A program made the position numbers and the translations under genes. Below the pieces are notes generated by a model. It was not told where the DNA came from, searched no databases, and saw nothing but the letters and a program-made list of their open reading frames with translations. Of a stretch of 64,000 nucleotides of DNA, positions 1 through 64,000 are shown one piece after another; the stretch's first letter is position 1; each line of letters opens with the position of its first letter. The DNA lies in NCBI GenBank assembly GCA_937864185.1, contig CALMIS010000275.1, forward strand, positions 13,125 to 77,124. The letters are read 5' to 3'. This DNA is from an uncultured Chloroflexota bacterium (GTDB taxonomy: Bacteria > Chloroflexota > Anaerolineae > 4572-78 > J111).

Positions 1-1
1 G

Positions 2-220
2 CTTGTTCTCGTTATCGACCCCCAGCGGTTGACGGCCCGGCTCGTCTTCGAGCCGCCGGTGCCTCCCGTTCACGCTTCTGAACAAACCAGCTTTAACCCG
101 CCTCCTCAAACACTGTTTCCCCATCTCTACGGCCCACTCAACCGAGAGGCAGTGCTGGATATCTTTGCTCTAGCTCGTAAAACTAACGGCCGCTGGTGCT
201 GGCCGCCAGGAAAGGAATAA
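2..220 (+). CDS. DUF952-family protein, C-terminal fragment (5' end outside window)
   Basis: The frame is open to the window edge (LVLVIDPQRL...). The C-terminal FPHLYGPLN motif is, from memory, typical of DUF952 proteins. Stop at 218-220. Confidence 0.5.
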   Translation, partial: LVLVIDPQRLTARLVFEPPVPPVHASEQTSFNPPPQTLFPHLYGPLNREAVLDIFALARKTNGRWCWPPGKE

Positions 221-226
221 ATCACT

Positions 227-1327
227 ATGGAGATCTCAACCCAGCTTAACAATGGTTCACCCACAACCACCGCCACTGTCACCGCGGCGCGGCTGCATGG
301 TCCTAGCGACCTGCGCGTCGAGGAGGTACCGCATCCCGGTCCGCCCGGCCCGGATCAGGTGCTGCTGCGAGTGACAGCCGTGGGGATTTGTGGTAGCGAT
401 TTACACACTTACAAGGATGGCCGCATCGGGGACAACGTGATCGAGTCGCCCTTGACTCTAGGCCACGAATTCGCCGGGATCATCGAGGCCGTCGGCGAGG
501 AGGCGATGGGGGGTGATTTCCAGCCGCTCCATCCGGGCATGCGTGTCGCCGTCGATCCGGCCCAGCCTTGTTGGCATTGCGAGATGTGCGAGTTGGGCCA
601 TCCCAACTTGTGCTATCATCTCCATTTCTGCGGCTCTTATCCTGATGAAGGCAGCCTGGTGCAGTGGATGCATATGCCGGCCCGCACTTGTTTCCCGGTG
701 CCGGACAGCATCGATGATATGGGTGCGGCTCTCCTGGAGCCGTTGGGTATCGCCGTACATGCCGTGGATTTGGCCAAGATCCGGGTGGCGGACAGCGTGG
801 CGATTTTGGGCGCGGGTTGCATTGGTCTTAGTATTCTGGAACTGGTCAAACTGTCTGGGGCCCAGCCAATTTTTGTGAGCGATAAATTTCCCTGGCGGTT
901 GGCGGTAGCCGAGCAGTTGGGTGCGATTCCGATCAATTGCGATCAGGTCGATCCGGCCAAAGTAGTCTTAGACGCCACCGCTGGTCGAGGAGTCGATGTG
1001 GTGATTGAGGCTGCCTGGGCAGACCACTCGGTGCAGCAGGCCGCGGATATGGCCCGCATGGGTGGCCGGATGGTAATTGTGGGGATTTCCGAGGCCGACG
1101 AGCTACGGATGAAACACTCAACCGTGCGGCGCAAGGGGCTGACCATCCGTTTGGCCCGGCGGATGAAGCATACTTACCCGCGCTCCATCAAACTGATGGC
1201 CGGCGGTGCGGTCGATTTCGGGCCTATGGTCAGTCATCGCTTCCCTCTTGAACAGGCGCCGGAAGCTTTTGCCATGAATACCGCTTACCAGGATAACGTC
1301 ATCAAAGTGATCATCGACGTTAGCTAG
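227..1327 (+). CDS. zinc-dependent alcohol/polyol dehydrogenase (MDR superfamily, sorbitol/threonine dehydrogenase-like)
   Basis: 366-aa ORF with catalytic-zinc motifs GICGSDLH and GHEFAG, a structural-zinc Cys cluster [15 protein letters not shown] and a Rossmann motif GAGCIGL. AAGGAA lies upstream of the ATG. Confidence 0.85.
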
Positions 1328-2346
1328 CGCAAGATAAAGCCGTCGCGCAGCGGATCAGCCGGATCGATCAAAAATTCATGCCGGCCAGTGATGTGGGCCG
1401 TGCCTTCGATTTCAGGAATGATGGCCGGGTAGGGTCCAAAGCGGCTGCTCTTGATCACGCGGCCGGTGAAGCGGCTACCGATAATGCTCTCGACGACCAG
1501 CGGCTGGTGAAGCTTGATCTCACCGCGGGCGTAGTGAATGGCCAGTCGCCCACTGACGCCCGTGCCGGTGGGCGAGCGATCAACCTCGCCCTCGGCGAAG
1601 ACGCAGACATTGCGGCTGTCGCCCCCGGCCAAAGGTGGACCGATAAAGATTGTGCCGTACAGGAAGCCTAAATCTACCTCCAGGGGATGCTCGATGGGTC
1701 GGCTGGCGATTACGGCTTGTTTAATCGCCGTACCGATTTCGATCAGAGCTCGAAAATTCTGAGGGGTACAGGTCAAGCCCACCGCTTCAGCCTGGACGTA
1801 AACGTAGAAAGCCCCGCCGAACGCTAAATCATAGTGAACCCGGCCTAGCCCGGGCACCTCAACCGTCTCAGCCAACGCCACCACAAAAGATGGGACATTG
1901 TGAAAGTAGACGCTTTTAACCTGTCCAGCCACCACCCGGGCGTGGGCTGTCACCAGTCCGGCGGGCGTATCGATTTTGACGGTGGTTTCCGGCTCCTGGA
2001 GCGGGACTAAGCCGGTTTCGACCACCAGCTTGGCGATGGCGATAATGCCGTGCCCGCACATAGAGCTATAGCCCTCGTTGTGCAGAAACAGCACCCCCAG
2101 GTCGGCTTCAGGCGAGACAGGCGCGGTGATCAGACAGCCGTACATATCGGCGTGACCGCGTGGTTCCCACATCAAGGCGGTGCGCCAATGATCAAAGTAC
2201 GCCTTGGCATAACGGCGGCGCTCCAGAATAGTGGTGCCGGCAAGCGGCGGTAACCCCTCGAGGATGACACGCAGGGGTTCGCCGGCGGTGTGCAGATCAA
2301 TTGCCGTGATTTTGAGCCAATGAGCCGGAGGAGACCATTCATTCAT
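1324..2346 (-). CDS. proline racemase-superfamily enzyme with a Cys/Thr catalytic pair (trans-3-hydroxy-L-proline dehydratase type)
   Basis: The first catalytic motif SSMCGHG retains Cys. The second motif reads DRSPTGTG, where racemases/epimerases have DRSPCGTG. I prefer the ATG at 2346 (GGTGAGG SD 4 nt upstream) over the GTG at 2355. Confidence 0.8.
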
Positions 2347-2357
2347 TTGCCTCACCG

Positions 2358-4754
2358 TTAGGCAGTTTGGGAAACGATTTCGAGATCGCGACTGCGCTCT
2401 TCGCCGACGCTTTGAGACGGGGCACAGACCGGCAGCAGCACGTGAAAGGTGCTGCCGGGTAAATTCTTCTCATCATGTTTTTCACTTTCTACCCAAACCT
2501 GACCGCCGTGGGCCACGATGATGCCGCGGGCGACCGCCAAGCCTAAGCCAGGTCCGCCGCCCTTGAATTTGGTTTCGCCGGAAGAGTGGAGGGCAACCTG
2601 ACCGGTTTGGTAAAACTTTTCAAAGATCTGTTCATGATGTTCGGGGTCGATGCCGATGCCGCTGTCGCGCACGAGAATTTCGACGAGGGGGACCTCGCCG
2701 GGCGGCTCGAGGAGTTGACCGATAACGCTGATCTGGCCACCATCAGGCGTATACTTGATGGCGTTGACGATCAGGTTGTAAAACACCTTTTTAAGCAGAT
2801 CAGGGTCAGCTTCGATAGCCGGAAGCGCGGTGAGGTCTGTCAACGCTAGGTTAAGGTGACGCTCTTGTTTCACCTCAGCAAAAGTGTCGATGATCTCCGC
2901 TATTAACCGGTGCAGTTCAAGCTTCTCGAATTGAGGCCGGAGGACTTCGGTATCGATGCGGGCTACATCGAGCATGGCGTTGACGATTTGGTGGAGGCGG
3001 TTTACCCCGGTGTTGATTCCGCCCAGCAATTCAGCCGCTTGCTGATCCTGGCCAATCGGCGACATGAGGCTTAGGATCTGGCTATAACCTTTGATCACTG
3101 ATAACGGAGTCCGTAGCTCATGGGAGATGACGTTGATAAAGTCACTTTTGGTTTGGTCCAGTTGCTCAAGTAGCTTATAGGCTTTGTTGAGTTCGGCGGT
3201 GCGCTGCGCTACTTTTTGCTCCAGATGTTCGTTGAGCTGGGTGATCTCATCGTACAGATTGGCGTTTTCCAGGGCAATGGCCGCCTGACCGGCAAAAGCG
3301 AGAGCCATGGTGACATCATCCATCGTGAAGGCGTTACACTCGCGCCGAGTCAGCGCCATCATGCCTAAGACCTTGCTGTGCGAGATCAGAGGCACACCCA
3401 GCCAGGAGTGGTAAAGTGGGCGATCGCTACTAAGAGGCCACTCTTTTTCACCGGTCACATCGTTGATCAGAACCGGGCGGCGGGTCTCGGTAATGCGCTG
3501 AAAAATTTTCTCCGAGCCAAGGGGAGTCCCCGACGAGTTGGCCTGTTCTTGACCGGGGGCACTGCGCTGGGCCAGGCTGTAAAGGTCGTTCTCTCGCTGA
3601 AGAAGAATAGAGCCGTGCTCGTACGGGACCACCATAGCCAGCTCTTTGAGGATCCGCTTGGGTACCTGCCGGGTGTTGAAGCTACCGGATAAGACCCGGC
3701 TGGATTGTTCCAAAGACTCCGCTAGACGACGGCGGCGCTGCTCGACTTTGTAAAACTCAGCGTTGCGGATAGCAATGGCAATCTGGTCCCCCAGCGCTTG
3801 CAAGGCCAAAATATCATCATCGCTGAAGGCAGCAATGGCTTGGCTCATCACTTCCAAGGCGCCAATGCTCTCCTGACCCAGACGGAGGGGCAATGTCAGA
3901 ATTGAGCGAGCGGCAGGTAAGTCTTGGATCGCCAGTTGTTTGGTCGCGGTGGAGATGTCCTCGATGAGATGGTAGATGCCTTGATGGCCTACCCAAACAA
4001 CCGTGTAATCAGCTTGATGAATAGGGACGCTGGTGCCACGGGGTGGTAGACTCAGTTCTCGCGTGCCGGCGCCGGCCTGTAAAATCATCAGGCCCCGCTC
4101 TTCTTCCATCAGCCAGATACCGACAAAGTAATAGCCAAATTTAGATTGAATGAGCTCAACCACCCGATTCATAAGTTCATCCAGATCGAGGATGGAGGTC
4201 ACCTCGCGGGCAAGTTCAGTGCTAGTTTCAAGCTGAATAGTGCGTTTGAGTAAGGTGTTGTTCATCTTCTCAAACAGCTCGGCTTGCTCAGTGACGTCTC
4301 GAGTCAGCTTTCTGAGCCGGAGGTGCGTGTTGAGCCGGGCCAGGACTTCATCGAATTGCAAGGGCTTGATGACGTAATCAATTCCGCCGACTTGGAAGCC
4401 TTTGACCTTGTCGCTGGCTTCAGCCAGAGCAGTCATGAAGATGACCGGGATGTCACGAGTTTGGCGCTCGGCTTTGAGCTGCCGGCAGGTTTCGAAGCCA
4501 TCGATGCCCGGCATCAGCACATCAAGCAAAATAATATCTGGTTGGACGTAGAGAGCCTTTTGGAGGGCACTCTCGCCACTTCGAGCGACCAGGATGCGGA
4601 AACCGTAGCTTTTAAGATAGTTGGAAAGGACGCCCAAGTTGGTGGGATTGTCATCGACGATGAGAATAGTATGGCTGTAGTTCGTATCACCACCGGTTTC
4701 CGTACCGAGACTAGCCTCAGTTGCCGTTGCGGCTTCGTTTCGAGCGTGTTCCAT
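2358..4754 (-). CDS. hybrid sensor: N-terminal receiver + 2 GAF domains + HisKA/HATPase histidine kinase
   Basis: Receiver motifs ILIVDD...LLDVLMPGIDG...KP. Two GAF ends (IAIRNAEFY, IALENANLY). H-box [14 protein letters not shown] and G-boxes DSGIGI, GPGLGL. The ATG at 4754 is used; the track start at 4823 lies deeper inside the upstream gene. Confidence 0.85.
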   Translation of the reverse strand: MEHARNEAATATEASLGTETGGDTNYSHTILIVDDNPTNLGVLSNYLKSYGFRILVARSGESALQKALYVQPDIILLDVLMPGIDGFETCRQLKAERQTRDIPVIFMTALAEASDKVKGFQVGGIDYVIKPLQFDEVLARLNTHLRLRKLTRDVTEQAELFEKMNNTLLKRTIQLETSTELAREVTSILDLDELMNRVVELIQSKFGYYFVGIWLMEEERGLMILQAGAGTRELSLPPRGTSVPIHQADYTVVWVGHQGIYHLIEDISTATKQLAIQDLPAARSILTLPLRLGQESIGALEVMSQAIAAFSDDDILALQALGDQIAIAIRNAEFYKVEQRRRRLAESLEQSSRVLSGSFNTRQVPKRILKELAMVVPYEHGSILLQRENDLYSLAQRSAPGQEQANSSGTPLGSEKIFQRITETRRPVLINDVTGEKEWPLSSDRPLYHSWLGVPLISHSKVLGMMALTRRECNAFTMDDVTMALAFAGQAAIALENANLYDEITQLNEHLEQKVAQRTAELNKAYKLLEQLDQTKSDFINVISHELRTPLSVIKGYSQILSLMSPIGQDQQAAELLGGINTGVNRLHQIVNAMLDVARIDTEVLRPQFEKLELHRLIAEIIDTFAEVKQERHLNLALTDLTALPAIEADPDLLKKVFYNLIVNAIKYTPDGGQISVIGQLLEPPGEVPLVEILVRDSGIGIDPEHHEQIFEKFYQTGQVALHSSGETKFKGGGPGLGLAVARGIIVAHGGQVWVESEKHDEKNLPGSTFHVLLPVCAPSQSVGEERSRDLEIVSQTA

Positions 4755-7700
4755 AACTTCTCTCCATGTACTCCTTAACAAGCGTAAGGGCTTTTTCATC
4801 TTCAAAGTTGCGGGCCAGAGCACTTAAGCGTTCCGCAAATGGTCCGTATTTTTCATCAAGCTGGCTAAGCTTTTCGGCCCGCGCTTCGAGGCCAGCCATA
4901 TCGCCCATCATCGCCAAATCGAGCAAGACGGCCAACTCCTCCGGCGGGGGGGAGGCCAAAATCTGCCGAATCACATCCAAATCGTAGGGCGCTGTCTCCA
5001 TCTGATCGGGGACGTGGGGTTGATAGTTCCATTCCAACCCTAGCAATGTCTCAAGCGAACCTAGAAGCACAGTGATGGGCGCCATCTTGGGCAGTAGCGC
5101 CTGGCAGAACTGGGGCAGTTGTTGTTGGTGCTGGAAATTGTCCTGGTCCACGGAGATGGCTAAAATTGGCTTGCTCTGCGCCTCAGCCAGGTGATGCAAG
5201 GCTTTTACAGTAGGCCTAGGAGCGCTAATGAGCAGTTCAGCGTCAGCCATGATGAGATCGGCTGAGCCTGTTTGGGCTTTGGTTAGGCCTTCTTCACTGG
5301 TCCCTGTTTCAATAATTTTGAAGCCCAGGGGTTCTAGCCAATTTATCAGCGTCAGTCGATTCTCTTGACTGGGATCAATGATCAGAATGGTTTTAGGCTG
5401 GCCGGTGTAGCCGGTAATCGTGCGCCAGCCGCTGGTCAGGACTTTGGGTTTGGGGGGTAAGCCGACGACCGGCAGCGGCAAATCGAACCAGAATCTAGTT
5501 CCCTGCCCTAACTGGCTGACAATCTTAAGTTCGCTGCCCATCAGTTGAGCTAATCGATGGCTGATCGCCAGCCCCAAGCCGGTGCCTTGACTGCGACGGC
5601 GCGCGTCGCCTGCTTGCTCAAAGGGCAAAAAGATTCTATCGATCTCATTGGCAGGTAAACCGATCCCTGTATCTTCCACTTCAAAGCGGATAATCTGGCC
5701 GGAGTCGGCCAGGTCTGGGGACTCGGGTCGGCTGATCCGGAAGGCGACATAGCCTTTGTTGGTAAATTTGATGGCATTGTCTAGAAGATTAATGAGAATT
5801 TGGCGCAGCCGGCGTTGATCGCCGTAAACCCCGTTCGGCAGTGGAGAAAATGGTTCATACCGGAAGTCGATACTTTTCTGCAGAGCCTGGAGCCGGTAGA
5901 TTTCTACAATGCTGGTGAGCAGATTGGGCAGATTAAAGTCGGCTGGATCAAGTTCCATCTTGTGGGCTTCAATTTTGGACATATCCAAGATGTCATTGAT
6001 CAGGGTGAGCAAATGCTGGCCGTTTTGCTCGATGATATTCAAACCATCACGCTGGGGCCGGTTGAGGTCGATATCTTGTTTGAGGATGGCCGTGTAACCC
6101 AAAATCCCGTTGAGCGGCGTGCGCAATTCATGGCTCACGTTGGCCAGGAACTCACTCTTGGCCCGGCTAGCCGACTGAGCCACATCCCGAGCCTGCTGGA
6201 GTTCGGCGTTTTTGCGTTCGAGTTGCTCGTTGCGTTCGGCCAATTTGGCGTTGGCTTTTTGCAGCGCCGTCTCAGCCCGCTCCCGCTCGGCTAATTCCCG
6301 TTGAGCCAGGCTATAAAGGCGAGCATTGTAGATGGCCACCCCGATTTGGCTGGCCAACGAACGCAACAGGCTGGCATCGCTTTCCTTAAAGCTGGCAATC
6401 TCGCTTTTCTGGACATCTAGCACCCCAACCAGCACCTCGGCCAGACCCACAGTGATCGGCACGGCCATTTCGGCTTGCGTGTTGGGCAGCAAGAATTCGG
6501 GTGACCAGCCATCTGTCTCATGCACATTATCGATAATAACAATTTCGCGGGTGCGGGCTACGTGGGCGATGGGGCTGCCGGGGGCCTTCAGATCGATGTG
6601 GCGCAGCACCGCGGTTGGTCCAGCCCAGGTCTTGTTGGTCCCTTCGACCAATACCAACTTCTCTTGATCGTCGTCCAGTAAATAAATGTGGGTATGAAAA
6701 AAATTGTACTCCTGCTGTAAGCGTTCAATGACGTACTTCAGCAACAGATCTAAATCCAGAATAGCGGTCAATTGATAACTGATTTCGGTGTTGGTTTCAA
6801 GCGCCCGGGTTCGCTCTTGGACGCGGTCTTCCAGCGACTCGATGGCGTGGCGTAGCCGGCTGGTCATCTTATTAAAGGCTTTTGCCAGTAGACCAATTTC
6901 GTCCTGGCTGGTAATCCGTACTTTTTGGCTCAGATTCCCGCCTTCGGCGATCGCGATGGCCGCCGTGGTTAAACTGGCTAACGGCTTGGTGATGCTGCGG
7001 GCTACGAGCACACCCAAACCGGCGACAGAAACCCCGACGAGAACGATCATCCAGCCTAAAGAGCTACGAATATCGGTCAGCCAGAGGAAGGCGTTTGTTT
7101 CTTCAGCTTCAGCCAGCAAAGCCCAGCTATGATGGCCGATAGTCAGCGGCTGGTAGGCGCTGAGTAGAGTCAAGCCTTGGCGCTCGATGACCAGCTCGCC
7201 GGTTTGGCCGGTCAAGGCCTGTTCTACAGCGGCTTTGTCCACTCCAGTCAGGGCAGCTGGGTCAGAGGCAGCCAACCGGGCATTGGCGCGTCGTTGCCCA
7301 TCTTGACTGATAAGAGAGACCAGGATACTGTTCGACTGGCTGCTGCCGGTTGTTTTGCCGGTGAGCAGTTGTTCGATACTTTGGAGGGGTAGGTGATAAA
7401 CCAGAAAACCAAGCTGTTGCTGGTTGACCACGATCGGCGCTCCCAGAAAGACCCCGGCTTGGCTGTTGAACGGCCCCTCAGCCACCAGATCGGTGACAAG
7501 GGTGCGATGTGGGCCGATCTCGCTGGCTAGCGTTTCAACCAACTGAGTCAGGGGCTCGGAAGAGGTAGAAGACTCGAACAGGTTAAGCGGCGCTAGATCG
7601 GGCTGCTGGTGGCGATAGACCAGCCGACCATCGCTGGTAACGAGATAAATATCGTTGTAGGCCTTGACTTGAATAACGTCTTCAAAAAATTGGCGGTAAT

Positions 7701-8016
7701 CGTCTGCCGCTGGCGTATCACGCTCCAAAGCTTGAATGGCCTCGCTGACCAACTGCAAATCGGTGGTGGCGGCCAAGTCGCCTCGGGCCTGGGCGAAAAA
7801 GGTCTCAATCTGTTCGGCTTTGAGATCTCGCACCATGACGAGATAGTCGGTGGCTTGGCGGCGCAGAGTTTGTTCAAATAAGGATGAGGCGATCAGGCCT
7901 ACTACAATCAGAGGGATTACTGATCCGGCCAGGAGCAGGAGTGTCAACTTGGTTTGCAGGGAATGAAGCGGGCTGAGCATTGTATTTACGTCTGGCGCTG
8001 AAGGTCTTTTCATCAC
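4717..8016 (-). CDS. membrane sensor histidine kinase (Cache-like/HAMP/GAF/HisKA/HATPase) with receiver-like domain and helical C-terminal tail
   Basis: N-terminal TM helix, a roughly 270-aa extracytoplasmic region and a second TM helix. HAMP (ITKPLASL...AFNKMTSRL), one GAF (VAIYNARLY), a coiled coil and H-box [16 protein letters not shown] boxes NLLDNAIKFT, DTGIGL, GTGLGL. A receiver-like segment (ILIIDPSQ...DLIMAD) follows. Confidence 0.85.
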   Translation of the reverse strand: MMKRPSAPDVNTMLSPLHSLQTKLTLLLLAGSVIPLIVVGLIASSLFEQTLRRQATDYLVMVRDLKAEQIETFFAQARGDLAATTDLQLVSEAIQALERDTPAADDYRQFFEDVIQVKAYNDIYLVTSDGRLVYRHQQPDLAPLNLFESSTSSEPLTQLVETLASEIGPHRTLVTDLVAEGPFNSQAGVFLGAPIVVNQQQLGFLVYHLPLQSIEQLLTGKTTGSSQSNSILVSLISQDGQRRANARLAASDPAALTGVDKAAVEQALTGQTGELVIERQGLTLLSAYQPLTIGHHSWALLAEAEETNAFLWLTDIRSSLGWMIVLVGVSVAGLGVLVARSITKPLASLTTAAIAIAEGGNLSQKVRITSQDEIGLLAKAFNKMTSRLRHAIESLEDRVQERTRALETNTEISYQLTAILDLDLLLKYVIERLQQEYNFFHTHIYLLDDDQEKLVLVEGTNKTWAGPTAVLRHIDLKAPGSPIAHVARTREIVIIDNVHETDGWSPEFLLPNTQAEMAVPITVGLAEVLVGVLDVQKSEIASFKESDASLLRSLASQIGVAIYNARLYSLAQRELAERERAETALQKANAKLAERNEQLERKNAELQQARDVAQSASRAKSEFLANVSHELRTPLNGILGYTAILKQDIDLNRPQRDGLNIIEQNGQHLLTLINDILDMSKIEAHKMELDPADFNLPNLLTSIVEIYRLQALQKSIDFRYEPFSPLPNGVYGDQRRLRQILINLLDNAIKFTNKGYVAFRISRPESPDLADSGQIIRFEVEDTGIGLPANEIDRIFLPFEQAGDARRRSQGTGLGLAISHRLAQLMGSELKIVSQLGQGTRFWFDLPLPVVGLPPKPKVLTSGWRTITGYTGQPKTILIIDPSQENRLTLINWLEPLGFKIIETGTSEEGLTKAQTGSADLIMADAELLISAPRPTVKALHHLAEAQSKPILAISVDQDNFQHQQQLPQFCQALLPKMAPITVLLGSLETLLGLEWNYQPHVPDQMETAPYDLDVIRQILASPPPEELAVLLDLAMMGDMAGLEARAEKLSQLDEKYGPFAERLSALARNFEDEKALTLVKEYMERSYGTRSKRSRNGN

Positions 8017-8170
8017 TTTTTAAACTCCAGAACAGAGCGCCTGCGCTCAGGATTCCATTATAGCATTCTCTGGGCAAGTTCGCCTTACTTTGTCACTAGT
8101 GAATAAGTACTATGGCCGGCTCAAACTTGGATGTTGAGAGTTTCATTATAGTTTAACTGCCCGCTCGGGT

Positions 8171-9667
8171 CTACTCTCTCATCTGGGCGATGAGCTGGCT
8201 GAGGGCTGCCTCTCGTTCCCGGAGTTCTTGTTGAGCGGTTAGGATGACCGGCTCGGCGATTCTCACTTTGCACTGCTCGCTGGTCAGCGGACAACGTTCA
8301 CAGGTTTCATCGATAGTCACCACCGGGATAGCCGGATCTTCAATAAAACGGATGATATTATTGAGATCAGGGGTCAATCGGAAGCCGAGAGTAGCACTGC
8401 TGCCCACCCTGGGCGTGAGCGCTAACGGCCGGGCAAAGCCAAAGGTGAAAATCCGTTCATGCGTGTTAAGAAACTCCTCAATTTGGCCGCCCACCAACGG
8501 ACGCTGGGCGTAATCATCAAAGTTATTGGCCTCGCTCAGTTCGCGAAGGAGGCGGTTAGCCAGCCAACGTTGGCAGTAATGCTCGCCATAGCTAATGCCG
8601 TCACGCAGCAGCAGGCGGTTAATGTTGAACTGTTTGATGAGCTTAAAGTGGTTAGCCGCTCCGTTAAAGCGTAAGAAATGAAGCTTAATCCCGAAAAAAT
8701 GGGCCATTAATTCACTTAAGCGGTAGAGGAGCATCTCCGGGGTAGCCTCATATTTCTCTAACAGGTTTAGCAGGTACGAGGCGCGCCAGGTCTCAAACTG
8801 GAAGAAGGTGTGCAAATCCTCCAGAATTGCCGCCCGCGGCATCAGTAGCGCGCCGGCAAAGTAAGAAGCACGGAAGTCATTTAACACTTGCTGGAAGGAG
8901 TCGACCCGGTTAGGCATGGAGGTATAAGATCGCTCCGAGAGTTTAAGGACTCGATAGCCCAGTTCCCGGGCCAGCAGAAACTTGATCTGAGCCGGCTTTA
9001 AGCTGGCATTCAGGAGCAGTTTGGGTGTCCGGCCCGAAACATAAACTGAGCGGTACGCTGAGAGTTGCGGATTACCAGCCAGTTGTTGAGTTTCAAGCTC
9101 GTAGCCGAATTTCTGACAGATCAACTTCTCGAGCTTGTTTTGCTTGATGGGTAGCTTGGTTTCGATCTTGTTCTCTTTAGCAAATTTGGCCGCAGTATCT
9201 TCAATCTCCTGAAAATAGTTTTCGTGCATCTCCTGATACGAACGGAGGGCCGCCCGCAGAAGGTGTTCATCTTTCATGTTATATTGGTGCGCAATTTCCA
9301 AGAGAGCGTTGGCAAAGGCGCTGGCTTTGTTGGGCATCCGGGTAAATAAGTTGATCAGATCACTGAGTTCCAAGCCAAACTCTTCAAAAGGGAACTGCTG
9401 CAGTAAAGGCGATGAAAGCATTGTCTCCAGATACGTCAGCGAGGATGAAAGTTTGATGGAGACCAACTCATCGTAGCTTTTGTTTAAGACCTCGGCCATC
9501 TTCATGATCTTATCGGCCTTGGGATGCTTGCGACCTTTCTCAATTTCTGTGATATACGAGGGCGAGAGATCGCAGCGGTTGGCAAATTCCGATAGACTGA
9601 GATTGGCCGCGATCCGGGCCTGACGTACTTTCATACCAAAAATCACATTAACGAGTTCTGTATTCAT
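8171..9667 (-). CDS. XRE-family regulator of the RamB/PrpR (short-chain fatty acyl-CoA regulator) type
   Basis: 498 aa. N-terminal XRE HTH (RQARIAANLSLSEFANRCDLSPSYITEIEKGRK), a central ImmA/IrrE-like region and a C-terminal Cys cluster (CERCPLTSEQC). It is divergent from isocitrate lyase, as ramB is in actinobacteria. Confidence 0.7.
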   Translation of the reverse strand: MNTELVNVIFGMKVRQARIAANLSLSEFANRCDLSPSYITEIEKGRKHPKADKIMKMAEVLNKSYDELVSIKLSSSLTYLETMLSSPLLQQFPFEEFGLELSDLINLFTRMPNKASAFANALLEIAHQYNMKDEHLLRAALRSYQEMHENYFQEIEDTAAKFAKENKIETKLPIKQNKLEKLICQKFGYELETQQLAGNPQLSAYRSVYVSGRTPKLLLNASLKPAQIKFLLARELGYRVLKLSERSYTSMPNRVDSFQQVLNDFRASYFAGALLMPRAAILEDLHTFFQFETWRASYLLNLLEKYEATPEMLLYRLSELMAHFFGIKLHFLRFNGAANHFKLIKQFNINRLLLRDGISYGEHYCQRWLANRLLRELSEANNFDDYAQRPLVGGQIEEFLNTHERIFTFGFARPLALTPRVGSSATLGFRLTPDLNNIIRFIEDPAIPVVTIDETCERCPLTSEQCKVRIAEPVILTAQQELREREAALSQLIAQMRE

Positions 9668-9742
9668 ACTTTCCTTTGTGAGGGGCGTCTATTGTCAACA
9701 AAAGGGTAAGTAGTTTTTTATGAAAAGTCAATCCTCTTTCGC

Positions 9743-9771
9743 TTGACAATCTTCCTTGATCATGTTAGATT
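9743..9771 (+). promoter_or_regulatory. sigma70-type promoter for isocitrate lyase
   Basis: TTGACA (9743-9748), a 17-nt spacer and TAGATT (9766-9771), about 180 nt upstream of the aceA ATG in an AT-rich divergent region. Confidence 0.55.
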
Positions 9772-9949
9772 AGCGAAACTTCACCAAAAAAGAAAATTCG
9801 CCATTAGCTCTTTTTTCAGGCAGGCTAGGGGTTTGCCCATAAACCCGATGAGATACTAGGTGTTGAACTAGTCAACTGTCTAGTGTCTTTAGCCAGACTT
9901 ACCTCTATTATAGTAAAACCAAATTTAACGTTTCACACGGGGGTGACAC

Positions 9950-11266
9950 ATGATTGATCGCAAGCAGCAAATTGAGGAAATTCAAAGCAGTTGGGATAAC
10001 GACCCACGCTGGCAAGGTATTAAGCGCAATTATACCGCTGAAGATGTTGAAGCATTACGCGGTTCTGTTCAAATCGAATATACTTTAGCGCGTATGGGCG
10101 CTAATCGCCTGTGGGAACTGCTTCACACGGAAGATTATGTCCATGCTCTGGGGGCGCTGTCCGGCAACCAGGCGATGCAGATGGTGAAAGCTGGGCTGAA
10201 AGCCATTTACTTGAGTGGCTGGCAGGTCGCGGCCGATGCCAACCTGGCGGCCCAGATGTATCCTGATCAAAGCCTGTACCCGGCCAACAGTGCTCCGGCC
10301 TTGGTCAAGCGGATTAACAATACCTTTCAGCGGGCCGACCAGATTCACCATTCCGAAGGCAAGAATGGAACTTACTGGTTTGCCCCTATCGTGGCCGATG
10401 CTGAGGCCGGCTTCGGCGGGCCGCTCAACGCTTTTGAGTTGATGAAGTCCATGATCGAAGCTGGGGCTGCCGGTGTTCATTATGAGGACCAGTTGGCTTC
10501 AGAGAAGAAGTGCGGCCACATGGGCGGCAAGGTCTTGGTTCCCACCCGGCAGTTCATCAACATTCTCAACTCAGCTCGCCTGGCCGCGGACGTAATGGGC
10601 GTGCCCACGGTTTTGGTGGCGCGGACCGATGCCGACAGCGCTAAACTTCTAACCAGCGATGTCGATCCCTACGACCATCCCTATCTGACCGGTGAGCGCT
10701 CATCCGAAGGCTTTTTCTGGGTCAAGGCCGGTCTGGAAGCGGCCATCGCCCGCGGTCTGGCCTACGCTCCCTACGCGGATCTGGTCTGGTGCGAAACCTC
10801 AACGCCCAATCTCGACGATGCTCGCAAGTTCGCCGAAGCTATTCACGCCAAGTTCCCCGGCAAGATGCTGGCTTACAACTGCTCGCCTTCCTTTAACTGG
10901 AAAAAGAATCTGGATGAAGCCACCATTGCTAAGTTCCAGCGGGAGTTGGGAGCTATGGGCTACAAGTTCCAGTTCATCACCCTGGCCGGCTTCCATGTCC
11001 TCAATTATTCCATGTTCGAACTGGCTTTGGCTTACAGCGCCCGCGATATGGCCGCCTACGTTGAACTTCAAGAACAAGAGTTTGCCGCTGAGAGCAAGGG
11101 TTACACCGCCGCCAAGCATCAGCGCGAAGTTGGGGCTGGCTACTTTGACTTGGTGACGACAGTTGTTACCGGCGGTGAGGCCTCCACCACGGCTCTCACC
11201 GGTTCAACCGAGGAAGCTCAATTTGAGGCCGGTCAAGAGCCGGCTCTGGCAGGCAGCAGTCACTAA
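9950..11266 (+). CDS. aceA: isocitrate lyase
   Basis: 438-aa ORF with the ICL signature KKCGHMGGK and matching overall length and organisation. GGGGGTGA SD upstream. Confidence 0.95.
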
Positions 11267-11286
11267 GCCGCAGACACATTTTAACT

Positions 11287-11323
11287 AAAAAGCCTGACCG
11301 GTAGCTTGCCGGTCAGGCTTTTT
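11287..11323. terminator. bidirectional intrinsic terminator between aceA and the convergent phosphatase gene
   Basis: Perfect 11-bp stem AGCCTGACCGG / CCGGTCAGGCT (11291-11301 / 11309-11319), flanked by AAAA upstream and TTTT downstream. Confidence 0.85.
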
Positions 11324-11345
11324 CAATTAATCCAAAGGTTGGCAG

Positions 11346-12107
11346 TTAATGCTGCCCGTGTTGGGCACTGAACCAGGTCGGTTTGGCGCCCATGACCCCG
11401 CCCAAGTGAGAAACATCATTGAGCAGTAGCATCCGGTAGTTATATTCAACCGCCTCACTACTGCTCTGAAAGCCGAGCATGCGAAACATTTCGCGCTCAT
11501 TCTCTTCATCAAGGGCCGGCGAAACTTTAGCCTGAAGTTGGACCAAATTAACCGAAGCGTTGTCAAAGGCAAAAGTGCGCCAGCCGCGTTCCTCAATGCC
11601 CAGCCAGGTCCGCACGCAAGTATTCATTGTCCCACCGTGCATCACAACGGCCACCGCGCTTCCCTCTGCCATACGATTGATAATCTCATCCATCGCGGCT
11701 CGAATCCGCTCTTTGAAGGCGCGCTCGCCTTCCTCACCGGGCAGAGGCTCCCAAAACTCATTGAGCTGCCAAGCCGTCCAGACTGCCGGATACTGCGTTT
11801 TGATCTCCTCTCGAGTTAGACCACTCACCGGGCCAAAATTGTACTCTCTCAACCGCTCGTCATACCGGACCGGTAGGCCCAGTACGGCGCCGATAATTTC
11901 GGCGGTGACGGCGGCGCGGGCCAGCGGGCTGGTGACAATTTCCTGAATCGAGTCTTCTTCGGCCAGCCGCTCGGCTAAACGGGCGGCTTGCCGGCGGCCC
12001 CGGTTGGTAAGCGGATAATCATCCCAGCCCTGGATGCGGCCCTCTAGATTGCCTTCAGACTCGCCGTGTCGTATAAGCCATAGATATTTACTCATGGGTT
12101 TTTTCAC
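11346..12107 (-). CDS. histidine phosphatase family protein (phosphoglycerate mutase-like)
   Basis: N-terminal LIRHGESEGN (RHG catalytic motif) and a downstream HGG motif. 253 aa. Confidence 0.8.
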   Translation of the reverse strand: MKKPMSKYLWLIRHGESEGNLEGRIQGWDDYPLTNRGRRQAARLAERLAEEDSIQEIVTSPLARAAVTAEIIGAVLGLPVRYDERLREYNFGPVSGLTREEIKTQYPAVWTAWQLNEFWEPLPGEEGERAFKERIRAAMDEIINRMAEGSAVAVVMHGGTMNTCVRTWLGIEERGWRTFAFDNASVNLVQLQAKVSPALDEENEREMFRMLGFQSSSEAVEYNYRMLLLNDVSHLGGVMGAKPTWFSAQHGQH

Positions 12108-12134
12108 CTATCGTTAGTGTGACTGACTTTGTTA

Positions 12135-12512
12135 CTATGAATGAGCGGCTTGATAGCATGCCAGGCAAATCCGGATATTGCGATGAATATCGTGGTAATG
12201 TTCTGGCGGGTACAGTTTGCCGCACTGATCGCACACTTTGGGCTTGAACAGACCGTAAGGTTCAGCGGCAAAGCATTTTGCATAGTTGAGACAGGCCCTC
12301 ACCTCATTCTCAATCCACGTTGTGGGCCGATATGCCCCGGCCGCGATCGCCGGCAGATTTCGCTCGAAACAGTCGTGGCAAATACGGTAGTTGTTTGAAG
12401 TGTTGTGGAAATGATTCATGTTGATCAGAACCCCACACTCGTTGCACTCCGGCCGCTCCTTGAGCCAGAAGTTCAAACATTGTGAGGCTCGATCACATAC
12501 CTGGGTTGTCAT
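12135..12512 (-). CDS. hypothetical protein with two tandem CxxC...CxxC zinc-ribbon-like repeats
   Basis: 125 aa. Repeat 1 is CNECGVLINMNHFHNTSNNYRICHDCF and repeat 2 is CDQCGKLYPPEHYHDIHRNIRICLACY. No family recognised. Confidence 0.6.
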   Translation of the reverse strand: MTTQVCDRASQCLNFWLKERPECNECGVLINMNHFHNTSNNYRICHDCFERNLPAIAAGAYRPTTWIENEVRACLNYAKCFAAEPYGLFKPKVCDQCGKLYPPEHYHDIHRNIRICLACYQAAHS

Positions 12513-12543
12513 AAAACCTCTCCCTTCCGAATAATATCCATAA

Positions 12544-12831
12544 TTATTTGTGGCGCAATGACCAGCCCGAAAGCTGGATCACTGCGATGATCCCGCCCCA
12601 AACTGCCCCGAGCGCGATGGCCGTGGTCTGCTCGATATCGTCATCGGCTCGCCCGACAATAGCTCCGCCAATGGCCCAAACAACGGCCCAAACAATCACA
12701 TCAACAACTTTAGGCCGTGGCCAGCTCCGGCCAATCAGGTAGACCAGCGCGAGCATAATGATTACGCCTAGCAGAGCACTTGCTAGCGTCAGCAAGGTCG
12801 GCCCATCAAGATTGAACAAGATTGGGCTCAT
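12544..12831 (-). CDS. small integral membrane protein (about 3 TM helices)
   Basis: Hydrophobic 95-aa ORF. The ATG at 12831 overlaps the TGA of the upstream gene (ATGA), which suggests translational coupling. Confidence 0.55.
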   Translation of the reverse strand: MSPILFNLDGPTLLTLASALLGVIIMLALVYLIGRSWPRPKVVDVIVWAVVWAIGGAIVGRADDDIEQTTAIALGAVWGGIIAVIQLSGWSLRHK

Positions 12832-13421
12832 AGCGACCACCCTAAATCAGCGGCGTGAGCCACGCTCTCATGCTCAAGCGTAACCATCCACAAGTACCAA
12901 CCGGCCGGCTGGGTCAGTTTTAGGCCGGTGGGCAAGCGCCATTCATGATTTCGGGTACGCTGGAGCGTATCCGGCGAGAGTAGCGTTGGTTGAGTAAAAA
13001 AACTGTGCAACGCGGTCGCCGTATGGAGGGCCAGCTCCTTGATCTCGGGCCAGGGGCGGGTGGCATAAACTTGAGTCTGGTAGGCGTTGAACTCATCGAC
13101 ATTGTCAAAGCTGCGGATCTGTCCGGCCAACGGTAGGTAGCCACTCAAAGTCATGATCTGAGGCCACGGACTCCCGGTAATCATCTCTGCTGCAGCCATG
13201 ATCGTGTACCGCTCCCACTCGGCAATGTGAGCCACCAGTTGCCCCACAGTCCGGCCATCCTGCCCGACCTGGGCGGCATCATCAGCCGTCATCGAGCGGA
13301 TATGGCTCAGATAACGCATGGTCAATTCGGTGTGAAACTTGGCCAAACGAGCGTAGCGATCGTACGGTGACAGGGCGGCCAGTCTGGTGATTTGTTGATA
13401 GAACAGCTCCGGCGGTATCAT
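12828..13421 (-). CDS. DinB/ClbS-like four-helix-bundle superfamily protein (tentative)
   Basis: 197-aa ORF. The segment GQLVAHIAEWERY resembles the His-containing helix of DinB/ClbS-type proteins. First gene of a tightly spaced four-gene minus-strand operon. Confidence 0.4.
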   Translation of the reverse strand: MIPPELFYQQITRLAALSPYDRYARLAKFHTELTMRYLSHIRSMTADDAAQVGQDGRTVGQLVAHIAEWERYTIMAAAEMITGSPWPQIMTLSGYLPLAGQIRSFDNVDEFNAYQTQVYATRPWPEIKELALHTATALHSFFTQPTLLSPDTLQRTRNHEWRLPTGLKLTQPAGWYLWMVTLEHESVAHAADLGWSL

Positions 13422-13595
13422 GGCAACTCCTTTGTTAGAACGCGAGCAGTTCTATTATGCTCAACCCTGTCGGCTCTGGCAAACGGGTAAATCCACCTCC
13501 GAAAGGGTGTGTCCTAAATTTTAGGCAGACCTAGTAGGTTTTCAAAACCATGAGGTCTATCTCCAAAAAATGGGCCCCCCCTCCGAAATTGGCCC

Positions 13596-13624
13596 TTGAC
13601 CCCTCCTTGAAATTGTGATAGACT
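13596..13624 (+). promoter_or_regulatory. near-consensus extended -10 promoter
   Basis: TTGACC (13596-13601), a 17-nt spacer, then TGaTAGACT (TG at 13616-13617, -10 at 13619-13624). Confidence 0.6.
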
Positions 13625-13666
13625 GGCTACAAGTTTAAGAATCTGCCTTGAAAGGAGGTACAGTTT

Positions 13667-13744
13667 ATGAATGCCAGACCCGCTGTTCAATTTAAATATC
13701 CGTACCTCCGTGGGCAAGCTCAGGGCTATTCGCTTCCGGCTTGA
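13667..13744 (+). CDS. 25-codon mini-ORF (MNARPAVQFKYPYLRGQAQGYSLPA)
   Basis: Perfect SD AAAGGAGGT (13651-13659) lies 7 nt before the ATG. It is preceded by the promoter at 13596-13624 and followed by the terminator at 13820-13856. It is too short for the ORF track. Confidence 0.45.
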   Translation: MNARPAVQFKYPYLRGQAQGYSLPA

Positions 13745-13819
13745 TGCGTTTGAAGGCAATAATGGGCTTGAGAAGTCTAAACGCTAAAGACAAAACCGGA
13801 AAGCAGCTTGGTAAATTGC

Positions 13820-13856
13820 ATGACCACGGAAAAGGAGTCCCGCCGTGGTCATTTTG
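13820..13856 (+). terminator. intrinsic terminator after the mini-ORF
   Basis: 10-bp stem ATGACCACGG / CCGTGGTCAT (13820-13829 / 13843-13852) followed by TTTT. Confidence 0.65.
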
Positions 13857-13969
13857 ATTCTATGAGCCTGGGCCGTATGGGCCAGGCAGCGTTGGTTAAA
13901 CTTTGTTGAAACTGGCCGCGGATATTTTGTCCGTCGGCCTTTTTATTTGTAAATAAGAGGAACTAAACC

Positions 13970-14995
13970 TTGTCCGACCAAATGTTTGACTCTAACGAAG
14001 AGACAGATAAATACGAACACTACGCCGACCGGTTCGACCCGGTGCAGATAGATCGCCAGGAACGGCGTAGGCGTAAACCCCGAGTGAAGCATCAGCCGAA
14101 GAAGTCGCACCAGGACTTGTTGGCCGATGTCGCAGACTCGATCGATATTGAAGCCGGCGAGTTCAGAACTACCTACCAGCCCGCCCGGTACGAAGCCGGT
14201 TGGTTACTGGAGTCGCTGCGGCCGTTTTATGATGAGGAACTTATCACCGATGTCCTTTCGCAGGTGAAGGGTGGCAAGGAAGCGAGCGTTTATCGCTGCC
14301 AGGCTCACCCCGGCACGGGCCACGCCTTGCTGGCGGCCAAAGTTTACCGGCCACGACGTTTCCGCAACCTGCGAAACGATAAGATGTATCGAGAAGGGCG
14401 AGCTACCCTCAGCGCCGAAGGCCGCGCCATCAAAACCACCGATCACCGGATTATGCGCGCTTTAGGCAAGAAGACGGACTTTGGGGCGCAAGTACAGCAC
14501 ACCTCCTGGTTGATGTACGAATACACCACCCTACATCAGCTTTACGAGCTAGGAGCAGCCGTGCCCCAGCCGATCGCTACCAGCGAGAATGCGATTCTGA
14601 TGAAGTTTTTGGGAGATGACTGGCTGGCGGCCCCAGCTTTGAATGAGGTCAACTTGGACCCCAATGAGGCTGAAGTCCATTTTCAGGAGATTCTGCGCAA
14701 CATCGAGCTGATGCTTCAAAACGATCTCATTCACGGCGACCTCTCAGCCTACAACATTCTTTACTGGGCAGGCCAGATTACCCTGATCGACTTCCCGCAG
14801 GTGGTCAATGCGCGGACCAATCCCAAGGCTTCGTTTATCTTGGAACGAGATCTCACGCGCACTTGCGAATACTTTGCCCGGCAAGGTCTTCGGCGTGATC
14901 CACAGGTTATTTTGAGCGAGTTGTGGCACCGCTATCTGGCTCCGGATCGTCAGGAGCAACTGGCCGATGAATCGCGTCATCTGGTTGAGGCTTAA
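13970..14995 (+). CDS. RIO1-family atypical serine protein kinase/ATPase
   Basis: Motifs GGKEASVYRC (P-loop equivalent), LIHGDLSAYNIL (catalytic loop) and IDFPQ (metal-binding loop). TTG start with AAGAGGA SD. Basic N-terminal extension (RQERRRRKPRVKHQPKK). Confidence 0.85.
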   Translation: MSDQMFDSNEETDKYEHYADRFDPVQIDRQERRRRKPRVKHQPKKSHQDLLADVADSIDIEAGEFRTTYQPARYEAGWLLESLRPFYDEELITDVLSQVKGGKEASVYRCQAHPGTGHALLAAKVYRPRRFRNLRNDKMYREGRATLSAEGRAIKTTDHRIMRALGKKTDFGAQVQHTSWLMYEYTTLHQLYELGAAVPQPIATSENAILMKFLGDDWLAAPALNEVNLDPNEAEVHFQEILRNIELMLQNDLIHGDLSAYNILYWAGQITLIDFPQVVNARTNPKASFILERDLTRTCEYFARQGLRRDPQVILSELWHRYLAPDRQEQLADESRHLVEA

Positions 14996-15327
14996 TTGTC
15001 GCCCGGTTCAGGACGAGGTTGGCGCTGCTGAGACCTCATTTCCTGGAGGGGAGGGCGAGTGAGAGACCCGGCCGGCTCGGTTCGGCCATTACCGTTGGCC
15101 GTAACCGGCCGGCCGGTGAGCTCATCGATCTTTGACTTAAGGTGAAAGACCTCGCGGCTGGTGGCGCTTTGTTGGGCTTCCCAATCTTGCCGGAGAATGC
15201 CCAGCCGGTTGTTGATACCATCGAGTTGCTGGTTAAGAGTTTTTGTCTGATAAGTGGTGATCCAGACCATTAAGAGAGCCGTTATGCCGAAGACAAAAGC
15301 GACTCCTGTCATCACTATCTCCCACAT
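14992..15327 (-). CDS. single-pass membrane protein with coiled-coil segment and Pro/Gln/Arg-rich tail, unknown function
   Basis: 111 aa. TM helix GVAFVFGITALLMVWITTY. SD AAAGGAGA lies 5 nt before the ATG. It is monocistronic because it converges on the RIO kinase gene with a 4-bp overlap. Confidence 0.65.
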   Translation of the reverse strand: MWEIVMTGVAFVFGITALLMVWITTYQTKTLNQQLDGINNRLGILRQDWEAQQSATSREVFHLKSKIDELTGRPVTANGNGRTEPAGSLTRPPLQEMRSQQRQPRPEPGDN

Positions 15328-15349
15328 GATTGTCTCCTTTGAGCCAAAT

Positions 15350-15378
15350 AAAAAAGCGGCCTGTTACTTCGAGGCCGC
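15350..15378 (-). terminator. intrinsic terminator forming the putative riboswitch expression platform
   Basis: Minus-strand GCGGCCT-N9-AGGCCGC followed by TTTTTT, ending 22 nt upstream of the ATG of the 111-aa ORF. Confidence 0.65.
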
Positions 15379-15464
15379 TGATACGATCAACTCGCTCCCT
15401 AACGAGTTGTAAACACACCTATTGGCACAGGCTCGGCCCCTCTTTCCACGAAGTGAACTCGAAC

Positions 15465-15662
15465 TAGGCTAAGGCGGGTGATCGGACTTTCGTTCAACAG
15501 GCAATGAATGACCAACAAAATCTGTTAATCACTCATTGTTAATTATTGATTAAACGATTACCGTTGCGGGACAGTGCCGGACTCCCTATCGCTGGACAGG
15601 TCACCGGGCTTTCCCCCTCGCGCGCCGCACGTCCGGGTGACAGGCGCACCTTTGCCTACCGT
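15465..15662 (-). promoter_or_regulatory. candidate cobalamin (B12) riboswitch aptamer
   Basis: The minus strand reads GGTGCGCC...GAGGGGGAAAGCCCGGTGA...GTCCGGCACTGTCCCGCAACGGTAA. A B12-box-like AAGTCCGATCACCCGCC sits at 15473-15489. These match the conserved core strings of the class as I recall them, for example in the E. coli btuB leader. No covariance model was run. Confidence 0.6.
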
Positions 15663-15680
15663 TTTTCGGTTTGACCGTTA

Positions 15681-15709
15681 AGTATAGGCGAAGGGTAAAT
15701 TGTTGTCAA
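15681..15709 (-). promoter_or_regulatory. near-consensus sigma70 promoter driving the riboswitch leader
   Basis: Minus-strand TTGACA (15709-15704), a 17-nt spacer and TATACT (15686-15681), about 20 nt upstream of the aptamer 5' end. Confidence 0.65.
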
Positions 15710-15924
15710 ATTTTTATAAATCCTGTTATAACAATTAGTTAGAGGAGCATTTACGGAGAGGGGCCTGGGTCGTGTATAATTAACTAAGGCGAGGAGGCAA
15801 CTATCCGGCTTCCTCGCATCTTTATGTTCCGCGCCGTCATACGAAAAACGCTCAGAGTCGCTAAGGTTTTTTCTTGGCGTGTCTTCGCGTCCTTAGTGGA
15901 TCAGTAATTTTTTGGAGGAATCAA

Positions 15925-19611
<3,687 letters not shown>

Positions 19612-19652
19612 GCCGTAAGTATGTAGTAACCGCTTTAGCAGTCTAATATGAG

Positions 19653-19829
19653 CTATAATTTTTCTGTCTGTTGCTCTTCGCCTGGTCGCATGCTGATCAA
19701 GATTTCAGTGATGGTCACGACCGAGATAGCCACAGCTTCTCCTGAAGTTAGTTGGTGAGCCAAAAAATTAAGCGCAGGCTGATGACCGTGAAAATGGTCA
19801 ATGAGAACGTCAGTGTCAATCAGTTTCAT
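19653..19829 (-). pseudogene. truncated PIN-domain (VapC-like) toxin remnant
   Basis: 58-codon ORF MKLIDTDVLIDHFHGHQPALNFL...SVVTITEILISMRPGEEQQTEKL*. It has the N-terminal PIN acidic motif (DTDVLID) but stops at less than half of normal PIN length. No intact antitoxin ORF lies upstream. Confidence 0.55.
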
Positions 19830-19958
19830 CGGGCCACGCCGTTAGCGCGTTTAACCGCTGACCTTTACGAACCTCATCCATATAGGCCACCCCGTCAACG
19901 GCTAAATCTGCTCGGCCACGCTGTGGCGCAGTGACTATTGGGGGTTGACTTGGGGCTG

Positions 19959-19967
19959 TGGTAAAAT
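19959..19967 (+). promoter_or_regulatory. extended -10 promoter element upstream of the vapB-like gene
   Basis: TGgTAAAAT lies about 40 nt upstream of the ATG at 20008. The -35 is only weak (TTGGGG, 18-nt spacer). Confidence 0.4.
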
Positions 19968-20007
19968 ATCTGCGTAGACAAGCAACGACTTATTGGGAGT
20001 AAAACTA

Positions 20008-20406
20008 ATGTCTAAGCCGGCCATGACTCAAGAAAAGCGCATCCATCTCTCTCAGGAACAGGCGCAGCGGCTGAGCGCCCTAGCCCAGTCGCGCCAAATG
20101 AGCGAAGACCAAATCATCGAGAAGGCGCTGAATATCATCTTTAACCTGGCAGAGATCATCGAAGCAGGTCAATTTTGGCAGAAGATTGACCGGATCAATG
20201 ATTACCCTGATTTGTCTAAGACCGGAACGAAGCCGACTCATCTCAAAGAGCGCCAAGCGGAATATCAGTTCAAGCAGGCGTTAGTCGATCTGGGACTGCT
20301 TGAAGAAATCCGGGATGTTGCTTCAATATCCACGATTGATGCATCGGCCCCTATGCCGGTCAGCGGTAAACCTCTGTCAGAATTAATTATCGAGGAACGT
20401 CGTTGA
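20008..20406 (+). CDS. antitoxin-like protein (ribbon-helix-helix type N-terminus) of a VapBC-type module
   Basis: KRIHLSQEQAQRLSALAQSRQMSEDQIIEKAL resembles a CopG/RHH fold. Its stop codon directly abuts the GTG of the downstream PIN gene. GGGAG SD upstream. Confidence 0.6.
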   Translation: MSKPAMTQEKRIHLSQEQAQRLSALAQSRQMSEDQIIEKALNIIFNLAEIIEAGQFWQKIDRINDYPDLSKTGTKPTHLKERQAEYQFKQALVDLGLLEEIRDVASISTIDASAPMPVSGKPLSELIIEERR

Positions 20407-20871
20407 GTGGCTGTTTTCTACCTGGATACTAGCGCCCTGGTTAAACGCTACGCCTCAGAGAAAGGCTCCAATTGGGTCATCACTCTGACCGATCCCCCCG
20501 CGGGTCACGACATTTTCATCAACCGCCTGGCCGGACCGGAAATGATTGCTGCTATCTTTCGCAAGATGCGAATGGGCGAGCTTTCTGGCCCAGAAGCCTC
20601 ACAGTTGGCCCAGACCTTTCGATCTGATTGGCAAATCCGCTATCAAATTTTAGGGGTGACTAGCGCCATTGCTGAGCAAGCTATGCACTTGGCTGAAAGT
20701 CACGGCTTACGTGGGTATGATGCCGTTCATCTAGCCACTGCGTTAGCCTTGCAACAAATTCGGCAATCAGCGGGATGGTCGCCTCTTACTTTTGTCTCCG
20801 CTGATAATGACCAACTGCTGGCAGCTCAGGCGGAAGCTCTACCCACCGAAAACCCAAATAGTTACTCGTAG
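20407..20871 (+). CDS. PIN-domain toxin (VapC family)
   Basis: FYLDTSALVKRY (first acidic residue), GYDAVHLATALAL and FVSADNDQL motifs. 154 aa. Confidence 0.8.
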   Translation: MAVFYLDTSALVKRYASEKGSNWVITLTDPPAGHDIFINRLAGPEMIAAIFRKMRMGELSGPEASQLAQTFRSDWQIRYQILGVTSAIAEQAMHLAESHGLRGYDAVHLATALALQQIRQSAGWSPLTFVSADNDQLLAAQAEALPTENPNSYS

Positions 20872-21220
20872 ACTCGCTGAAAGGCTCGCCCACCTGGGAT
20901 GAATTTAGCCAAGTGACGTGGGAAGCGATTGAGGCTGGGGCTAAGGCTAATCAACCTGGTTTTAAAACAGTCATGCGTCGATGAAGGTGACAAAACAATG
21001 CTGCGTCAAGTTCCGCTGACAGATTTTCTATCGTTAAGCAGCTATGCGCCGGCCCATACGCCGAACGTCGTTCCGGCTACCACCATCAAGCCGCCCCATT
21101 TCGCACCGTTGGCTGCCTGAGCAATTCGACTCCTAAGAGTGACTGATCAAAACAAGAGCAAAGTCAATGTCTAATCTGGGTGGACGGCTATAGCCGTTAC
21201 TACGAACTAATAGGGTTGCA

Positions 21221-21877
21221 TTACGCCACCGCCCTAAAGCCCAGCGCCTCCAACTGTTGAGGCCGGTCGGCCAGGGCCAGCTTGGCCACGGTCCTGAACT
21301 CGGCTAGCCACTCGTCCAGCTCGTCAAGGACAGCGTTCCGGTCCGCGGTGGCTTGCTGCGCTTCGTATTTTCCTCGGGCCTGGGCGCTGTGGAGATCGGC
21401 CACCTGCTGCACCAGCCTCTGGCCTTCATAGAGTTTCTCGGGGGTGAGGTTGAAGCGAGCCAGCGCCGCGACAAGCTCAGGATCGTTCGGCGCGTTGTCG
21501 TAAAAGACGGTAGCCTGCCCTAACCAGCCGGATAGGCTGGTTTTTTTGCGCTCGTTCAGGGCCAGCGCTTCGTCTTTTTGGGGCATTCGTTTGATGGCCA
21601 GCCGGGCCAGGGCCCGGTGGGCGGTGTAGACCTTGTCCGCGGCGGCAAAGGCCTGGTGCAACGCCTCGGTCGCCTGGTATTGATCGCTGTACTTGCTTTG
21701 CTGTCTGGCCAACAGCTGTTTGGCTTGGGCTAATAGCCTTTCCCCCGCTTCCAGTCGCGCTTTATCGTAGCCATACCGGGCCACCGCCTCGGCAATCTCC
21801 GGCGATTGTTGGGCATTGTCCAACGCCACGCGCCCCACCAACAAAAAATCATCAATTTTACGACGTAGTTCTGACAT
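21221..21877 (-). CDS. all-helical hypothetical protein with an internal two-fold duplication
   Basis: 218 aa. Residues about 22-105 and 128-215 align (SPEIAEAVARYGYDKARLEAGERLL vs DPELVAALARFNLTPEKLYEGQRLV; ...KY..Q.QAT... in both). AGGAGA SD upstream. It lies 35 nt downstream of the repeat ORF. Confidence 0.6.
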   Translation of the reverse strand: MSELRRKIDDFLLVGRVALDNAQQSPEIAEAVARYGYDKARLEAGERLLAQAKQLLARQQSKYSDQYQATEALHQAFAAADKVYTAHRALARLAIKRMPQKDEALALNERKKTSLSGWLGQATVFYDNAPNDPELVAALARFNLTPEKLYEGQRLVQQVADLHSAQARGKYEAQQATADRNAVLDELDEWLAEFRTVAKLALADRPQQLEALGFRAVA

Positions 21878-21912
21878 GGAATTTCTCCTGGGTTGAGATA
21901 CGAGTAAGTTGT

Positions 21913-22248
21913 TTAAGTCGGTTTAAGTATAACATAGGGCGGCGATATGTTCACGCGGTCAGGCCTCATTTTTAGCCGGTCACCAACCATTTTCAGGTAG
22001 TCAGGAACCGTTTTCAGCCGGTAAGGACCCGTTTTCAGACGGTTAGGGACTGTCTTCAGATGGACAGGCACGATTTTTAGCCGATCATCAGCAATTTTCA
22101 GACAGTCATAGGTTATTTTTAGGGGATCAAGCGTGGCTGTCAGGCAGTTAGGAGTGGTTTTCAGCCGGTTAGATACGGGGTTCAGAGTGTCAGGAGTCAT
22201 TTTCAGGGGGTCAGGCACGGTTTTCAGGCGGTCGGGAATGGTTTTCAC
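21913..22248 (-). CDS. heptapeptide-repeat protein (14 x K-T-V-P-D-R-L-like units), existence uncertain
   Basis: It is the only open frame across the 21-bp repeat array. Units differ by synonymous changes (Thr ACC/ACG/ACA, Arg CGC/CGG/CGT, Leu CTG/CTA) while Lys, Pro, Asp and Leu positions are kept. GTG start with no clear SD. Confidence 0.4.
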   Translation of the reverse strand: MKTIPDRLKTVPDPLKMTPDTLNPVSNRLKTTPNCLTATLDPLKITYDCLKIADDRLKIVPVHLKTVPNRLKTGPYRLKTVPDYLKMVGDRLKMRPDRVNISPPYVILKPT

Positions 22249-22250
22249 AC
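21955..22250. repeat. tandem array of 14 degenerate 21-bp units
   Basis: The + strand TTTTCAG (or a variant) recurs with an exact 21-nt period at 21969, 21990, 22011, 22032, 22053, 22074, 22095, 22116, 22137, 22158, 22179, 22200, 22221 and 22242. Confidence 0.9.
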
Positions 22251-22408
22251 AGACGACGCCGTTTTGCCTAAAAACCTGGGTCGCTACACCGCTCTAATGG
22301 GGCTGGTTTCCCCACCGTTAATCTTCTACAAACCCTTTATCTTTACAATAAGGATCATAAGTAGGATGGCGAGCAGAGCGATCTCTGCTCGCGTAAGGAG
22401 TTTGTTTT

Positions 22409-23152
22409 ATGAGTGACGCTCAAACTACGGCTGAGGATCAACTCGATCAGGCCGGTGGTGGCCCGGCGGTTTCTGCCGCCGAAGAGCGGTCAGCCTCCCC
22501 CGTGGCGACTGATTTTGACTGGGGCGTCTATGCCGATGCTACCATGGCCGGTCTGGCCGTGTTGGTGCCGATTCCGATTTTGGACTGGCTTTTAGAGGAG
22601 ATTTTCCGGCGGCGCATGCCGCAAGCCATTGCTCGCCAGCGGGGTCAAAGACTGAGCTCGGCGGTGGCGGCGGAACTCAACAAGTCGAACCGCCGGTGGT
22701 GGCTGACCTGCCTGCTGCTGCCGGTGGTGGGCTTGTTCTGGTTAATCAAGCGGATTTCGAAGAAGATCCTCTACTTTTTGACGGTTAAAGAGGCCACGGA
22801 TCAGGTCAGCCTGTACTGGCATCAAGCCTTTCTGATGGACTATATGCTGCAACAAGGGCATCTTGAGGATGAACAATCGGCCGCAGCCGCCCGCCAGGCG
22901 ATGTGGCGGGTGATTAAGAACAGCCACCGCAGCCCGATCTGGCAACTGGCCCAGCAGATCGTGAGCAGCAGCCGGCACGTCGCGCGATCGCTTCTAAAGT
23001 TCCGGCGCGGTCACGAAGATGAGCTGGTGCAGGCTAATAAACAGCGGATGCGCAGCAGTTGGCAGAAGTTCCGCGGCTACTTCGAAACGCTGGTGCCGTT
23101 GTATGATCAGGCTTATCTGGCGGAAGTGGAGGCCAGGACGGCTACTCAATGA
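22409..23152 (+). CDS. hypothetical membrane protein
   Basis: 247 aa. Acidic/Ala-rich N-terminus and two hydrophobic helices (AGLAVLVPIPILDWLL; WWLTCLLLPVVGLFWLI). AAGGAG SD upstream. No family recognised. Confidence 0.55.
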   Translation: MSDAQTTAEDQLDQAGGGPAVSAAEERSASPVATDFDWGVYADATMAGLAVLVPIPILDWLLEEIFRRRMPQAIARQRGQRLSSAVAAELNKSNRRWWLTCLLLPVVGLFWLIKRISKKILYFLTVKEATDQVSLYWHQAFLMDYMLQQGHLEDEQSAAAARQAMWRVIKNSHRSPIWQLAQQIVSSSRHVARSLLKFRRGHEDELVQANKQRMRSSWQKFRGYFETLVPLYDQAYLAEVEARTATQ

Positions 23153-23393
23153 CCAAATCTTCGAGGTTTAAGCGGGCTGACCCGGCCGGCCGGTAGCGAG
23201 CCGCGGCAATCCGAGCCAAAAAGGGGCGATCGTGCTTGAGGCGATAGTTAAGCCAGTCGTCTTCATCGGCAAAACCTACCAAGACGCCCACCGGTTTGCC
23301 GTGCCGGATGATGACGATATTTTCTTGCTCGGCCAGACGAAGGTACTCGGACAGATCAAGCTCGATTTCTGAGATAGGTATTTTTTTCATCAT
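23142..23393 (-). CDS. Phd/YefM-family antitoxin, apparently without a partner toxin
   Basis: 83 aa. The N-terminus (IPISEIELDLSEYLRLAEQENIVIIRHGKPVGVLV) matches the Phd/YefM fold pattern. The downstream position is occupied by the convergent gene, with an 11-bp overlap. Confidence 0.65.
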   Translation of the reverse strand: MMKKIPISEIELDLSEYLRLAEQENIVIIRHGKPVGVLVGFADEDDWLNYRLKHDRPFLARIAAARYRPAGSARLNLEDLVIE

Positions 23394-23428
23394 GTCTCTC
23401 TGTCAAGGCCTCTCTCTGGGGTGGTTTG

Positions 23429-23471
23429 GCGGTCAATGATGGAGGGGGACTAGGCCTCCATCATTGACCGC
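23429..23471. repeat. perfect 17-bp inverted repeat (GCGGTCAATGATGGAGG / CCTCCATCATTGACCGC, 9-nt spacer)
   Basis: Read directly from the sequence. It lies 36-78 nt upstream of the Phd-like ATG and 139 nt downstream of the VWA gene stop. No U-tract on either strand. Confidence 0.9.
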
Positions 23472-23609
23472 ACCTCCGCAATTCCCACCTGTGTTCAGTA
23501 TAAAGAAATTAGCCGGTTTTCGGAAGCGTACAGATAGCTCGATTCTGGGGCGAAGAATTGCGGCAAAGTACGTGGTCCGCGGAGCTTTGCTTCGGGAGTT
23601 ACTACGGAC

Positions 23610-24824
23610 TTAAGAAAAGACACGCCGGAACCGCACCGGCTTGCGCTCGCCGAGTTGCTCTAACAAGTGGCCCAACTGTTCCAGACTGACCAGGTTATGG
23701 ACGGGCAGAAAATCATCGATGTAGGGTAAGGCGGCCTGAATGCCGCGGGTGAGGGGCTCGTAGCTGGCCGAACCGAGGAGGGGGTTGAGCCAGATTAGGC
23801 GCTGAGCATTGAGTTGGAGGCGCTCCATCTCGGTTTTGAGCCGGTCGATGTCGCCCCGGTCCCAACCGTCGCTAATGATCAGGACGATGGCGCCCTGAGT
23901 GAGAACGCGCCGGCTCCATCGGTAGTTGAAGGTCTTGAGCGCATCGCCGATGCGGGTGCCGCCGCCCCAATCCTGACACAAAGCCACAACCTGGTCGAGG
24001 GCCACGTCGATCTCTTTTTGGCGCAGTTGGCGCGTGATCCGGGTCAGCCGGGTGCTAAAGGCGAAAGCTTCCACCTTATCCAGGCCGTTGCTGATGGTGT
24101 AGATGAACTGCAAAAGCACTCGGGCGTACCGCTCCATCGAGCCACTGATATCGCAGATCACCACCAGGGGCCGGCGTTTGAATTTGCGCTCTCGCCAGGT
24201 CAGCTTGAGCGGGATGCCGCCGTGGCGCAGATTGCGGCGGAAGGTCCGGCGCAGATCCAGATAAGCGCCCTGACCGGCCGGCACCCGGCGGCGGGTGCGT
24301 CGCCGCTCTAGCTGCCACTCCATTTTTTTCATCAGTCGCTTGACCTCGGCCAGCTCGTCAGGCGTCAGGTCGGCAAAATCTTTATGGCGCAGGACCTCAC
24401 GGGCGCTGTAGGTGTAAACCGGCTCAAGCAGCGGCTCCGGCGACTCTGGGGCCGGCGGCTCGGTTTGGCTGCCGGCATTCGTCAGCTTTTCGACCTCGGT
24501 TTTCTGGTCATCGTTTTGATGTAAGCTGCCCAATTCCAGGACAAGAACTTCATTTTGTTGATGGGGGCGCCAAAACAAGTCAAAGGCGCGGTCGAACAGT
24601 GCTAAATGCTCGACTCTGTTGACCAAAATCGTGCGCAGCGTGTTTTTGAAGTCCTCGCGCCGGCGGAGATGAATATACTTAAGGGCCTCCACCACATCGA
24701 GCATTTGAGTCGGGGTCACCGGCAGCCCGCTCGAGCGCAGCATACGCCCAAATAGGACCAGGTTGCGCAGCAGGTGGCCGGACTGGTTTTGATCTATGCG
24801 GGCGGGGTCATTTGGATTTGTCAC
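23610..24824 (-). CDS. VWA domain protein (CoxE-like)
   Basis: 404 aa. MIDAS motif VVICDISGSM. Paired with the upstream MoxR/CoxD-like ATPase. GTG start without a clear SD. Confidence 0.8.
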   Translation of the reverse strand: MTNPNDPARIDQNQSGHLLRNLVLFGRMLRSSGLPVTPTQMLDVVEALKYIHLRRREDFKNTLRTILVNRVEHLALFDRAFDLFWRPHQQNEVLVLELGSLHQNDDQKTEVEKLTNAGSQTEPPAPESPEPLLEPVYTYSAREVLRHKDFADLTPDELAEVKRLMKKMEWQLERRRTRRRVPAGQGAYLDLRRTFRRNLRHGGIPLKLTWRERKFKRRPLVVICDISGSMERYARVLLQFIYTISNGLDKVEAFAFSTRLTRITRQLRQKEIDVALDQVVALCQDWGGGTRIGDALKTFNYRWSRRVLTQGAIVLIISDGWDRGDIDRLKTEMERLQLNAQRLIWLNPLLGSASYEPLTRGIQAALPYIDDFLPVHNLVSLEQLGHLLEQLGERKPVRFRRVFS

Positions 24825-24835
24825 TTGGTCTGCTC

Positions 24836-24938
24836 GGGGATAGCGGGGATAGCGGGGATGGAGAATTGGAGGATTGGAGGGATGGAGGGTTGTTTCTTGT
24901 TTCTTGTTAATTGCTTATTGTTAATTGTTAATTGTTCA
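24836..24938. repeat. compound microsatellite: GGGGATAGC x2.7, GGAGGNWT octamer x4, TTGTTNN heptamer x7
   Basis: 9-mers at 24836-24861, phased octamers at 24860-24891 and heptamers at 24890-24938. The array fills the whole intercistronic gap and runs into the MoxR stop codon. Confidence 0.9.
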
Positions 24939-25841
24939 TGGGTTAGATACATGGGCCAAAATTCGTTCGGTCACTTTACCCCGGACCTGCTGGATATCGT
25001 CCTGATACTTGAGCAAGACGCCGAGGGTATCCGTGATGATCTCGTCGCTCAAATCGGCTCGATCGAGGGCGACCAGAGCGGCAATCCAGTCCAGGGTTTC
25101 GGCCACGCCCGGCAGCTTGTAAAGATCTTCCCGGCGCAGCTCTTGCACAAAGGCCACCACCTCCCGGGCGAGCCGGTCGGGCACGTCCGGGACCTTGGCC
25201 AGCACAATCTGGTACTCCTTTTCAAAGGTCGGATAGTCGATCCAGTGATAAAGGCAGCGCCGTTTGAGCGCGTCGTGGACCTCGCGGGTCCGGTTGGAGG
25301 TCAAGATAACCACGGGTGGCTCTTGAGCCTTGATGGTGCCGATCTCGGGTATGGTAACTTGGAAGTCGGACAGGATTTCCAGCAAGAAGGCTTCAAACTC
25401 TTCATCGGCCCGGTCCAGCTCATCGATTAGCAGCACCGGCTCAATGCCGCCAGGCCGCTCGATCGCCTGGAGGAGGGGGCGTTTCAGGAGAAAGTCCGGG
25501 CCGAAGATTTTCTTGAGGGCGGCTTCCTCGCTGATAGTGCCGGCAGTTTCTAATAGCCGGATCTCCAGCATTTGGCGGGTGTAATTCCATTCGTAGACGG
25601 CGGTGTTGACGTCGAGCCCTTCGTAGCATTGCAACCGAATCAGAGGCCGGTTGAGGATGGCGCTGAGCACCTTAGCGATTTCCGTTTTACCTACGCCGGC
25701 CTCGCCTTCCAGGAAGAGGGGTTTGCCCAGCTTGAGCGCCAGAAAGATGGCGGTGGTCAGACTGCGGTCGGCCACGTAGTTTTGGGCCAGCAGGGCCTGG
25801 TGGAGTTGATCGATTTGGGTGAATTTTTGGTCAGCGCTCAA
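24936..25841 (-). CDS. MoxR/CoxD-like AAA+ ATPase
   Basis: Walker A GEAGVGKTEIAK and Walker B LLIDELDRA. 301 aa. Followed by the VWA partner. Confidence 0.85.
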   Translation of the reverse strand: MSADQKFTQIDQLHQALLAQNYVADRSLTTAIFLALKLGKPLFLEGEAGVGKTEIAKVLSAILNRPLIRLQCYEGLDVNTAVYEWNYTRQMLEIRLLETAGTISEEAALKKIFGPDFLLKRPLLQAIERPGGIEPVLLIDELDRADEEFEAFLLEILSDFQVTIPEIGTIKAQEPPVVILTSNRTREVHDALKRRCLYHWIDYPTFEKEYQIVLAKVPDVPDRLAREVVAFVQELRREDLYKLPGVAETLDWIAALVALDRADLSDEIITDTLGVLLKYQDDIQQVRGKVTERILAHVSNP

Positions 25842-25878
25842 GGTTGCCTCTCTACTGAGCCTGTATTTGAACGATGCC

Positions 25879-26847
25879 TTAGAGCGCGTCCTCGGGCCGG
25901 TGGTGGACGACCAGCTTTTCGACGAGGGTGACGAGCAGAAAGAAAGTCATGCCGGTCAACGAGGCAAAGAGAATGCCGGCCCACAGTCGCTGCGGCCCGG
26001 TGGCATAGTACTGGTTAAAGTTGAGGATGGCCCGGCCCAGACCATCGGCGATGCCGGAAGGCAGCTCGCCGATGATGGCGCCGACCACGCTGGCGGTAGC
26101 CGAAATTTTGAGGGCCGTGAAAATGTAAGGCAGGGCGGCCGGGACGCGCAGCTTCCAGAGCACATCCCAGGGCGTGGCCGCGTAGGATCGCATCAGCTCC
26201 AAGGCGGTCGGTTGCGGCGAGCGTAGGCCGCGCAGGGTATTGATTGTGACCGGAAAAAAGGTCAGGTATGCGGCAATGACCGCTACCGACAACCAGTTGC
26301 CGCCCAACCAGATGACGATCATCGGGGCAATGGCCAGCAGCGGCACCGTCTGCGAGGCGACGACGTAGGGAAGCAAGCCGCGTTCCAGCAGACTGGAGTG
26401 AGCAAAGGCGATACCTAACAGGAAGCCTAACATGCCGCCGATGACAAAGCCGGCAAAGGCTTCTCGCAGGGTAAAGAGCGAAGCCCGCAGCAGGATGGTC
26501 CCCAGTACTTCTTCCCCGCCGCGCCGGGGCGGCTCAAAGATGGTGCCGATAATCTCACGCAGCGGCGGCATCGAGCGATCATCGGCGCGAATGGGCAGTT
26601 TAACCTGGCATAAGCTCAGGCTGGCACACAACGCCCCCGCCGGGCGCGTCTCGCTGGCTTCGACGGGTACGGTGCCGATCAAGTATTGGCCACCAGGTGC
26701 GGCCAACAACTTGTAGCCCTCCCAGACCAGGGCCAGCAAGCCAACGACTAAAAAGAAATAGAGTGTTGATTTTAACCAACCTGGCAATGAAGTGACTCCC
26801 TTCTCGGAATTGGGCGACATTCTAGCATAGGTCTGGTCTCGTGGCAA
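25879..26847 (-). CDS. ABC transporter permease (NitT/TauT-like family)
   Basis: Six hydrophobic segments and an EAA-type loop (LELMRSYAATPWDVLWKLRVPAALP). The start is uncertain: TTG at 26847 or ATG at 26820. Confidence 0.7.
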   Translation of the reverse strand: MPRDQTYARMSPNSEKGVTSLPGWLKSTLYFFLVVGLLALVWEGYKLLAAPGGQYLIGTVPVEASETRPAGALCASLSLCQVKLPIRADDRSMPPLREIIGTIFEPPRRGGEEVLGTILLRASLFTLREAFAGFVIGGMLGFLLGIAFAHSSLLERGLLPYVVASQTVPLLAIAPMIVIWLGGNWLSVAVIAAYLTFFPVTINTLRGLRSPQPTALELMRSYAATPWDVLWKLRVPAALPYIFTALKISATASVVGAIIGELPSGIADGLGRAILNFNQYYATGPQRLWAGILFASLTGMTFFLLVTLVEKLVVHHRPEDAL

Positions 26848-26971
26848 TCAACCCGGGCGGGAAACCGTTTTATAAAATTGAATTTGCTCAAACGATTGAA
26901 TTTGGTAGCATTACTAAACCGGACCTCGTCTCCGTGGGGTCGTCGATGAGTTAAGATGGGGAGGAATGCGT

Positions 26972-28462
26972 ATGTCTCAGTCGGATGTCTCGCGAGATCC
27001 AGAAACGGCTTCCGGACCGGTGCGGTGGTTTGTCATTTTAGGGGTGCTTATCGTCCTGGGAGCGTTGGCCTATGTTTTTTGGCGGCAGTCACCGCTGCAG
27101 AGCGCCCCAGTAGGTCCGGAAGAGACAGCCCCGGCGGCTGAAGCGGTTGAAGACGCCCTCTATCAAGACAGCTTTGATGATCCGGCCAGCGGCTGGCCAG
27201 TGGATCAGGCTGAGTCGGGCCGGTACGGTTATCAGGAGCCTGGCTTCTATTACTTGCGGCTGACTGAGGCGCAGCGCATGATGGCCGTCTCACCGGATCA
27301 GGCCTTTACCGATTTTTCGGCTACGGCTAGGATGGTCGTTAATTACGTCAACACCGCCGCGGGTGATTTTCGGTACGGATTAGTCTTCCGGCGGATGGGT
27401 AACGATTATTACGCCTTCGCTATTTCGCCGCGCACTCAGCGTTGGGCGGCCTTAAAGCGTGCAGCCGGCAAACTCGAGACCCTGGACCAAGGCCAAATTC
27501 CCGGCACTCCAGGACTTTTTCAAACCTACCAACTGATGGTGACGGCACAGGGAGAGACCTTTACGCTAAATCTTGATGGCCAACCCCTGGCCCAGTTTAG
27601 GGACGCCGCTTACCCCAGCGGGGCGATTGGCTTCTATCTCGAAACGCTCGATGAAGAGTTGGCGCATTTGCTCGTTGACCGACTGATTGTCAACCCGGCG
27701 CCCAGTCAAATCGCTCAGTTGCCGTCCCCAACGTCCGATCCGGCGCTTTTGGTGGCGGAGGTGACCCCGGTTCCCACTGAACCCCCCGCCACTCAGACTC
27801 TGGTCACCCCTGCCTCTGCCACCCCCACGGTCACGCAGTCGGCGCCCACTTTGACAGCTACTTCGACTCTACCGGCGCCTAGCCCAACTTTTACGCCGGT
27901 GCCGCTCACCGCCACCGTCCCGCCCAGCCCGGTCCCGACCCATACGCCTGAGACGCTGCCCACCCCTGTCACTACGCCCGTCATAACGAGCCCGACTCCG
28001 GTTCAGATCCCAACGATAACGCCGACGTTGGCCTTGACCGTTACCGTCCAGCCTACGGATGAAACGCTGACGGTAAGCGGTCGAGCCGATGTTCCGGTAG
28101 GGACGCTGTCTGTGGTCGCTCCGGCGGATGTCAATGATCCGTCTTATGGCTTCACCGAATTTGAGTGGATTTGGACGGGCGACGCTTTGCCGCCGGAACT
28201 GGGCTTTGAAGTGCGGATCTGGCGCAGCGGTGAACAGATGGTGGGCGCCCACGATGCGGTCAATGACAACCGCAGTAATCTGATCCAGGACTTGGGCAAT
28301 AATCGCTACCGGCTGCGCATGGATATTAGCAATTCGGCCGGCGTGCGCGGTTACCGGGGAGAGTATTTTTGGACGGTCGCTATCGTCAAAATCGAACCGG
28401 AATACCAAGATTTAGGCCTCACCGCTCCCCCGGCGCGGTTTAGGTTTGAAACGCCGGGGTAG
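26972..28462 (+). CDS. membrane-anchored extracytoplasmic protein with Pro/Thr-rich linker, unknown function
   Basis: N-terminal TM helix (WFVILGVLIVLGALAYVFW), a roughly 200-aa beta-rich domain, a long PT-rich linker (PTEPPATQTLVTPASATPTV...) and a C-terminal domain. The ATG at 26972 is better spaced from the GGGGAGG SD than the ATG at 26966. Confidence 0.6.
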   Translation: MSQSDVSRDPETASGPVRWFVILGVLIVLGALAYVFWRQSPLQSAPVGPEETAPAAEAVEDALYQDSFDDPASGWPVDQAESGRYGYQEPGFYYLRLTEAQRMMAVSPDQAFTDFSATARMVVNYVNTAAGDFRYGLVFRRMGNDYYAFAISPRTQRWAALKRAAGKLETLDQGQIPGTPGLFQTYQLMVTAQGETFTLNLDGQPLAQFRDAAYPSGAIGFYLETLDEELAHLLVDRLIVNPAPSQIAQLPSPTSDPALLVAEVTPVPTEPPATQTLVTPASATPTVTQSAPTLTATSTLPAPSPTFTPVPLTATVPPSPVPTHTPETLPTPVTTPVITSPTPVQIPTITPTLALTVTVQPTDETLTVSGRADVPVGTLSVVAPADVNDPSYGFTEFEWIWTGDALPPELGFEVRIWRSGEQMVGAHDAVNDNRSNLIQDLGNNRYRLRMDISNSAGVRGYRGEYFWTVAIVKIEPEYQDLGLTAPPARFRFETPG

Positions 28463-28469
28463 AGGGAAG

Positions 28470-28642
28470 GGAAGGTTGGAAGGTTGGAAGAGTGGAAGGA
28501 TGGAGGATTGGAGGGATGGTTGGAAGAAAAGAGGAGTGCTAAAGCGAAGCTTTGGCGGTAGTGGAGAAAGGATGGAGGATTGGCGGAATGGAGAGATGGT
28601 TGGAAGAAAAGAGGAGTGCCGAAGCGAAGCTTTGGCGGTAGT
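28470..28642. repeat. GGARGNWT octamer array followed by two tandem ~80-nt units, each ending in a conserved hairpin
   Basis: Octamers at 28470-28520. The 48-nt blocks 28515-28562 and 28595-28642 are identical except for two positions. Hairpins GCTAAAGC-GAA-GCTTTGGC (28538-28556) and GCCGAAGC-GAA-GCTTTGGC (28618-28636). Confidence 0.85.
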
Positions 28643-28689
28643 TGACAAGGTTGGAGGACTGGAAAAGACGGCTGCTCGTTTAGATGAGC

Positions 28690-29595
28690 TTAAATGGGGT
28701 TCAACGGTTGGACTTGAGGCTTCAAATTGAGCTCTTTGATCAGGGTTCTTAACTCATCATCGGTGAGGGTTCGATTTTGGCCGGCGTAAGCGATGAGTGC
28801 GGCTTCCATGACGTTGGTGCCAAATGAGCGACCATCGAGCCGGGGCGTGCTGGTGATAAGGTAAGATACCCCTCGCTGGCGCAACTGGTCCACATCCTGG
28901 GCGGTGGTGGTATTGGTAATAATGACTTTGCCGGCTAAATCGAGGGGCATGTAGCGCTGGATATACTGAAAATCGCCCGCGATCACGGGACCGTAGTTAA
29001 ACCACGTTTCGTATTTGGGGGTATTGAGAGTCTGATTCTGGCCGGTGGGGTAGAGCATACTGATCGGCATCTGGCCGATCACGGGCAGCAGCAGCGAGGC
29101 TAAACGGCGGAGACGAGTCAAACCTTTGATCGGGATCGGCAGCCCCAAACTGAACATCAGGTCACAAAAAACTAAATCGAACCCGGCCCGATGCAGCGAC
29201 TCGGCCATGCCGTACCGATCGGCGGCCAGCGGCATCATTGCCCGGCGAGGCGTGAACGGATGGTTGATTTGGCTCTCGATTTCTTGGAAGATGGTGCGTT
29301 CCAGGGTGTATTTCAGGCCGCGACCATCGGTGTAAGGGGTGCGGGTGACCCCTTTGACCAGATTTATGCCGGAGCGAAGCGGGTAGTTTTTCTCCAGCAC
29401 TCGGATATAGAGCTCCACACCGCCGACGCCAAAGGCATCAACCTGGCCATCGAGCTCGGTGAACAGGCGCCGGGCTTTCTGTTCATCGCCGTCGCAGCCA
29501 AGGCGCTCAATGCAGATAGGCTGATCGCCCAAGGTGATCTCAACGCGCTTGTCTCGCTTGGCACTGCCCAGGCTGATGCTGACGACGCGCTTCAT
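28690..29595 (-). CDS. conserved hypothetical protein (family I recall being annotated quinate/shikimate 5-dehydrogenase-like)
   Basis: 301 aa. The N-terminus MKRVVSISLGSAKRDKRVEI resembles that family from memory. Last gene of a five-gene minus-strand operon. Confidence 0.4.
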   Translation of the reverse strand: MKRVVSISLGSAKRDKRVEITLGDQPICIERLGCDGDEQKARRLFTELDGQVDAFGVGGVELYIRVLEKNYPLRSGINLVKGVTRTPYTDGRGLKYTLERTIFQEIESQINHPFTPRRAMMPLAADRYGMAESLHRAGFDLVFCDLMFSLGLPIPIKGLTRLRRLASLLLPVIGQMPISMLYPTGQNQTLNTPKYETWFNYGPVIAGDFQYIQRYMPLDLAGKVIITNTTTAQDVDQLRQRGVSYLITSTPRLDGRSFGTNVMEAALIAYAGQNRTLTDDELRTLIKELNLKPQVQPLNPI

Positions 29596-29600
29596 GGCGG

Positions 29601-30374
29601 TTAGGGTTGAATATCGGCCACGGAGTCGTAGACATAATTGGGCCGATAGGGGAAGGTATTGATCATCGCTCGGCTGGTGACGCCGGTCAAAACCAGGATC
29701 GTTTCCAGCCCACTTTCCAGGCCAATTTTGACGTCGGTATCCATCCGATCGCCGATCATCACGGCATTTTCCGAGTGTTCATCCAGGTAACGCAGGGCGG
29801 TCCGCATCATTAGCGGATTGGGTTTGCCGACAAAGTACGGGCTGAAACCGGTGGCACTTTCGATTAAGGCCGCAACCGCGCCGCAGGCCGGGACAAGGCC
29901 GTCCTCGCTTGGGCCTGAAGGGTCGGGGTTAGTGGCAATGAAGGGCACCCCCGCTGAAATGAGCCGGATAGCCCGAATGATCTTATCGTAGGGATAAGAC
30001 TCGGTCTCACCCAGAATGACATAATCCGGGTTATAGTCGGTAAACGAGTAGTTGATCTCGGACAAAGCTTGATACAGGCCCGTATCGCCAATGACGTAAG
30101 CGGTTCCCTCCGGTTTCTGAGAGTGAACAAATGCCGCCGCGGCCTTGGCACTGCTGTAGATATTGTCCGCTTTGACCTTAAAGCCGGATGATTCCAGCCG
30201 GTGTTGCAAGTCGATGGTCGTATAGCGCGAGTTGTTGGTCAGCACTAAGAAGCGGTGCTTGCCATCGAGCAGGCGCTGAATGAAATCGATGGCCCCGGGG
30301 ATTGCTTTCTGGCCGTGCACCAGCACGCCGTCCATATCGATCAGGTAGGTCTTCTTCTTGTTTTTTTTGCTCAT
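29601..30374 (-). CDS. HAD-IIA family hydrolase (NagD-like sugar phosphatase)
   Basis: Motif I YLIDMDGVL, motif II LTNNS and motif IV GDRMDTD. 257 aa. Confidence 0.8.
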   Translation of the reverse strand: MSKKNKKKTYLIDMDGVLVHGQKAIPGAIDFIQRLLDGKHRFLVLTNNSRYTTIDLQHRLESSGFKVKADNIYSSAKAAAAFVHSQKPEGTAYVIGDTGLYQALSEINYSFTDYNPDYVILGETESYPYDKIIRAIRLISAGVPFIATNPDPSGPSEDGLVPACGAVAALIESATGFSPYFVGKPNPLMMRTALRYLDEHSENAVMIGDRMDTDVKIGLESGLETILVLTGVTSRAMINTFPYRPNYVYDSVADIQP

Positions 30375-30392
30375 CGTTGTTGAGTCTTGGTG

Positions 30393-31670
30393 TTAAGGGA
30401 TAGTTTCTTTCACCCACTGGAGCGGACTGACCGCAATACCGTTCAGGCGTAGCTCCCAGTGCAGATGTGGCCCGGTCGATAGCCCGGTGTTGCCGATCAG
30501 GCCAATAATCTCGCCGGCCTGAACCTCTTGGCCTTCGACGACCATGATTTCGCTTTGATGCCAATAGCCGGAAAAAAGTCCCAGGCCGTGGTCAATCAGA
30601 ACCGCCTGGCCACGCACCGTCAGCGGTTGGGCCAGAACCACTTTGCCGGGAGCCGGAGCGTAAATCGGCGTGCCTACCCCGCCGCCAAAGTCTGCTCCGC
30701 CGTGGAAGCTCAGCTCAGGGCTGTCGTTATAGGTCCGGCGGGTACCAAAGGCGCTGGTGACCCGGGGTGAAGTGCCGGCTACGGGATAGCGAAACGGACC
30801 CTGCCACAACGGCTGCGGCGTAATCCGCGACCAGAGGGCTACCATTAATTCCTGCTCTTGGGCGACCAACTCCGCTTGTAACAGATCGGCCCGGCTGCCA
30901 GTGAGATTAATGGTTTCCGAGTCGTATGGGCCACCGACCACGTTGATACTCTCGGTTCGAGAGACGGTTCGTCCATCTTGCAAGGTAGCGTTGAGGGTAA
31001 GCGAGTAAATCTTCGGCTCGGCCAAGGCGTGGATGGGCACCAACCCCCAAAACTGGTTGCCGCCGCTGTTAAAAAAGTAGACAGGCTGGTCCTCAAACAG
31101 ACCCCCTAAAGCCGCCGGTTCGGTCAAGGTGACTCTAACTATGAGGGTCCGGCCCTGGACAATCGCCGGCTCAGAGATCTGCACGTTGGCAAACGGCGGG
31201 CTAAAAGGGGCTTGGGGCACGGCGGGTCCGGCCAGGGGCAGCCGCAGCGCCTGGCCAACTTCCAGGACATTGACATCCGTCAAATTGTTAACTCGAACCA
31301 AATCCTCTACGGTTAGCCCATAACCCGCGGCGATTAGGGAAATAGTCTCACCCGGTTGCACAATGTGGCTATTGGTTCGGAGGGCCGGTTGTTCGTTGCT
31401 TGGGGCCGGTGGCGCGCTTAAACCGGGCAGGATCAGCTTTTGGCCGGGAAAAATCAGGCTGGGATTAACCAGGTCATTGGCCACAATGATATCGGCCAGC
31501 CTAAGATTGTACTTTAAAGCAATGAGGATCAGGCTATCGCCGGCCTGGACGGTGTAGATGTAGTCTTCGGTTGCTTGAGGCGCAGCCGGCGGGTCATCAG
31601 CCAGCGCCGGCGGAACACCGGCAAACAGAGTGCCGGCGATGATCAACAATACAACTAGACGTTTGAACAT
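30393..31670 (-). CDS. secreted LysM-domain M23 family metallopeptidase
   Basis: Signal-like N-terminus. Two LysM repeats (YTVQAGDSLILIALKY..., HIVQPGETISLIAAGY...). M23 motifs HGGADFG and GNTGLSTGPHLHWELR. Confidence 0.85.
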   Translation of the reverse strand: MFKRLVVLLIIAGTLFAGVPPALADDPPAAPQATEDYIYTVQAGDSLILIALKYNLRLADIIVANDLVNPSLIFPGQKLILPGLSAPPAPSNEQPALRTNSHIVQPGETISLIAAGYGLTVEDLVRVNNLTDVNVLEVGQALRLPLAGPAVPQAPFSPPFANVQISEPAIVQGRTLIVRVTLTEPAALGGLFEDQPVYFFNSGGNQFWGLVPIHALAEPKIYSLTLNATLQDGRTVSRTESINVVGGPYDSETINLTGSRADLLQAELVAQEQELMVALWSRITPQPLWQGPFRYPVAGTSPRVTSAFGTRRTYNDSPELSFHGGADFGGGVGTPIYAPAPGKVVLAQPLTVRGQAVLIDHGLGLFSGYWHQSEIMVVEGQEVQAGEIIGLIGNTGLSTGPHLHWELRLNGIAVSPLQWVKETIP

Positions 31671-31689
31671 GAGTAATTCCGGTCACTCA

Positions 31690-32118
31690 CTACCCCGAAA
31701 TTTCAACCGGTTTAATGCCTTTGTAAGTGATCCGGCTGCCGATCGTTTTCAGGATCATTTCGGCCGACTTGGTAGTGCCAATCATCTGTCGGATTTCAAG
31801 CGGGGATAGGGGGGCATTATCCGTCACCATAAAGGCTCGAAAGATAGCGCTGGTCAGCGGTATCCGACTGCTCAGAAACTCGGGGTCATCTTTGCACTGC
31901 TCACGAATGAGGTGCCACAGCCAATCAATCTGAAAGACCTCGCCGGTATCGGGACTAACCCAATCAAATGTTCGTCCTTCAACCTCATCGACCAACTCCT
32001 GGCAGGCCTCGCAGGCATGACCTCGAAGAAAAGCCCGTAGGTTTTGGCCTTTCTGTTGCCACCAGGAAAAATCGATGTGAAATTTAGTCTCGACGGTCGG
32101 TTTGACGTATTTGGCCAT
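31690..32118 (-). CDS. hypothetical protein (142 aa)
   Basis: The ATG at 32118 is preceded by a strong SD AGGAGAGGA that overlaps the stop of the upstream gene. No family recognised. Confidence 0.6.
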   Translation of the reverse strand: MAKYVKPTVETKFHIDFSWWQQKGQNLRAFLRGHACEACQELVDEVEGRTFDWVSPDTGEVFQIDWLWHLIREQCKDDPEFLSSRIPLTSAIFRAFMVTDNAPLSPLEIRQMIGTTKSAEMILKTIGSRITYKGIKPVEISG

Positions 32119-32131
32119 AACGGATCCTCTC

Positions 32132-33736
32132 CTAATCCCGCAAACTCGGATCGTAAGTCCAGTAGCCGTGGTCAATATGGATAAATGCTGGATGCTTCAC
32201 CAACTCCTGGAAGACGATGCCGGGTGGAGTGCGCCGTAAAAGGTTGACCGCACTATACAATGTTTTGGCGTGAACTGTGCTCTGGGGATTCAATTTGGAC
32301 AACTCCGGAAAAACATTGCATAGGATATCGTAGACGGACAGGTCCCGCTCCTCAGCACCAAGCCAGGCCTTGTCCGTATTATCAGGCGTGTGATCGCCGA
32401 TGATCATCAGTTCATCGTAGGTACAGCCAACCGGCGAGGGGTTCATGGTGAAGGTCAGCTTGTTCCCACTGACGGACACCAGCCGGACCCAATCGCGAGA
32501 GCGTGATGGATCGAATTCGACGATGACCTGCAGCGGCTCTTTGCCTGGCCGCACGGTAATAAAGGCGCCCACCGGTAACTTATTTTTGCTGTACCAGCGA
32601 TCTAAGCCAAAAACGTACTTGTGGGCGTAAACGGTCCAGCCGGGAAACTTTTCACCGGTGCGCCCGTCTACAAACTCGAATCGAACCGGATTATAGTTGC
32701 TTTTGGGAAAGAAAGGCAAGGATTTAGGGGTCAAGGGTAACGTGCCGACCCGCCAATGCGGATAGTTGAGCACGATGGTTGCCCGTTTGGGTCCCTCTTC
32801 CGATACTTCAACATCATCGGGATGGGTTAATTCATCATCAATTTCCGACAGCAGGTCAAGAAGATCATCATTAAAGATACTTGGGTCATATTCCGGGTTA
32901 CGGTTTTGCAGCCGGCGGGGGGGATAATAGGCTTCCGGGGGAGCCATCCGCTCCAAATACCATGAAACCTCACCGCTGGGACCGACATCCTCGAAACGCT
33001 CGTCGCTGTCCAGGCGGTAGTTGACTGAAAAACGCAGGACATCGTTGATCTTGTGCTGAGGGGTGCCCATTTGCTCGATTAAGGCATTGACGCTTAACGG
33101 GCCCTGATTGATGTCGATCGCGGCATCGGCAATATTGTACAGACCTTCATTGAACTCCGGCAATAAATCGACCAGCAGGTACTGGTCATGAAACTTTGCA
33201 AAGTCAGGACTTTCATCGAGGGCCGTTTGAATCTTAGAGCGGATAGACGATCCATACAGGGCATACAGCTCTTCCGGAGTATGGACCCCTTCACCAGCGG
33301 ACAAAAGTTGATCAGTGCCGCTGTTGAGTCGATGCTCAGCCTGAAAATCAGCTACAAAATCGCGCAATCTGTCCCCGCCAAAATCGACCGTAACAACGGT
33401 AAAACTGCCATAATCTGGGTGCTGGCCTGTCCGTGTAGAAATTACTTTCCCGGTGGCAAAATCTAAAGCCGGAAAAATTAGTTTATCGCCGACTGGACAA
33501 CTGGCACTGGGCTGGTACAGCCTGCCGTCCTGTAGTTCCCGGCGGGTCTGGACTTCCTCTTCGTTTACCAACCGGGTTACCAGATTGAGGGCAATATTAT
33601 CGATATGGACTGGACTATTTTGCTCAAAAATCTGCTGATAAATGGCCTCGATGTCTTTGCTACTCAGTTTAAACTGTTGCTGCCAAAACTGGTTGGTTTG
33701 AGTTTTACGCTGCATCAAGGGTGGAGAATACCTCAA
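32132..33736 (-). CDS. hypothetical protein (534 aa), possible HARE-HTH-like termini
   Basis: Long ORF with no recognised catalytic motif. The C-terminal segment (HAKTLYSAVNLLRRTPPGIVFQELVKHPAFIHIDHGYWTY) loosely resembles RNA polymerase delta-type HARE-HTH. The start is ambiguous: TTG at 33736 or ATG at 33715. Confidence 0.55.
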   Translation of the reverse strand: MRYSPPLMQRKTQTNQFWQQQFKLSSKDIEAIYQQIFEQNSPVHIDNIALNLVTRLVNEEEVQTRRELQDGRLYQPSASCPVGDKLIFPALDFATGKVISTRTGQHPDYGSFTVVTVDFGGDRLRDFVADFQAEHRLNSGTDQLLSAGEGVHTPEELYALYGSSIRSKIQTALDESPDFAKFHDQYLLVDLLPEFNEGLYNIADAAIDINQGPLSVNALIEQMGTPQHKINDVLRFSVNYRLDSDERFEDVGPSGEVSWYLERMAPPEAYYPPRRLQNRNPEYDPSIFNDDLLDLLSEIDDELTHPDDVEVSEEGPKRATIVLNYPHWRVGTLPLTPKSLPFFPKSNYNPVRFEFVDGRTGEKFPGWTVYAHKYVFGLDRWYSKNKLPVGAFITVRPGKEPLQVIVEFDPSRSRDWVRLVSVSGNKLTFTMNPSPVGCTYDELMIIGDHTPDNTDKAWLGAEERDLSVYDILCNVFPELSKLNPQSTVHAKTLYSAVNLLRRTPPGIVFQELVKHPAFIHIDHGYWTYDPSLRD

Positions 33737-33768
33737 TCATAATTTTTTGGGGAAAATTCAGAATGATA

Positions 33769-33797
33769 ATTATACTCTGCCGACCAATGCTTGACAA
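33769..33797 (-). promoter_or_regulatory. strong sigma70 promoter of the five-gene minus-strand operon
   Basis: Minus-strand TTGTCA (33797-33792), a 17-nt spacer and TATAAT (33774-33769). Confidence 0.65.
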
Positions 33798-34137
33798 ATC
33801 ATTATCTTTAGGGAGTTTAAGGACGTAAACAACATCATGAGTGGGCAGAGGCGGCAAAAATGAAAAAGTGCGCTCACCTGGGAGGAAGTGAACGCACTTT
33901 CTCTAGTCTCCTATTGCGTCGAAAATAAACAAAAATCTTGGGGAAGATTTTTTCCAGCGTCAGTCAGGCCGATAAACTTTAGAGGCTTTTTGCACGGCTG
34001 TGGGTGCAGCCGCTTGGGAGGACAAGACGCAATAGGTTCTTAATTGATTGTAACTATACCATATCTGAGACTCGCTGTCAGTAAAAATACCGTAAATATT
34101 CGCAAAATCTGTTGACTAAGGCGAGGGTCAACTCAGC

Positions 34138-34166
34138 TTGATTCTCGCTCGATGTCGTGCTACACT
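34138..34166 (+). promoter_or_regulatory. extended -10 promoter for the ABC exporter gene
   Basis: TTGATT (34138-34143), a 17-nt spacer ending in TGc, then TACACT (34161-34166). Confidence 0.5.
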
Positions 34167-34199
34167 GCCCGTGTTTGTTCTCAGTCAAAGCTCGCAACT

Positions 34200-36026
34200 A
34201 TGTTCCGACCCCGTCGCCCTCTAGCCGATAGCCCGCAGGATCGGGTGCCGATCACGCGTCAGCGCCTGACCGACTATCTCCGTTTGCTCCGTTATGCCCG
34301 GCCCTATTGGGCGCGAATGGGGTTAGCCTTCATCGCCCTCTCAATGGGGACTTTGCTCGGGTTGTTGATGCCGCTGGTGGTTCAGACCGTGGTCGATGTC
34401 GTTCTTATCGATCAAAGTCTGGCTCAACTTAATCGTTTTGCTCTCTTATTGCTGGTCATCTTTGCCGCTCAAGCCGGTTTCAGCTTCATCAACCGTTACC
34501 ACATGGCCTTCGCCGGTGAACGGGTGGTGGCTGATCTGCGCCGGCAGCTCTATGAGCATTTGATGTCGCTTTCTCTCCGCTTCTTCGCCGACCGCCGCAC
34601 CGGCGAGATCGTCTCCCGCGTCACCAACGATGTGACCGCTCTCCAGGCTGCCATTACCGATAATCTGGTCACCTTGCTCCAGCAAAGTTTAACCCTGATT
34701 GGGGGTGTCTTTTTCTTGTTTTGGCTCAACTGGCGGCTGACCAGCATCATCTTGCTGGGCATTCCGATTATTACGTTGACGATGGTCTTTTTGGGCCGAA
34801 AGATTCGACGAGCCGCCACCGAGGTTCAGGATGCCCTGGCCGAGGCCTCGGCCGTGGTCGAGGAGAGCGTCGGTGGCATCCGGATCGTCAAGTCGTTTGC
34901 CCGAGAAGCCTATGAGGTGTCGCGCTTTGGCTCCAAAATTGAGGTAACTTTCCAGGCGGCTATGCAGCGAGCCCGGATTGCGGCCATCCTGGCGCCAATC
35001 ATCGGCTTTCTGGCTTTCATGTCGATTACCGTCACCATCTGGTTTGGGGGTTACGAAGTGATCGCGGGCCGGCTCTCGCCCGGCGGGCTGGTGGCTTTCT
35101 TGATCTACACCTTGTTGGTCGCCGGGCCAATTGCCGCTTTTTCCGGCCTTTATACCCAGTTTCAAAGCGCTTTAGGAGCCACGGAGCGGCTCTTTGAACT
35201 GCTGGATACTCCGCCTGACATCACCGACGCGCCCGGGGCTTACCCTCTGCCCGAAATTGTGGGCCGGGTCACCTTTGAGCATGTCAGCTTTGACTACGGC
35301 GCGGCCATCCCGGTTCTGCGCGATGTTTCGCTCGATGTCCGGCCGGGACAGGTCATTGCCCTCGTTGGCCCAAGCGGGGCCGGGAAGACCACTTTGGTCA
35401 ACCTGATTCCTCGTTTCTATGATGTTACGGCCGGGCGGATTCTGATCGATGATCACGAACTGAGCCAGGTGACTAATCTGAGCCTGCGCCGGCAAATCGG
35501 GATCGTGCCGCAGGAGTCGATTCTCTTCTCCGATACAATCTATGAGAATATCCGTTACGGTAAGCTCGAGGCTAGTCAGGCCGAAATTGAGGCTGCTGCC
35601 CGGGCGGCCAATGCCCACGACTTTATTGTCGAGCTGCCGGCCGGTTACCAGACCAAAGTGGGTGAACGGGGCATCAAGTTGAGCGGGGGCCAGCGCCAGC
35701 GCGTTGCCATTGCCCGGGCGATTCTCAAAGATCCCCGTATTCTTATCTTGGATGAGGCTACCTCTTCACTCGACAGTGAATCGGAAAGTTTAGTGCAAGA
35801 AGCCCTGGAACGCTTGATGCGCTCGCGTACTACTTTTGTGATTGCTCACCGGCTGAGCACCATCACTAAAGCCGATTGGATTATTGTGCTCGAGCGAGGT
35901 CAAATTGTGGAGCAAGGCCCCCACGAGCGGCTGCTGGCGCAGCAGGGATTGTATTTTAGATTGCACTCCATGCAGTTTAGGACTGAAGATGGCGTCAGTG
36001 GCCAGATGGTGATGAACCTGAGCTAG
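34200..36026 (+). CDS. ABC exporter, fused permease/ATPase (MsbA/multidrug type)
   Basis: Six-TM ABC_membrane domain. Walker A GPSGAGKTT, signature LSGGQRQR and Walker B ILILDEATS. The ATG at 34200 is chosen because the track start at 34152 falls inside the predicted promoter. No clear SD. Confidence 0.85.
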   Translation: MFRPRRPLADSPQDRVPITRQRLTDYLRLLRYARPYWARMGLAFIALSMGTLLGLLMPLVVQTVVDVVLIDQSLAQLNRFALLLLVIFAAQAGFSFINRYHMAFAGERVVADLRRQLYEHLMSLSLRFFADRRTGEIVSRVTNDVTALQAAITDNLVTLLQQSLTLIGGVFFLFWLNWRLTSIILLGIPIITLTMVFLGRKIRRAATEVQDALAEASAVVEESVGGIRIVKSFAREAYEVSRFGSKIEVTFQAAMQRARIAAILAPIIGFLAFMSITVTIWFGGYEVIAGRLSPGGLVAFLIYTLLVAGPIAAFSGLYTQFQSALGATERLFELLDTPPDITDAPGAYPLPEIVGRVTFEHVSFDYGAAIPVLRDVSLDVRPGQVIALVGPSGAGKTTLVNLIPRFYDVTAGRILIDDHELSQVTNLSLRRQIGIVPQESILFSDTIYENIRYGKLEASQAEIEAAARAANAHDFIVELPAGYQTKVGERGIKLSGGQRQRVAIARAILKDPRILILDEATSSLDSESESLVQEALERLMRSRTTFVIAHRLSTITKADWIIVLERGQIVEQGPHERLLAQQGLYFRLHSMQFRTEDGVSGQMVMNLS

Positions 36027-37440
36027 CTTTGGCCTCGGCCCAGAGGGCATCCAATTGTTGAATGGACAGCTTGGCCAGGTTTTGGCCCCGCGCTTTAGCG
36101 GACTGCTCCATCTGGCGGAAGCGCCGCTTGAAGCGAGCGTTAGTGGCCCGCAGGGCGCTTTCCGGATCGATTTTGCGCCAGCGGGCCAGGTTGACGACGC
36201 TAAACAGCAGATCCCCAACCTCCGACTCCAGGTCGGGTAGAGTGGTCGCCTGCGTGATTTCTTGAGCTTCCTCAATAATTTTGTCCATAACACCCTCAAC
36301 GTTGTCCCACTCAAAACCCACCCGGGCCGCTTTCTTAGAGATGGCCAGGGCTTCGGCCAGAGCCGGCAGAGCCGTCGGCACGCCATCGAGCGCCGAGCGA
36401 TCCGCTTCGATCTGGCCTTTGGCCGCTTTTTCCGCTTGCTTAATCACCTCCCAGTTAGCGGTGACTTCATCGGCGTGATTGGCGATGACATTGCCAAAGA
36501 CGTGCGGGTGACGGCGCAGCATCTTGCGGTTGATGTGGTCTAGAACAGTGCCCATTTTGAACTCGGCCTGGTCGGTGGCAACCTGGGCGTGCAGCACAAT
36601 TTGGAGCAGCAAATCGCCCATCTCGTCGGCCAGGGCCGCCGGGTCGCCGCCATCAAGGGCTTCCAGCACCTCATAAGTCTCTTCCAGGAGATAAGGCCGC
36701 AGACTCTGGTGGCTTTGCTCGCGATCCCAGGGGCAGCCTTCCGGCGAACGCAGGTGGGCGATGGTTTCCTGAAAAGTGGTGAAACCGCTGTAAGCGGGGT
36801 CTGGCGGCAGGTAAAGGAGCGTAAACGGTTCAAACGCCTGGGTCTCGAGTTGGTCAAGGCGGCAGACAACCGTTCGCTCCGCCGCCGTACCCAAGGCGTG
36901 CAGCAGGGTGACCTCGAAGTCGTGGGGATAAGCGTTGAGGAGCGGGCGTTTGATCCGCAGGGCGAGCTCGGTGCGGTCAAGATGGAGCACCAGGGCTGGT
37001 CGATCCGGTTCCAGCGGCGCGTGGTAACGCGTGGCCAGGCTCGTAGCTTGGACAAGCTGGAGTGAAGCCGCCGGATTGAGATTCAGCGCCACCAGGGCAG
37101 CCTCGGTATAGCTGAGGCCCGGAATTACTTTGGCGGGCATGGCCTGGGCGCGGGCTTGAGCTAAAATGATCGGCACGCTGGCCTCATCGCTGACGGGGTG
37201 ACCCGGCACCGCATAAACCAGGTCGGGTTCTTCGAGCGCCAGGCGCAGCACTTCGGTGGCGATCGCCGCAGGGGTTTGGCTCGCCAGATTATCAAACGAA
37301 GTGGTAGGCGCCGGAATGTTGGCTACGCTGGCATGGTGGGCGGTCCGGAGATAGACCATTTTTGCCTGCTGGAGGGCTTGAGCCGCAGCTCGCGTCCAAT
37401 GTTGGGCATCGCCGGGGCCCAGGCCGATGATCGTGATCAT
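35995..37440 (-). CDS. YabN-type fusion: tetrapyrrole-methylase-like domain + tandem MazG NTP pyrophosphohydrolase domains
   Basis: N-terminal IIGLGPGD methylase-fold motif. Two MazG EExxE/D motifs (LLEETYEVLEAL...EMGDLLLQ; IIEEAQEI...EVGDLLFSVVNLAR). AGGAG SD upstream. Its 3' end overlaps the convergent ABC gene by 32 bp. Confidence 0.8.
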   Translation of the reverse strand: MITIIGLGPGDAQHWTRAAAQALQQAKMVYLRTAHHASVANIPAPTTSFDNLASQTPAAIATEVLRLALEEPDLVYAVPGHPVSDEASVPIILAQARAQAMPAKVIPGLSYTEAALVALNLNPAASLQLVQATSLATRYHAPLEPDRPALVLHLDRTELALRIKRPLLNAYPHDFEVTLLHALGTAAERTVVCRLDQLETQAFEPFTLLYLPPDPAYSGFTTFQETIAHLRSPEGCPWDREQSHQSLRPYLLEETYEVLEALDGGDPAALADEMGDLLLQIVLHAQVATDQAEFKMGTVLDHINRKMLRRHPHVFGNVIANHADEVTANWEVIKQAEKAAKGQIEADRSALDGVPTALPALAEALAISKKAARVGFEWDNVEGVMDKIIEEAQEITQATTLPDLESEVGDLLFSVVNLARWRKIDPESALRATNARFKRRFRQMEQSAKARGQNLAKLSIQQLDALWAEAKASSGSSPSGH

Positions 37441-37636
37441 GGTTCACTCCTGTGAAAATAGCGCCGCAGGCCGGGGGGCTTGGGGGGTAGTACCCCCAAA
37501 AACTCATTTTCATTCTCGGTCTCGAACCCCCGGTTCTGTCGGTCTCCTTAGAAACAAGAATTATTACCCGGCGGCATTATAGCCAGCGGTCCGGCTTTTG
37601 AAAAGCAGGTCGATCTTGAGGGCGGTTCGGATACAT

Positions 37637-37665
37637 TTGCCAGGGTTTTCCACCAATGATATAAT
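37637..37665 (+). promoter_or_regulatory. near-consensus sigma70 promoter for the S1-domain gene
   Basis: TTGCCA (37637-37642), a 17-nt spacer and TATAAT (37660-37665). Confidence 0.65.
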
Positions 37666-37750
37666 CGGCGCTTGTTAAAAAAGGTACGAATTCACCCCTC
37701 AAGTTGTTAAAAGACCATCTGTGAGGCGGTATTTAGTCTGAGGAGAAGGT

Positions 37751-38740
37751 ATGAGCGATCAAGAAACTGCCACCGTTGATCAAGTTGTTGATGGGGAGGC
37801 TCCTGACGAAACGCAGTTGGCCATCCCGGCTGAGCCGATGACCTCGGTTGAGTCTGAAGCGGCGTCCTATGAAGCCGCCGAAGTTGAAGCTTTATCACCG
37901 GCTGAGGCTTCAACTCCCGCAGAAGCTGCTGTGTCTGCCCAAAGTGAACCTTCTGCTGAAGCACCTAATCCCGCCGTCGACAAAGGGACAAGTGAAGACG
38001 AACCTGTTTCAATTCTGGATCTCAATCCGGGCCAATATTTGGTCGGGAAGGTGAAAAACACCACCGATTTTGGGGCCTTTGTCGATGTGGGCTTGCCGCA
38101 GGATGGTCTGGTTCACATCTCTGAGCTTTCGCGCAAGAAAGTGGACAAAGTCACCGATGTGGTCTCGGTCGGACAAGAGATCGAAGTCTGGGTTAAAAAA
38201 GTTGACTCGATGCGCGGCCGGATCAGTTTGACGATGGTCAAACCGATTAAGCGCCGGATCAGAGAGATTAATGAAAATGACGAACTCGAGGGCGTGGTAA
38301 CCCGGCTCGAGTCCTACGGGGCCTTTGTTGATATCGACAGCGAGCGTGACGGCTTGGTGCATATTTCTCAGATTTCGCACGATTATATCGAGAAGCCTGA
38401 GGATGGACTGACTGTCGGCGAGCGGGTTAAGGTCAAAGTCCTAAAAGTTAACAAGAAAAAGCGCCAGATTGATCTGTCTATTAAAGCCCTGCTCGAGCCG
38501 CCGGCCAAGCCGGCTAGAGCTGAGCGGGTCCCTGTCACGGAACCTGAACCAGAGCTGGTTGTGGAAGAGAGGGAAACCGATGAGGAAGAATCGATGCCTA
38601 CGGCTATGGCCGTGGCCTTCTCCTCGCTGCAAGGTAAAGGTAAAACTGACAGATCCGATCAGGCCGATAGTTCAGGCAAAGGCAAGCGAGAAAAGCAGGC
38701 GCTCAGTGATCTGCTGTCGCAAATGGCCTCGCAAGAGTAA
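37751..38740 (+). CDS. S1 RNA-binding domain protein (three S1 domains, acidic N-terminus)
   Basis: Repeated S1 signatures (GKVKNTTDFGAFVDVG..DGLVHISEL; GVVTRLESYGAFVDID..DGLVHISQIS; KVKVLKVNKKKRQIDLSIK). AGGAGA SD upstream. Confidence 0.8.
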   Translation: MSDQETATVDQVVDGEAPDETQLAIPAEPMTSVESEAASYEAAEVEALSPAEASTPAEAAVSAQSEPSAEAPNPAVDKGTSEDEPVSILDLNPGQYLVGKVKNTTDFGAFVDVGLPQDGLVHISELSRKKVDKVTDVVSVGQEIEVWVKKVDSMRGRISLTMVKPIKRRIREINENDELEGVVTRLESYGAFVDIDSERDGLVHISQISHDYIEKPEDGLTVGERVKVKVLKVNKKKRQIDLSIKALLEPPAKPARAERVPVTEPEPELVVEERETDEEESMPTAMAVAFSSLQGKGKTDRSDQADSSGKGKREKQALSDLLSQMASQE

Positions 38741-38758
38741 GTTGAACAGCAAGACAAA

Positions 38759-38790
38759 GGGCCGGCCCCCAGAGGGCTGGCCCTTTTTTA
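38759..38790 (+). terminator. intrinsic terminator after the S1-domain gene
   Basis: 10-bp GC-rich stem GGGCCGGCCC / GGGCTGGCCC (one G-U pair), a 5-nt loop, then TTTTTT. Confidence 0.85.
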
Positions 38791-38866
38791 TTTTTCAGGT
38801 CTAAGTCTGCTGAAGGCCATTGGTTTTGACAGGCTCAACCTATGTCCCAGGTTCCATAGTAGCTGG

Positions 38867-40819
38867 CTAGAGAACGGCAATAGCTTGAGCCAACTGCTGC
38901 TTAAATTCCGGCCGGTTGAAGTGATCCCAGGCAGCGGGAAAGGTAGTTAAAAGCTGATGTCGTTGGTTCAATTGATGATTAAGGTAAGCTACAATCTGAG
39001 CCGGGCTGCGCCGCTCAGCCAGAGGCAGGTTGGGCTGGTGCTGCTCCCATTCCCCCAAAAATTTCTGTAAGATACCGGTGGCTACATCGGCATCTTGCAG
39101 ACTGCCTAGATGATCTTGCATCGCTTTCGTCTCTTCGATCACGGCTTTGGCTTCTTGGCCCAAAACTTCTTGCAGATACTCTATCGTGTAGCGGAAGCGC
39201 TTAAAGGCAATGCGTAGTTGGTGCAGGGTCTCGATGGGGGCGCTATCCAGGCCGGGTTCGTAGGCTCGAACGTGAGCATAAGAGTCGTAAATGAGGCTGG
39301 GGGCAACGTGGCATAACTGGTAGGGCACAGGTTCTTTGCCGGCCGGTATCCGTTTGGCGCCCAGTCCCTCAGTTTTGACAAATTCCAGAAAATTTTGCTT
39401 AAACTTGAAATACTTCTTACTGTCAAGATAGGCCAGCATCTGCTCTCGGGCGCTCCGGCGTTTGGCTGTCCAAGCGTCAAAAAGTGGTTGAAGGTTAGCT
39501 TGCTCAACCTCGGGCAGGGTCTCCTGGTAGTGCTCCAACTTCTCCATAAAGACATCATAGTCGCGAACCGGTCCCAAAGCTTGGCCGGTAGCCCTCAGGC
39601 CATCCAACAGGGGTGCAATCGCTTTTTTGGAGAAGCCCGCTTCAAAGACCCGGAAGGCGGCTCGCAGCCGGCGGGTAGAGACCCGCATATCGTGCAGCGC
39701 CTCGATATCTTTGCCCCGGCGGGTGCCTGGCTCGTGCTTGAGCATCCGGGCAAAATGAAAACCAAGAACCTTACGACCGGCTTCGGCCAGCGAGTCGGTC
39801 GGCTTGAGACCGACTTTTTTACGAACTGGGTAGCGAATCGCCGGGCGGTGGGGAGAACGTTTCTTTTTGGCAGCGTGTTGCTTGGGCTTGGTCTCGGGCT
39901 GGGCCGGTATGGTAGCCTCAATTTCAACGTTGGGCTGAATGCTCATCGGTGGGGGCGCATCACTTTCCCCGGCGGAGTCTTCCTTAGGGAAGATGGTCAG
40001 TCGCTTCTTCCGAAACTGCGTCTGCCAATGCTTCACCACTTTTTCTTTGACTTCAACTTCTTGGGCAATTTGCGTTGAGGCGGCTCCAGACTCGCTCATT
40101 AGAATGATCATAGCTCGGCGCGCCAGAATCTTGGTCGGTTCGCTGGCCAGTTGTTCTAGGGCGGCCCGTTCTTGAGCGGTGAGTTGAAAGAACGTAGATG
40201 GGCTGTGATAAACCAGACCGCGCTCGAATTTACTCTGAAGTTCCGGGGGCAGCGCCCACCGCTCGAGCAGGGTCTGGGCGAATTTGTTCAAGACTGGTTC
40301 GTCGGCATCAGGCAACAGTTCGGCCTCGAGTTCGTAGTAGGCGATCAAATCTTGATCGCCGTACGAAACCTCGTCCAGACTGACTTCAATCACCGGCTGG
40401 TCGTTGAGGACGGCATGAAACTTGTGCCGGGTTTGGTCCAAGATAAACAACGTCGCCAGCGTCGAGTCGCCGATGACGCCGGTGACCAGAGTTTTGGCCT
40501 CACCTTCGGGCCAACTGGAGGGTTGGTCCCCGGGCACTTCTTGCTCAATTTCTTGGCGGCGGTGAAAATTACCGTCTGGAAGGGTAAGAGCTTTGAGGGT
40601 CAAGAGCTGCGTTGGACCGGTCTGCCGGATGCGGCAAGCAAAACCTGCTTTGAGTAATTTTTGATCAGCGTCCAGATAGCGGTCCGAGATGGTTTTTGTC
40701 CCGAGCGGACGCAATTGAAATTCACCCAGCTCGGTGAGGGCTTGTAGGGCGGCAAAGGCTTCGGCATTCGGAATCGAAAATTTGATCTCCGTTTCAATCC
40801 GCCGGGTCGAACTGTTCAT
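38867..40819 (-). CDS. CYTH domain - helix-turn-helix insert - CHAD domain protein
   Basis: N-terminal CYTH signature (ETEIKFSI). A central segment ARRAMIILMSESGAASTQIAQEVEVKEKVVKHWQTQFRKKRL resembles IS630/homeodomain-like HTH. The C-terminal ~300 aa is helical and CHAD-like (HDMRVSTRRLRAAFRVF...LHQLRIAFKRFRYTIEY). The ATG at 40819 has a GGGAGAG SD; the ATG at 40837 does not. Confidence 0.75.
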   Translation of the reverse strand: MNSSTRRIETEIKFSIPNAEAFAALQALTELGEFQLRPLGTKTISDRYLDADQKLLKAGFACRIRQTGPTQLLTLKALTLPDGNFHRRQEIEQEVPGDQPSSWPEGEAKTLVTGVIGDSTLATLFILDQTRHKFHAVLNDQPVIEVSLDEVSYGDQDLIAYYELEAELLPDADEPVLNKFAQTLLERWALPPELQSKFERGLVYHSPSTFFQLTAQERAALEQLASEPTKILARRAMIILMSESGAASTQIAQEVEVKEKVVKHWQTQFRKKRLTIFPKEDSAGESDAPPPMSIQPNVEIEATIPAQPETKPKQHAAKKKRSPHRPAIRYPVRKKVGLKPTDSLAEAGRKVLGFHFARMLKHEPGTRRGKDIEALHDMRVSTRRLRAAFRVFEAGFSKKAIAPLLDGLRATGQALGPVRDYDVFMEKLEHYQETLPEVEQANLQPLFDAWTAKRRSAREQMLAYLDSKKYFKFKQNFLEFVKTEGLGAKRIPAGKEPVPYQLCHVAPSLIYDSYAHVRAYEPGLDSAPIETLHQLRIAFKRFRYTIEYLQEVLGQEAKAVIEETKAMQDHLGSLQDADVATGILQKFLGEWEQHQPNLPLAERRSPAQIVAYLNHQLNQRHQLLTTFPAAWDHFNRPEFKQQLAQAIAVL

Positions 40820-40837
40820 CAGGTTTTGCTCTCCCAT

Positions 40838-40859
40838 AATAGTGTTAGAATAGTGTTAG
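40838..40859. repeat. perfect tandem duplication of an 11-bp unit (AATAGTGTTAG x2)
   Basis: Read directly from the sequence. It lies immediately upstream of the CYTH-CHAD ORF and is followed by a 7-bp hairpin CTTCTAA/TTAGAAG (40870-40889). Confidence 0.85.
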
Positions 40860-41191
40860 GTAACTTAAACTTCTAACGCAACTTAGAAGTGAGGACAAGG
40901 AAGCATACCATATTGCCCAGAAACGGGCTAGTTCACTGCCAGGCCCCTTGGTACCTGTAACCCGATTGTAACTACGATTGGGTAGAATAAAGCCCAGAGG
41001 AGGAGTCTCTCCTACACCGTTTGTGGCCGAACAGACAACGTCAATCCCCGTCTCTCCAGCTCTTGTAGGTTGCCGCTACTATTTCGCCCGGCAATTCCTA
41101 TCTGACGCCCACAAATTTTTAGAATTCATTGAGCTTAAGCAGTCGTGCAGCATCGTTTGCTGTTTATTCAAAGTTGAGGAGCAAGCCAATC

Positions 41192-42178
41192 ATGGTTGAT
41201 TTTTCCACAACCTATATGGGTATCCCCCTAAAATCCCCGCTTGTTGTGGCTGCCAGCACCATTTCCAGTATGACCGACCGGATTGAGTTAGCGGAACAGA
41301 TGGGCGCTGGGGCCTTGGTTATTCGCTCACTTTTTGAAGAGCAAATTTTATACGATCAGCAGCAGTTGAACGACTTCTTGGCAGTTGAAGGCCAGGTAGC
41401 CGAGTCAACCGCCCCGCCTTTTGCCTCAACCACGCTTAAAGGCGCTGAAGAGCACCTGAAGTGGGTGGAACATGCCCGGGAAAAGGTCAACATGCCACTT
41501 ATTGCCAGCCTCAACGCCGTGTCACCCGGTAGTTGGGTAGCCTATGCCCGGCAGTTGGAGCAGACTGGGGTCAATGGTCTGGAGCTGAACGTTTACAGCA
41601 TTGCCACTGATTCTCAGAAACGTGGTGCCGAAATTGAGCAAGAACTGTACCAGATCGTTGAAGCCGTGAGGGCCGAGGTCAACATTCCGGTCGCCGTTAA
41701 GTTAAGTTCTGGCTACACCTCGGTGATGAATGTGGCTACTGAACTGGATCGACGGGGGGTGGCGGCCCTGGTCTTGTTTAACCGTTTTTTCCAACCCACC
41801 ATTGACGTTGAGACCGAGTCGCTGTTCAACGAGATGAGCTACAGCCAGCCGGAGGAGATGAAAGTCCCGCTCCGCTGGACGGCCCTGCTTTATGGCCATG
41901 TTAAAGCGGATTTGGCTTTGACCACCGGCGTGCATACTGGCCAAGACGCGGTCCGAGCCATTCTGGCCGGGGCCACGGTGGTTCAGGTGGCGGCGACCCT
42001 GTTCAAAAACGGCATCCCCTATCTACTGACCATGCGCCAAGAGATGGAAGAGTGGATGGCGCAAAAAGGCTACCAGAGTCTGGCCGACTTTCGGGCTAAA
42101 CTAAGCCAGCAAAATTGCCCCGACCCAGCGGCCTTTGAGCGAGCGCATTACCTCAAATTGATTTTCAGTCAACGCTAA
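41192..42178 (+). CDS. dihydroorotate dehydrogenase-like (class 1 PyrD family) flavoprotein
   Basis: The N-terminus [15 protein letters not shown] and TIM-barrel strand motifs ([16 protein letters not shown]) are typical of PyrD-like proteins. The ATG at 41192 has a GAGGAG SD. Confidence 0.65.
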
Positions 42179-42213
42179 TTATTGAAGGAAAGGAAATTAA
42201 AAAGGAGGACTTC

Positions 42214-43761
42214 ATGGCGGCTGAAACCGTAGAAGATCTTGATCCAAGAGTAAAACATGTTCGTGAACTAAAAGCCATAGCCAGGCAAGGCGGCGGCGAA
42301 GAGCGCATCAAAGCGCAACTGGCTAAAGGCAAACTGACCGCCCGAGACCGGATCGAGCTGTTGCTGGACGAAGGCTCGTTTCGCGAGATCGACCTGTTTG
42401 TGAAGCGGGGCGAGTCTGAAATATTGGGCGATGGTGTTGTCACCGGTTATGGGACCATCGATCAGCGGCTGGTGTATGTCTATTCCCAGGATTTTACCGT
42501 ATATGGGGGTAGTCTCGGGCAAGGCCACGCCAGCAAGATTATCAAGCTGCAGGATATGGCCATGAAAAACGGGGCCCCGATCATCGGCCTGAATGACTCA
42601 GGTGGGGCGCGCATCCAGGAAGGGGTGTTGAGCCTGGCCGGTTACGCCGATATTTTCTTGCGCAACGTGTTGGCCAGTGGCGTTATTCCGCAGATTTCGG
42701 TTATTCTGGGACCGTGTGCCGGTGGGGCGGTCTACTCCCCGGCCATCACCGACTACATCTTTATGGTCAAGAATACCAGCTACATGTTTGTGACCGGACC
42801 GGATGTGGTCAAGTCTGTGACGCACGAAGATGTGACCACCGAACAACTGGGCGGAGCTGCCACCCACAACGAAATCAGTGGGGTGGCCCAGTTCGCCGCC
42901 GAGAATGAAGAGCACGCCATGTACCTGGTACGGGATCTGGTGGGCTACATCCCCGGCAACAATATGGAAGAGCCTCCACGCCGGCTCTTTGACGATGATC
43001 CGCTCCGCATTGAAAGTAGCCTTGATACTATTTTGCCGGACAACCCTAACAAACCCTACGATATGCACGAGATTATCCAGGCCGTGGTGGACAACGGCAT
43101 CTTTTTGGAGGTGCACGAACACTATGCCAAGAATATTATCGTCGGCCATGCTCGGCTCAATGGCCGGAGTGTCGGCATTGTGGCTAACCAGCCGCAAGTG
43201 CTGGCCGGGGTGCTGGATATCAACGCTTCGGCTAAGGCCGCCCGTTTTGTGCGCTTCTGCGACTGCTTCAACATTCCTCTCATTACCCTGGTCGATGTTC
43301 CCGGCTTTTTACCGGGCGTGGGACAAGAACATGGCGGCATCATTCGGCATGGAGCCAAGTTGCTCTACGCCTATGCCGAGGCCACGGTCCCCAAAATTAC
43401 TCTCATTATTCGCAAAGCCTATGGCGGGGCGTATGACGTGATGAGTAGCAAACACATTCGGGCCGATATTAACCTGGCCTGGCCGAGTGCTGAAATCGCG
43501 GTGATGGGGCCGGAGGGCGCCATAAATATCTTAAATCGCCGTGAGTTGGCCGAAGCAGCCAATCCGGAGGCGCTCCGGGCTGAACTGGTTCGAGAATACC
43601 GGGAAAAGTTCGCTAACCCATATGTTGCGGCCGGCTGGGGCTACCTGGACGACGTAATTGAACCTAGTCAGACTCGTATTCGCCTGATCAACGCTTTGGA
43701 GATGTTGCAGAACAAACGAGATGAAAATCCACCCAAGAAACATGGGAACATTCCGCTGTAG
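42214..43761 (+). CDS. acyl-CoA carboxylase carboxyltransferase (beta) subunit, propionyl/methylmalonyl-CoA type
   Basis: 515 aa. The two crotonase-like halves carry [11 protein letters not shown] and [10 protein letters not shown] motifs. Perfect AAAGGAGG SD. Confidence 0.9.
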
Positions 43762-43770
43762 AAGGGGACG

Positions 43771-45285
43771 ATGATGATTAAGTTCAAGAAAGTCCTAATC
43801 GCTAATCGCGGCGAAATTGCAGTGCGGATTATCCGCGCCTGTGACGAGCTGGGGATCAAGACGGTGGCGGTCTATTCGGAGGCTGACCGGATGGCGCCGC
43901 ATGTGCGCATGGCCGATGAAGCCTATCTCATTGGCTCGCCGCCGGCCTTGGAAAGTTATTTGCGGGTGGATAAGCTGATTGATGTCGCCAGGCAAGCCGG
44001 AGCCGACGCCGTGCATCCCGGCTACGGCTTTCTGGCCGAGAAAGCGGATGCGGCTCAAGAGTTTATAAAAGCCGGCATTACCTGGATCGGGCCGGACCCT
44101 AACGCCATTGAGTTGATGGGTGATAAATTAACCGCCCGATCAACGGTAGCCGCGGCCGGCATGCCGTTGGTACCCGGGATCGGCAAAGCGGGCCGGATGA
44201 GCGATGATGAGTTACTGACTGCCGCTGAGCACGTGGGCTTCCCTCTGCTGGTAAAGGCCGCGGCCGGGGGTGGCGGTAAAGGCATGCGCAACGTCCATGC
44301 GATGGCAGATTTACCGGAAGCGATCCGCGTCGCCCGCCGTGAAGCGCAGGCGGCATTTGGCGATGATCGGGTTTACCTGGAAAAGTTGATCACCAATGCC
44401 CGTCACATCGAAATTCAACTGTTGGGAGATCAACACGGCAATGTCATCTACCTGGGTGAGCGGGATTGTTCGTTGCAGCGCCGCCACCAAAAGCTAATCG
44501 AAGAGTCACCCTCCCCGGTGGTGGATGAAGTCTTGCGGCATAAGATGGGTATGGCTGCCGTCAAAGCAGCACAGGCAGTTAACTACTTTTCGGCGGGCAC
44601 CGTAGAATTTGTGATGGATAATGATACCAAGGACTTCTACTTCCTGGAGATGAACACCCGCCTGCAAGTTGAACACACCGTAACCGAGATGGTGACCGGG
44701 GTGGATATTGTCAAAGAGATGCTGCGGATCGCGTCTGGAGAAAAGCTGCGCTATCGCCAGATTGATATCCAGCTCAAAGGCCACGCCATCGAATGCCGGA
44801 TCGTGGCCGAGGATCCTCGGACCAACTTTATGCCGGGGGTGGGCCAAATTGTCGGTTTAAGTTTGCCCACCGGGCCGGGTGTTCGGGTCGACACCGGGAT
44901 CTACTACGGCTCTCAGATTACGACTTTTTACGATTCGCTGATTGCCAAGTTGATCGTCTGGGATGAAACGCGGGATGAAGCCATCATTCGTACTCGCCGC
45001 GCCCTGGAGGAGTTTCAAATTTCCGGGGTCACGACCGCTATACCTTTCTTCTTTCAAATGATGAACAACCCCGACTTTCAGAGCGGCCGCATCCACACCA
45101 AGTATCTGGAAGAAGAGTTTATGCTGAAAGAAGTGCGGACGCCGGAACTGATGCGCATTGCGGCCTTAGCCGCGTCAATGCTGGCCCATCAACGCACCCG
45201 CCAGGCCGTGATCTTAACGCCTGAAGCGGGCGCTACCCCCTGGCGACTCTACGGCCGGCGTGAAACACTCGACCGGAGGTTGTAG
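43771..45285 (+). CDS. biotin carboxylase subunit of acyl-CoA carboxylase
   Basis: ATP-grasp motifs (KAAAGGGGKGM, EMNTRLQVEH) and the N-terminal KVLIANRGEIAVRI motif. Confidence 0.9.
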   Translation: MMIKFKKVLIANRGEIAVRIIRACDELGIKTVAVYSEADRMAPHVRMADEAYLIGSPPALESYLRVDKLIDVARQAGADAVHPGYGFLAEKADAAQEFIKAGITWIGPDPNAIELMGDKLTARSTVAAAGMPLVPGIGKAGRMSDDELLTAAEHVGFPLLVKAAAGGGGKGMRNVHAMADLPEAIRVARREAQAAFGDDRVYLEKLITNARHIEIQLLGDQHGNVIYLGERDCSLQRRHQKLIEESPSPVVDEVLRHKMGMAAVKAAQAVNYFSAGTVEFVMDNDTKDFYFLEMNTRLQVEHTVTEMVTGVDIVKEMLRIASGEKLRYRQIDIQLKGHAIECRIVAEDPRTNFMPGVGQIVGLSLPTGPGVRVDTGIYYGSQITTFYDSLIAKLIVWDETRDEAIIRTRRALEEFQISGVTTAIPFFFQMMNNPDFQSGRIHTKYLEEEFMLKEVRTPELMRIAALAASMLAHQRTRQAVILTPEAGATPWRLYGRRETLDRRL

Positions 45286-45314
45286 TCTCAGCCCTATGAC
45301 AAGAGGTGAACACT

Positions 45315-45812
45315 ATGAAATATGTAGCCATGATCGATAACCAGAAGTTTACGGTCGACATTTCCCGGATGGGTGAAATCATCCTTGACGGCGAAGTAAT
45401 CAATGCCGACCTGCAGCAGTCTCTCGATAAGACCATTTACTCAATCATTGTCGGCAACGAGTGCTATGATGTGCGCATCTATCCGGGCGAGGACTTTTAC
45501 ACGGTCGAACTTCGCGGTGAAATCTACGAAATTGTCGTGGAAGACGAACGCACCCACCGGCTGGCCGGTATTAAGAGCAGCCTGGGCGCAATGACCGGGG
45601 AGTACGTCCTGAAAGCGCCGATGCCGGGCGTAGTGATTGATGTGCCGGTAACTCTGGGACAAGAAGTCAGTAAGGGCAGCACAGTGGTGGTCTTAGAGTC
45701 CATGAAAATGCAAAATGAGCTCAAAGCCCCCCGCGACGGCAAAATCCACGCGGTTCGGGTGGCAAAAGGCGATAAGGTGGATCTTAACGCTATCTTAGTC
45801 ACTATCACCTAA
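45315..45812 (+). CDS. biotin carboxyl carrier protein
   Basis: C-terminal biotinyl domain with ESMKMQNEL (the biotinylated Lys in MKM). The ATG at 45315 has an AAGAGG SD; GTG at 45306 is an alternative. Confidence 0.85.
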   Translation: MKYVAMIDNQKFTVDISRMGEIILDGEVINADLQQSLDKTIYSIIVGNECYDVRIYPGEDFYTVELRGEIYEIVVEDERTHRLAGIKSSLGAMTGEYVLKAPMPGVVIDVPVTLGQEVSKGSTVVVLESMKMQNELKAPRDGKIHAVRVAKGDKVDLNAILVTIT

Positions 45813-45858
45813 GCCCTCCCTCCCTACCTCGTTGCAATGCCAACTTCTCCGTAAACAA

Positions 45859-45891
45859 TTGAGGCAGGTTATTTTCAAACCTGCCTCAATT
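45859..45891 (+). terminator. hairpin terminator after the carboxylase operon
   Basis: Perfect 12-bp stem TTGAGGCAGGTT / AACCTGCCTCAA with a 7-nt loop. The trailing T-tract is weak. Confidence 0.6.
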
Positions 45892-46027
45892 ATCATTCCC
45901 ACTCAGAATAAGCTATAATATTGAAGCTGTTTTTTTCGCTGCCGGCTCGTGTTCCGTGGTCCAGGGCCGGCTCACAGCTTGGATTAATCTGTTTCGCTTA
46001 CACCTGCATCGTCGCGTAGGATTGTTA

Positions 46028-47974
46028 ATGACCAACTCCGGAGCCAAACCGAAAAAAGTGCCTCAGACCAGTCCATTTCTCTCTAACCGGTTTAGCGAGG
46101 CCAAACAGAGCCTTATCGATCAGGATTTCACCCAACGTCTTTTTGAAGAGCTGAAAGAAGTCACTGCCCTCTACAATACCGGTGTAGCGCTCAATTCTAG
46201 CTTAAACCCCAAAGACGTCATCCTGACTTTGTACCAAGAGGCCAGTCGCCTCATCGATACTTCAAACTTTGCCCTGGTGATCTACGATCAACCCGTCGAG
46301 ATCTTGCGCTTTGCTCTGGTTTTTAATCGGGGGCGGCAACTTAAACCGCTTTCGATCAAAATCGGAGGAAAATCTGGCTTGACGGTATCTGTGGTGCGCA
46401 CCGAAGCCCCTATTATGCTAAATGACCGGTCGGACGCAGATCTGGCGTTCGAACTCAAGTTCGATCACGAAAGCGATCGGCCTCGCTCCTGGTTAGGGGT
46501 CCCGATCGTCAATCCCCTCATCGGTGATGAGTCGCCTCAGGGCGCGCTGCTCCAATGGAGTTACGAACCCAACGCTTTTAATCCCCATGACATCCAACTG
46601 TTGTCGGCCATTGGGACCCAGGTCTCTATTGCTTTGCGGAATGCCCGACTCTATGACTCGACTCAGCGCCGGGCGGCTGATATGGCCCACTTAAATGATT
46701 TGGCCCAGCGCCGGGCCGATGAGATGGCCTTTTTATACAATGTGGCCCGCACCCTCTCTTCGTCTCTACACCTTGATCGCGTTTTAACCAAGATGATGGA
46801 GCAAGTTGAGGAGATGCTCGACGTTGAGGCCGGTTCGCTGTTGCTAACCGATGCAGACACCGGCGATCTGGTCTTTCAGATCGCGCTCGGCGAGAAGGCC
46901 GACCAAGTTAAGCCGTTCCGAGTCCCTAAAGGTCAAGGCATTGTTGGCCAGGTGGCTGAGTCTGGCAAGCCGCTCCTGGTTTCAGATGCGGGCAAGGATA
47001 ATCGCCATTTCAAGGCCGTCGATGAGACCACTCAGTTTGTGACCCGCAATATTTTATGCGTCCCGCTGCTGAGGCAAGATCAGGTCATCGGCGTGCTAGA
47101 AGTGCTCAATAAAAAGGTGGGCGAGTTTACCGAAAATGACGCCAACTTGCTTAGCTCGATTGCGTCCTACGCCGCCATCGCGATTGAAAATGCGCGGCTG
47201 TATGAAACGTTGGAAGAGCAGCACAATCGCCTGATTGAAGCCGAACAAGAGGCGCGCAAGTGCCTGGCCCGCGATCTCCACGATGGGCCGACCCAACTGA
47301 TCGCCGCCATTCAAATGAATCTTGATTTTGTCACTAAGGCGATTCAGAACAACCGGGTTGACCTGTTACCCAGTACCTTGAAAGAGATGCAGGACTTGGC
47401 CATGCGGGCCAGCCACCAGATGCGCACGCTGCTGTTTGAGCTAAGGCCTCTTGTGTTGCAGAGTTCAGGGATAAGCGCTGCTCTAAAAGTGTTTTTGGAG
47501 CGCCGCCAGAAAGATATTCAAGACACCCAGCCGACAAAACTGCATCTTAACATCGAAACCGACCAACCCAACGGTGAAGTCTCCCGCCTTGACGAGAAGG
47601 TTGAGACGATGCTGTTTGCAATTATTCAGGAGACGGTTAACAACGCCATCAAACATGCTCAGGCCACGAGCGTGACCGTTTCTCTCAAGGAGACTGCGGA
47701 GCGATTAATTGCCACGGTCACCGATGATGGCGTTGGTTTTGATGTAGAGGCCACTATGCGCGAATATGCCACCCGCGGCAGTTTGGGGATGATCAATCTC
47801 CGCGAACGGGCCGAGGCAGTCGGGGGTGAGTTTGTGATGGAGTCAACGTCCGCCAGCGGGACGCGGGTGGTGATCGATGTGCCGAAGAAGAAGCGCGATC
47901 GGGATCGTAATCGCCGGACCAACACCGGTCGCTTGCGCATGCCGCCCAACTTTCCACCCGAGGCTGGTGGCTAG
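46028..47974 (+). CDS. cytoplasmic sensor histidine kinase, 2 GAF + HisKA_3/HATPase (NarL-partner type)
   Basis: GAF ends SIALRNARLY and IAIENARLY. HisKA_3 H-box LARDLHDGPTQ. N-box ETVNNAIKHA and G-box DDGVGF. No cognate LuxR-type regulator nearby. Confidence 0.85.
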   Translation: MTNSGAKPKKVPQTSPFLSNRFSEAKQSLIDQDFTQRLFEELKEVTALYNTGVALNSSLNPKDVILTLYQEASRLIDTSNFALVIYDQPVEILRFALVFNRGRQLKPLSIKIGGKSGLTVSVVRTEAPIMLNDRSDADLAFELKFDHESDRPRSWLGVPIVNPLIGDESPQGALLQWSYEPNAFNPHDIQLLSAIGTQVSIALRNARLYDSTQRRAADMAHLNDLAQRRADEMAFLYNVARTLSSSLHLDRVLTKMMEQVEEMLDVEAGSLLLTDADTGDLVFQIALGEKADQVKPFRVPKGQGIVGQVAESGKPLLVSDAGKDNRHFKAVDETTQFVTRNILCVPLLRQDQVIGVLEVLNKKVGEFTENDANLLSSIASYAAIAIENARLYETLEEQHNRLIEAEQEARKCLARDLHDGPTQLIAAIQMNLDFVTKAIQNNRVDLLPSTLKEMQDLAMRASHQMRTLLFELRPLVLQSSGISAALKVFLERRQKDIQDTQPTKLHLNIETDQPNGEVSRLDEKVETMLFAIIQETVNNAIKHAQATSVTVSLKETAERLIATVTDDGVGFDVEATMREYATRGSLGMINLRERAEAVGGEFVMESTSASGTRVVIDVPKKKRDRDRNRRTNTGRLRMPPNFPPEAGG

Positions 47975-47977
47975 CCG

Positions 47978-49429
47978 ATGCAGAATCCGGCTCTCAACTT
48001 GCTGCGAAATTGGATTACCGCCGATGACCCACGCCTAGCTCTGCTAGGCGTTTGGTTTGTAATCCTGGTGACAGGCCTGTTGGCCGGCGCACTGTTTGGC
48101 GGCTTAGGCCCGATTTTGGCCATCGGGTTGGTGGGTGGACTAATCTTGGGCGGGCTGATGCTGCGCAGTATGCAGGTCGGCCTGGCGGCTTTGGTGGGCC
48201 TGATCTGTTTGTTGCCCTATGGCGCGCTGCCGTTCACAATTGGCTTTCGGCCCACGTTTTTGGATCTAGCCCTGGCCGCCTTATTCCTGGTCTGGGCAAG
48301 CCGCCTGATTACGGGCAGGCAGCGCACGTTTGTAACGTCGCCGTTGGGGGTGATGGTCTTAAGCTTTCAAGGCTGGGCGCTGTTTATCTTTATCTTTGGG
48401 CTGCGCTATGGGGGCCTAAATGTAACGGTGGCCCGTAATTTCCTGGAAGTGCTGCTGGCGGTCAGTCTGTTCTTTCTGGTGGTTAACCAGGTTAAGACGA
48501 TAACTCAGTTAACCCAGATTTCTCGGATTATCATCTTGGCCGGGAGCGGCACGGCTCTATTGGGTGTGGTCTTTTATGTTATGCCCGAAGCCTGGTCCGT
48601 ACAGGTGTTGTCGCTTTTACGCGTTTTCCAGTACCCCACCGAGGGCATTCTCCGCTATATCGAAGATGACCCGGAGCAGCCCATGCGGGCCATCTCGACC
48701 TCCATCGATCCCAATGCCCTGGGTGGCCTGTTGGTCTTCCTCACGATCATTACCCTGGTCCATCTTTTCGCGAAGCAGCCGGTTCTGAAGCGTCGCTATT
48801 TGCTGCCAATCGCGGCGCTAATGGTTTTGACCCTCTATCTGACCTTTTCCCGCAGCGCGTTGTTAGGCGTGGTCGCGGGTTTGGGTATCGTCAGTCTGCT
48901 GCGCTACCGCCGGCTGATCTGGCTGATGATCGCTGCCGCGGCCTTGGTGATCTGGCTGCCGCAAACCCAGGTTTACTTCGAGCGGCTGCTCGAAGGGCTA
49001 CGCGGGCAAGATCTGGCGACCCAAATGCGCTTTGGAGAATACAAAGATGCCTTCGAATTGATCAGCCGCTATCCCCTGACCGGCGTCGGCTTTTTTGGCA
49101 CGCCCGATATCGATGTTTATGTTGGGGTGTCAAGCGTCTATCTCCTCCTGGCCCAGCAGATGGGGTTGATCGGAGCAGGACTCTACTTTTCAACCGGGCT
49201 AGTCTATCTGGTTATCGTCTACGCCAGCCTGCGATCTTTGCCCCCGGCTCACCCGCTTGAGACTCCGCTGCTGGCCTACGGCGGCGCGACTCTGGGGGCG
49301 ATGTTTGGCGGAGTCTTCGACCATTTCTATTTCAACCTGACTTTTATCCACATCGCTGCTTTTTATTGGTTGTCGATGGGCCTGGGCATGGCCGCGGTCA
49401 TGCTGGCCCGAGAAATGAAAGCTAGTTAA
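47978..49429 (+). CDS. O-antigen ligase/polymerase-like (Wzy_C family) polytopic membrane protein
   Basis: 483 aa with about 10-12 TM helices and the central loop ...LTFSRSALLG... typical of the family. Confidence 0.65.
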   Translation: MQNPALNLLRNWITADDPRLALLGVWFVILVTGLLAGALFGGLGPILAIGLVGGLILGGLMLRSMQVGLAALVGLICLLPYGALPFTIGFRPTFLDLALAALFLVWASRLITGRQRTFVTSPLGVMVLSFQGWALFIFIFGLRYGGLNVTVARNFLEVLLAVSLFFLVVNQVKTITQLTQISRIIILAGSGTALLGVVFYVMPEAWSVQVLSLLRVFQYPTEGILRYIEDDPEQPMRAISTSIDPNALGGLLVFLTIITLVHLFAKQPVLKRRYLLPIAALMVLTLYLTFSRSALLGVVAGLGIVSLLRYRRLIWLMIAAAALVIWLPQTQVYFERLLEGLRGQDLATQMRFGEYKDAFELISRYPLTGVGFFGTPDIDVYVGVSSVYLLLAQQMGLIGAGLYFSTGLVYLVIVYASLRSLPPAHPLETPLLAYGGATLGAMFGGVFDHFYFNLTFIHIAAFYWLSMGLGMAAVMLAREMKAS

Positions 49430-49463
49430 GCCCTTACAGGTTTTCAAAACCGGTAAGGGCTTT
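49430..49463. terminator. bidirectional hairpin between convergent genes
   Basis: GCCCTTAC / GTAAGGGC outer stem with an inner GGTTTT/AAAACC pairing, then TTT. Confidence 0.6.
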
Positions 49464-49480
49464 CACGCTCCACCCCTATT

Positions 49481-51127
49481 TCACGCTCCGGCCTCCTGCT
49501 TTGCGGCCAAGTAGTCCGTGTAGCCTCCCAGGTAAGTGGCTAACGTCCCTCGTTCCGGCGCCAACTCGACCACCTGATCAACAACTTTATCCAAAAAGTA
49601 GCGATCGTGCGAAATGACAAAAACGGTCCCGTTGAACTGGTCGAGGGCGGTTTCCAGTACCTCGGCGGACTGGATGTCAAGGTTGTTGGTCGGCTCGTCG
49701 AGCAGGAGAAAGTTAGGTTCTTGCAGCATCAGGAGCGCAAATTGCAGCCGGCTGCGCTCGCCGCCGCTCAAACTGCCGACGGTTTGAGTTTTAGCCCGTT
49801 GGTAGGGGAACAAGAAGCGTCCCAAAAAGGCGATGGCTTGGTCCTCGTACATCGGCTTGAGGTCGCGCACGGTCTCGACCAGCGATTTGCCGTAGTCCAG
49901 GCTCTGGTGCTCCTGGGTGTAGATCCCCAACTTGACGCTCGGCCCGATTTTGATCAGGCCCCCGGTGGGCTGCTCCTGGCCCACGATGCACCGGAACAGC
50001 ACGCTTTTTCCGGCTCCGTTTGGCCCAACCAGACCGACCCGCATCCCGTGCCAGAGGGTCAGGTTGACTCCGGCCAAAATCAGGTCATCGCCAAAGGCTT
50101 TGACCAGGTCGATGATCTCCAGCACTTTATCCGAGCCACGCCAGCCATCGAACTGAAGCCCTATATTCTGCGCTTCAACGGGCTTATCGACTTTATCCAT
50201 CTGCTCGATCTGGCGGCGCTTGTTACGGGCCTGCTTGATGTGGCGCTCATCGACCACCAGCCGGGCCCACAACTCAAAGCGAGCAATGGCTGCCTCCAGC
50301 CTGGCGATCTCTTTTTGTTGGGCGGTGTACAACTGCGTCTGGCGCAGGCGGGCCAACTCTTTGGCGGCGACGTAAGCGCTGTAGTTGCCGTTGGGATAGA
50401 AGGTCAGCCGGCCGCCGTCTAGCTCAACGATGCCATCGGCGACCTCGTCCAGCAGGTAGCGATCATGGGAGACAATCAGCACCGCGCCGGCGTAGTTTTT
50501 GATAAACTGCTCCAGGCGCTGTTTGCCCGGGAGATCAAGGTGGTTGTCCGGCTCATCGAGCAGCAGCACCGCCGGTTGGGTAATGACCAGTTTGGTTAGA
50601 GCCAGCATCTTTTTTTGACCGCCGCTCAAAGCGGTCGTGGAGAGGTTGAACTCGGCCGGGTCGAAGCCAAGCTGACGTAGCGTGGCTTTGACAGTATTTT
50701 CGTAGCTCAGGCCGCCGGCTTCGGCGTAATCTTGGAGCAGGCGGGCCTGCCGGTCGAGCGCCCGGCTCAGAGCCGCCTCGTCGCCATAGACCGCCGGATC
50801 GCCGAGCGAAGCTTCGACTTGAGCGAGTAAAGCTTCGATCCGGGCCAACTGGCTGGACGCCGTTAGCGCTTCGCTCAGGACGGTGCGCTCCGTTTCAAAT
50901 ACGATTTCCTGGGGCAGATACTCCACCGTTATCCCTTTGGCAGCAATGACCTGCCCCTCGTCCGGCGGCAGTTGAGCGGCCAGCAGGCGGAGCAGGGTGC
51001 TTTTGCCGGCGCCATTCGGCCCGACCAGGCCGAGTTTTTCGTGGTGCTGGATGGCCCAGTTGAGGTTGGTCAGCCGCAGACCCTGAGGGTGGCTGAATGT
51101 GGCGCGATCCATTCGAATTGCAATCAT
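49481..51127 (-). CDS. ABC-F family ATPase (two ABC domains, no TM domain)
   Basis: Walker A GPNGAGKST and GPNGAGKSV. Signatures LSGGQKKM and LSGGERSR. Arg/Lys-rich interdomain linker. GGAGGA SD upstream. Confidence 0.9.
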   Translation of the reverse strand: MIAIRMDRATFSHPQGLRLTNLNWAIQHHEKLGLVGPNGAGKSTLLRLLAAQLPPDEGQVIAAKGITVEYLPQEIVFETERTVLSEALTASSQLARIEALLAQVEASLGDPAVYGDEAALSRALDRQARLLQDYAEAGGLSYENTVKATLRQLGFDPAEFNLSTTALSGGQKKMLALTKLVITQPAVLLLDEPDNHLDLPGKQRLEQFIKNYAGAVLIVSHDRYLLDEVADGIVELDGGRLTFYPNGNYSAYVAAKELARLRQTQLYTAQQKEIARLEAAIARFELWARLVVDERHIKQARNKRRQIEQMDKVDKPVEAQNIGLQFDGWRGSDKVLEIIDLVKAFGDDLILAGVNLTLWHGMRVGLVGPNGAGKSVLFRCIVGQEQPTGGLIKIGPSVKLGIYTQEHQSLDYGKSLVETVRDLKPMYEDQAIAFLGRFLFPYQRAKTQTVGSLSGGERSRLQFALLMLQEPNFLLLDEPTNNLDIQSAEVLETALDQFNGTVFVISHDRYFLDKVVDQVVELAPERGTLATYLGGYTDYLAAKQEAGA

Positions 51128-51194
51128 AAGTTATTCCTCCGTACCAAGATAAAGGCGTGGATCATCTCGTCGCCCCGGCTTGGCCGCAGGAATC

Positions 51195-51228
51195 AAAAAA
51201 CCGTGGACGACGGGTGCATCCACGGTTT
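51195..51228 (-). terminator. leader terminator T2 (proximal) upstream of the ABC-F gene
   Basis: Minus-strand AAACCGTGGA...TCCACGGTTTTTT, a stem of at least 10 bp with a U6 tract, 68 nt upstream of the ATG. Confidence 0.7.
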
Positions 51229-51243
51229 GAAACGAGTTTACAT

Positions 51244-51287
51244 AAAAAATTGCCGTGGGACGCACTACGAGTAGGCGTCCGCCACGG
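51244..51287 (-). terminator. leader terminator T1 (distal) upstream of the ABC-F gene
   Basis: Minus-strand CCGTGGCGGACGC-loop-GCGTCCCACGG (11 bp with a 2-nt bulge) followed by CAATTTTTT. Confidence 0.65.
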
Positions 51288-51353
51288 TGGAAGCTTGAAT
51301 AGAAAAGTTTAGGGAAAAATTGAGAGCCGAATTTTGGTAAATCACAAGCCGAA

Positions 51354-51381
51354 ATTATAGGACCTTGTTGCCCTGTGTCAA
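51354..51381 (-). promoter_or_regulatory. consensus sigma70 promoter for the ABC-F leader
   Basis: Minus-strand TTGACA (51381-51376), a 16-nt spacer and TATAAT (51359-51354). Confidence 0.7.
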
Positions 51382-51979
51382 ATTCCCCGTCGACGAGAAA
51401 TGCCGCGCCCGAGAACTGCCCCTGCCCCCAAGAGGGTCACCAGAGTTACCACGCCAGATGATCACCATAGAGATAGAGGTCATCTCGGAGGAGAAAGCCG
51501 GCGTAGTGCCAGGCTACCAGCCCTACGCCCACCAAGACAGCCAGGTCGATTGACAGACCAAGAGGAAATAAAGTAGGTTTGGAGGAGGTTAGATGATCAA
51601 GAACATACCTTACTTTTCGCAAGATGATCTGTATTGTTTTCATTATTGGCTAACAGTATGTACAATGGCCCTGCCAGCCGTTGGCGCACCCACTCAAAAT
51701 GGCGGCTACTTGCTCCTCGACTAGGCCTACCCGCCGGAAATAAAAGAACCGGGCACGAAAGTCCGTCCATAGGTAGATTAGTCTAAGGGTCACACCGCTG
51801 GGTGCGTTACGGATAGATGTGAACTAGGTTGGGAATTTTGATAGGAAAAAACCTGGAAAGAAACTTGGTGGCAGATAAGGTAACTTATTTGCCTGAATTA
51901 TAGAGCGTTATGAGGCGGTTTCAAATTCTTAACAAAGTAATATCAGGGTTTGACCTTACAGGAAGGAGAGAGTCTGGCG

Positions 51980-53149
51980 ATGAACATTCTGAGTTTTGAA
52001 GTCCCCACGGTTATGAAACATGGCCTCGGTGCGAGCCGCTCGGTTGCCTATGAAGCCAAAGATTTAGGGATGAGGCGTCCGCTCCTGGTGACCGATCCTG
52101 GCATCCTGCAGATCGGGCTCCTCGATCAGCTCATTGCTATCTTAGACGCGGCCAATCTGGACCATGTTGTTTTTAGTGAGGTTAAGCCTAATCCGTCAAT
52201 TGCTTTGGTGGATCAGGTCGCCGCCATTTTTAAAAACGAGCGCTGTGACGGCTTAATCGCCTTGGGTGGCGGCAGCTCGATGGATACGGCTAAGGCCGTT
52301 GGGGTGGTGACTGAGCATGGGGGGTCGATTTTGGATTATGAATGGGCGCCGCTCAATCCGATCAAGAAGCGAATTCCACCGACCATATGTCTGCCAACCA
52401 CGGCCGGCACCGGCAGCGAGGTTACCCTCTGGGCCGTGATTACCGATCCGGAGCGCAAAATCAAGTTCAACGTGGGCGGTAGCCCCTTGATTGGCGCCTG
52501 GTTGGCCCTGATTGATCCGGAACTGACGATGGAACTGCCCCCGGCCATTACAGCCGGCACCGGTATGGACGCCTTGGCCCACGCCGTAGAAAACTATACG
52601 ATGACCTACGCCCAACCCCTGTCCGACTCCGCGGCTTTACTGGCGATGGAGTACATCGGCGATTATCTGAGAGTGGCTTATGCTCAGGGACACAATACCG
52701 AAGCTCGTTACAAAATGAGTATGGCTGCTATGCTGGCCGGGCTAGCCTATGGCACGGTCAGCGCCGGCGCAGCCCACGCGATGAGCCAATCGGCGGGTGG
52801 GCTGGTAGATGCTCCGCACGGGCCGTTGACCGGTCGTTTGTTGGGGCCGGTCATGCGCTATAATATGATGGCCGAGCCCCGCAAGTTCGCCCGGATTGCT
52901 CAAGCCTTGGGCGAAGATATCCGGGGCCTGAGCATGTGGCAAGCTGCCGAGCGAGCCGTCGAGGCCGTGATGCGGCTCAGCCAGGATCTGGAAATCCCCA
53001 GCCTGCAAGCCTTGGGCTTTAAAGAAGAAACTATTCCTCTGTTGGCAGAAATCGCCTATAAAGATCCCCAGACGATTGGCAATCCCCGCCTCTTGACGGT
53101 AGAGAGCTATCGCCAAATTTATCAATGGGCCTTTAATTTGGGGAAGTAG
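51980..53149 (+). CDS. iron-containing (group III) alcohol dehydrogenase
   Basis: GGGSSMDTAKA NAD-binding motif and metal-binding His motifs (DALAHAVE, AHAMSQ). The ATG at 51980 has an AGGAGA SD. Confidence 0.85.
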   Translation: MNILSFEVPTVMKHGLGASRSVAYEAKDLGMRRPLLVTDPGILQIGLLDQLIAILDAANLDHVVFSEVKPNPSIALVDQVAAIFKNERCDGLIALGGGSSMDTAKAVGVVTEHGGSILDYEWAPLNPIKKRIPPTICLPTTAGTGSEVTLWAVITDPERKIKFNVGGSPLIGAWLALIDPELTMELPPAITAGTGMDALAHAVENYTMTYAQPLSDSAALLAMEYIGDYLRVAYAQGHNTEARYKMSMAAMLAGLAYGTVSAGAAHAMSQSAGGLVDAPHGPLTGRLLGPVMRYNMMAEPRKFARIAQALGEDIRGLSMWQAAERAVEAVMRLSQDLEIPSLQALGFKEETIPLLAEIAYKDPQTIGNPRLLTVESYRQIYQWAFNLGK

Positions 53150-53159
53150 GCCCAGAGTG

Positions 53160-54410
53160 CTACAAGGCCAAGATCTCAGCCGCGGCCCGGCGACCCGTTT
53201 CGATCGCGCCGTGGGTGGTGGCCAGATGACCCTGAGTATGAGTCGCCTCGCCGGCAAAGAATAGAGTCCATTCAACCGGTGTGGCCAGGTCAGCTCGCGC
53301 ATCACCGGCCCCGACCGGGGTGTAGGAATAAGAGCCTCGAGTCCATGGCTCGCGAGCCCAATCGACCATGCGGCCGGCCACATATCGCTGCCGGACGATA
53401 TCACCGTAAAACCCGGCCAGCTCGGACAGGCCTTGGTGGATGGCCCGGGCCTCGCCTAGGGCTCCTAAAAGGAGACTGGTGGGGCCACCGGTGTAGCCCA
53501 TCAGGACGGGAGTTTTGCGGGTGTAGACTGGCCACCAGGTGGTGACTAAGCCGTTGGTGTTAAGAAAGGCAAAAGGCTCCCAAAAGACCTCGTCGAACCA
53601 AAGGGCTAACTTGGTGACGCTGCCCATGGCCAGCCGATGGATAGCGTCTCGTTTGCGGGCCGGTAAGGCCGGCTGAAACATCGGCAGACCGGCCTGAAGC
53701 AGGCTTAAAGGTACGGTCACAATGAGGTGCCGGGCCTGGAGGGACTCGCCGTCGGCCAGCATGACCGTGGCCCCGGCACTGTTCCACTTGATCTGGTGAA
53801 CGGCTGCCTGCAAGCGAATATCCAACCCCTCGGCCAAAAAAGTGACCAGTTTATCGTAGCCACCGGCCACCCGGAAATTTTCCCAACCGGCCGTGGCGAC
53901 CGTCCGCTCGTAAGCCAGGGCCTGGACACTGAGGTGAGTGACGTTGGCGGCTTCGACATTCTCCAGGCGGCGCCGGACAAATCGGGCCGCCAGATCATCC
54001 CAATCGGTCTGCTGCTCAATAAACTCTGCCGCGCTTCGCTCCGGACCGTTGTATGTCTCAGCCAGTTTATATAACTGTTCGACCCGACCACTGAAATCCG
54101 GTGGATCGGTTACAAGCTGGCCACTCCAGGCGTACAGGCGCTTTGTATTTAAACCTTTTTTCTGAGGCCACGATTCTGTCTTGATCCGGCAGCTCTTGAT
54201 CAACTCCCAAATGGATGCCTTCTCGCCGTGGATGAACTCGGCGCCCAGTTCCACCGGGCCATGCGTGTGGTCAGTCCAGATACGGCCGCCCAGGCGCTCT
54301 CGGGCCTCCAAAACTAGCGGCGCTACGCCGGCCTGGCGCAGCCGCTGGCCTGCCGCCAAGCCGGCCAGCCCGGCCCCGATAATGACGATATCGTAGGTGG
54401 ATTGTGACAT
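53160..54410 (-). CDS. FAD-dependent amine oxidase (flavin monoamine/polyamine oxidase family)
   Basis: N-terminal dinucleotide fold DIVIIGAGLAGLAAG...LEARERLGGR and a C-terminal FFAGEATH motif. Confidence 0.8.
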   Translation of the reverse strand: MSQSTYDIVIIGAGLAGLAAGQRLRQAGVAPLVLEARERLGGRIWTDHTHGPVELGAEFIHGEKASIWELIKSCRIKTESWPQKKGLNTKRLYAWSGQLVTDPPDFSGRVEQLYKLAETYNGPERSAAEFIEQQTDWDDLAARFVRRRLENVEAANVTHLSVQALAYERTVATAGWENFRVAGGYDKLVTFLAEGLDIRLQAAVHQIKWNSAGATVMLADGESLQARHLIVTVPLSLLQAGLPMFQPALPARKRDAIHRLAMGSVTKLALWFDEVFWEPFAFLNTNGLVTTWWPVYTRKTPVLMGYTGGPTSLLLGALGEARAIHQGLSELAGFYGDIVRQRYVAGRMVDWAREPWTRGSYSYTPVGAGDARADLATPVEWTLFFAGEATHTQGHLATTHGAIETGRRAAAEILAL

Positions 54411-54591
54411 TATGCTGTCTCCCGCGAGTCTGCCATAAGGTTTTGAGCCGGGCTGTCATTGTTCAGCCATCTCCTCGGTCCAAGCATAATTGGAAGTGGG
54501 ACGAGGGGCAAATTCTGGTTGCTTACGGTTGTAATGCCCCTTGAAAGTCGGTATCATAGAGGAGATCAGCAGCGAGAGCTAAGCACAGCCT

Positions 54592-57500
54592 ATGGACAAG
54601 ACCGTGGAAGCCCTGGAAAATCAGCTTTCGACTTTAGAACAAGATCCCCAAGCCGGTCGGCACCGGCGGATCGATGCTATGAACGATCTGGCTTGGCTCC
54701 TCCTCAATCTTGATCCGCACCGGGCTTATTCCCTTAGCCAAACGGCTTACAACTTGGCCGGTCAGGGCGGAGTTTATCTCAAAGGCCGGATGTGTAGTCT
54801 TCGCAATATGGGACATATTAATTGTATGGCCTTTGGCCAAACGGACCTGGCTCTCGAACAAGCCAGTCAGGCACTCGTTTTGGCTGAGCAGCTTTCAGAC
54901 CGGCAGGTTCAAGCCCAAGCGCTGAACACTTTGAGCGGTTGCTACAGCCTCTTGGCCGATCACGCCGAAGCGCTTAAACTCAGTCTTCAAGCGCTTATGT
55001 TATGCCGGACCTGTGATGATCCCATCACCACGCTGATGGTCACGCACGATGTCGGCATCGCTTATGCCCGGGCTCAGCACTATTCGCAAGCCTTACAAAT
55101 GTTTCAAGGTGCTTACCAGATGGCTCAAAATCTGGAGAGTTCGCAATGGGAAGCCACCGCCCTCTCAAACCTAGGTACCTGTTATTCTGATCTCGGAAAT
55201 AATGAAGCGGCGCTGGCGTATTTGGAGCAGGCTATCTCATTGACCAAAACTTTAGGCATGGCCCATATGGAAGCAGCCGCGCTGGATAGCCTGGGCTCGG
55301 TTTTGTTGGCAACCCAAGAGTATGACCGGGCGATTTCGTGTTTTCAGCAGGCCATCCGGATCAGCGAGCAGGATGGTGACAAATCAAGTAAAGCAATATT
55401 TTTGAAGAATTTGGGACATACTTACTTTAAGCAGCACCGGGTAACCGAGGCGCTGGCTACATTACACCAGGCCTTAGCCTTGGCCGAGACAGCCAAAACC
55501 AAGGATCAAATTTTTGCGTGCCACCAACTTCTGGCTGAGATCTACCAAGCCCAGGGGGATCTGGCCCAAGCCCTGAGCCACTACAAACAATATCATGCGA
55601 TCAAAGAAGAGGTCTTCAACGAACAGGCCGATCGTAAGCTCAAGATGCTCCAGGTGATTCATCAAACCGAAGCTGCTCGGCGTGAAGCCGAACTCCAACG
55701 AGGCAAAGCTGCTGAACTTGAGCGCGAGGTCCTTGAACGCCGGGAAGCTGAAGCCGAATTGAAACGGCGGGCCGAAGAGATTGCTGCCTTGGTGGAGATC
55801 GGCCGGGAAATTAATGCCACGCTCGACTTGACGGTCGTGCTGGAGAAGATCGCTGTGCGGGCTCACGCTCTTCTGCGGGCTACGACGGTAGCCGTCTATC
55901 TGCCCCAGCCGGACGAAGTTGCGTTTCAACCTGTTGTAGCCGTGGGGGTCTGGGCCAAGGTGGTCAAAGAGTCGCGGGTCACCTTAGGTCAAGGTATTTC
56001 CGGTTTTGTCGCTCAGACCGGGGTCGCCGAGATTGTCCACGACTCTTATCAAGATCCCCGCGCCATCCACATTTCGGGCACCCCTTACCCGCCAGCCTCG
56101 GTTCAGGAGTCGCTGATGGCGGTGCCGCTCCTCTACGGAGAACGGGTGACAGGCCTGGTGGTGCTCTGGCGGGTGGCTAGCTCGGGACTGTTTACCAAGA
56201 CGGAACTAAACTTTGTGGTCGGGTTAGCCCAGCAGGCCGCCGTGGCGATTGAAAATGCACGCTTATTCGAGCAGGTGCACCAGCAACTCCACATCGCCGA
56301 AAGTTTGCGGGAAGTGGCTGTGGCCATCAGCAGCAGTCTTGATCTGGCCGCGGTTTTGGAGAGAATTCTGCAAGAATTGGGGTCAGTCGTTAAGTACGAT
56401 CGGGCCTCAATTTTCTTGCGTGATGGCGAGGAATTGGTCTTGACGGCCGGAGTACCTCTTCACGACATCGAACTGGGCAACCGGATCTATCTGATCTCCC
56501 CGGAGCCCGGTGCTAGGGTGTTTAACGAGCGGTCAAGCGTGTTAATCAACGATGTTCAGGCTGACCCCGAATGGGTGGTCTGGCCCGGGGCTGAAAATTA
56601 TCCAACCCGCAGTTGGCTGGCTGCCCCCTTGATGGTAGGTGACCAAGGAATCGGGATCTTATCGGTCGATCATTTTAAGGTGGACGCTTTTAACGAACGA
56701 GATACGTTCAATTTGCAGGCTTTTGCGGTCCATGCCGCGGTGGCAATTGAAAATGCCCGGCTTTTTGAGGCTGAGCAGGCGGCTAAACGAGCCTTGGCCA
56801 CCCGGGTTGAAGAGGCCTCTATTCTCAACCATATCATTCAAACCGTCACCCGCACCACCGACCTGGTCACTGCCTTGGAGATGGTGGCCGAAACGATCGT
56901 CTATCTCTTAAAAACCCGCAACACCGGTATTGCCCTACTCAACGAGGCAAAAACTGAGTTGGAAGTGGTGGCCAGCGCTTCCCTTGACCCCGACCATCCC
57001 AGTACCGTTGGCCTGAAGATCCCGGTGATCAATAACAGCTCATCCCAACTGGCGCTGGAGACCCAGCGCTCTCAAGTGATTGAACAGGCCCAATCGAATC
57101 CGGCCACCTTGGCCATCCACTCTGTCATGAAGGCGTTGAAGACTCAAGGCTTGATGATTGTGCCCCTGTTGGCCCGAGGTGAAGTCATCGGCACCATCGG
57201 CGTTGATACCGATCAACCAGACCGCGTTTTTTCCGCCGATGAGGTCCAGTTAGTGGAAACGATTGCCGGTCAGATTGCCGGCGTGATTGGTCAAGCTCGC
57301 CTGGTGGAGCAAGAGCAGCGCCAACGCCGGGTGGCTCAAAGTTTGCAGCAGGTCGCTTTAGCGCTGAACCGCAGTCTTAATCAGGGCACCGTGATGGATG
57401 AGATTTTGGCCCAGATCCGCCAGGTCATCGATTGCGATGGGGCTGGTTTGTTCTTAATTCAGGGTGATAATCTAGTCCTGTCTGGCGGTTTTGGCTTTGA

Positions 57501-59244
57501 CCAGCGGTTTCTCGGCTATCGTTTCCCGGTAGCCGGTAGTAATGTGACGGCTAAAGTATTCCGGACCCAACAAAGCATGACCCTGGCCGATGTAAGCCTT
57601 GAGCCTAATTGGGAGATCGCCGCCGGCGATCCACGGATTAAGAGCTGGATGGCCGTGCCCTTGCTTTCCGGATCGCAGGCGGTTGGGGCCTTGACGGCTG
57701 ATAGTTTCATCCTGGGGGCTTATGGTCCTTTTGAAGTGCAGGTGCTGCAAGCTTACGCTAATCAGGCCGGTACTGCCATAGAGAATGCTCGGCTTTTTCA
57801 GGAATTGCAGCAGGCCAAAGAAGCCTCTGAAGCGGCGAATAAAGCTAAAAGCACTTTTCTGGCCACGATGAGCCACGAATTACGCACGCCGCTCAACGGT
57901 ATTTTAGGCTATGCCCAACTTCTGCAAGATGATCCGCGGCTGGCCGCTGACCAACTCGAGGGTCTGGCGATCATCGAACGGAGTGGCCGGCACTTACTGG
58001 CCTTAATCGACGACGTCCTTGATCTGGCGAAAGTGGAGGCCGGTCGCCTGGAACTGGTCCTGGCTGAGTTTCATCTGCCTACGCTCCTGGCCGACCTTAA
58101 TGAACTGATCCGGGCCCGAGCCCAGCAGAAGAACCTCACCTTTAAATTTATAGCCGGGCGCCTGCCCAGTGTCGTCTACGGAGACGACAAAAGGTTACGG
58201 CAGGTCCTGATCAATCTTATTGGCAACGCCATCAAATTTACCGATCAGGGGAGTGTCACTCTTGAAGTGCAACCGATTGCGGCGTTGCCCACCGGCAGCG
58301 GCCTGCCAACGTCTACCCTTCGTTTTATCGTGACCGACACCGGAATCGGGATTGCGCCGGAAGATCTAAATCTTGTTTTTGAACCGTTTCGGCAAGTTGG
58401 CCGGCAGGAGCGTCGCGCTGGCGGAACCGGATTGGGCTTAAATATCTGCTGTAATTTGCTGGAGTTGATGGGCAGTCAATTGTCGGTAACAAGCGAGATT
58501 GGCCTGGGCACCACCTTTTGGTTCGACTTGGCCCTCCCTGAAATCACGTCGGGCGTAAAGGTGGACTTACCCCACCGCTGGCAGCGCGTGATCGGCATCA
58601 AAGGGCAGGCGCCCCGTCTGCTTGTCATTGACCCTGATCCGGCCAGCCGGTCGATGCTGCTTGAGACGCTGGCCCCCCTGGGCTTGGAAATCGCTTCGGC
58701 CGGTAGCGGCCGGGATGGCGTTGAAAAAGCCAAAACGATGCAGCCTCACCTCATTATCGTCAATCTGGCCGTCCCCCACTTTGAGGACCCTGCTCTCATC
58801 TCCAAATTGCGGTTATCATCAACCTTAAGCAGCGTCTCTATTCTCGGTTTTGCCCCCGCTCTGGAGACAGGCGCGGTTGAACCGCTACCTCTTGGAGGGG
58901 ACGGCGATATCGTTCTTGAAGCTCCGCTCGAGGTGGGGCGACTGCTAGAGATGCTTGAGCAGCTAACGGATATCACCTGGAAGTATCAAGATGAGTTGAA
59001 GCCCGATCCCTCGGTCGGCGAGGCGGTCGAGCCTTTAACGCCACCAACCCCTGACGACCTACATTCTTTAAGCGATCTCGTATTGGTGGGGGATCTCCGG
59101 GCGATCAAGACATGGGTCGATGATTTGGAGCGACAGGATGTACGCTACCAACCGTTCGCCAACCGAGTTCGCCAGCTCGCTCAAAGTTTTCAGGTTGAGG
59201 AACTGAAGCAGTTGTTGGTATCACTCTCAAATAACTCTCGGTAG
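54592..59244 (+). CDS. giant cytoplasmic sensor kinase: TPR repeats + 4 GAF domains + HisKA/HATPase + pseudo-receiver + helical tail
   Basis: 1550 aa. N-terminal TPR-like repeats, a coiled coil and four GAF ends ([40 protein letters not shown]). H-box [14 protein letters not shown]. The receiver-like domain lacks the phospho-acceptor Asp (LIIVNLAVP). Confidence 0.85.
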
Positions 59245-59271
59245 AGTAATTTTCCAAGAAAGGTAAGTTTA

Positions 59272-59889
59272 GTGGAGACCAAAAAAGAGACGATCCTTGT
59301 GGTAGACGATACGCCTTCAAATCTGAGCGTGCTGTTTGCCTTTCTTGAGCGCGCCGATTATGAAGTCTTGGTTGTTGGAAATGGCCAGGCGGCTTTGGAA
59401 AGCGTTAAGCGCCGCCCGCCTGATCTGATCCTGTTAGACATAATGATGCCGGTGATGGACGGTTATGAAACCTGTGACCGCTTGAAGGCTGATCCTGTTA
59501 CCAAAGACATCCCGGTAATTTTTATGACTGCCCTGAATGACGTTGTGGATGAAGTGAAAGGCTTTGCTCAAGGTGCGGTTGATTATATCACCAAACCCGT
59601 GCGGATGGAGCGGGTCCTGGCCCGCATTAAAACTCACCTAGCGCTGCGCCGGCTGCAGCAAGAGCTTCAGCAAAAGAATGCCCAGCTTGAAGAAGCCCTG
59701 GCCAATGTCAAAACCCTAAGCGGCTATCTACCCATTTGCGCAAATTGTAAAAAGATTAGAGATGATGAAGGCTATTGGCAGCAAGTTGAGGTCTATGTCA
59801 GGAGCCGGACCGACGTCCAGTTTAGCCACGGCATCTGTCCTGACTGTATGACTCTGCTCTATCCGGATTTTAGGCCTTCAAGTAAATGA
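59272..59889 (+). CDS. response regulator: receiver + coiled coil + C-terminal CxxC...HGICxxC domain
   Basis: Receiver motifs ILVVDD, LILLDIMMPVMDG and TKP. Tail LPICANCKKIRDDEGYWQQVEVYVRSRTDVQFSHGICPDCM. GTG start 27 nt after the kinase stop. Confidence 0.85.
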   Translation: METKKETILVVDDTPSNLSVLFAFLERADYEVLVVGNGQAALESVKRRPPDLILLDIMMPVMDGYETCDRLKADPVTKDIPVIFMTALNDVVDEVKGFAQGAVDYITKPVRMERVLARIKTHLALRRLQQELQQKNAQLEEALANVKTLSGYLPICANCKKIRDDEGYWQQVEVYVRSRTDVQFSHGICPDCMTLLYPDFRPSSK

Positions 59890-59907
59890 TGAGAGGAAAC
59901 TGCGCGG

Positions 59908-61917
59908 TCACTCGGGCACTGTTACCGCGCCGATGATCAAGGCATCCCCCCAACTGACCCGGGCTGAGTCGCCCTCAACAACGGGTAACCGCCGGCCATC
60001 GGCCCAGGTATAGACCGCCAGGTGCAGGTAGTAATCTCCCGCCGCCAGATCTAGCGGCAGAGACAAACAAGGAGACAGAGGGTGCCTTTCACCGGCAACG
60101 GCTGAGGCTAAGCCTTCATCATGTTGAGCCACAACCGCATTCCCCCCATTCACCAGATGAACCCCGTAGGAATAAGTAGCTTCTAAATCGACCAAAGCTA
60201 ACCACTCAAGCTCAAGGCAAATTGACTCACCGGGCTGAGCCGCTCGATAAAAGAACGGCGCCCCCCTGTAGCGCAGCTTATCGCCGAAGTAAAAGGTGAG
60301 CGAATCGCTTTCGCCGCGGTCAAAGCGGTAAAAGAGCATATAACCGGTGCTGGCCCGGTAGCCGATGTGCCGGCCCCGGTCAAGCTGAGCCACCGCTTGC
60401 CAGGTTTCGCCGATGTTGTTGGGCATCATCACCCAGATGGAGGGCGCGGGCGGGAGCCGTTCAATGAGTTCGGCCGTCTCGGCCGGCCGGTAAAACCGCT
60501 GAGAGAGATCGAGGGTTGAGGTGTTACGCAGCCCTAGTTTGCGATCGTAGTAAGCTTCCATGCTATAAGGGCGGACAATTTTGACCAGGGAAAGGTCCTC
60601 CGGTTGCCGGGCGGCCAGCACCGCGCGGACCACATCGGCCTGCCAGGGCGAGCGTGGCGGCCAGAGCCGGTTGTAGCTGTCGATATTCGTATAGACAAAC
60701 AGAGCTAGCAGAATCAGCATCAGGGGTTGCCACCATACCCAACGCAGCGCGTAGGCGATTAGTAGAGCGACAGCCGGTAGAATAGCGATGAGGTAGCGGA
60801 GTTGGTACAGGGGGGCCAGCCACGTATTCAAGGCTAGCACCACCAGCGGCGTGAGCAGCAGCCACAGCGCCAGCAGCAGGACCGGTCGCCAGGTGCGTTT
60901 TAGCCGGGGCAAGGCTCCGCCCAGGAGTAAGGGACTTAACAGCCACCAGCCCGCCCCGCCACTCAAAACGAATAGCAGCCAACTGATCGTGTCCCAGCTC
61001 GTGGCTTGGGGCAAAGCCAACGGGCCGCCGGGATGCATCTGGACCTGGTTGAGCCAAGCCCCAAACCAGGGCAGGTAAAGCAGCCCTCCTACCCCGACCG
61101 GCCCTAACCAGGCCCCCAGCCGTCGAGGCCGGCTCATCGCCAGGTGCAGCCCATGTCCCAACGGAATCAAGGCCCCATAATAGTGCGTCAGCGGCAGGGC
61201 CGCAATGGTCAAGCCATAAACCCCCGAGCGAATCCAGTTAACCTGCCAACTTTCCAACCGAAAATGAAAAATTAAAAAGGAAAAATGAAAAAATTCTCTC
61301 AGTCTACCACTTTTCCAGCCCTCCAACCCCACCCTCCTCCAGCCCTCCAGCCCTCCAATCCTCCAACCCTCCAATCCTCCAACCTTCCAACCCTCCAGTC
61401 TTCCCCCCTTCCCCCCTTCCAACCACCACCCATACGCCCACGTCGACAGTACCGCCAGAGCCAGCAGCAGCGAGTACATCCGAGCTTCGCCCATGTAGTA
61501 GAGCAGAAAGCTATGCGTGCCTAGCAGCAAGGCCGCCGCTAGCCCGGTGCGCCGATCGAACAGGACCCGACCAAGCCGGTACGTGGCGCTGATGCCCACC
61601 AGCCCAAAGAAGACAGATGGTAGCCGTAGTCCAAAAACCGACTCGCCCACCAGCCGCACCCAGACGTGCAGCCCCAAAAAGTAGAGCGGTGGATGCACAT
61701 CGGCCGCTACCCGACTGACGGTTTCGGTCAACGTGCCGCGCGCTACCCAGAGCGACCAGACTTCGTCGTGCCATAGTTCGGCCTGGTCGAGATAGGGCCC
61801 CACCAGCCCAAACGAGAGCAGAAGCGCGGTCAGTAATAGATAATGTGGCCAGGGCTTGAACTTTAGCTCCACCAAAATACTGTCTGTTTTGAAAAGGTTG
61901 CGAACAACCGGGGCCAT
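59908..61917 (-). CDS. GT39/ArnT-like polytopic glycosyltransferase-family membrane protein carrying an in-frame simple-repeat insertion
   Basis: Multi-TM N-terminal region (...DVHPPLYF...EARMYSLLLAL...) plus a roughly 250-aa C-terminal soluble domain. I use the ATG at 61917. The first 112 codons of the track ORF overlap the DUF2293 gene and look like a GC-rich shadow. Confidence 0.6.
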   Translation of the reverse strand: MAPVVRNLFKTDSILVELKFKPWPHYLLLTALLLSFGLVGPYLDQAELWHDEVWSLWVARGTLTETVSRVAADVHPPLYFLGLHVWVRLVGESVFGLRLPSVFFGLVGISATYRLGRVLFDRRTGLAAALLLGTHSFLLYYMGEARMYSLLLALAVLSTWAYGWWLEGGKGGRLEGWKVGGLEGWRIGGLEGWRRVGLEGWKSGRLREFFHFSFLIFHFRLESWQVNWIRSGVYGLTIAALPLTHYYGALIPLGHGLHLAMSRPRRLGAWLGPVGVGGLLYLPWFGAWLNQVQMHPGGPLALPQATSWDTISWLLFVLSGGAGWWLLSPLLLGGALPRLKRTWRPVLLLALWLLLTPLVVLALNTWLAPLYQLRYLIAILPAVALLIAYALRWVWWQPLMLILLALFVYTNIDSYNRLWPPRSPWQADVVRAVLAARQPEDLSLVKIVRPYSMEAYYDRKLGLRNTSTLDLSQRFYRPAETAELIERLPPAPSIWVMMPNNIGETWQAVAQLDRGRHIGYRASTGYMLFYRFDRGESDSLTFYFGDKLRYRGAPFFYRAAQPGESICLELEWLALVDLEATYSYGVHLVNGGNAVVAQHDEGLASAVAGERHPLSPCLSLPLDLAAGDYYLHLAVYTWADGRRLPVVEGDSARVSWGDALIIGAVTVPE
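61258..61420 (-). repeat. about a dozen phased GGAGGNWT octamers followed by five T-rich heptamers (minus-strand sense), inside the GT39-like ORF
   Basis: The + strand reads ...CCAGCCCTCCAGCCCTCCAATCCTCCAACCCTCCAATCCTCCAACCTTCCAACCCTCC... preceded by GAAAATGAAAAATTAAAAAGGAAAAATGAAAAAATTC. It has the same octamer-then-heptamer layout as 24860-24938. Confidence 0.85.
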
Positions 61918-61969
61918 AACCGTCTCTGAGATAAGCTTGAAACTGGATTTTATCGGGCTTAATCCCGGA

Positions 61970-62671
61970 TCATGCCGACCACCGTCCCAGCGTCCGGGCA
62001 ATTTCGGCTTCAACTTGAGCCCGCGCTTCTCGCCGAGCCTGACCGCGAGCCAGAAGCTGATCGTAATTCGTCTCGACGTGCCGGATGTGAGCCACCACCG
62101 CCAGCCGCACGGCCGCCTCGTCCAGGTCTTTGGCCGCCGCGCTTCGGCCCACCCGGCCACTGTATTTGAGGCAAGCGTGCTCGGCAATGATCTGCTCGCG
62201 GCCGGCCGGACAGTCCGGGAACAACTCCCGGATCCGCTGGGCAAAGCTCTCAACGTAGGTCTGGTCCAGAGCCGCCCGCCGGACGGCCTCGCGCTCCCGG
62301 CGGCGCTCCCTAACCTCGCTATCGGCCAGGCACTCCTGCTCGGCCCGATCCAGCGCCTCGGCCTCGACCAGCAAGCCCTGACGCTCGTACCGTTTGCGGG
62401 CCCGGCTCCATTGGACGACCAGCGCCGCCAAGGTCGAATATTTGCGCGATCGCCGGGTCAAGGCGGCGTCGCCGGCCGGTAGAAAAATGAGGTGGTCGAG
62501 ATCGGCGCAGGCCAGACACAGGACTTCCTTTTCCGGGGTGAGCGTCATCCAAGCTGACCGGACCAATTCGCGGCCGCACTCGCTGCAGACGGCGTCGTTT
62601 GAGAGAATAAACACACTGATATCGTCGCTTTTTGCCACGGTTCCCTCCGTGTCACTTGTTGGCTTAACCAT
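61970..62671 (-). CDS. DUF2293-like protein with N-terminal CxxC...CxxC zinc ribbon
   Basis: C-terminal GRVGRSAAAKDLDEAAVRLAVVAHIRHVETNYDQLLARG matches my recollection of DUF2293. The start is uncertain: ATG at 62671 or TTG at 62716. Confidence 0.6.
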   Translation of the reverse strand: MVKPTSDTEGTVAKSDDISVFILSNDAVCSECGRELVRSAWMTLTPEKEVLCLACADLDHLIFLPAGDAALTRRSRKYSTLAALVVQWSRARKRYERQGLLVEAEALDRAEQECLADSEVRERRREREAVRRAALDQTYVESFAQRIRELFPDCPAGREQIIAEHACLKYSGRVGRSAAAKDLDEAAVRLAVVAHIRHVETNYDQLLARGQARREARAQVEAEIARTLGRWSA

Positions 62672-62715
62672 AGACGGTTTTGATATTTCCGGCAAACGGT
62701 TATAATTCAAACGCA

Positions 62716-63894
62716 ATGACTGCCGAGTACAAAATCTCCTGCCGCAATTTATGGAAAGTGTTTGGCCCCACTCCGGAACAGGTCAAACCCTCAATCCGGC
62801 CGGGCCAATCCCGAGCCGAAATCCAAGAGCAGACCGGTCATCTGGTGGCCGTTCGGGATGTGACCTTTGGCGTGCGCAAGGGCCAAACCTTTGTCGTAAT
62901 GGGGTTATCCGGCAGCGGCAAGTCGACGCTGGTGCGCTGCATCCTGCGCCTGATCGAGCCGACCAGCGGCCAGGTCATCATCGACGGCGAAGATGTGACC
63001 GCAATGCATCCCCGCCAACTGCGCGCCCTGCGGGGCCGCAAGCTAAGCATGGTCTTCCAACATTTCGGCCTGCTGCCGCATCGCACCGTCTTGGACAATG
63101 TCGCTTACGGGCTGGAAGTCCAGGGCGTTAAACGCGAGTCCCGCCACGCCCGCGCCCGGGAAACGCTGCAACTGGTCGGTCTGGCCGAATGGGCCGGGGC
63201 TTACCCCAATCAGTTGAGCGGCGGTATGCAGCAGCGAGTCGGCATCGCCCGAGCCCTGGCGGTCGATCCCGAAATTCTCCTGTTCGATGAGCCTTTCAGC
63301 GCGCTCGATCCGCTCATCCGGCGCGAAATGCAAGACGAGTTGCTCAAACTCCAGCACGTGATGCACAAGACTATTCTGTTCATCACCCACGATTTCTTAG
63401 AAGCGGTCAAGCTCGGTGACAACATCGCCATTATGAAAGACGGCGAGGTTGTCCAAGTTGGTGCGCCGGATCAACTGATCCTTAATCCCGCCAATGATTA
63501 TGTCCGTGAGTTCACCAAGGATGTGCCCCGCTCGCGGGTGCTGCTGGCGCGCATGGTCATGCGTCCCTGCCGGGTGGTCTGCTCCGAGCACGATCCGCCG
63601 GCAGCGGTCCGCTCGCAGTTGCGGCCCGGCGAGACGGCCTTCGTCCGGGCCGAAAATGGTCGCTTCTTGGGCCTGCTTTCATCGCAGCAGCTCGAACAGG
63701 CTGCTGCGGCCCCTACGGTCGGTAGTCTGGCCAACAGCAACCCACCAACCGTTACCCCGGGCACGACGTTGCGTCAGCTCATCCCTTTGGTCGCCGCCAG
63801 CGAGCTGCCTTTACCGGTGGTCGATAGCAGCCAGAAGCTGCTCGGCGCGGTGGATCGACAGACTGTTTTAGCAGCGTTAGGCGAAGCAATTTAG
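62716..63894 (+). CDS. proV: glycine betaine/proline ABC transporter ATPase with C-terminal CBS pair
   Basis: Walker A GLSGSGKST, signature LSGGMQQRV and Walker B LLFDEPFSALD. A roughly 120-aa CBS-like tail. ATG at 62716. Confidence 0.85.
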   Translation: MTAEYKISCRNLWKVFGPTPEQVKPSIRPGQSRAEIQEQTGHLVAVRDVTFGVRKGQTFVVMGLSGSGKSTLVRCILRLIEPTSGQVIIDGEDVTAMHPRQLRALRGRKLSMVFQHFGLLPHRTVLDNVAYGLEVQGVKRESRHARARETLQLVGLAEWAGAYPNQLSGGMQQRVGIARALAVDPEILLFDEPFSALDPLIRREMQDELLKLQHVMHKTILFITHDFLEAVKLGDNIAIMKDGEVVQVGAPDQLILNPANDYVREFTKDVPRSRVLLARMVMRPCRVVCSEHDPPAAVRSQLRPGETAFVRAENGRFLGLLSSQQLEQAAAAPTVGSLANSNPPTVTPGTTLRQLIPLVAASELPLPVVDSSQKLLGAVDRQTVLAALGEAI

Positions 63895-63904
63895 GAGCGT
63901 AACT

Positions 63905-64000
63905 TGGTCCGCTGGCAATCCATTACCGATACCATTCAACTCAGTAAACGGGATTTGACAGCGCTGGCGCTTCTGGCTCTAATTTTGCTGCTGCCGTTGG
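63905..64000 (+). CDS. probable betaine/proline ABC permease, N-terminal fragment (continues beyond window)
   Basis: TTG start 6 nt after an AGGAG SD, 10 nt downstream of proV. The hydrophobic stretch LTALALLALILLLPL is open to the window edge. Confidence 0.45.

What the first reader, a model, noticed from the sequence alone, without database searches (positions are those of the whole stretch)
15325..15709. Cobalamin-riboswitch-like leader controlling only a 111-aa single-pass membrane protein, back to back with metH
The minus strand carries a complete, colinear regulatory unit.
- Promoter: TTGACA-17-TATACT at 15709-15681.
- Aptamer-like strings: GGTGCGCC, GGGGGAAAGCCCGGTGA, GTCCGGCACTGTCCCGCAACGGTAA and a B12-box-like AAGTCCGATCACCCGCC.
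- Terminator: GCGGCCT/AGGCCGC plus U6.
- Translation signals: AAAGGAGA SD and the ATG at 15327.

The only gene it can control is a bitopic coiled-coil protein, because that gene converges on the RIO kinase gene. This is not a transporter, a cobalamin biosynthesis enzyme or a B12-independent isozyme, which are the usual B12 regulon members. The unit shares its promoter region divergently with B12-dependent metH, whose own leader has no such aptamer. The aptamer also has a 17-nt insertion in the GGTGA...TCCGG loop and an unusually AT-rich ~60-nt peripheral segment at 15490-15550. Together these point either to a new B12-responsive gene class or to an unusual divergent-promoter arrangement that affects metH.
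Basis: partly seen in the sequence, partly recalled or inferred. Interest (0 to 1): 0.72.

Follow-up and report, generated by a model that had tools for sequence, protein, structure and literature searches.

The report
B12 riboswitch before small membrane-protein gene
This is a genuine, ordinary-looking vitamin B12 riboswitch that shuts off one small membrane-protein gene of unknown function; that gene always sits back to back with the B12-dependent methionine synthase gene, but only this lineage has the riboswitch.

Summary
Rfam's Cobalamin model (RF00174) hits window 15456-15668 (-) at 40.5 bits, above the 31.5 cut-off, and it is the only Rfam hit in 64 kb. The leader is identical in four independent assemblies.

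The two "unusual" features are shared with a subclass of cobalamin riboswitches. These are the 16-nt hairpin in L4 and the AT-rich P6 extension. Subclass members found in metagenomes precede CbiM, CobD/CbiB and a solute-binding protein. They also share the platform: P13, a G-run that can pair with the terminator's 5' arm, and a terminator. This matches the tested P. megaterium metE OFF-switch model.

The 111-aa gene is real (dN/dS about 0.2) and has no known family. Only seven cluster representatives (plus the window's own protein) turned up in billions of proteins. In all three lineages it lies divergent from metH.

The riboswitch occurs only in the window lineage. The sister lineage has deleted 235 nt of aptamer and platform and lost the terminator stem. 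The outgroup has a 22-nt leader. Nothing suggests an effect on metH.

Verdict: a new member of a known kind, with a non-canonical and evolutionarily labile target. Interest is moderate to low.

The parts
15681..15709 (-). Sigma-70-type promoter TTGACA-17-TATACT of the riboswitch/small-gene transcript
   Evidence: 11 of 12 matches. The same TTGACA-17-TATACT promoter precedes the homologous gene in L004 and in L087-L091.
15456..15668 (-). Cobalamin riboswitch aptamer (RF00174). P1 is 15658-15649 paired with 15474-15465.
   Evidence: 40.5 bits, gathering score 31.5, E 8.8e-7, full-length match. Identical in L217-L220.
15585..15600 (-). 16-nt hairpin inserted in loop L4 (CCUGUC-CAGC-GAUAGG)
   Evidence: Shown as an insertion in the cmscan alignment and as a hairpin in the MFE fold. 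About 7 of 106 riboswitches with the same core have a comparable 17-29 nt insert.
15567..15571 (-). L5 loop UCCCG, the kissing-loop partner
   Evidence: Sequence. It matches the UCCCG L5 consensus quoted in PMC10327014.
15490..15557 (-). P6 extension, including the AT-rich 16-bp hairpin at 15538-15502
   Evidence: MFE fold. Five of the six window-versus-L001 differences in the aptamer's 3' part lie here and all five keep or improve pairing: 15552 U.G to C-G, 15508 U.G to C-G, 15538 C-G to U.G, and 15548/15499 C.U to G-C. L186, L150 and L146 have similar long AT-rich extensions.
15473..15489 (-). B12 box AAGUCCGAUCACCCGCC
15431..15464 (-). P13 stem-loop of the expression platform. The candidate L13 loop is CGUGGAAA (15450-15443). 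The 3' strand GAGGGGCCGAGC contains the antiterminator strand GGGGCCG (15440-15434).
   Evidence: MFE fold. The motif GUUCGA..CCUUCGUGGA..AAGGGGGGCCGAG is shared with L186, L150, L097, L146 and L176. The apical stem CCUU/AAGG is kept in 7 of 7 sequences, with one compensatory change.
15350..15378 (-). Intrinsic terminator GCGGCCU/AGGCCGC plus U6. Its 5' arm and loop edge (15377-15371, CGGCCUC) can instead pair with 15440-15434 as an antiterminator.
   Evidence: L001 keeps the stem through a G.U wobble. In L004, L085 and L086 the stem is broken (dG -6.3 and no hairpin).
15333..15340 (-). Shine-Dalgarno AAAGGAGA
   Evidence: Conserved as AAGGGAGA in L004.
14992..15327 (-). 111-aa gene (HMR63779.1, annotated hypothetical protein). 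It has an N-terminal transmembrane helix continuing as one long helix to residue 71, then a disordered tail.
   Evidence: helix 2-71; pLDDT below 50 from residue 73 on. dN/dS is 0.2 against L004 and 0.06-0.14 within the L087 clade. No Pfam or NCBIfam family.
15925..19611 (+). metH, the B12-dependent methionine synthase and conserved divergent neighbour. It is not part of the regulated transcript.
   Evidence: Divergent pairing with the small gene is seen in every related locus with enough flank.
13970..14995 (+). RIO1-family kinase gene, convergent with the small gene and overlapping it by 4 nt. It is context only.
   Evidence: No minus-strand terminator lies between 15000 and 13300.

Best explanation
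The element is a working cobalamin riboswitch of the long Cbl-I type with a P6 extension, so it probably senses adenosylcobalamin. It sits in the 5' leader of a monocistronic mRNA for a 111-aa bitopic membrane protein of unknown function.

Proposed mechanism. Transcription starts a few bases after the -10 box at 15681. When a corrinoid is bound, the L5 loop (UCCCG, 15571-15567) kisses the loop of P13 and stabilises P13 (15464-15431). That keeps the G-rich 3' strand of P13 occupied. The terminator (15378-15350) then forms, and transcription stops 23 nt before the ATG. Without corrinoid, GGGGCCG (15440-15434) pairs with CGGCCUC (15377-15371). The terminator cannot form, and the small gene is transcribed and translated from an exposed Shine-Dalgarno. 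It is therefore a B12-OFF transcriptional switch.

Shown versus inferred. The following are shown here: aptamer identity, the alternative pairings, their conservation in related riboswitches, the reality of the gene, and the phylogenetic distribution. Ligand binding, the kissing loop and the switching itself are inferred from the tested P. megaterium metE model.

Evolution. The small gene and its promoter are an old divergent partner of metH in this Anaerolineae group. The riboswitch is a lineage-specific addition to its leader. It was most parsimoniously gained in the common ancestor of the window and L004 lineages and later deleted in the L004 lineage.
For: - The RF00174 hit is above the gathering score and is the only Rfam hit in the window.
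- The leader is identical in four independent assemblies.
- A strain about 2% diverged (L001) differs at six aptamer positions. Five of them preserve or create base pairs, and its terminator change is a G.U wobble.
- L5 equals the UCCCG consensus (PMC10327014).
- In a transcript cut before the terminator's 3' arm, the G-run pairs with the terminator's 5' arm. This holds for the window and for L186, L150, L097, L146 and L099, even though their arm sequences differ.
- This is the architecture shown by mutation and compensation for the P. megaterium metE riboswitch (PMC10327014).
- Riboswitches of the same subclass precede CbiM, CobD/CbiB and an SBP_bac_5 protein.
- The small ORF is under purifying selection. 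Its homologues are always divergent from metH.
- Where the aptamer was deleted (L004, L085, L086) the terminator stem is also broken. That is expected if the terminator would otherwise silence the gene.
Against: - The score (40.5 bits) is modest. The P6-extension part aligns poorly to the model, with low posterior probabilities.
- Relative to its closest relatives, the window's P13 has two 1-nt deletions (CAC-UUCG versus CCACCUUCG). It also has two extra hairpins (15430-15388) between P13 and the terminator.
- The kissing-loop partner is ambiguous. CGUGGA would pair with a bulged U, and GGGA in the loop at 15400-15396 is an alternative.
- RNAalifold supported only 4 pairs of P13.
- The downstream gene has no known link to B12.
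- The sister lineage dispensed with the aptamer, and the outgroup has none. The regulation is therefore not essential to the gene.
- There are no expression or binding data.
Confidence: 0.78

Rival explanations
1. The aptamer is real by descent but is a dying relic. It no longer binds or switches, and the gene is simply expressed at a low constitutive level set by terminator leakage.
For: - The sister lineage has already deleted the aptamer.
- The window's P13 has small deletions relative to its relatives.
- Window-versus-L001 divergence in the aptamer's 3' part is 6 of 131 nt. That is about as high as synonymous divergence in neighbouring genes.
- The CM score is modest.
Against: - Five of the six substitutions are structure-preserving or pair-creating.
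- The core motifs, P1, L5, the B12 box, the terminator and the antiterminator are all intact.
- An unregulated -14 kcal/mol terminator with U6 in front of a gene under purifying selection would be costly. In the lineage that lost the aptamer the terminator was also disabled.
Confidence: 0.12
2. The physiologically relevant output is antisense transcription. Read-through transcripts have no terminator after the small ORF and run antisense across the convergent RIO kinase gene. B12 would then control RIO expression, in the manner of B12-riboswitch-controlled antisense or non-coding RNAs reported in Listeria and Enterococcus (from my own knowledge, not checked here).
For: - The stop codons overlap by 4 nt.
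- No minus-strand intrinsic terminator was found between 15000 and 13300.
Against: - The small ORF is a conserved gene under purifying selection with its own SD.
- The convergent RIO arrangement also exists in the L004 lineage without a riboswitch.
- The older arrangement (L087, L088) has a same-strand peptidase gene instead.
- There is no evidence of any effect on RIO.
Confidence: 0.06
3. The riboswitch influences metH through the shared divergent promoter region.
For: - The two promoters are back to back. The riboswitch -35 is at 15709-15704 and the metH -10 is at 15775-15780.
- The metH/small-gene pairing is conserved.
Against: - A riboswitch acts on its own nascent RNA after initiation, and this transcript runs away from metH.
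- The terminator is about 330 nt downstream of the start, so it cannot affect initiation at the other promoter.
- Lineages without the riboswitch keep the same promoter pair.
- In L004 a PDDEXK_3 gene separates the two promoters.
Confidence: 0.03

Closest known systems
Cobalamin riboswitch, Rfam RF00174; long Cbl-I type with a P6 extension
   Same: Full-length match above the gathering score. It has a P1, a GGGAA/GGUG core, L5 UCCCG, a B12 box and a peripheral P6 extension.
   Different: It has a 16-nt hairpin in L4 and an AT-rich P6 extension. Both are minority features, but a subclass found in metagenomes shares them. The downstream gene is not in any canonical B12 regulon category (PMC3766115).
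Priestia megaterium metE corrinoid riboswitch, a repressing transcriptional switch dissected in PMC10327014
   Same: It shows the same logic. An L5-L13 kissing loop stabilises P13. [quoted passage not shown] Ligand therefore gives termination.
   Different: It controls a different gene; there the target is metE, a B12-independent isozyme. The window's platform has two extra hairpins between P13 and the terminator. Its kissing-loop pairing is not established.
Metagenomic riboswitches L186 (before CbiM), L146 (before CobD/CbiB), L150/L188 (before an SBP_bac_5 protein), L097, L099 and L176
   Same: Identical 20-nt core. All have an L4 hairpin insert and a G-run-plus-terminator design. All except L099 share the platform motif ..CCUUCGUGGA..AAGGGGGGCCGAG. 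L186, L150/L188 and L146 also have a long AT-rich P6 extension, whereas L097, L099 and L176 have short ones.
   Different: Where the downstream gene is recognisable, it is a canonical cobalt or B12 gene. The window copy precedes an orphan membrane protein. Its terminator arms are GCGGCCU/AGGCCGC rather than CCCGCC/GGCGGG.
Small B12-regulon membrane proteins such as CbtB and CbiN (from my own knowledge)
   Same: They are small membrane proteins that can sit behind B12 riboswitches.
   Different: No Pfam or NCBIfam match at E <= 0.1. There is no His-rich tail. The protein has one transmembrane helix followed by a roughly 45-residue soluble helix. No partner transporter gene lies nearby.

Membership tests
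Cobalamin riboswitch (RF00174) | Covariance-model score at or above the curated gathering score | tested here: met
   40.5 bits against 31.5, model positions 1-189, E 8.8e-7.
Cobalamin riboswitch (RF00174) | Conserved core sequences: GGGAA...GGUG, GCACUG..CCCGCAA and the B12 box AGYCMG..CC.GCC closing onto P1 | tested here: met
   All are present at 15616-15561 and 15489-15473. P1 has 10 pairs with one A.A mismatch.
Cobalamin riboswitch (RF00174) | L5 loop able to form the kissing loop (consensus UCCCG) with a complementary L13 in the platform | tested here: inconclusive
   L5 is UCCCG (15571-15567). There are two candidate partners. CGUGGA lies in the P13 loop (15450-15445), would pair with a bulged U, and is conserved in 6 of 7 relatives. 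GGGA lies at 15399-15396. Neither could be discriminated here.
Cobalamin riboswitch (RF00174) | Peripheral P6 extension forming real helices (Cbl-I architecture) | tested here: met
   The MFE fold gives helices 15557-15550/15497-15490 and 15538-15502. Five substitutions in L001 keep or add pairs.
Cobalamin riboswitch (RF00174) | Expression platform with mutually exclusive terminator and antiterminator | tested here: met
   The terminator has dG -14.1. The G-run pairs with the terminator's 5' arm in truncated transcripts of the window and five relatives.
Cobalamin riboswitch (RF00174) | Binds a corrinoid and changes expression in response | not testable with these tools
   Needs in-line probing or ITC, in vitro transcription, or reporters.
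Canonical B12 regulon (biosynthesis, B12 or cobalt transport, B12-independent isozymes; PMC3766115) | The downstream gene belongs to one of these functional categories | tested here: not met
   No Pfam or NCBIfam family. Only seven cluster representatives, plus the window's own protein, were found among 5.8 and 1.8 billion sequences. The model is a single helix plus a disordered tail.
CbtB / CbiN small cobalt-transport components | Match to the family profile and an adjacent partner transporter gene | tested here: not met
   No hit at E <= 0.1. The neighbours are RIO kinase and metH.

The most novel reading that the evidence does not exclude
The 87-111 aa bitopic helical protein is a conserved divergent partner of metH in three lineages of this Anaerolineae group. 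It may be a previously unrecognised accessory factor of B12 or methionine metabolism that is wanted when B12 is scarce. For example, it could be a membrane tether or helper for corrinoid acquisition or MetH loading. On this reading, the window lineage placed it under a B12-OFF riboswitch for that reason. That would define a new member of the B12 regulon.
Probability: 0.15. Interest if true: 0.6.

Novelty: new member of a known kind. Interest (0 to 1): 0.36.

Why it matters
Riboswitch regulons are a proven way to assign functions to unknown genes. A B12-OFF switch in front of an orphan membrane protein that always sits beside metH is therefore a testable lead for a small B12- or methionine-linked factor in Chloroflexota.

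The locus also shows three states of one leader among close relatives: an intact riboswitch, a 235-nt deletion with a disabled terminator, and a short leader with no riboswitch. This gives a clean natural example of riboswitch turnover on a fixed promoter and gene.

The lead is weak, however. The riboswitch itself is conventional, the association is confined to one species-level lineage, and the protein offers no functional clue.

Tried and rejected
- Searching GTDB genomes and JGI metagenomes with the small-protein profile found nothing.
- Rfam at gathering threshold on the 13 closest RIO loci found only a tRNA. RIO synteny does not carry the unit. In the closest GTDB genomes (L005, L038) the small gene is not beside RIO, and in one of them it lies next to metH on another contig (L088).
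- Rfam at E <= 1 on L001-L004 and L085-L091 gave only chance-level hits. L001-L003 are cut inside the aptamer at window 15586, so the model cannot score them.
- The exhaustive HMMER search added one true relative (P0123) and one spurious repeat protein (P0124).
- Pfam and NCBIfam gave only sub-threshold coiled-coil or transmembrane look-alikes such as FtsL, ATP synthase b and SLATT.
- The AlphaFold model is one long helix with pLDDT 61.5. I ran no fold search because it would be meaningless.
- The 20-mer metagenome scan found no further copy of the riboswitch with the small gene. It did reveal the riboswitch subclass.
- RNAalifold on P13 recovered only 4 pairs because the outer stems misalign. 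The outer-stem covariation was read by eye: GUUCG/CGAGC, GUUCG/CGAAC, GCUCG/CGAGC and CGCG/CGCG.
- I considered and rejected an ON switch, because P13 and the terminator are compatible rather than exclusive.
- I considered and rejected translational control, because the SD is unpaired in the folds.
- I considered and rejected a nearby B12 transport or biosynthesis operon. Pfam scans of the ORFs in 1-40.8 kb showed none, and 41-64 kb was not scanned.

Full report

Yes. The minus strand between 15709 and 15325 reads, in order, as follows:
- a TTGACA-17-TATACT promoter at 15709-15681, with 11 of 12 matches;
- a 213-nt stretch that Rfam's Cobalamin model (RF00174) matches end to end;
- a P13-type stem-loop;
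- two further small hairpins;
- a terminator: GCGGCCU (15378-15372), a 9-nt loop, AGGCCGC (15362-15356) and U6 (15355-15350), dG -14.1 kcal/mol;
- a Shine-Dalgarno AAAGGAGA at 15340-15333;
- the ATG at 15327.

The Rfam match covers 15668-15456 at 40.5 bits against a gathering score of 31.5. E is 8.8e-7 over the whole window and 1.7e-8 locally. It is the only Rfam hit in the 64 kb at gathering threshold.

The terminator scan missed the terminator only because its loop limit is 8 nt.

The leader is identical in four independent assemblies from other samples (L217-L220), so it is not an assembly artefact.

The 111-aa ORF (14992-15327, -) ends 4 nt inside the convergent RIO1-kinase gene (13970-14995, +). 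It is therefore the only gene on the transcript.

metH (15925-19611, +) is divergent. Its leader has no Rfam match even at E <= 5.

**2. Are the "unusual" aptamer features unusual?**

No.

I scanned JGI metagenomes for the 20-nt core CCGGCACTGTCCCGCAACGG and fetched 120 loci. Of 106 loci in which the L4 length could be measured, 91 have the canonical 5-6 nt. About seven carry a 17-29 nt hairpin in the same place as the window's 16-nt insert at 15600-15585.

Those same loci (L186, L150/L188, L097, L146, L099, L176) are also the best blastn matches to the window's aptamer, at 73-87% identity over 55-120 nt.

Three of them (L186, L150/L188, L146) also have a long AT-rich P6 extension. All but L099 share a platform motif, GUUCGA..CCACCUUCGUGGA..AAAGGGGGGCCGAG, followed by a terminator.

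Their downstream genes are canonical where recognisable:
- L186 precedes CbiM (E 4e-50).
- L146 precedes CobD/CbiB (E 6e-88).
- L150/L188 precede an SBP_bac_5 binding protein.

The window element is therefore an ordinary member of a recognisable subclass.

Its AT-rich segment folds into helices 15557-15550/15497-15490 and 15538-15502. In a strain about 2% diverged (L001), five of the six aptamer substitutions keep or add base pairs:
- 15552 and 15508 change U.G to C-G.
- 15538 changes C-G to U.G.
- 15548 and 15499 together turn a C.U mismatch into G-C.

**3. How does it most likely work?**

L5 reads UCCCG (15571-15567). This is the consensus kissing-loop sequence quoted in PMC10327014.

P13 spans 15464-15431, with loop CGUGGAAA and 3' strand GAGGGGCCGAGC.

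When the transcript is cut before the terminator's 3' arm, GGGGCCG (15440-15434) pairs with CGGCCUC (15377-15371). That covers the terminator's 5' arm.

The same G-run-to-terminator pairing appears in L186, L150, L097, L146 and L099, even though their terminator arms have different sequences.

[quoted passage not shown] In that model, corrinoid binding favours the L5-L13 kissing loop, the kissing loop stabilises P13, and the 3' side of P13 is then unavailable as an antiterminator. The terminator forms.

I therefore read the window element as a B12-OFF transcriptional attenuator. The SD is unpaired in the folds, so translational control is unlikely.

Ligand binding, the identity of L13 and the switching itself are inferred, not shown. 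L13 could be CGUGGA with a bulged U, or GGGA at 15399-15396. RNAalifold on the seven P13 segments supported only the apical four pairs.

**4. What is the regulated gene?**

The protein (HMR63779.1, annotated hypothetical, Anaerolineae bacterium MAG) has no Pfam or NCBIfam family.

AlphaFold gives a single helix over residues 2-71. The N-terminal part of that helix is hydrophobic, which I read as a transmembrane segment. A disordered tail follows.

The family is tiny. Three searches over 5.8 and 1.8 billion sequences found seven cluster representatives plus the window's own protein.

It is nevertheless a real gene. dN/dS over the conserved 74 codons is about 0.2 between the window and L004, and 0.06-0.14 within the L087 clade.

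**5. What do related loci show?**

There are three lineages.

(a) The window lineage comprises the window, the identical L217-L220, and L001-L003 at about 2% divergence. It has the intact riboswitch.

(b) The L004/L085/L086 lineage has RIO at 85% and MetH at about 90% amino-acid identity.
- It keeps the same RIO, small gene and metH arrangement.
- It retains the promoter and the first roughly 60 nt of the leader (5' strand of P1 plus P2).
- It has lost window positions 15616-15382, a 235-nt deletion of the aptamer core and platform.
- The terminator's 5' arm is mutated to GCAACCU, so no terminator hairpin forms (dG -6.3 against -14.1).
- A small PDDEXK_3 gene sits between the promoter and metH.

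(c) The L087/L088/L089-L091 lineage has MetH at about 80-83% identity and includes MAG HK-STAS-CHLO-2.
- The small gene is again divergent from metH, behind the same TTGACA-17-TATACT promoter.
- The leader is only 22 nt and there is no riboswitch (Rfam at E <= 1).
- A peptidase S9 gene follows on the same strand.

The closest GTDB genomes by RIO kinase (L005 and L038, 68% identity) have neither the small gene nor a riboswitch next to RIO.

The conserved unit is therefore metH, the divergent promoter and the small gene. The riboswitch is an add-on. It was most parsimoniously gained in the ancestor of lineages (a) and (b) and then deleted in (b). Two independent losses from an older ancestor cannot be excluded.

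The deletion in (b) is accompanied by a broken terminator. That is what one expects if an unregulated terminator would silence a useful gene, and it argues that the terminator is functional.

**6. Comparison with what is known, and novelty**

Membership in RF00174 is met on score, core motifs, P6 extension and platform logic. The kissing-loop partner is unresolved. Ligand binding is not testable here.

The target gene falls outside the canonical regulon categories of biosynthesis, B12 or cobalt transport, and B12-independent isozymes (PMC3766115). It is not CbtB- or CbiN-like.

Nothing supports an effect on metH. The switch acts after initiation on an RNA that runs away from metH. Lineages without the riboswitch keep the same promoter pair.

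A side effect on RIO through antisense read-through is possible, because no minus-strand terminator lies between 15000 and 13300. There is no evidence for it.

**7. Verdict**

The riboswitch is real, conventional and probably functional, with an unconventional but evolutionarily labile target. It is a new member of a known kind.

The most interesting open reading is that this metH-linked small membrane protein has a role under B12 scarcity. I put that at roughly 15%.

Noticed in passing
window 15789-15817 (+); L004 about 605-650 (-); L087 about 395-440 (-); L088 about 5850-5895 (-): A strong hairpin sits immediately after the metH -10 box (TATAAT, 15775-15780). In the window it is GCGAGGAGGC/GCUUCCUCGC, dG -18.5. 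It is kept at the same place in all three lineages, with different arm sequences. In L087 and L088 it is followed by U8, in L004 by U5, and in the window by a weaker U-rich run. It looks like a terminator or attenuator at the very 5' end of the metH mRNA. No Rfam family matches it.
   Followed up: partly
L004 336-503; L085 3281-3496; L086 5017-5232: A 55-71 aa PDDEXK_3 gene is inserted between metH and the small-gene promoter in the lineage that lost the aptamer. It is flanked by short repeats that resemble CCACTAAGGACGC..AAG in the window's metH leader (about 15855-15900).
   Followed up: no
window 13300-15000 (-): No intrinsic terminator was found on the minus strand after the small ORF. Read-through transcripts from the riboswitch promoter would therefore run antisense across the whole RIO kinase gene.
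   Followed up: partly
L001, L002, L003 position 1 (= window 15586): Logan contigs from three different runs of one project all begin at the same base inside the aptamer, just 3' of the L4 insert. This suggests an assembly-graph branch, and so population variation, at that point.
   Followed up: no
window 15723-15732: A perfect 10-nt palindrome, TGTTATAACA, lies in the AT-rich spacer between the two divergent promoters. It is partly kept in L004 and absent in L087. It could be a regulator binding site.
   Followed up: no
L005 7140-7835 (+); L038 about 7400-8130 (+): In the closest GTDB genomes the gene after RIO kinase encodes a 231-aa protein that matches the B12-binding region of MetH (about 30% identity to residues 688-867). 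It may be a stand-alone corrinoid protein.
   Followed up: no
L097, reverse strand positions 6875-7987, downstream of the riboswitch core at 6487: A riboswitch of the same subclass precedes a 370-aa protein with no Pfam hit. This is another possible uncharacterised B12-regulon member.
   Followed up: no
window 19993-20871 (+); L088 1072-1935 (-): A 137-aa protein plus a PIN-domain protein, probably a toxin-antitoxin pair, directly follows metH. It is syntenic with L088 at 60% and 76% identity. The metH side of the locus is therefore older than the RIO side.
   Followed up: partly
window 13918-13934 (+); L001 1616-1677: A terminator-like hairpin with a T-run lies just upstream of the RIO start on the RIO strand. 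It gave a sub-threshold Rfam hit to AaHKsRNA41, which matches only that model's terminator part.
   Followed up: no

Follow-up and report, generated by a model that had tools for sequence, protein, structure and literature searches.

An array of 21-bp tandem repeats as the probable non-coding partner of a PQLLE-family gene in an uncultured Chloroflexota bacterium

The window analysed here (the whole 64,000-nt stretch of DNA from an uncultured Chloroflexota bacterium) carries an array of short tandem repeats between two divergent genes encoding proteins of 218 aa and 247 aa, and the flanking genes are as the original prediction, made from the letters of the window, had described them. The features of the locus are the following.

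21221 to 21877, minus strand: gene for a 218-aa protein of the PQLLE family (NF052641, E 5.6e-65) with the C-terminal motif PQQLEALGF.
21878 to 21925, minus strand: short leader of the 218-aa gene, with a Shine-Dalgarno sequence, AGGAGA, read from the sequence at 21884-21889.
21926 to 21953, minus strand: promoter-like TGAACA-16-(TG)TTATACT, noted also as TGAACA-16-TGTTATACT, a consensus match only, which lies at the gene-proximal edge of the array and abuts its last unit.
21954 to 22248, minus strand: 21-bp repeat array of 14 units with the sense-strand consensus CTGAAAAC-CGTT-CCTGAC-CGC.
21913 to 22248, minus strand: 111-codon ORF (L-K-T-V-P-D-R repeats) with a GTG start and no Shine-Dalgarno sequence, judged to be an incidental open frame.
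22249 to 22408, no strand assigned: spacer of 160 bp between the array and the divergent 247-aa gene, with only weak sigma-70-like matches.

The locus has toxin-antitoxin surroundings, in which Pfam identifies a PIN toxin (20407-20871, with an upstream 137-aa partner) and a Phd/YefM antitoxin (23142-23393); metH-like and other housekeeping-type genes are also found in the window. A short PIN-like ORF lies at 19653-19829, and no toxin is obvious beside the Phd/YefM antitoxin. Searches of the array-neighbouring genes against Pfam, NCBIfam, PADLOC and PHROGs returned only PQLLE for the 218-aa gene, with PIN and Phd/YefM further out.

The fourteen phased repeats that had been predicted are borne out: the units lie head to tail on the minus strand, each is exactly 21 bp long, and the array matches itself at 0.62 when shifted by 21, 42 or 63 nt but only at 0.29-0.34 when shifted by 20 or 22 nt. 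Each unit is composed of conserved blocks at positions 1-7 and 13-18 (per-position entropy 0.42 and 0.81, respectively) and variable blocks at positions 8-12 and 19-21 (1.36 and 1.31). A second motif had been placed at an offset of 8 nt within the unit, and two CTGA/TCAG cores spaced 13 and 8 nt apart do occur in each. The pattern CTGAAAA-N6-CTGAC, with up to two mismatches allowed, has 12 matches in the array and 18 in the whole window, where 5 are expected, and none of 100 shuffles attained 18. Scanning of 20800-23300 with the covariance models of Rfam 15 gave no match at E<=1.

Only one of the six frames is open across the array, namely the 111-codon ORF running from 22248 to 21913, and its GTG start and the lack of a Shine-Dalgarno sequence were correctly anticipated. 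It had been read as a possible protein built of K-T-V-P-D-R-L heptapeptides. A genuine 111-aa protein of the form (L-K-T-V-P-D-R)x14, co-transcribed with the PQLLE gene, would fit the position of the ORF, which shares the strand of that gene and stops 35 nt ahead of it; a sister array described below, which has the same unit and lies elsewhere in the genome, is open in that frame too, and the ORF was called as a gene automatically in one (L096) of two other same-species assemblies. We nevertheless regard such a protein as very improbable. When the consensus unit was allowed to decay in simulation at the observed per-position rates, the frame stayed free of stops in 56% of trials, and when the columns of the units were shuffled it did so in 88%; the open frame is thus expected by chance and uninformative. 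Synonymous variation between units had been put forward as a sign of selection on a peptide, a claim that fails, since the variability is block-wise: entropy at codon positions 1, 2 and 3 is 0.78, 0.82 and 1.06 in the window array and 0.31, 0.65 and 0.33 in the sister array, where the second position is the most variable, and neither array has codon periodicity in its unit variation. The protein search proposed for the 111-aa sequence found no similarity, with no homologue among 5.8 billion proteins, no significant match in Pfam or NCBIfam and nothing in PADLOC or PHROGs.

Frame-breaking changes in relatives, which the original prediction had itself named as an argument against coding, are present. 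In the closest related array (L064, unit CTGAAAATGGTTGTGCAGCCG), whose neighbouring protein is 61% identical to that of the window, a TAG interrupts the frame equivalent to the window ORF and a different frame is open; a TAG is present in L067 as well. Among 30 related arrays, eight lack any open frame in sense, and open frames are about as frequent in antisense (21 of 30) as in sense (22 of 30). The mean periods of related arrays, 20.3 (61/3), 20.5 (41/2), 21.3 (64/3), 21.5 (43/2) and 22 nt, are not multiples of 3, and the only substitution between strains within the window array (GAC -> GGC) is non-synonymous in the frame of the ORF. The 111-aa ORF is therefore a by-product of a repeat unit that lacks a stop in one frame and is not a gene. 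In annotation, the long ORFs to which 21-nt arrays of this kind routinely give rise, on one strand or the other (111 and 171 aa in the genome of the window, as many as 277 aa in L072), are spurious and are not to be called as genes. The other reading offered at the outset, a phased non-coding array, came nearer the mark, except that the array goes with the family of the 218-aa gene and does not belong to the divergent region as such.

The 218-aa protein matches the NCBIfam family NF052641, "PQLLE family", with 219 bits (cut-off 80) over profile positions 3-210 of 211. An AlphaFold2 model computed from a 15-sequence alignment (pLDDT 93) is all-helical and has two homologous halves, each with a helix of about 56 residues that is preceded by a small helical cap. 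Foldseek comparison of the model with PDB and BFVD, like a sequence search of PDB, found nothing below E=0.08 and only generic coiled coils, and the PADLOC scan yielded a single weak coiled-coil match (E 0.0045). No Nop domain, helix-turn-helix, other DNA-binding fold or ToxN-like fold was detected by Pfam, in the AlphaFold2 model or with Foldseek. Members of the family are mostly acidic (pI 4.7-5.5), which, together with the lack of a DNA-binding fold, argues against classical recognition of duplex DNA. The same genome encodes four proteins of about 250 aa (L058-L061, on contigs C326, C304, C305 and C70) with two PQLLE-like halves and a Gly/Asn/Ser-rich linker; these paralogues match NF052641 at about 1e-14, under the family cut-off.

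An array with a period of 20-22 nt lies upstream of a PQLLE-type gene at about 35 of 41 assessable loci. Same-genus copies of the 218-aa gene have an upstream array of 20-21-bp period in 8 of 10 cases, each with another unit; three of the four distant ~250-aa paralogues in the genome of the window have their own upstream array of 21-22 nt, as do both metagenome homologues with enough upstream sequence and 22 of the 25 assessable loci in other phyla. This last set comprised 27 loci from a scan of one genome per species, with Tandem Repeats Finder (21/42/63 nt) detecting arrays at 16 of the 27 and lag-21 autocorrelation adding six degenerate ones. The hosts belong to Chloroflexota, Bacteroidota, Cyanobacteria, Desulfobulbaceae, Rhodothermales and the candidate groups KSB1 and Neomarinimicrobiota, and include by name Anaerolineales, Ardenticatenaceae, Prevotellaceae, Cytophagia, Cyclobacteriaceae, Flammeovirgaceae, Chitinophagales, Labilibacter marinus, Ca. 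Electronema and other Desulfobulbaceae. The pairing of array and PQLLE gene is thus conserved in at least five named bacterial groups and two candidate divisions. Among the arrays found with Tandem Repeats Finder the distance from array end to start codon is about 60-600 nt, mostly 60-300 nt. In a control set of about 102 kb, selected without regard to PQLLE, no other array of such a period was present.

What is conserved is the pairing and not the sequence of the unit; units drift freely while the period holds near 21 nt. The DNA pattern of the window's unit is absent from 40 relatives, and the genome of the window alone holds at least five different array units (C275/C232, C65, C304, C305 and C70), none of them with a coding signal. 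A sense-strand core, GAAAA-N-TT...ACCG, or roughly GAAAA(Y)..RTT(CC)...ACCG(C), is common to several arrays across phyla, among them those of the window, L044, L064, L068, L070, L071, L074, L076 and the Electronema group. No conserved neighbour genes were obvious in ORF maps of 22 loci, and a literature search on PQLLE and 21-bp repeats found no paper describing the array-gene pairing. Taken together, the window array is best explained as the non-coding partner of the PQLLE-family gene downstream of it on the same strand, the two forming a two-part module. The orthologous same-genus loci L044 and L045 have in addition a small hairpin 60-30 nt ahead of the PQLLE start (AAGCGCTGAAAGCTT in L044, AAGCGCTGGCCGCTT in L045), followed by a conserved ATTGGGTTTTTA just 5' of the Shine-Dalgarno sequence.

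Could the array be a fast-evolving minisatellite without function, produced by slippage where the spacer tolerates it and simply carried along with the gene? Turnover of unit sequence between paralogues is nearly complete, which would suit such an origin, as would the higher-order periods: super-periods of 63 nt (three units) are about as common among the arrays as those of 42 nt (two units) and so look like ordinary unequal exchange. A 42-nt super-period mirroring the two halves of the protein was also considered and rejected, 63 nt being about as frequent. The genome is moreover rich in other short tandem repeats, and it contains a solo array, G000:C232:21317-21649 (L004 1300-1628, minus strand), of 15-16 copies of CTGAAAAYGRTTCCTGACCRC, the same unit as in the window but younger and more homogeneous, with no PQLLE gene or remnant beside it. 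This explanation is in our judgement improbable, for chance cannot account for a period of ~21 nt at the same position, beside the same gene family, in many groups, and the control sequence has no such arrays. Four genomes preserve the Electronema array unit for unit, and the window array is identical in copy number across three assemblies: two further same-species assemblies have the identical 14 units, the differences between assemblies amounting to the single substitution given above and two more just downstream. The window array is therefore stable over short times. A related strain (window 22252-22290, runs X2 and X4) shares about 93% identity with the window over the divergent 247-aa gene and ceases to agree with it just ahead of 22252; where the array would be expected to start it has a different sequence (loose ends GGGAATGCYGGTCACGGTGAC), which may be another array unit at the same site.

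The solo array is flanked by a GcvT-like gene on one side and a sarcosine-oxidase-like gene, about 400 bp away, on the other, in a spacer rich in repeats; it is open in one frame per strand (ORFs of 171 aa and 122 aa). A near-consensus promoter, TTGACG-16-TATAAT, at about 1750-1790 on the plus strand of L004 is directed from the solo array to the sarcosine-oxidase-like gene, and long hairpin repeats (GTTCGTAGTAACGGCTTCAGCCGTTAAAG...; GTAGGGGCGTAAAATTTTACGCCCCTAC) lie between the two. Octamer arrays of the GGATGGAA/GGAGGNWT type (L004 1012-1130; window 28470-28663 and 61314-61420) constitute a family separate from the 21-mers and are found in spacers of the genome and apparently within one gene too.

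RNA evidence comes from one relative. At the locus of the cable bacterium Ca. Electronema aureum (L085) the array occupies approximately 2296-2402 and the PQLLE ATG is at 2480, and metatranscriptome contigs span all or part of the array into the coding sequence (X11, 2233-3301; X12, 2250-3097; X10, 2051-3297; X14, 2134-2534; X15, 2384-2558; and, from a related strain, X20, 2314-2737). X11 and X12 begin about 50-65 nt upstream of the array, no RNA contig covers 1700-1990, and in run X12 the depth rises four-fold at about 2231-2250, where a lower-depth contig stops at 2231; the contigs are unstranded and the depths are contig-wide means. In this organism the array is thus within the same RNA contigs as the PQLLE coding sequence, which is good though not final evidence of joint transcription, and since the array is transcribed together with the gene in one relative, it may act as RNA rather than as DNA iterons. 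In run X13 an RNA contig omits 68 nt inside and just after the array (L085 2350-2419), between two TCCTGC direct repeats; the omission is not a multiple of 21 and could be a strain deletion, template switching by reverse transcriptase or RNA processing. Four wastewater RNA runs compared with the window gave no match.

We tentatively favour a reading in which the repeats of the window array are transcribed at the head of the PQLLE mRNA and offer evenly spaced binding sites there, and we put its probability somewhat short of even. The array would be transcribed as the 5' leader of the mRNA, and the leader RNA would form a row of regularly spaced sites for a factor that would most economically be the PQLLE protein itself. 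Binding might then serve feedback control of PQLLE synthesis or co-assembly into a ribonucleoprotein, and the constant unit length would correspond to the footprint of one bound subunit. Besides the pairing and the Electronema contigs, this reading is consistent with the strand bias of the arrays, the shared motif being in the gene-sense orientation in most of them and 22 of 30 having more A than T on the sense strand (p=0.016), with promoter-like sites directly upstream of the arrays at L046, L048, L052, L067 and L075, and with the acidic nature of the PQLLE proteins and their lack of a DNA-binding fold. Against it, folding of the window array RNA gave z = -1.4 in sense (not significant) and -2.4 in antisense, with no repeated hairpin, and the existence of a solo array with the window's unit but no adjoining PQLLE gene is not readily accommodated. 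If the window array is transcribed as a leader, its promoter must sit in the 22249-22408 spacer, where only the weak sigma-70-like matches are found, whereas the best promoter-like match of the locus lies between array and gene; L068 is alike, with TTGCCA-18-TATCCT 2 nt past the array. Sigma-70 scoring around 21 arrays gave a mean best score of 7.6 upstream and 7.3 downstream.

Should the candidate promoter at 21926-21953 be real, the window array would at this locus lie upstream of it, at about -35 to -330, an arrangement that suits a role in DNA. In such a reading the array would be a phased operator or upstream element located immediately upstream of the PQLLE core promoter, with its sites two turns apart on one face of the duplex, and cooperative binding by PQLLE or a host factor, or intrinsic curvature, would set PQLLE transcription. 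However the sequence varies, the mean period keeps to 20.3-22 bp, which corresponds to two turns of B-DNA, a length also remarked on by Subirana and Messeguer (PMC8161180), and a single A/T tract is present in most units. Two arrays with a window-like unit seem to tolerate inversion, as L073 1975-2206 (Cytophagia) and L079 2110-2266 (Ardenticatenaceae) appear reversed relative to the gene (GTCGGAACGATAT..; GACCGGTCAGGAACG, TCAGGAATA), an orientation that counts against a leader RNA. We nonetheless consider a DNA-level operator unlikely, though a serious alternative, and favour the transcribed leader over it: the Electronema array is inside RNA contigs, promoter-like sites precede several arrays, motif orientation and A>T skew go with the strand of the gene, and PQLLE is acidic and without a DNA-binding fold. 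Unit sequences also differ among paralogues within one genome, so that a single host factor is unlikely. Several further candidates were discarded. The idea of an anti-Shine-Dalgarno element, with the UCCUG of the units pairing with the CAGGAG of the gene, was dropped, the relevant 4-mers being very uneven (97 sense and 68 antisense over 30 arrays). A CsrB-like GGA sponge, an ECF-sigma promoter array, PhoB-type direct repeats and mimicry of the tRNA T-arm were set aside on sequence alone, their spacings or motifs being unsuitable.

A broader form of the transcribed-leader reading is conceivable, if rather doubtful: PQLLE and its array might constitute a self-contained, previously undescribed RNA-protein module that has spread through many phyla, in which an internally duplicated coiled-coil protein lacking any known nucleic-acid-binding domain binds to or polymerises along its own leader. 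One subunit or half-subunit would then occupy each 21 nt, the constant-size 20-21-nt repeats of bacteria would be explained, at least the PQLLE-linked ones, and solo arrays with the same unit would be targets in trans or sponges.

Among known systems, the type III toxin-antitoxins (ToxIN, CptIN, TenpIN, AbiQ/antiQ) offer one comparison. Their antitoxins consist of near-identical units of 34-45 nt. PQLLE loci resemble them in having a direct-repeat array immediately upstream on the same strand, which in Ca. Electronema alone is seen to be transcribed with the gene, and in being small, mobile-looking, multi-copy modules with a patchy, cross-phylum distribution. By analogy, PQLLE would be a harmful protein kept in check by the repeat RNA once this is cleaved into pieces of 21 (or 42) nt, and partial termination would govern the ratio of array to gene. 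The window locus does lie among PIN and Phd/YefM genes, and at L064 165-215 a strong terminator-like hairpin (GCAGCCCCCCATTTTCTT/AAGAAAATGGGGGGCTGC, then TTTATTTT) with a T-run stands right after the array, about 330 nt before the PQLLE start. Even so there is little probability in this reading. L064 is the only one of the loci examined with a clear hairpin of this kind, and no terminator separates array and gene in the window or at most other loci; the units are 21 nt long and often degenerate (62% self-match in the window), the array RNA has no significant fold, and the weak coiled-coil hit was all that PADLOC returned. PQLLE, an all-helical and internally duplicated coiled coil, resembles neither ToxN nor CptN nor TenpN, and it is no endoribonuclease of the ToxN type. 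Membership of the type III class itself was rejected, protein family and unit size being wrong and the terminator usually absent.

Iteron and centromere-type arrays (R6K and pSC101 iterons; parC of R1 and pSK41) are also head-to-tail, helix-phased repeats of about 20-22 bp, and they too lie upstream of an adjoining gene for a binding protein, as is presumed here. The PQLLE locus, in contrast, has no Rep, ParR, known DNA-binding fold or partner NTPase, and it is chromosomal and multi-copy, with an array that is transcribed in a relative. Replication iterons were rejected on these grounds, the neighbour having neither a Rep domain nor a winged-helix fold and the locus being chromosomal. In TIGR-Tas systems, units of 36 nt composed of two 8-12-nt repeats and two 9-nt variable spacers accompany Tas proteins with a Nop domain (PMC12045711). 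There, as here, long arrays of short repeats that are missed by CRISPR finders adjoin the gene for a small helical protein, but PQLLE arrays have 21-nt units with only 5+3 loosely variable positions, and the protein has no Nop-like fold or Pfam match. We therefore rejected membership of this class also, there being no Nop domain and no spacers.

The closest counterpart is a class of repeats defined by length. Subirana and Messeguer described bacterial tandem repeats of constant size, 20-21 nt (also 40-41), and variable sequence, which are non-coding, occur in many bacterial groups and have a length of two DNA turns, with no function proposed (PMC8161180, which also cites an earlier J Bacteriol paper by the same authors). 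The 2021 paper appears to name no associated gene, as the words intergenic, upstream, adjacent, promoter and hypothetical protein do not occur in it (PMC8161180). With 14 units of 21 bp, where at least 4 copies define the class, the window array agrees with the published description throughout, and the genome likewise holds several families of the same length that differ in sequence and are all non-coding. The window array is thus a new member of a published, functionally unexplained repeat class. It departs from that description in that the arrays here are tied to one protein family (PQLLE, NF052641) and are found in the transcript at the locus of one relative. Repeats of fixed 20-21-nt length that had been catalogued as an unexplained oddity (PMC8161180) can now, for the window array and about 35 others, be attached to a single gene family, and this tie, together with their presence in the transcript of that family in one organism, makes the repeat class experimentally tractable.

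What the first reader, a model, noticed from the sequence alone, without database searches (positions are those of the whole stretch)
51124..51381. Consensus promoter plus ~215-nt leader with two tandem intrinsic terminators in front of an ABC-F ATPase
A perfect TTGACA-16-TATAAT promoter (minus strand) sits about 215 nt upstream of the ABC-F start. No promoter-like sequence is visible between the terminators and the gene.

The leader contains two terminators, T1 (51287-51244) and T2 (51228-51195), each with a U-tract. The 3' arm of T1 (CCCACGG) can alternatively pair with the 5' arm of T2 (CCGUGG). That gives the 1:2 / 2:3 / 3:4 logic of an attenuator.

Candidate short ORFs in the leader:
- A 26-aa GTG ORF (51345 onward) that ends in the T1 loop. 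It has no SD and is nearly leaderless.
- An AUG-UAA start-stop at 51243-51238.
- A 13-codon uORF MIHAFILVRRNNL (51165-51124). Its UGA overlaps the main AUG, and it covers the main SD.

Antibiotic-resistance ABC-F genes (vmlR, vga, lsa, msr types) are classically induced by ribosome-stalling attenuation. This leader therefore suggests an inducible ribosome-associated ABC-F.
Basis: partly seen in the sequence, partly recalled or inferred. Interest (0 to 1): 0.62.

Follow-up and report, generated by a model that had tools for sequence, protein, structure and literature searches.

The report
Ribosome-sensing leader switch before ABC-F gene
The 215 bases in front of this ribosome-associated ABC-F gene are a real, conserved genetic switch (a tiny translated gene plus competing RNA hairpins and a transcription stop signal); it belongs to an apparently undescribed family that precedes drug-resistance-type genes in many Anaerolineae bacteria.

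Summary
Comparison with relatives sorts them.

**Conserved parts**
- The 26-codon GTG ORF (51345-51265) is a real leader peptide, consensus M-x-[YF]-Q-N-P-A-L-N-x-x-[LI]-N-x-S-x-Q-x-S-T. It is open in 18 of 18 related leaders and shows a coding signature.
- The 3' strand of H1 (GUGCGUCC...) can also pair with the 5' strand and loop of terminator T2. This pairing holds in 95.6% of cells across 17 leaders.
- This is the 1:2 / 2:3 / 3:4 logic of a ribosome-mediated attenuator. The layout closely matches the Bacillus subtilis vmlR leader.

**Corrections**
- H1 is an anti-antiterminator. Its U-tract occurs only in this window.
- The 13-codon uORF is a chance ORF.
- The AUG-UAA "start-stop" is part of a conserved RNA-level motif, UUAUNGUNAAC. 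Family-wide, the AUG is often absent.

**Wider context**
- The same RNA scaffold occurs in 93 of 401 sampled Anaerolineae genomes.
- It precedes ABC-F, ABC-2 and ABC exporter, MFS and GNAT genes.
- That gene set fits a response to translation inhibitors. The inducer was not tested.

This is a known kind of switch in a new family.

The parts
51354..51381 (-). Sigma-70-type promoter, TTGACA (51381-51376), 16-nt spacer, TATAAT (51359-51354). The same TTGAC[AG]-N16/17-TATAAT precedes the leader in nearly all relatives.
   Evidence: unique perfect match, 0 in 100 shuffles; alignments A1/A4
51265..51345 (-). Leader peptide gene uORF1, GTG start, 26 codons (MIYQNSALNFSLNFSIQASTVADAYS) plus UAG (51267-51265). 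The start is 8 nt after the -10 box, so the mRNA is probably leaderless or nearly so (inferred).
   Evidence: The frame is open in 18/18 group A leaders. Amino-acid identity is 0.515 in frame against 0.34 and 0.30 out of frame. Third-position differences number 452 against 253 and 207. Ser15 is encoded by both TCT and AGY.
51253..51287 (-). The 5' strand is CCGUGG..GACGC (uORF1 codons 20-24). The 3' strand is GCGUCCCACGG. The uORF1 stop codon lies in the apical part.
   Evidence: GGACGC/GCGUCC pairs are kept in all 7 seed leaders, with U-A to C-G covariation at the flanking pair.
51253..51265 (-). Segment 2, the hub GUGCGUCCCACGG. It pairs with segment 1 in H1, or with segment 3 in the antiterminator. 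GUG.G.CC is invariant in 23/23 aligned leaders.
51237..51247 (-). Conserved single-stranded linker motif UUUUAUGUAAA (family consensus UUAUNGUNAAC). Function is unresolved. An RNA polymerase pause element is the leading idea.
   Evidence: UnUUAUG invariant in ABC-F leaders; unique in the window; AUG replaced by AUU, AUC, ACG or ACA in leaders of other genes; vmlR has a pause motif at the equivalent place
51214..51225 (-). Segment 3, CCGUGGAUGCAC. It is the 5' strand of T2 plus the first loop bases. It is also the 3' strand of the antiterminator helix with segment 2.
   Evidence: 8 pairs, 95.6% of cells paired over 17 leaders, including pairs to T2 loop bases
51195..51228 (-). Intrinsic terminator T2. 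The stem is AAACCGUGGAUG..CGUCCACGGUUU. The U6 run is at 51200-51195.
   Evidence: (10 pairs, 93.5% paired, 3 pairs with compensatory changes)
51133..51193 (-). Window-specific helix that sequesters the ABC-F Shine-Dalgarno sequence (AUUCCU pairs with AGGAAU; SD GGAGGA at 51140-51135). It stands where relatives carry a second terminator, T3. Its inner part aligns with a degenerate T3 remnant (about 51173-51145).
   Evidence: -26.9 kcal/mol, z = -3.0; T3 found by the script in 18 of the 26 leaders examined, and by eye in L002 as well; not in the window; not predicted to open on antitermination
51124..51165 (-). 13-codon ORF MIHAFILVRRNNL overlapping the ABC-F start. It is not conserved and is regarded as a chance ORF created by the ATGA start context.
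   Evidence: absent in 5 relatives; unrelated sequences and lengths in the rest
49481..51127 (-). ABC-F ATPase, 548 aa. It has two ABC domains, an arm insert, a linker of EttA-like length and no C-terminal extension. It belongs to an uncharacterised Anaerolineae subfamily.
   Evidence: NF000355, 490.7 bits against a cutoff of 380; all named subfamily models below cutoff; 49-51% identity to the ABC-Fs behind group B leaders, 38% to the 640-aa paralogue

Best explanation
The region is a ribosome-mediated (leader-peptide) transcription attenuator that controls the ABC-F gene.

**Proposed sequence of events**
1. Transcription starts at the consensus promoter, almost directly at the GTG of a 26-codon leader ORF.
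2. The last codons of the ORF (20-24) form segment 1. Segment 2 (GUGCGUCCCACGG) begins at the G of the UAG stop codon.
3. Default state. If no ribosome is present, or the ribosome reaches the stop codon and covers segment 2, then segments 1:2 (H1) and 3:4 (T2) form. Transcription ends at the U6 run of T2, and the ABC-F is off.
4. Induced state. If a ribosome stalls late in the leader ORF, with its P site at about codons 19-23, it covers segment 1 only.
   - Segment 2 then pairs with segment 3 and the T2 loop bases, forming the antiterminator.
   - T2 cannot form, and RNA polymerase reads into the ABC-F.
5. In most relatives a second, look-alike terminator T3 lies about 43 nt further on. It is governed by the same decision, because segment 4 can pair with segment 5. 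This window has lost T3 and carries an SD-sequestering helix in its place.
6. The conserved single-stranded linker (UUAUNGUNAAC) between H1 and T2 probably acts at the RNA or DNA level. It may be a pause site that synchronises polymerase and ribosome.

**What triggers it**
The trigger is most likely slowed or arrested translation caused by a ribosome-targeting compound. The conserved peptide would set the specificity.

**Shown versus inferred**
- Shown by sequence comparison: the promoter, the translated conserved uORF, the hairpins, maintenance of both alternative pairings, and the gene association.
- Inferred: the stall position, the direction of regulation, the role of the linker and the inducer.
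For: **Conservation with the gene**
- The whole leader precedes the orthologous ABC-F (71-75% identity) in 11 of 31 genomes of the family, plus one genome of another family. The upstream neighbours differ.
- All the distinct metagenome loci recovered through the linker/hub pattern also precede this ABC-F.

**The uORF is translated**
- The frame is open in 18/18 leaders. The other two frames carry stops in 17/18 and 12/18.
- Amino-acid identity is 0.515 in frame, against 0.336 and 0.304 out of frame.
- Synonymous variation occurs at conserved P6, A7, L8, N13, Q17 and S19. Ser15 is encoded by two codon families.

**RNA structure**
- H1 and T2 are predicted by RNAalifold, with compensatory changes.
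- T2 is 93.5% paired over 17 leaders.
- The antiterminator is 95.6% paired. It shows a U-A to C-G double change in 5 sequences and includes pairs to T2 loop bases that a plain terminator would not need to conserve. Slid controls give 26-68%.
- An antiterminator fold of -10.7 to -20.4 kcal/mol is found in 17/17 leaders, against -13 to -25 for T2.
- Masking a ribosome footprint at P-site codons 19-23 removes T2 from the equilibrium ensemble in the window.

**Second terminator**
- Where T3 is present it sits at a near-constant spacing of 42-44 nt in most leaders. The 4:5 pairing is predicted wherever T3 was found.

**Context**
- The same scaffold occurs in 93 of 401 sampled Anaerolineae genomes.
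- Of the 29 best loci, 27 could be assigned. They precede 11 ABC-F, 6 ABC-2 permease, 4 DrrA-like ATPase, 2 MFS, 2 ABC_membrane exporter and 2 GNAT genes.

**Published analogue**
- The vmlR leader has an anti-antiterminator hairpin holding the uORF, a pause motif between it and the antiterminator 3' strand, a terminator and an SD-sequestering hairpin (PMC9226507).
- ARE-ABCF genes are generally induced by stalling on a uORF.
Against: - There are no transcript data. No RNA run holds this stretch.
- At equilibrium, T2 stays favoured in most relatives even with segment 1 masked. Only the window, L007 and L041 switch. The model therefore depends on co-transcriptional kinetics.
- The window's copy is atypical. 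It has a GTG start on a probably leaderless mRNA, Ser instead of the conserved Pro6, a lost T3, and an SD helix that is not predicted to open on antitermination. Its regulation may be weakened or altered.
- The ABC-F linker is EttA-like in length. The protein passes only the generic "ribosomal protection-like" model and none of the specific resistance families. A resistance function is not established.
- The invariant linker motif is not explained by the attenuator model as it stands.
Confidence: 0.82

Rival explanations
1. Feedback sensor of ABC-F activity. The conserved leader peptide is an intrinsically hard-to-translate (arrest) sequence whose stall is resolved by the ABC-F itself. Low ABC-F activity would give a stall, then antitermination, then more ABC-F. 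No drug would be needed.
For: - The group A peptide (YQNPALN..LN.S.Q.ST) is strongly conserved at the amino-acid level and is found only before this ABC-F subfamily.
- It is far longer than the 3-4 aa uORFs of PLSA-type ARE genes.
- The ABC-F linker is EttA-like in length, as in housekeeping ABC-Fs.
- Housekeeping ABC-Fs resolve hard-to-translate nascent chains (PMC11162784, listed).
Against: - The same RNA scaffold precedes exporters, MFS transporters and GNATs, which cannot relieve a stall. The family as a whole therefore responds to something external.
- The gene and leader are patchy in the family (11 of 31 genomes; absent from the three same-genus genomes). This suggests an accessory rather than a housekeeping factor.
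Confidence: 0.12
2. Amino-acid (Asn/Ser/Thr/Gln) starvation-sensing attenuator of the trpL/hisL type.
For: - The architecture is the same as classical attenuators.
- The peptide has conserved Asn at positions 5, 9 and 13, and Ser/Thr at 15, 19 and 20.
Against: - There is no tandem run of one codon.
- The Asn codons lie too far upstream for a stalled ribosome to cover segment 1. Masking at codons 5-13 leaves T2 intact.
- The controlled genes are ABC-F, exporters and acetyltransferases, not biosynthetic or aminoacyl-tRNA-related genes.
Confidence: 0.03
3. Protein- or ligand-controlled RNA switch. A trans-acting factor or small molecule binds the invariant hub and linker (GUGCGYCC ... UUAUNGUNAAC) and sets the terminator/antiterminator choice. 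The uORF would play a minor role or none.
For: - The linker and hub are conserved at the nucleotide level across leaders of different genes and in different reading frames. AGUGCGYCC is read as Ser-Ala-Pro in some leaders and as a stop codon plus untranslated bases in this window.
- This goes beyond what pairing alone requires. The linker is single-stranded in both states.
Against: - A conserved ORF ending at or near segment 2 was found in 27 of the 28 class-wide loci parsed (the exception is cut by its contig end), and in every ABC-F leader aligned by hand. In group A it has a clear coding signature.
- Segments that must each pair with two partners evolve slowly anyway.
- No Rfam family reaches threshold.
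Confidence: 0.05
4. There is no regulation. H1 and T2 merely terminate an upstream transcript, or are unrelated hairpins, and the small ORFs are chance.
For: - A second near-consensus promoter (51924..51897, minus strand) lies upstream and could send transcripts into this region.
Against: - The promoter, uORF, hairpins and terminators travel with the ABC-F gene through different genomic neighbourhoods, genera and families.
- A perfect promoter sits immediately upstream of the uORF.
Confidence: 0.02

Closest known systems
Bacillus subtilis vmlR leader (Takada et al. 2022, PMC9226507), and the related cplR, lmo0919/vgaL, vga(A), lmrC and msrD leaders of antibiotic-resistance ABC-F genes
   Same: - A promoter and a roughly 200-nt leader lie before an ABC-F.
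- The uORF overlaps an anti-antiterminator hairpin.
- An antiterminator overlaps an intrinsic terminator.
- A conserved element sits between the first hairpin and the 3' strand of the antiterminator. In vmlR this is a NusG pause motif.
- An SD-sequestering hairpin follows the terminator.
- Induction is expected from ribosome stalling on the uORF.
   Different: - There is no sequence similarity.
- The uORF has 26 codons with a conserved peptide, against 3-4 codons (MIN, MRI, MK[L/Q], MAGN) or 6-8 codons in macrolide sensors.
- The hairpin strands are near-copies of one another. Relatives carry two look-alike terminators in tandem, linked by a chain of alternative pairings.
- The same scaffold is shared by other gene classes.
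- The organism is a Chloroflexota member (Caldilineaceae). Antibiotic response is untested.
bmrB-bmrCD leader of Bacillus subtilis
   Same: A longer leader peptide gene, followed by terminator/antiterminator alternatives, controls a drug-type transporter. This is the same logic as the exporter-linked members of this scaffold family.
   Different: The downstream gene here is an ABC-F, and the peptide and RNA sequences are unrelated.
Classical amino-acid attenuators (trpL, hisL, pheL)
   Same: - Four segments follow the 1:2 / 2:3 / 3:4 logic.
- The stop codon lies between segments 1 and 2.
- The 1:2 hairpin is followed by an A/U-rich stretch, as a pause hairpin would be.
   Different: - There is no run of regulatory codons.
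- The controlled genes are not biosynthetic.
- The peptide is conserved as a sequence rather than by codon composition.
Rfam RF04312 trpB motif (Firmicutes and Fusobacteria; PMC11109978)
   Same: Two hairpins are present, the second being an intrinsic terminator, with an antiterminator strand in the first. It was the only Rfam model with a full-length sub-threshold match (29.3 bits).
   Different: The score is far below the gathering score of 59. The phyla, associated genes and conserved nucleotides all differ. The match reflects generic architecture.

Membership tests
Leader-peptide (ribosome-mediated) transcription attenuators of ABC-F genes | Own promoter and long 5' leader directly upstream of an ABC-F gene | tested here: met
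   The promoter is conserved in relatives.
Leader-peptide (ribosome-mediated) transcription attenuators of ABC-F genes | A translated, conserved upstream ORF | tested here: met
   The coding signature holds in 18 leaders. Translation itself was not measured.
Leader-peptide (ribosome-mediated) transcription attenuators of ABC-F genes | Intrinsic terminator between the uORF and the main ORF | tested here: met
   T2 is a stem plus a U6 run, is conserved, and has compensatory changes. Termination was not measured.
Leader-peptide (ribosome-mediated) transcription attenuators of ABC-F genes | Mutually exclusive antiterminator, and an upstream strand that is covered by the ribosome on the uORF | tested here: met
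   The 2:3 helix is 95.6% paired over 17 leaders. It folds in 17/17 leaders. Segment 1 corresponds to uORF codons 20-24. Footprint masking at codons 19-23 switches the window's fold.
Leader-peptide (ribosome-mediated) transcription attenuators of ABC-F genes | Read-through induced by a translation inhibitor or other stalling condition | not testable with these tools
   No RNA runs hold the locus. The organism is an uncultured activated-sludge MAG.
Antibiotic-resistance (ARE) ABC-F proteins | Membership of a characterised ARE subfamily (Msr, Vga, Lsa, Sal, OptrA, CplR, CarA/OleB/SrmB/TlrC) | tested here: not met
   All specific NCBIfam models score far below cutoff (for example producer-type 295 against 800, Msr 283 against 680). 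Only the generic NF000355 passes (490.7 against 380).
Antibiotic-resistance (ARE) ABC-F proteins | Confers resistance to ribosome-targeting drugs | not testable with these tools
   The linker is EttA-like in length, which neither supports nor excludes resistance.
Housekeeping ABC-F subfamilies EttA, Uup, YbiT, YheS | Score above the subfamily model cutoff | tested here: not met
   EttA 376.7 against 599; Uup 330.5 against 900; YbiT-type PRK15064 296 against 762; YheS-type PRK10636 261 against 917.
Rfam RF04312 trpB motif | Covariance-model score at or above the gathering score (59 bits) | tested here: not met
   29.3 bits.
Amino-acid operon attenuators (trpL type) | Run of regulatory codons placed so that a stalled ribosome covers segment 1; biosynthetic genes downstream | tested here: not met
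   There is no codon run. The conserved Asn codons 5, 9 and 13 are too far upstream. The downstream gene is an ABC-F.

The most novel reading that the evidence does not exclude
The window's leader may be one module of a class-wide translation-stress regulon in Anaerolineae.
- A shared RNA chassis would be combined with gene-class-specific nascent peptides. The chassis comprises the hub GUGCGYCC, the linker UUAUNGUNAAC and look-alike tandem terminators linked by a domino of alternative pairings.
- The peptides would include YQNPALN..LN.S.Q.ST before this ABC-F, VGQT.L.LP...SAP before its more distant orthologues, and ..[CR]RSAP before exporters, MFS transporters and GNATs.
- Each peptide would act as a programmed arrest sequence, so that different ribosome-targeting compounds switch on different defence genes.
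- The invariant linker would be a dedicated pause or recognition element common to the regulon.
Probability: 0.3. Interest if true: 0.75.

Novelty: new variant of a known kind. Interest (0 to 1): 0.58.

Why it matters
Inducible ABC-F and efflux genes controlled by ribosome-sensing leaders have been worked out almost entirely in Firmicutes and Actinobacteria.

**What this finding adds**
- The same principle operates in Chloroflexota. Two full-text searches of the held library returned no paper on ABC-F subfamilies or on transcription attenuation in this phylum that describes such a leader.
- The family is large and well defined: 93 of 401 sampled Anaerolineae genomes, in 70 of 216 genera.
- One RNA scaffold serves ribosome-protection-type, efflux and acetyltransferase genes.

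**What it could be used for**
- The long conserved leader peptides are candidate new arrest sequences. They could reveal which natural translation inhibitors these abundant sludge and sediment bacteria encounter.
- The covariance models give a ready annotation tool for unannotated regulators and for inducible resistance-type genes in metagenomes.

For this particular window the practical result is an annotation:
- a promoter
- a 26-aa leader peptide gene
- an attenuator
- an inducible ABC-F of an uncharacterised subfamily

Tried and rejected
1. **AUG-UAA as a translated start-stop sensor.**
   - UnUUAUG is invariant in the 23 ABC-F leaders, and UAA follows in most.
   - However, there is no SD upstream, and the stop is never UAG or UGA.
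   - Four ABC-F leaders read AUGUCA, AUGGUA or AUGUUU.
   - In leaders of other genes the AUG is replaced by AUU, AUC, ACG or ACA, or lies out of frame inside the uORF.
   - I rejected it in favour of a nucleotide-level element.
2. **The -10-like (TATTAT) sigma-pause and TTNTTT NusG-motif readings of the linker.** Neither fits all copies, so this stays open.
3. **The 13-codon uORF overlapping the start.** It is not conserved.
4. **Opening of the SD helix on antitermination in the window.** Constrained folding does not predict it. P(unpaired SD) stays at 0.16-0.17.
5. **Equilibrium folding with a masked ribosome as a general test.** It switches only 3 of 17 leaders. It is uninformative for a kinetic switch.
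6. **Rfam.** The only hit is a sub-threshold trpB-motif match, which is generic.
7. **Transcript evidence.** No RNA runs were found. DNA runs show only that the source is activated sludge or a bioreactor.
8. **Phylum-wide search with model R2.** Only the window's own locus and one chance hit, a bidirectional terminator, were found. In the samples searched the family was found only in the class Anaerolineae.
   - One Chloroflexia orthologue at 53% identity, L055, carries a diverged uORF-plus-terminator leader. I did not analyse it further.
9. **A 57%-identical ABC-F orthologue in a complete genome (L008).** It has no such leader.
10. **In-frame read-through from the uORF1 stop to the linker AUG.** The spacing differs by 1 nt among relatives, so I rejected this.
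Full report
**1. Observation**

On the minus strand the window carries TTGACA-16-TATAAT at 51381..51354. It is the only perfect match in 64 kb, and none of 100 shuffles produced one. Downstream lie:
- a hairpin at 51287..51253, followed by CAAUUUUUU
- a canonical intrinsic terminator at 51228..51198, with a U6 run at 51200..51195
- the ABC-F start at 51127

The scan found no promoter-like site between the terminator and the gene. The gene (49481..51127) encodes an intact 548-aa ABC-F.

**2. Organism and gene**

Record titles of the closest loci identify uncultured Caldilineaceae (Anaerolineae, Chloroflexota). DNA runs holding the stretch come from activated sludge and bioreactors.

The protein classifies as follows:
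- It passes only the generic NCBIfam model "ribosomal protection-like ABC-F" (490.7 bits against a cutoff of 380).
- It fails every specific model: EttA, Uup, YbiT-type, YheS-type, Msr, Vga, Lsa, Sal, OptrA, CplR and the producer type.
- Against solved structures it is about equally distant from EttA, Uup, YbiT and VmlR.
- Its interdomain linker has the length of EttA's.

It therefore belongs to an uncharacterised subfamily. Whether that subfamily is of resistance type cannot be decided from sequence.

**3. The leader is conserved with the gene**

Orthologues at 71-75% identity occur in six of the first 40 relatives searched, and every one carries the same leader. An orthologue at 57% identity in a complete genome has none.

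I built covariance model R1 from seven leaders. It found exactly one copy in each of 11 of the 31 genomes of the family, and one in another family of the order. All newly found copies precede the orthologous ABC-F.

The three genomes of the window's own genus lack both gene and leader. The pair therefore looks like an accessory element.

A metagenome scan with a hub-linker-terminator pattern returned ten loci. Two pairs among them are duplicates and one repeats a genome locus, L043. All precede this ABC-F.

**4. The 26-codon ORF is the leader peptide**

In 18 "group A" leaders the frame is open and 24-27 codons long (26 in 15 of them). The consensus is M-x-[YF]-Q-N-P-A-L-N-x-x-[LI]-N-x-S-x-Q-x-S-T-x-x-[DGE]-A-x-x.

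The evidence for translation is:
- Conserved residues show synonymous variation. Pro6 uses four codons, Ala7 three and Leu8 four. Ser15 uses both TCT and AGY.
- Third-position differences outnumber first and second positions (452 against 253 and 207).
- Mean amino-acid identity is 0.515 in frame, against 0.336 and 0.304 in the other frames. Those frames contain stops in 17/18 and 12/18 sequences.

The window's copy starts with GTG, 8 nt after the -10 box. A subclade of relatives has ATG at the same 7-8 nt distance. The leader mRNA is therefore probably leaderless there (inference).

The 13-codon ORF overlapping the ABC-F start is not conserved.

**5. RNA structure and alternative pairings**

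RNAalifold predicts H1 and T2, with compensatory changes. The uORF stop codon lies in the apical part of H1. Segment 1 corresponds to codons 20-24.

The strands of H1 and T2 are near-copies of each other. Segment 2 (GUGCGUCC..) can therefore pair with segment 3 (..GGACGCAC).
- Over 17 leaders this antiterminator helix is 95.6% paired. It has a U-A to C-G double change in five sequences.
- It includes pairs to the first two loop bases of T2, which a plain terminator has no reason to conserve.
- Slid controls give 26-68% pairing.
- T2 itself is 93.5% paired, with three covarying pairs.

Folding the segment 2 to T2-loop stretch alone gives the antiterminator in 17/17 leaders. Energies are -10.7 to -20.4 kcal/mol, against -13 to -25 for T2.

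I then masked a ribosome footprint at successive P-site codons. In the window, T2 disappears from the ensemble only at codons 19-23. The same holds in L007 and L041. In the other leaders T2 stays favoured at equilibrium. The switch must therefore be kinetic, as in classical attenuators.

In 18 of the 26 leaders run through the script, mostly group A, a second terminator T3 with like strands follows T2. The eye finds one in L002 as well. The spacing is 42-44 nt in most of them. Segment 4 can pair with segment 5 wherever T3 was found. One upstream decision can thus be passed down the chain.

The window lacks T3. The aligned stretch is degenerate. In its place a helix of -26.9 kcal/mol (z = -3.0) sequesters the Shine-Dalgarno sequence. 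Constrained folding does not predict that this helix opens on antitermination.

**6. The linker**

Between H1 and T2 lies UnUUAUG, invariant in all 23 aligned ABC-F leaders and followed by UAA in most. Several facts argue against a translated start-stop:
- No SD precedes it.
- The stop is never UAG or UGA.
- Four leaders have a sense codon after the AUG.
- In leaders of other genes built on the same scaffold, the AUG is replaced (AUU, AUC, ACG, ACA) or lies out of frame inside the uORF. The pattern UUAUNGUNAAC persists throughout.

I conclude that it is a nucleotide-level element. In the vmlR leader a NusG-dependent pause motif occupies the equivalent position, between the anti-antiterminator hairpin and the 3' strand of the antiterminator (PMC9226507). 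A pause site is therefore the leading idea, but the motif does not match TTNTTT in most copies. Its role remains unexplained.

**7. A wider family**

All eight weak class-level hits of R1 turned out to be real leaders. Five precede ABC-Fs that are 49-51% identical to the window's protein and share a nearly identical linker region.

These "group B" leaders encode a different peptide, M-x-x-[IV]-x-[VLF]-G-[QH]-T-x-[LV]-x-L-P...S-[AV]-P. Its last three codons, AGU GCG CCC, are segment 2 itself. In the window the same RNA motif is read in another frame, as UAG followed by UGCGUCC.

The shorter model R2 covers hub, linker and T2. It matched 93 of 401 sampled Anaerolineae genomes, in 70 of 216 genera, with up to three copies per genome. 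In a phylum-wide sample of 401 genomes it matched only the window's own genome and one chance hit.

I parsed the best 29 loci by script; 27 could be assigned:

| Downstream gene | Loci |
|---|---|
| ABC-F | 11 |
| ABC-2 permease | 6 |
| DrrA-like ABC ATPase | 4 |
| MFS transporter | 2 |
| ABC_membrane exporter | 2 |
| GNAT acetyltransferase | 2 |

Many of the exporter, MFS and GNAT leaders end in ..[CR]RSAP plus 0 or 3 codons.

This gene set is what one expects for an inducible defence against toxic compounds, in particular translation inhibitors. It is the main, though indirect, argument for the nature of the signal.

Earlier notes of this scan describe the same module before exporter, acetyltransferase and ribosome-related operons in Anaerolineae. 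I reached the result independently with my own models before reading them. They are not independent evidence.

**8. Mechanism proposed**

See the best explanation. The steps shown by comparison are the promoter, the translated peptide, the three helices and the gene association. The inferred steps are:
- the default termination at T2
- the stall window at codons 19-23
- the role of the peptide, with residues 13-20 near the peptidyl-transferase centre and 4-9 deeper in the exit tunnel at that moment
- the pause function of the linker
- the identity of the inducer

**9. Comparison with known systems and novelty**

The closest published system is the vmlR leader. More generally, the uORF-terminator leaders of ARE-ABCF genes are close. 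The differences are:
- a long conserved peptide, instead of a 3-4 codon uORF
- look-alike strands and tandem terminators linked by a chain of alternative pairings
- one scaffold shared by several gene classes
- the phylum

No Rfam family matches. Neither of the two full-text searches aimed at this phylum (ABC-F subfamilies; attenuation and leader peptides) returned a description of such leaders in Chloroflexota. I therefore rate it a new variant of a known kind. It is of moderate to good interest as a family. As a single locus it is ordinary in principle.

**10. Caveats for this window's copy**
- It has a GTG start on a probably leaderless mRNA.
- It has Ser for the otherwise conserved Pro6.
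- H1 is extended and followed by a U-run.
- T3 is lost.
- The SD helix appears static.

The copy may be regulated differently from the family norm, or less tightly.

Noticed in passing
L084-L103, L042, L044, L047 (other Anaerolineae genomes): The same hub-linker-terminator scaffold, each with its own leader ORF, precedes ABC-2 permease, DrrA-like ABC ATPase, MFS, ABC_membrane exporter and GNAT genes. Many of these leader peptides end in ..[CR]RSAP, where SAP is encoded by the hub AGUGCGCCC. In the exporter class the linker is a small palindrome, UUAGUUAUNGUUAACUAA.
   Followed up: partly
window 15456-15668 (-): A cobalamin riboswitch (RF00174) scores 40.5 bits, above its gathering score. It is the only Rfam family above threshold in the window.
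   Followed up: no
window 51897-51924 (-) and 51446-51643 (-), 51593-51724 (+): A second near-consensus promoter (TTGAAA-16-TATAAT, 11 of 12) lies about 540 nt upstream of the ABC-F promoter on the same strand. It is followed by a 65-aa hydrophobic ORF. On the opposite strand a 43-aa ORF has a strong GGAGGAGG Shine-Dalgarno sequence. None was examined. This stretch is the subject of another note of the scan.
   Followed up: no
L004 about 3140-3250 (-), L035 about 1715-1790 (+), L006 about 1365-1450 (+): In some relatives extra sequence is inserted between the terminators and the ABC-F start. L004 has a GACGA-rich imperfect palindrome. L035 has a G/C-rich palindrome (CCCCACCCTAACCCTCCCCC..GGGGGAGGGCAGGGTGGGGG). 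L006 has an 80-nt insert between T2 and T3. They look like small mobile or repeat elements landing in the leader.
   Followed up: no
L055 930-1180 (+) (Chloroflexia MAG): A 53%-identical ABC-F in another class has a diverged leader. It comprises a promoter, a 36-codon uORF containing ..IAAP.. (GCUGCGCCC), then AUAUUGAAGUGUAUGCAA and a CCGUGGGCC..GGUUCACGG-U6 terminator. It may be a distant relative of the same family.
   Followed up: no
genomes G001-G003 (same genus as the window): The three other genomes of the window's genus lack both this ABC-F orthologue and the leader, while five other genera of the family have them. This patchy distribution suggests gain, loss or transfer of the gene together with its leader.
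   Followed up: no
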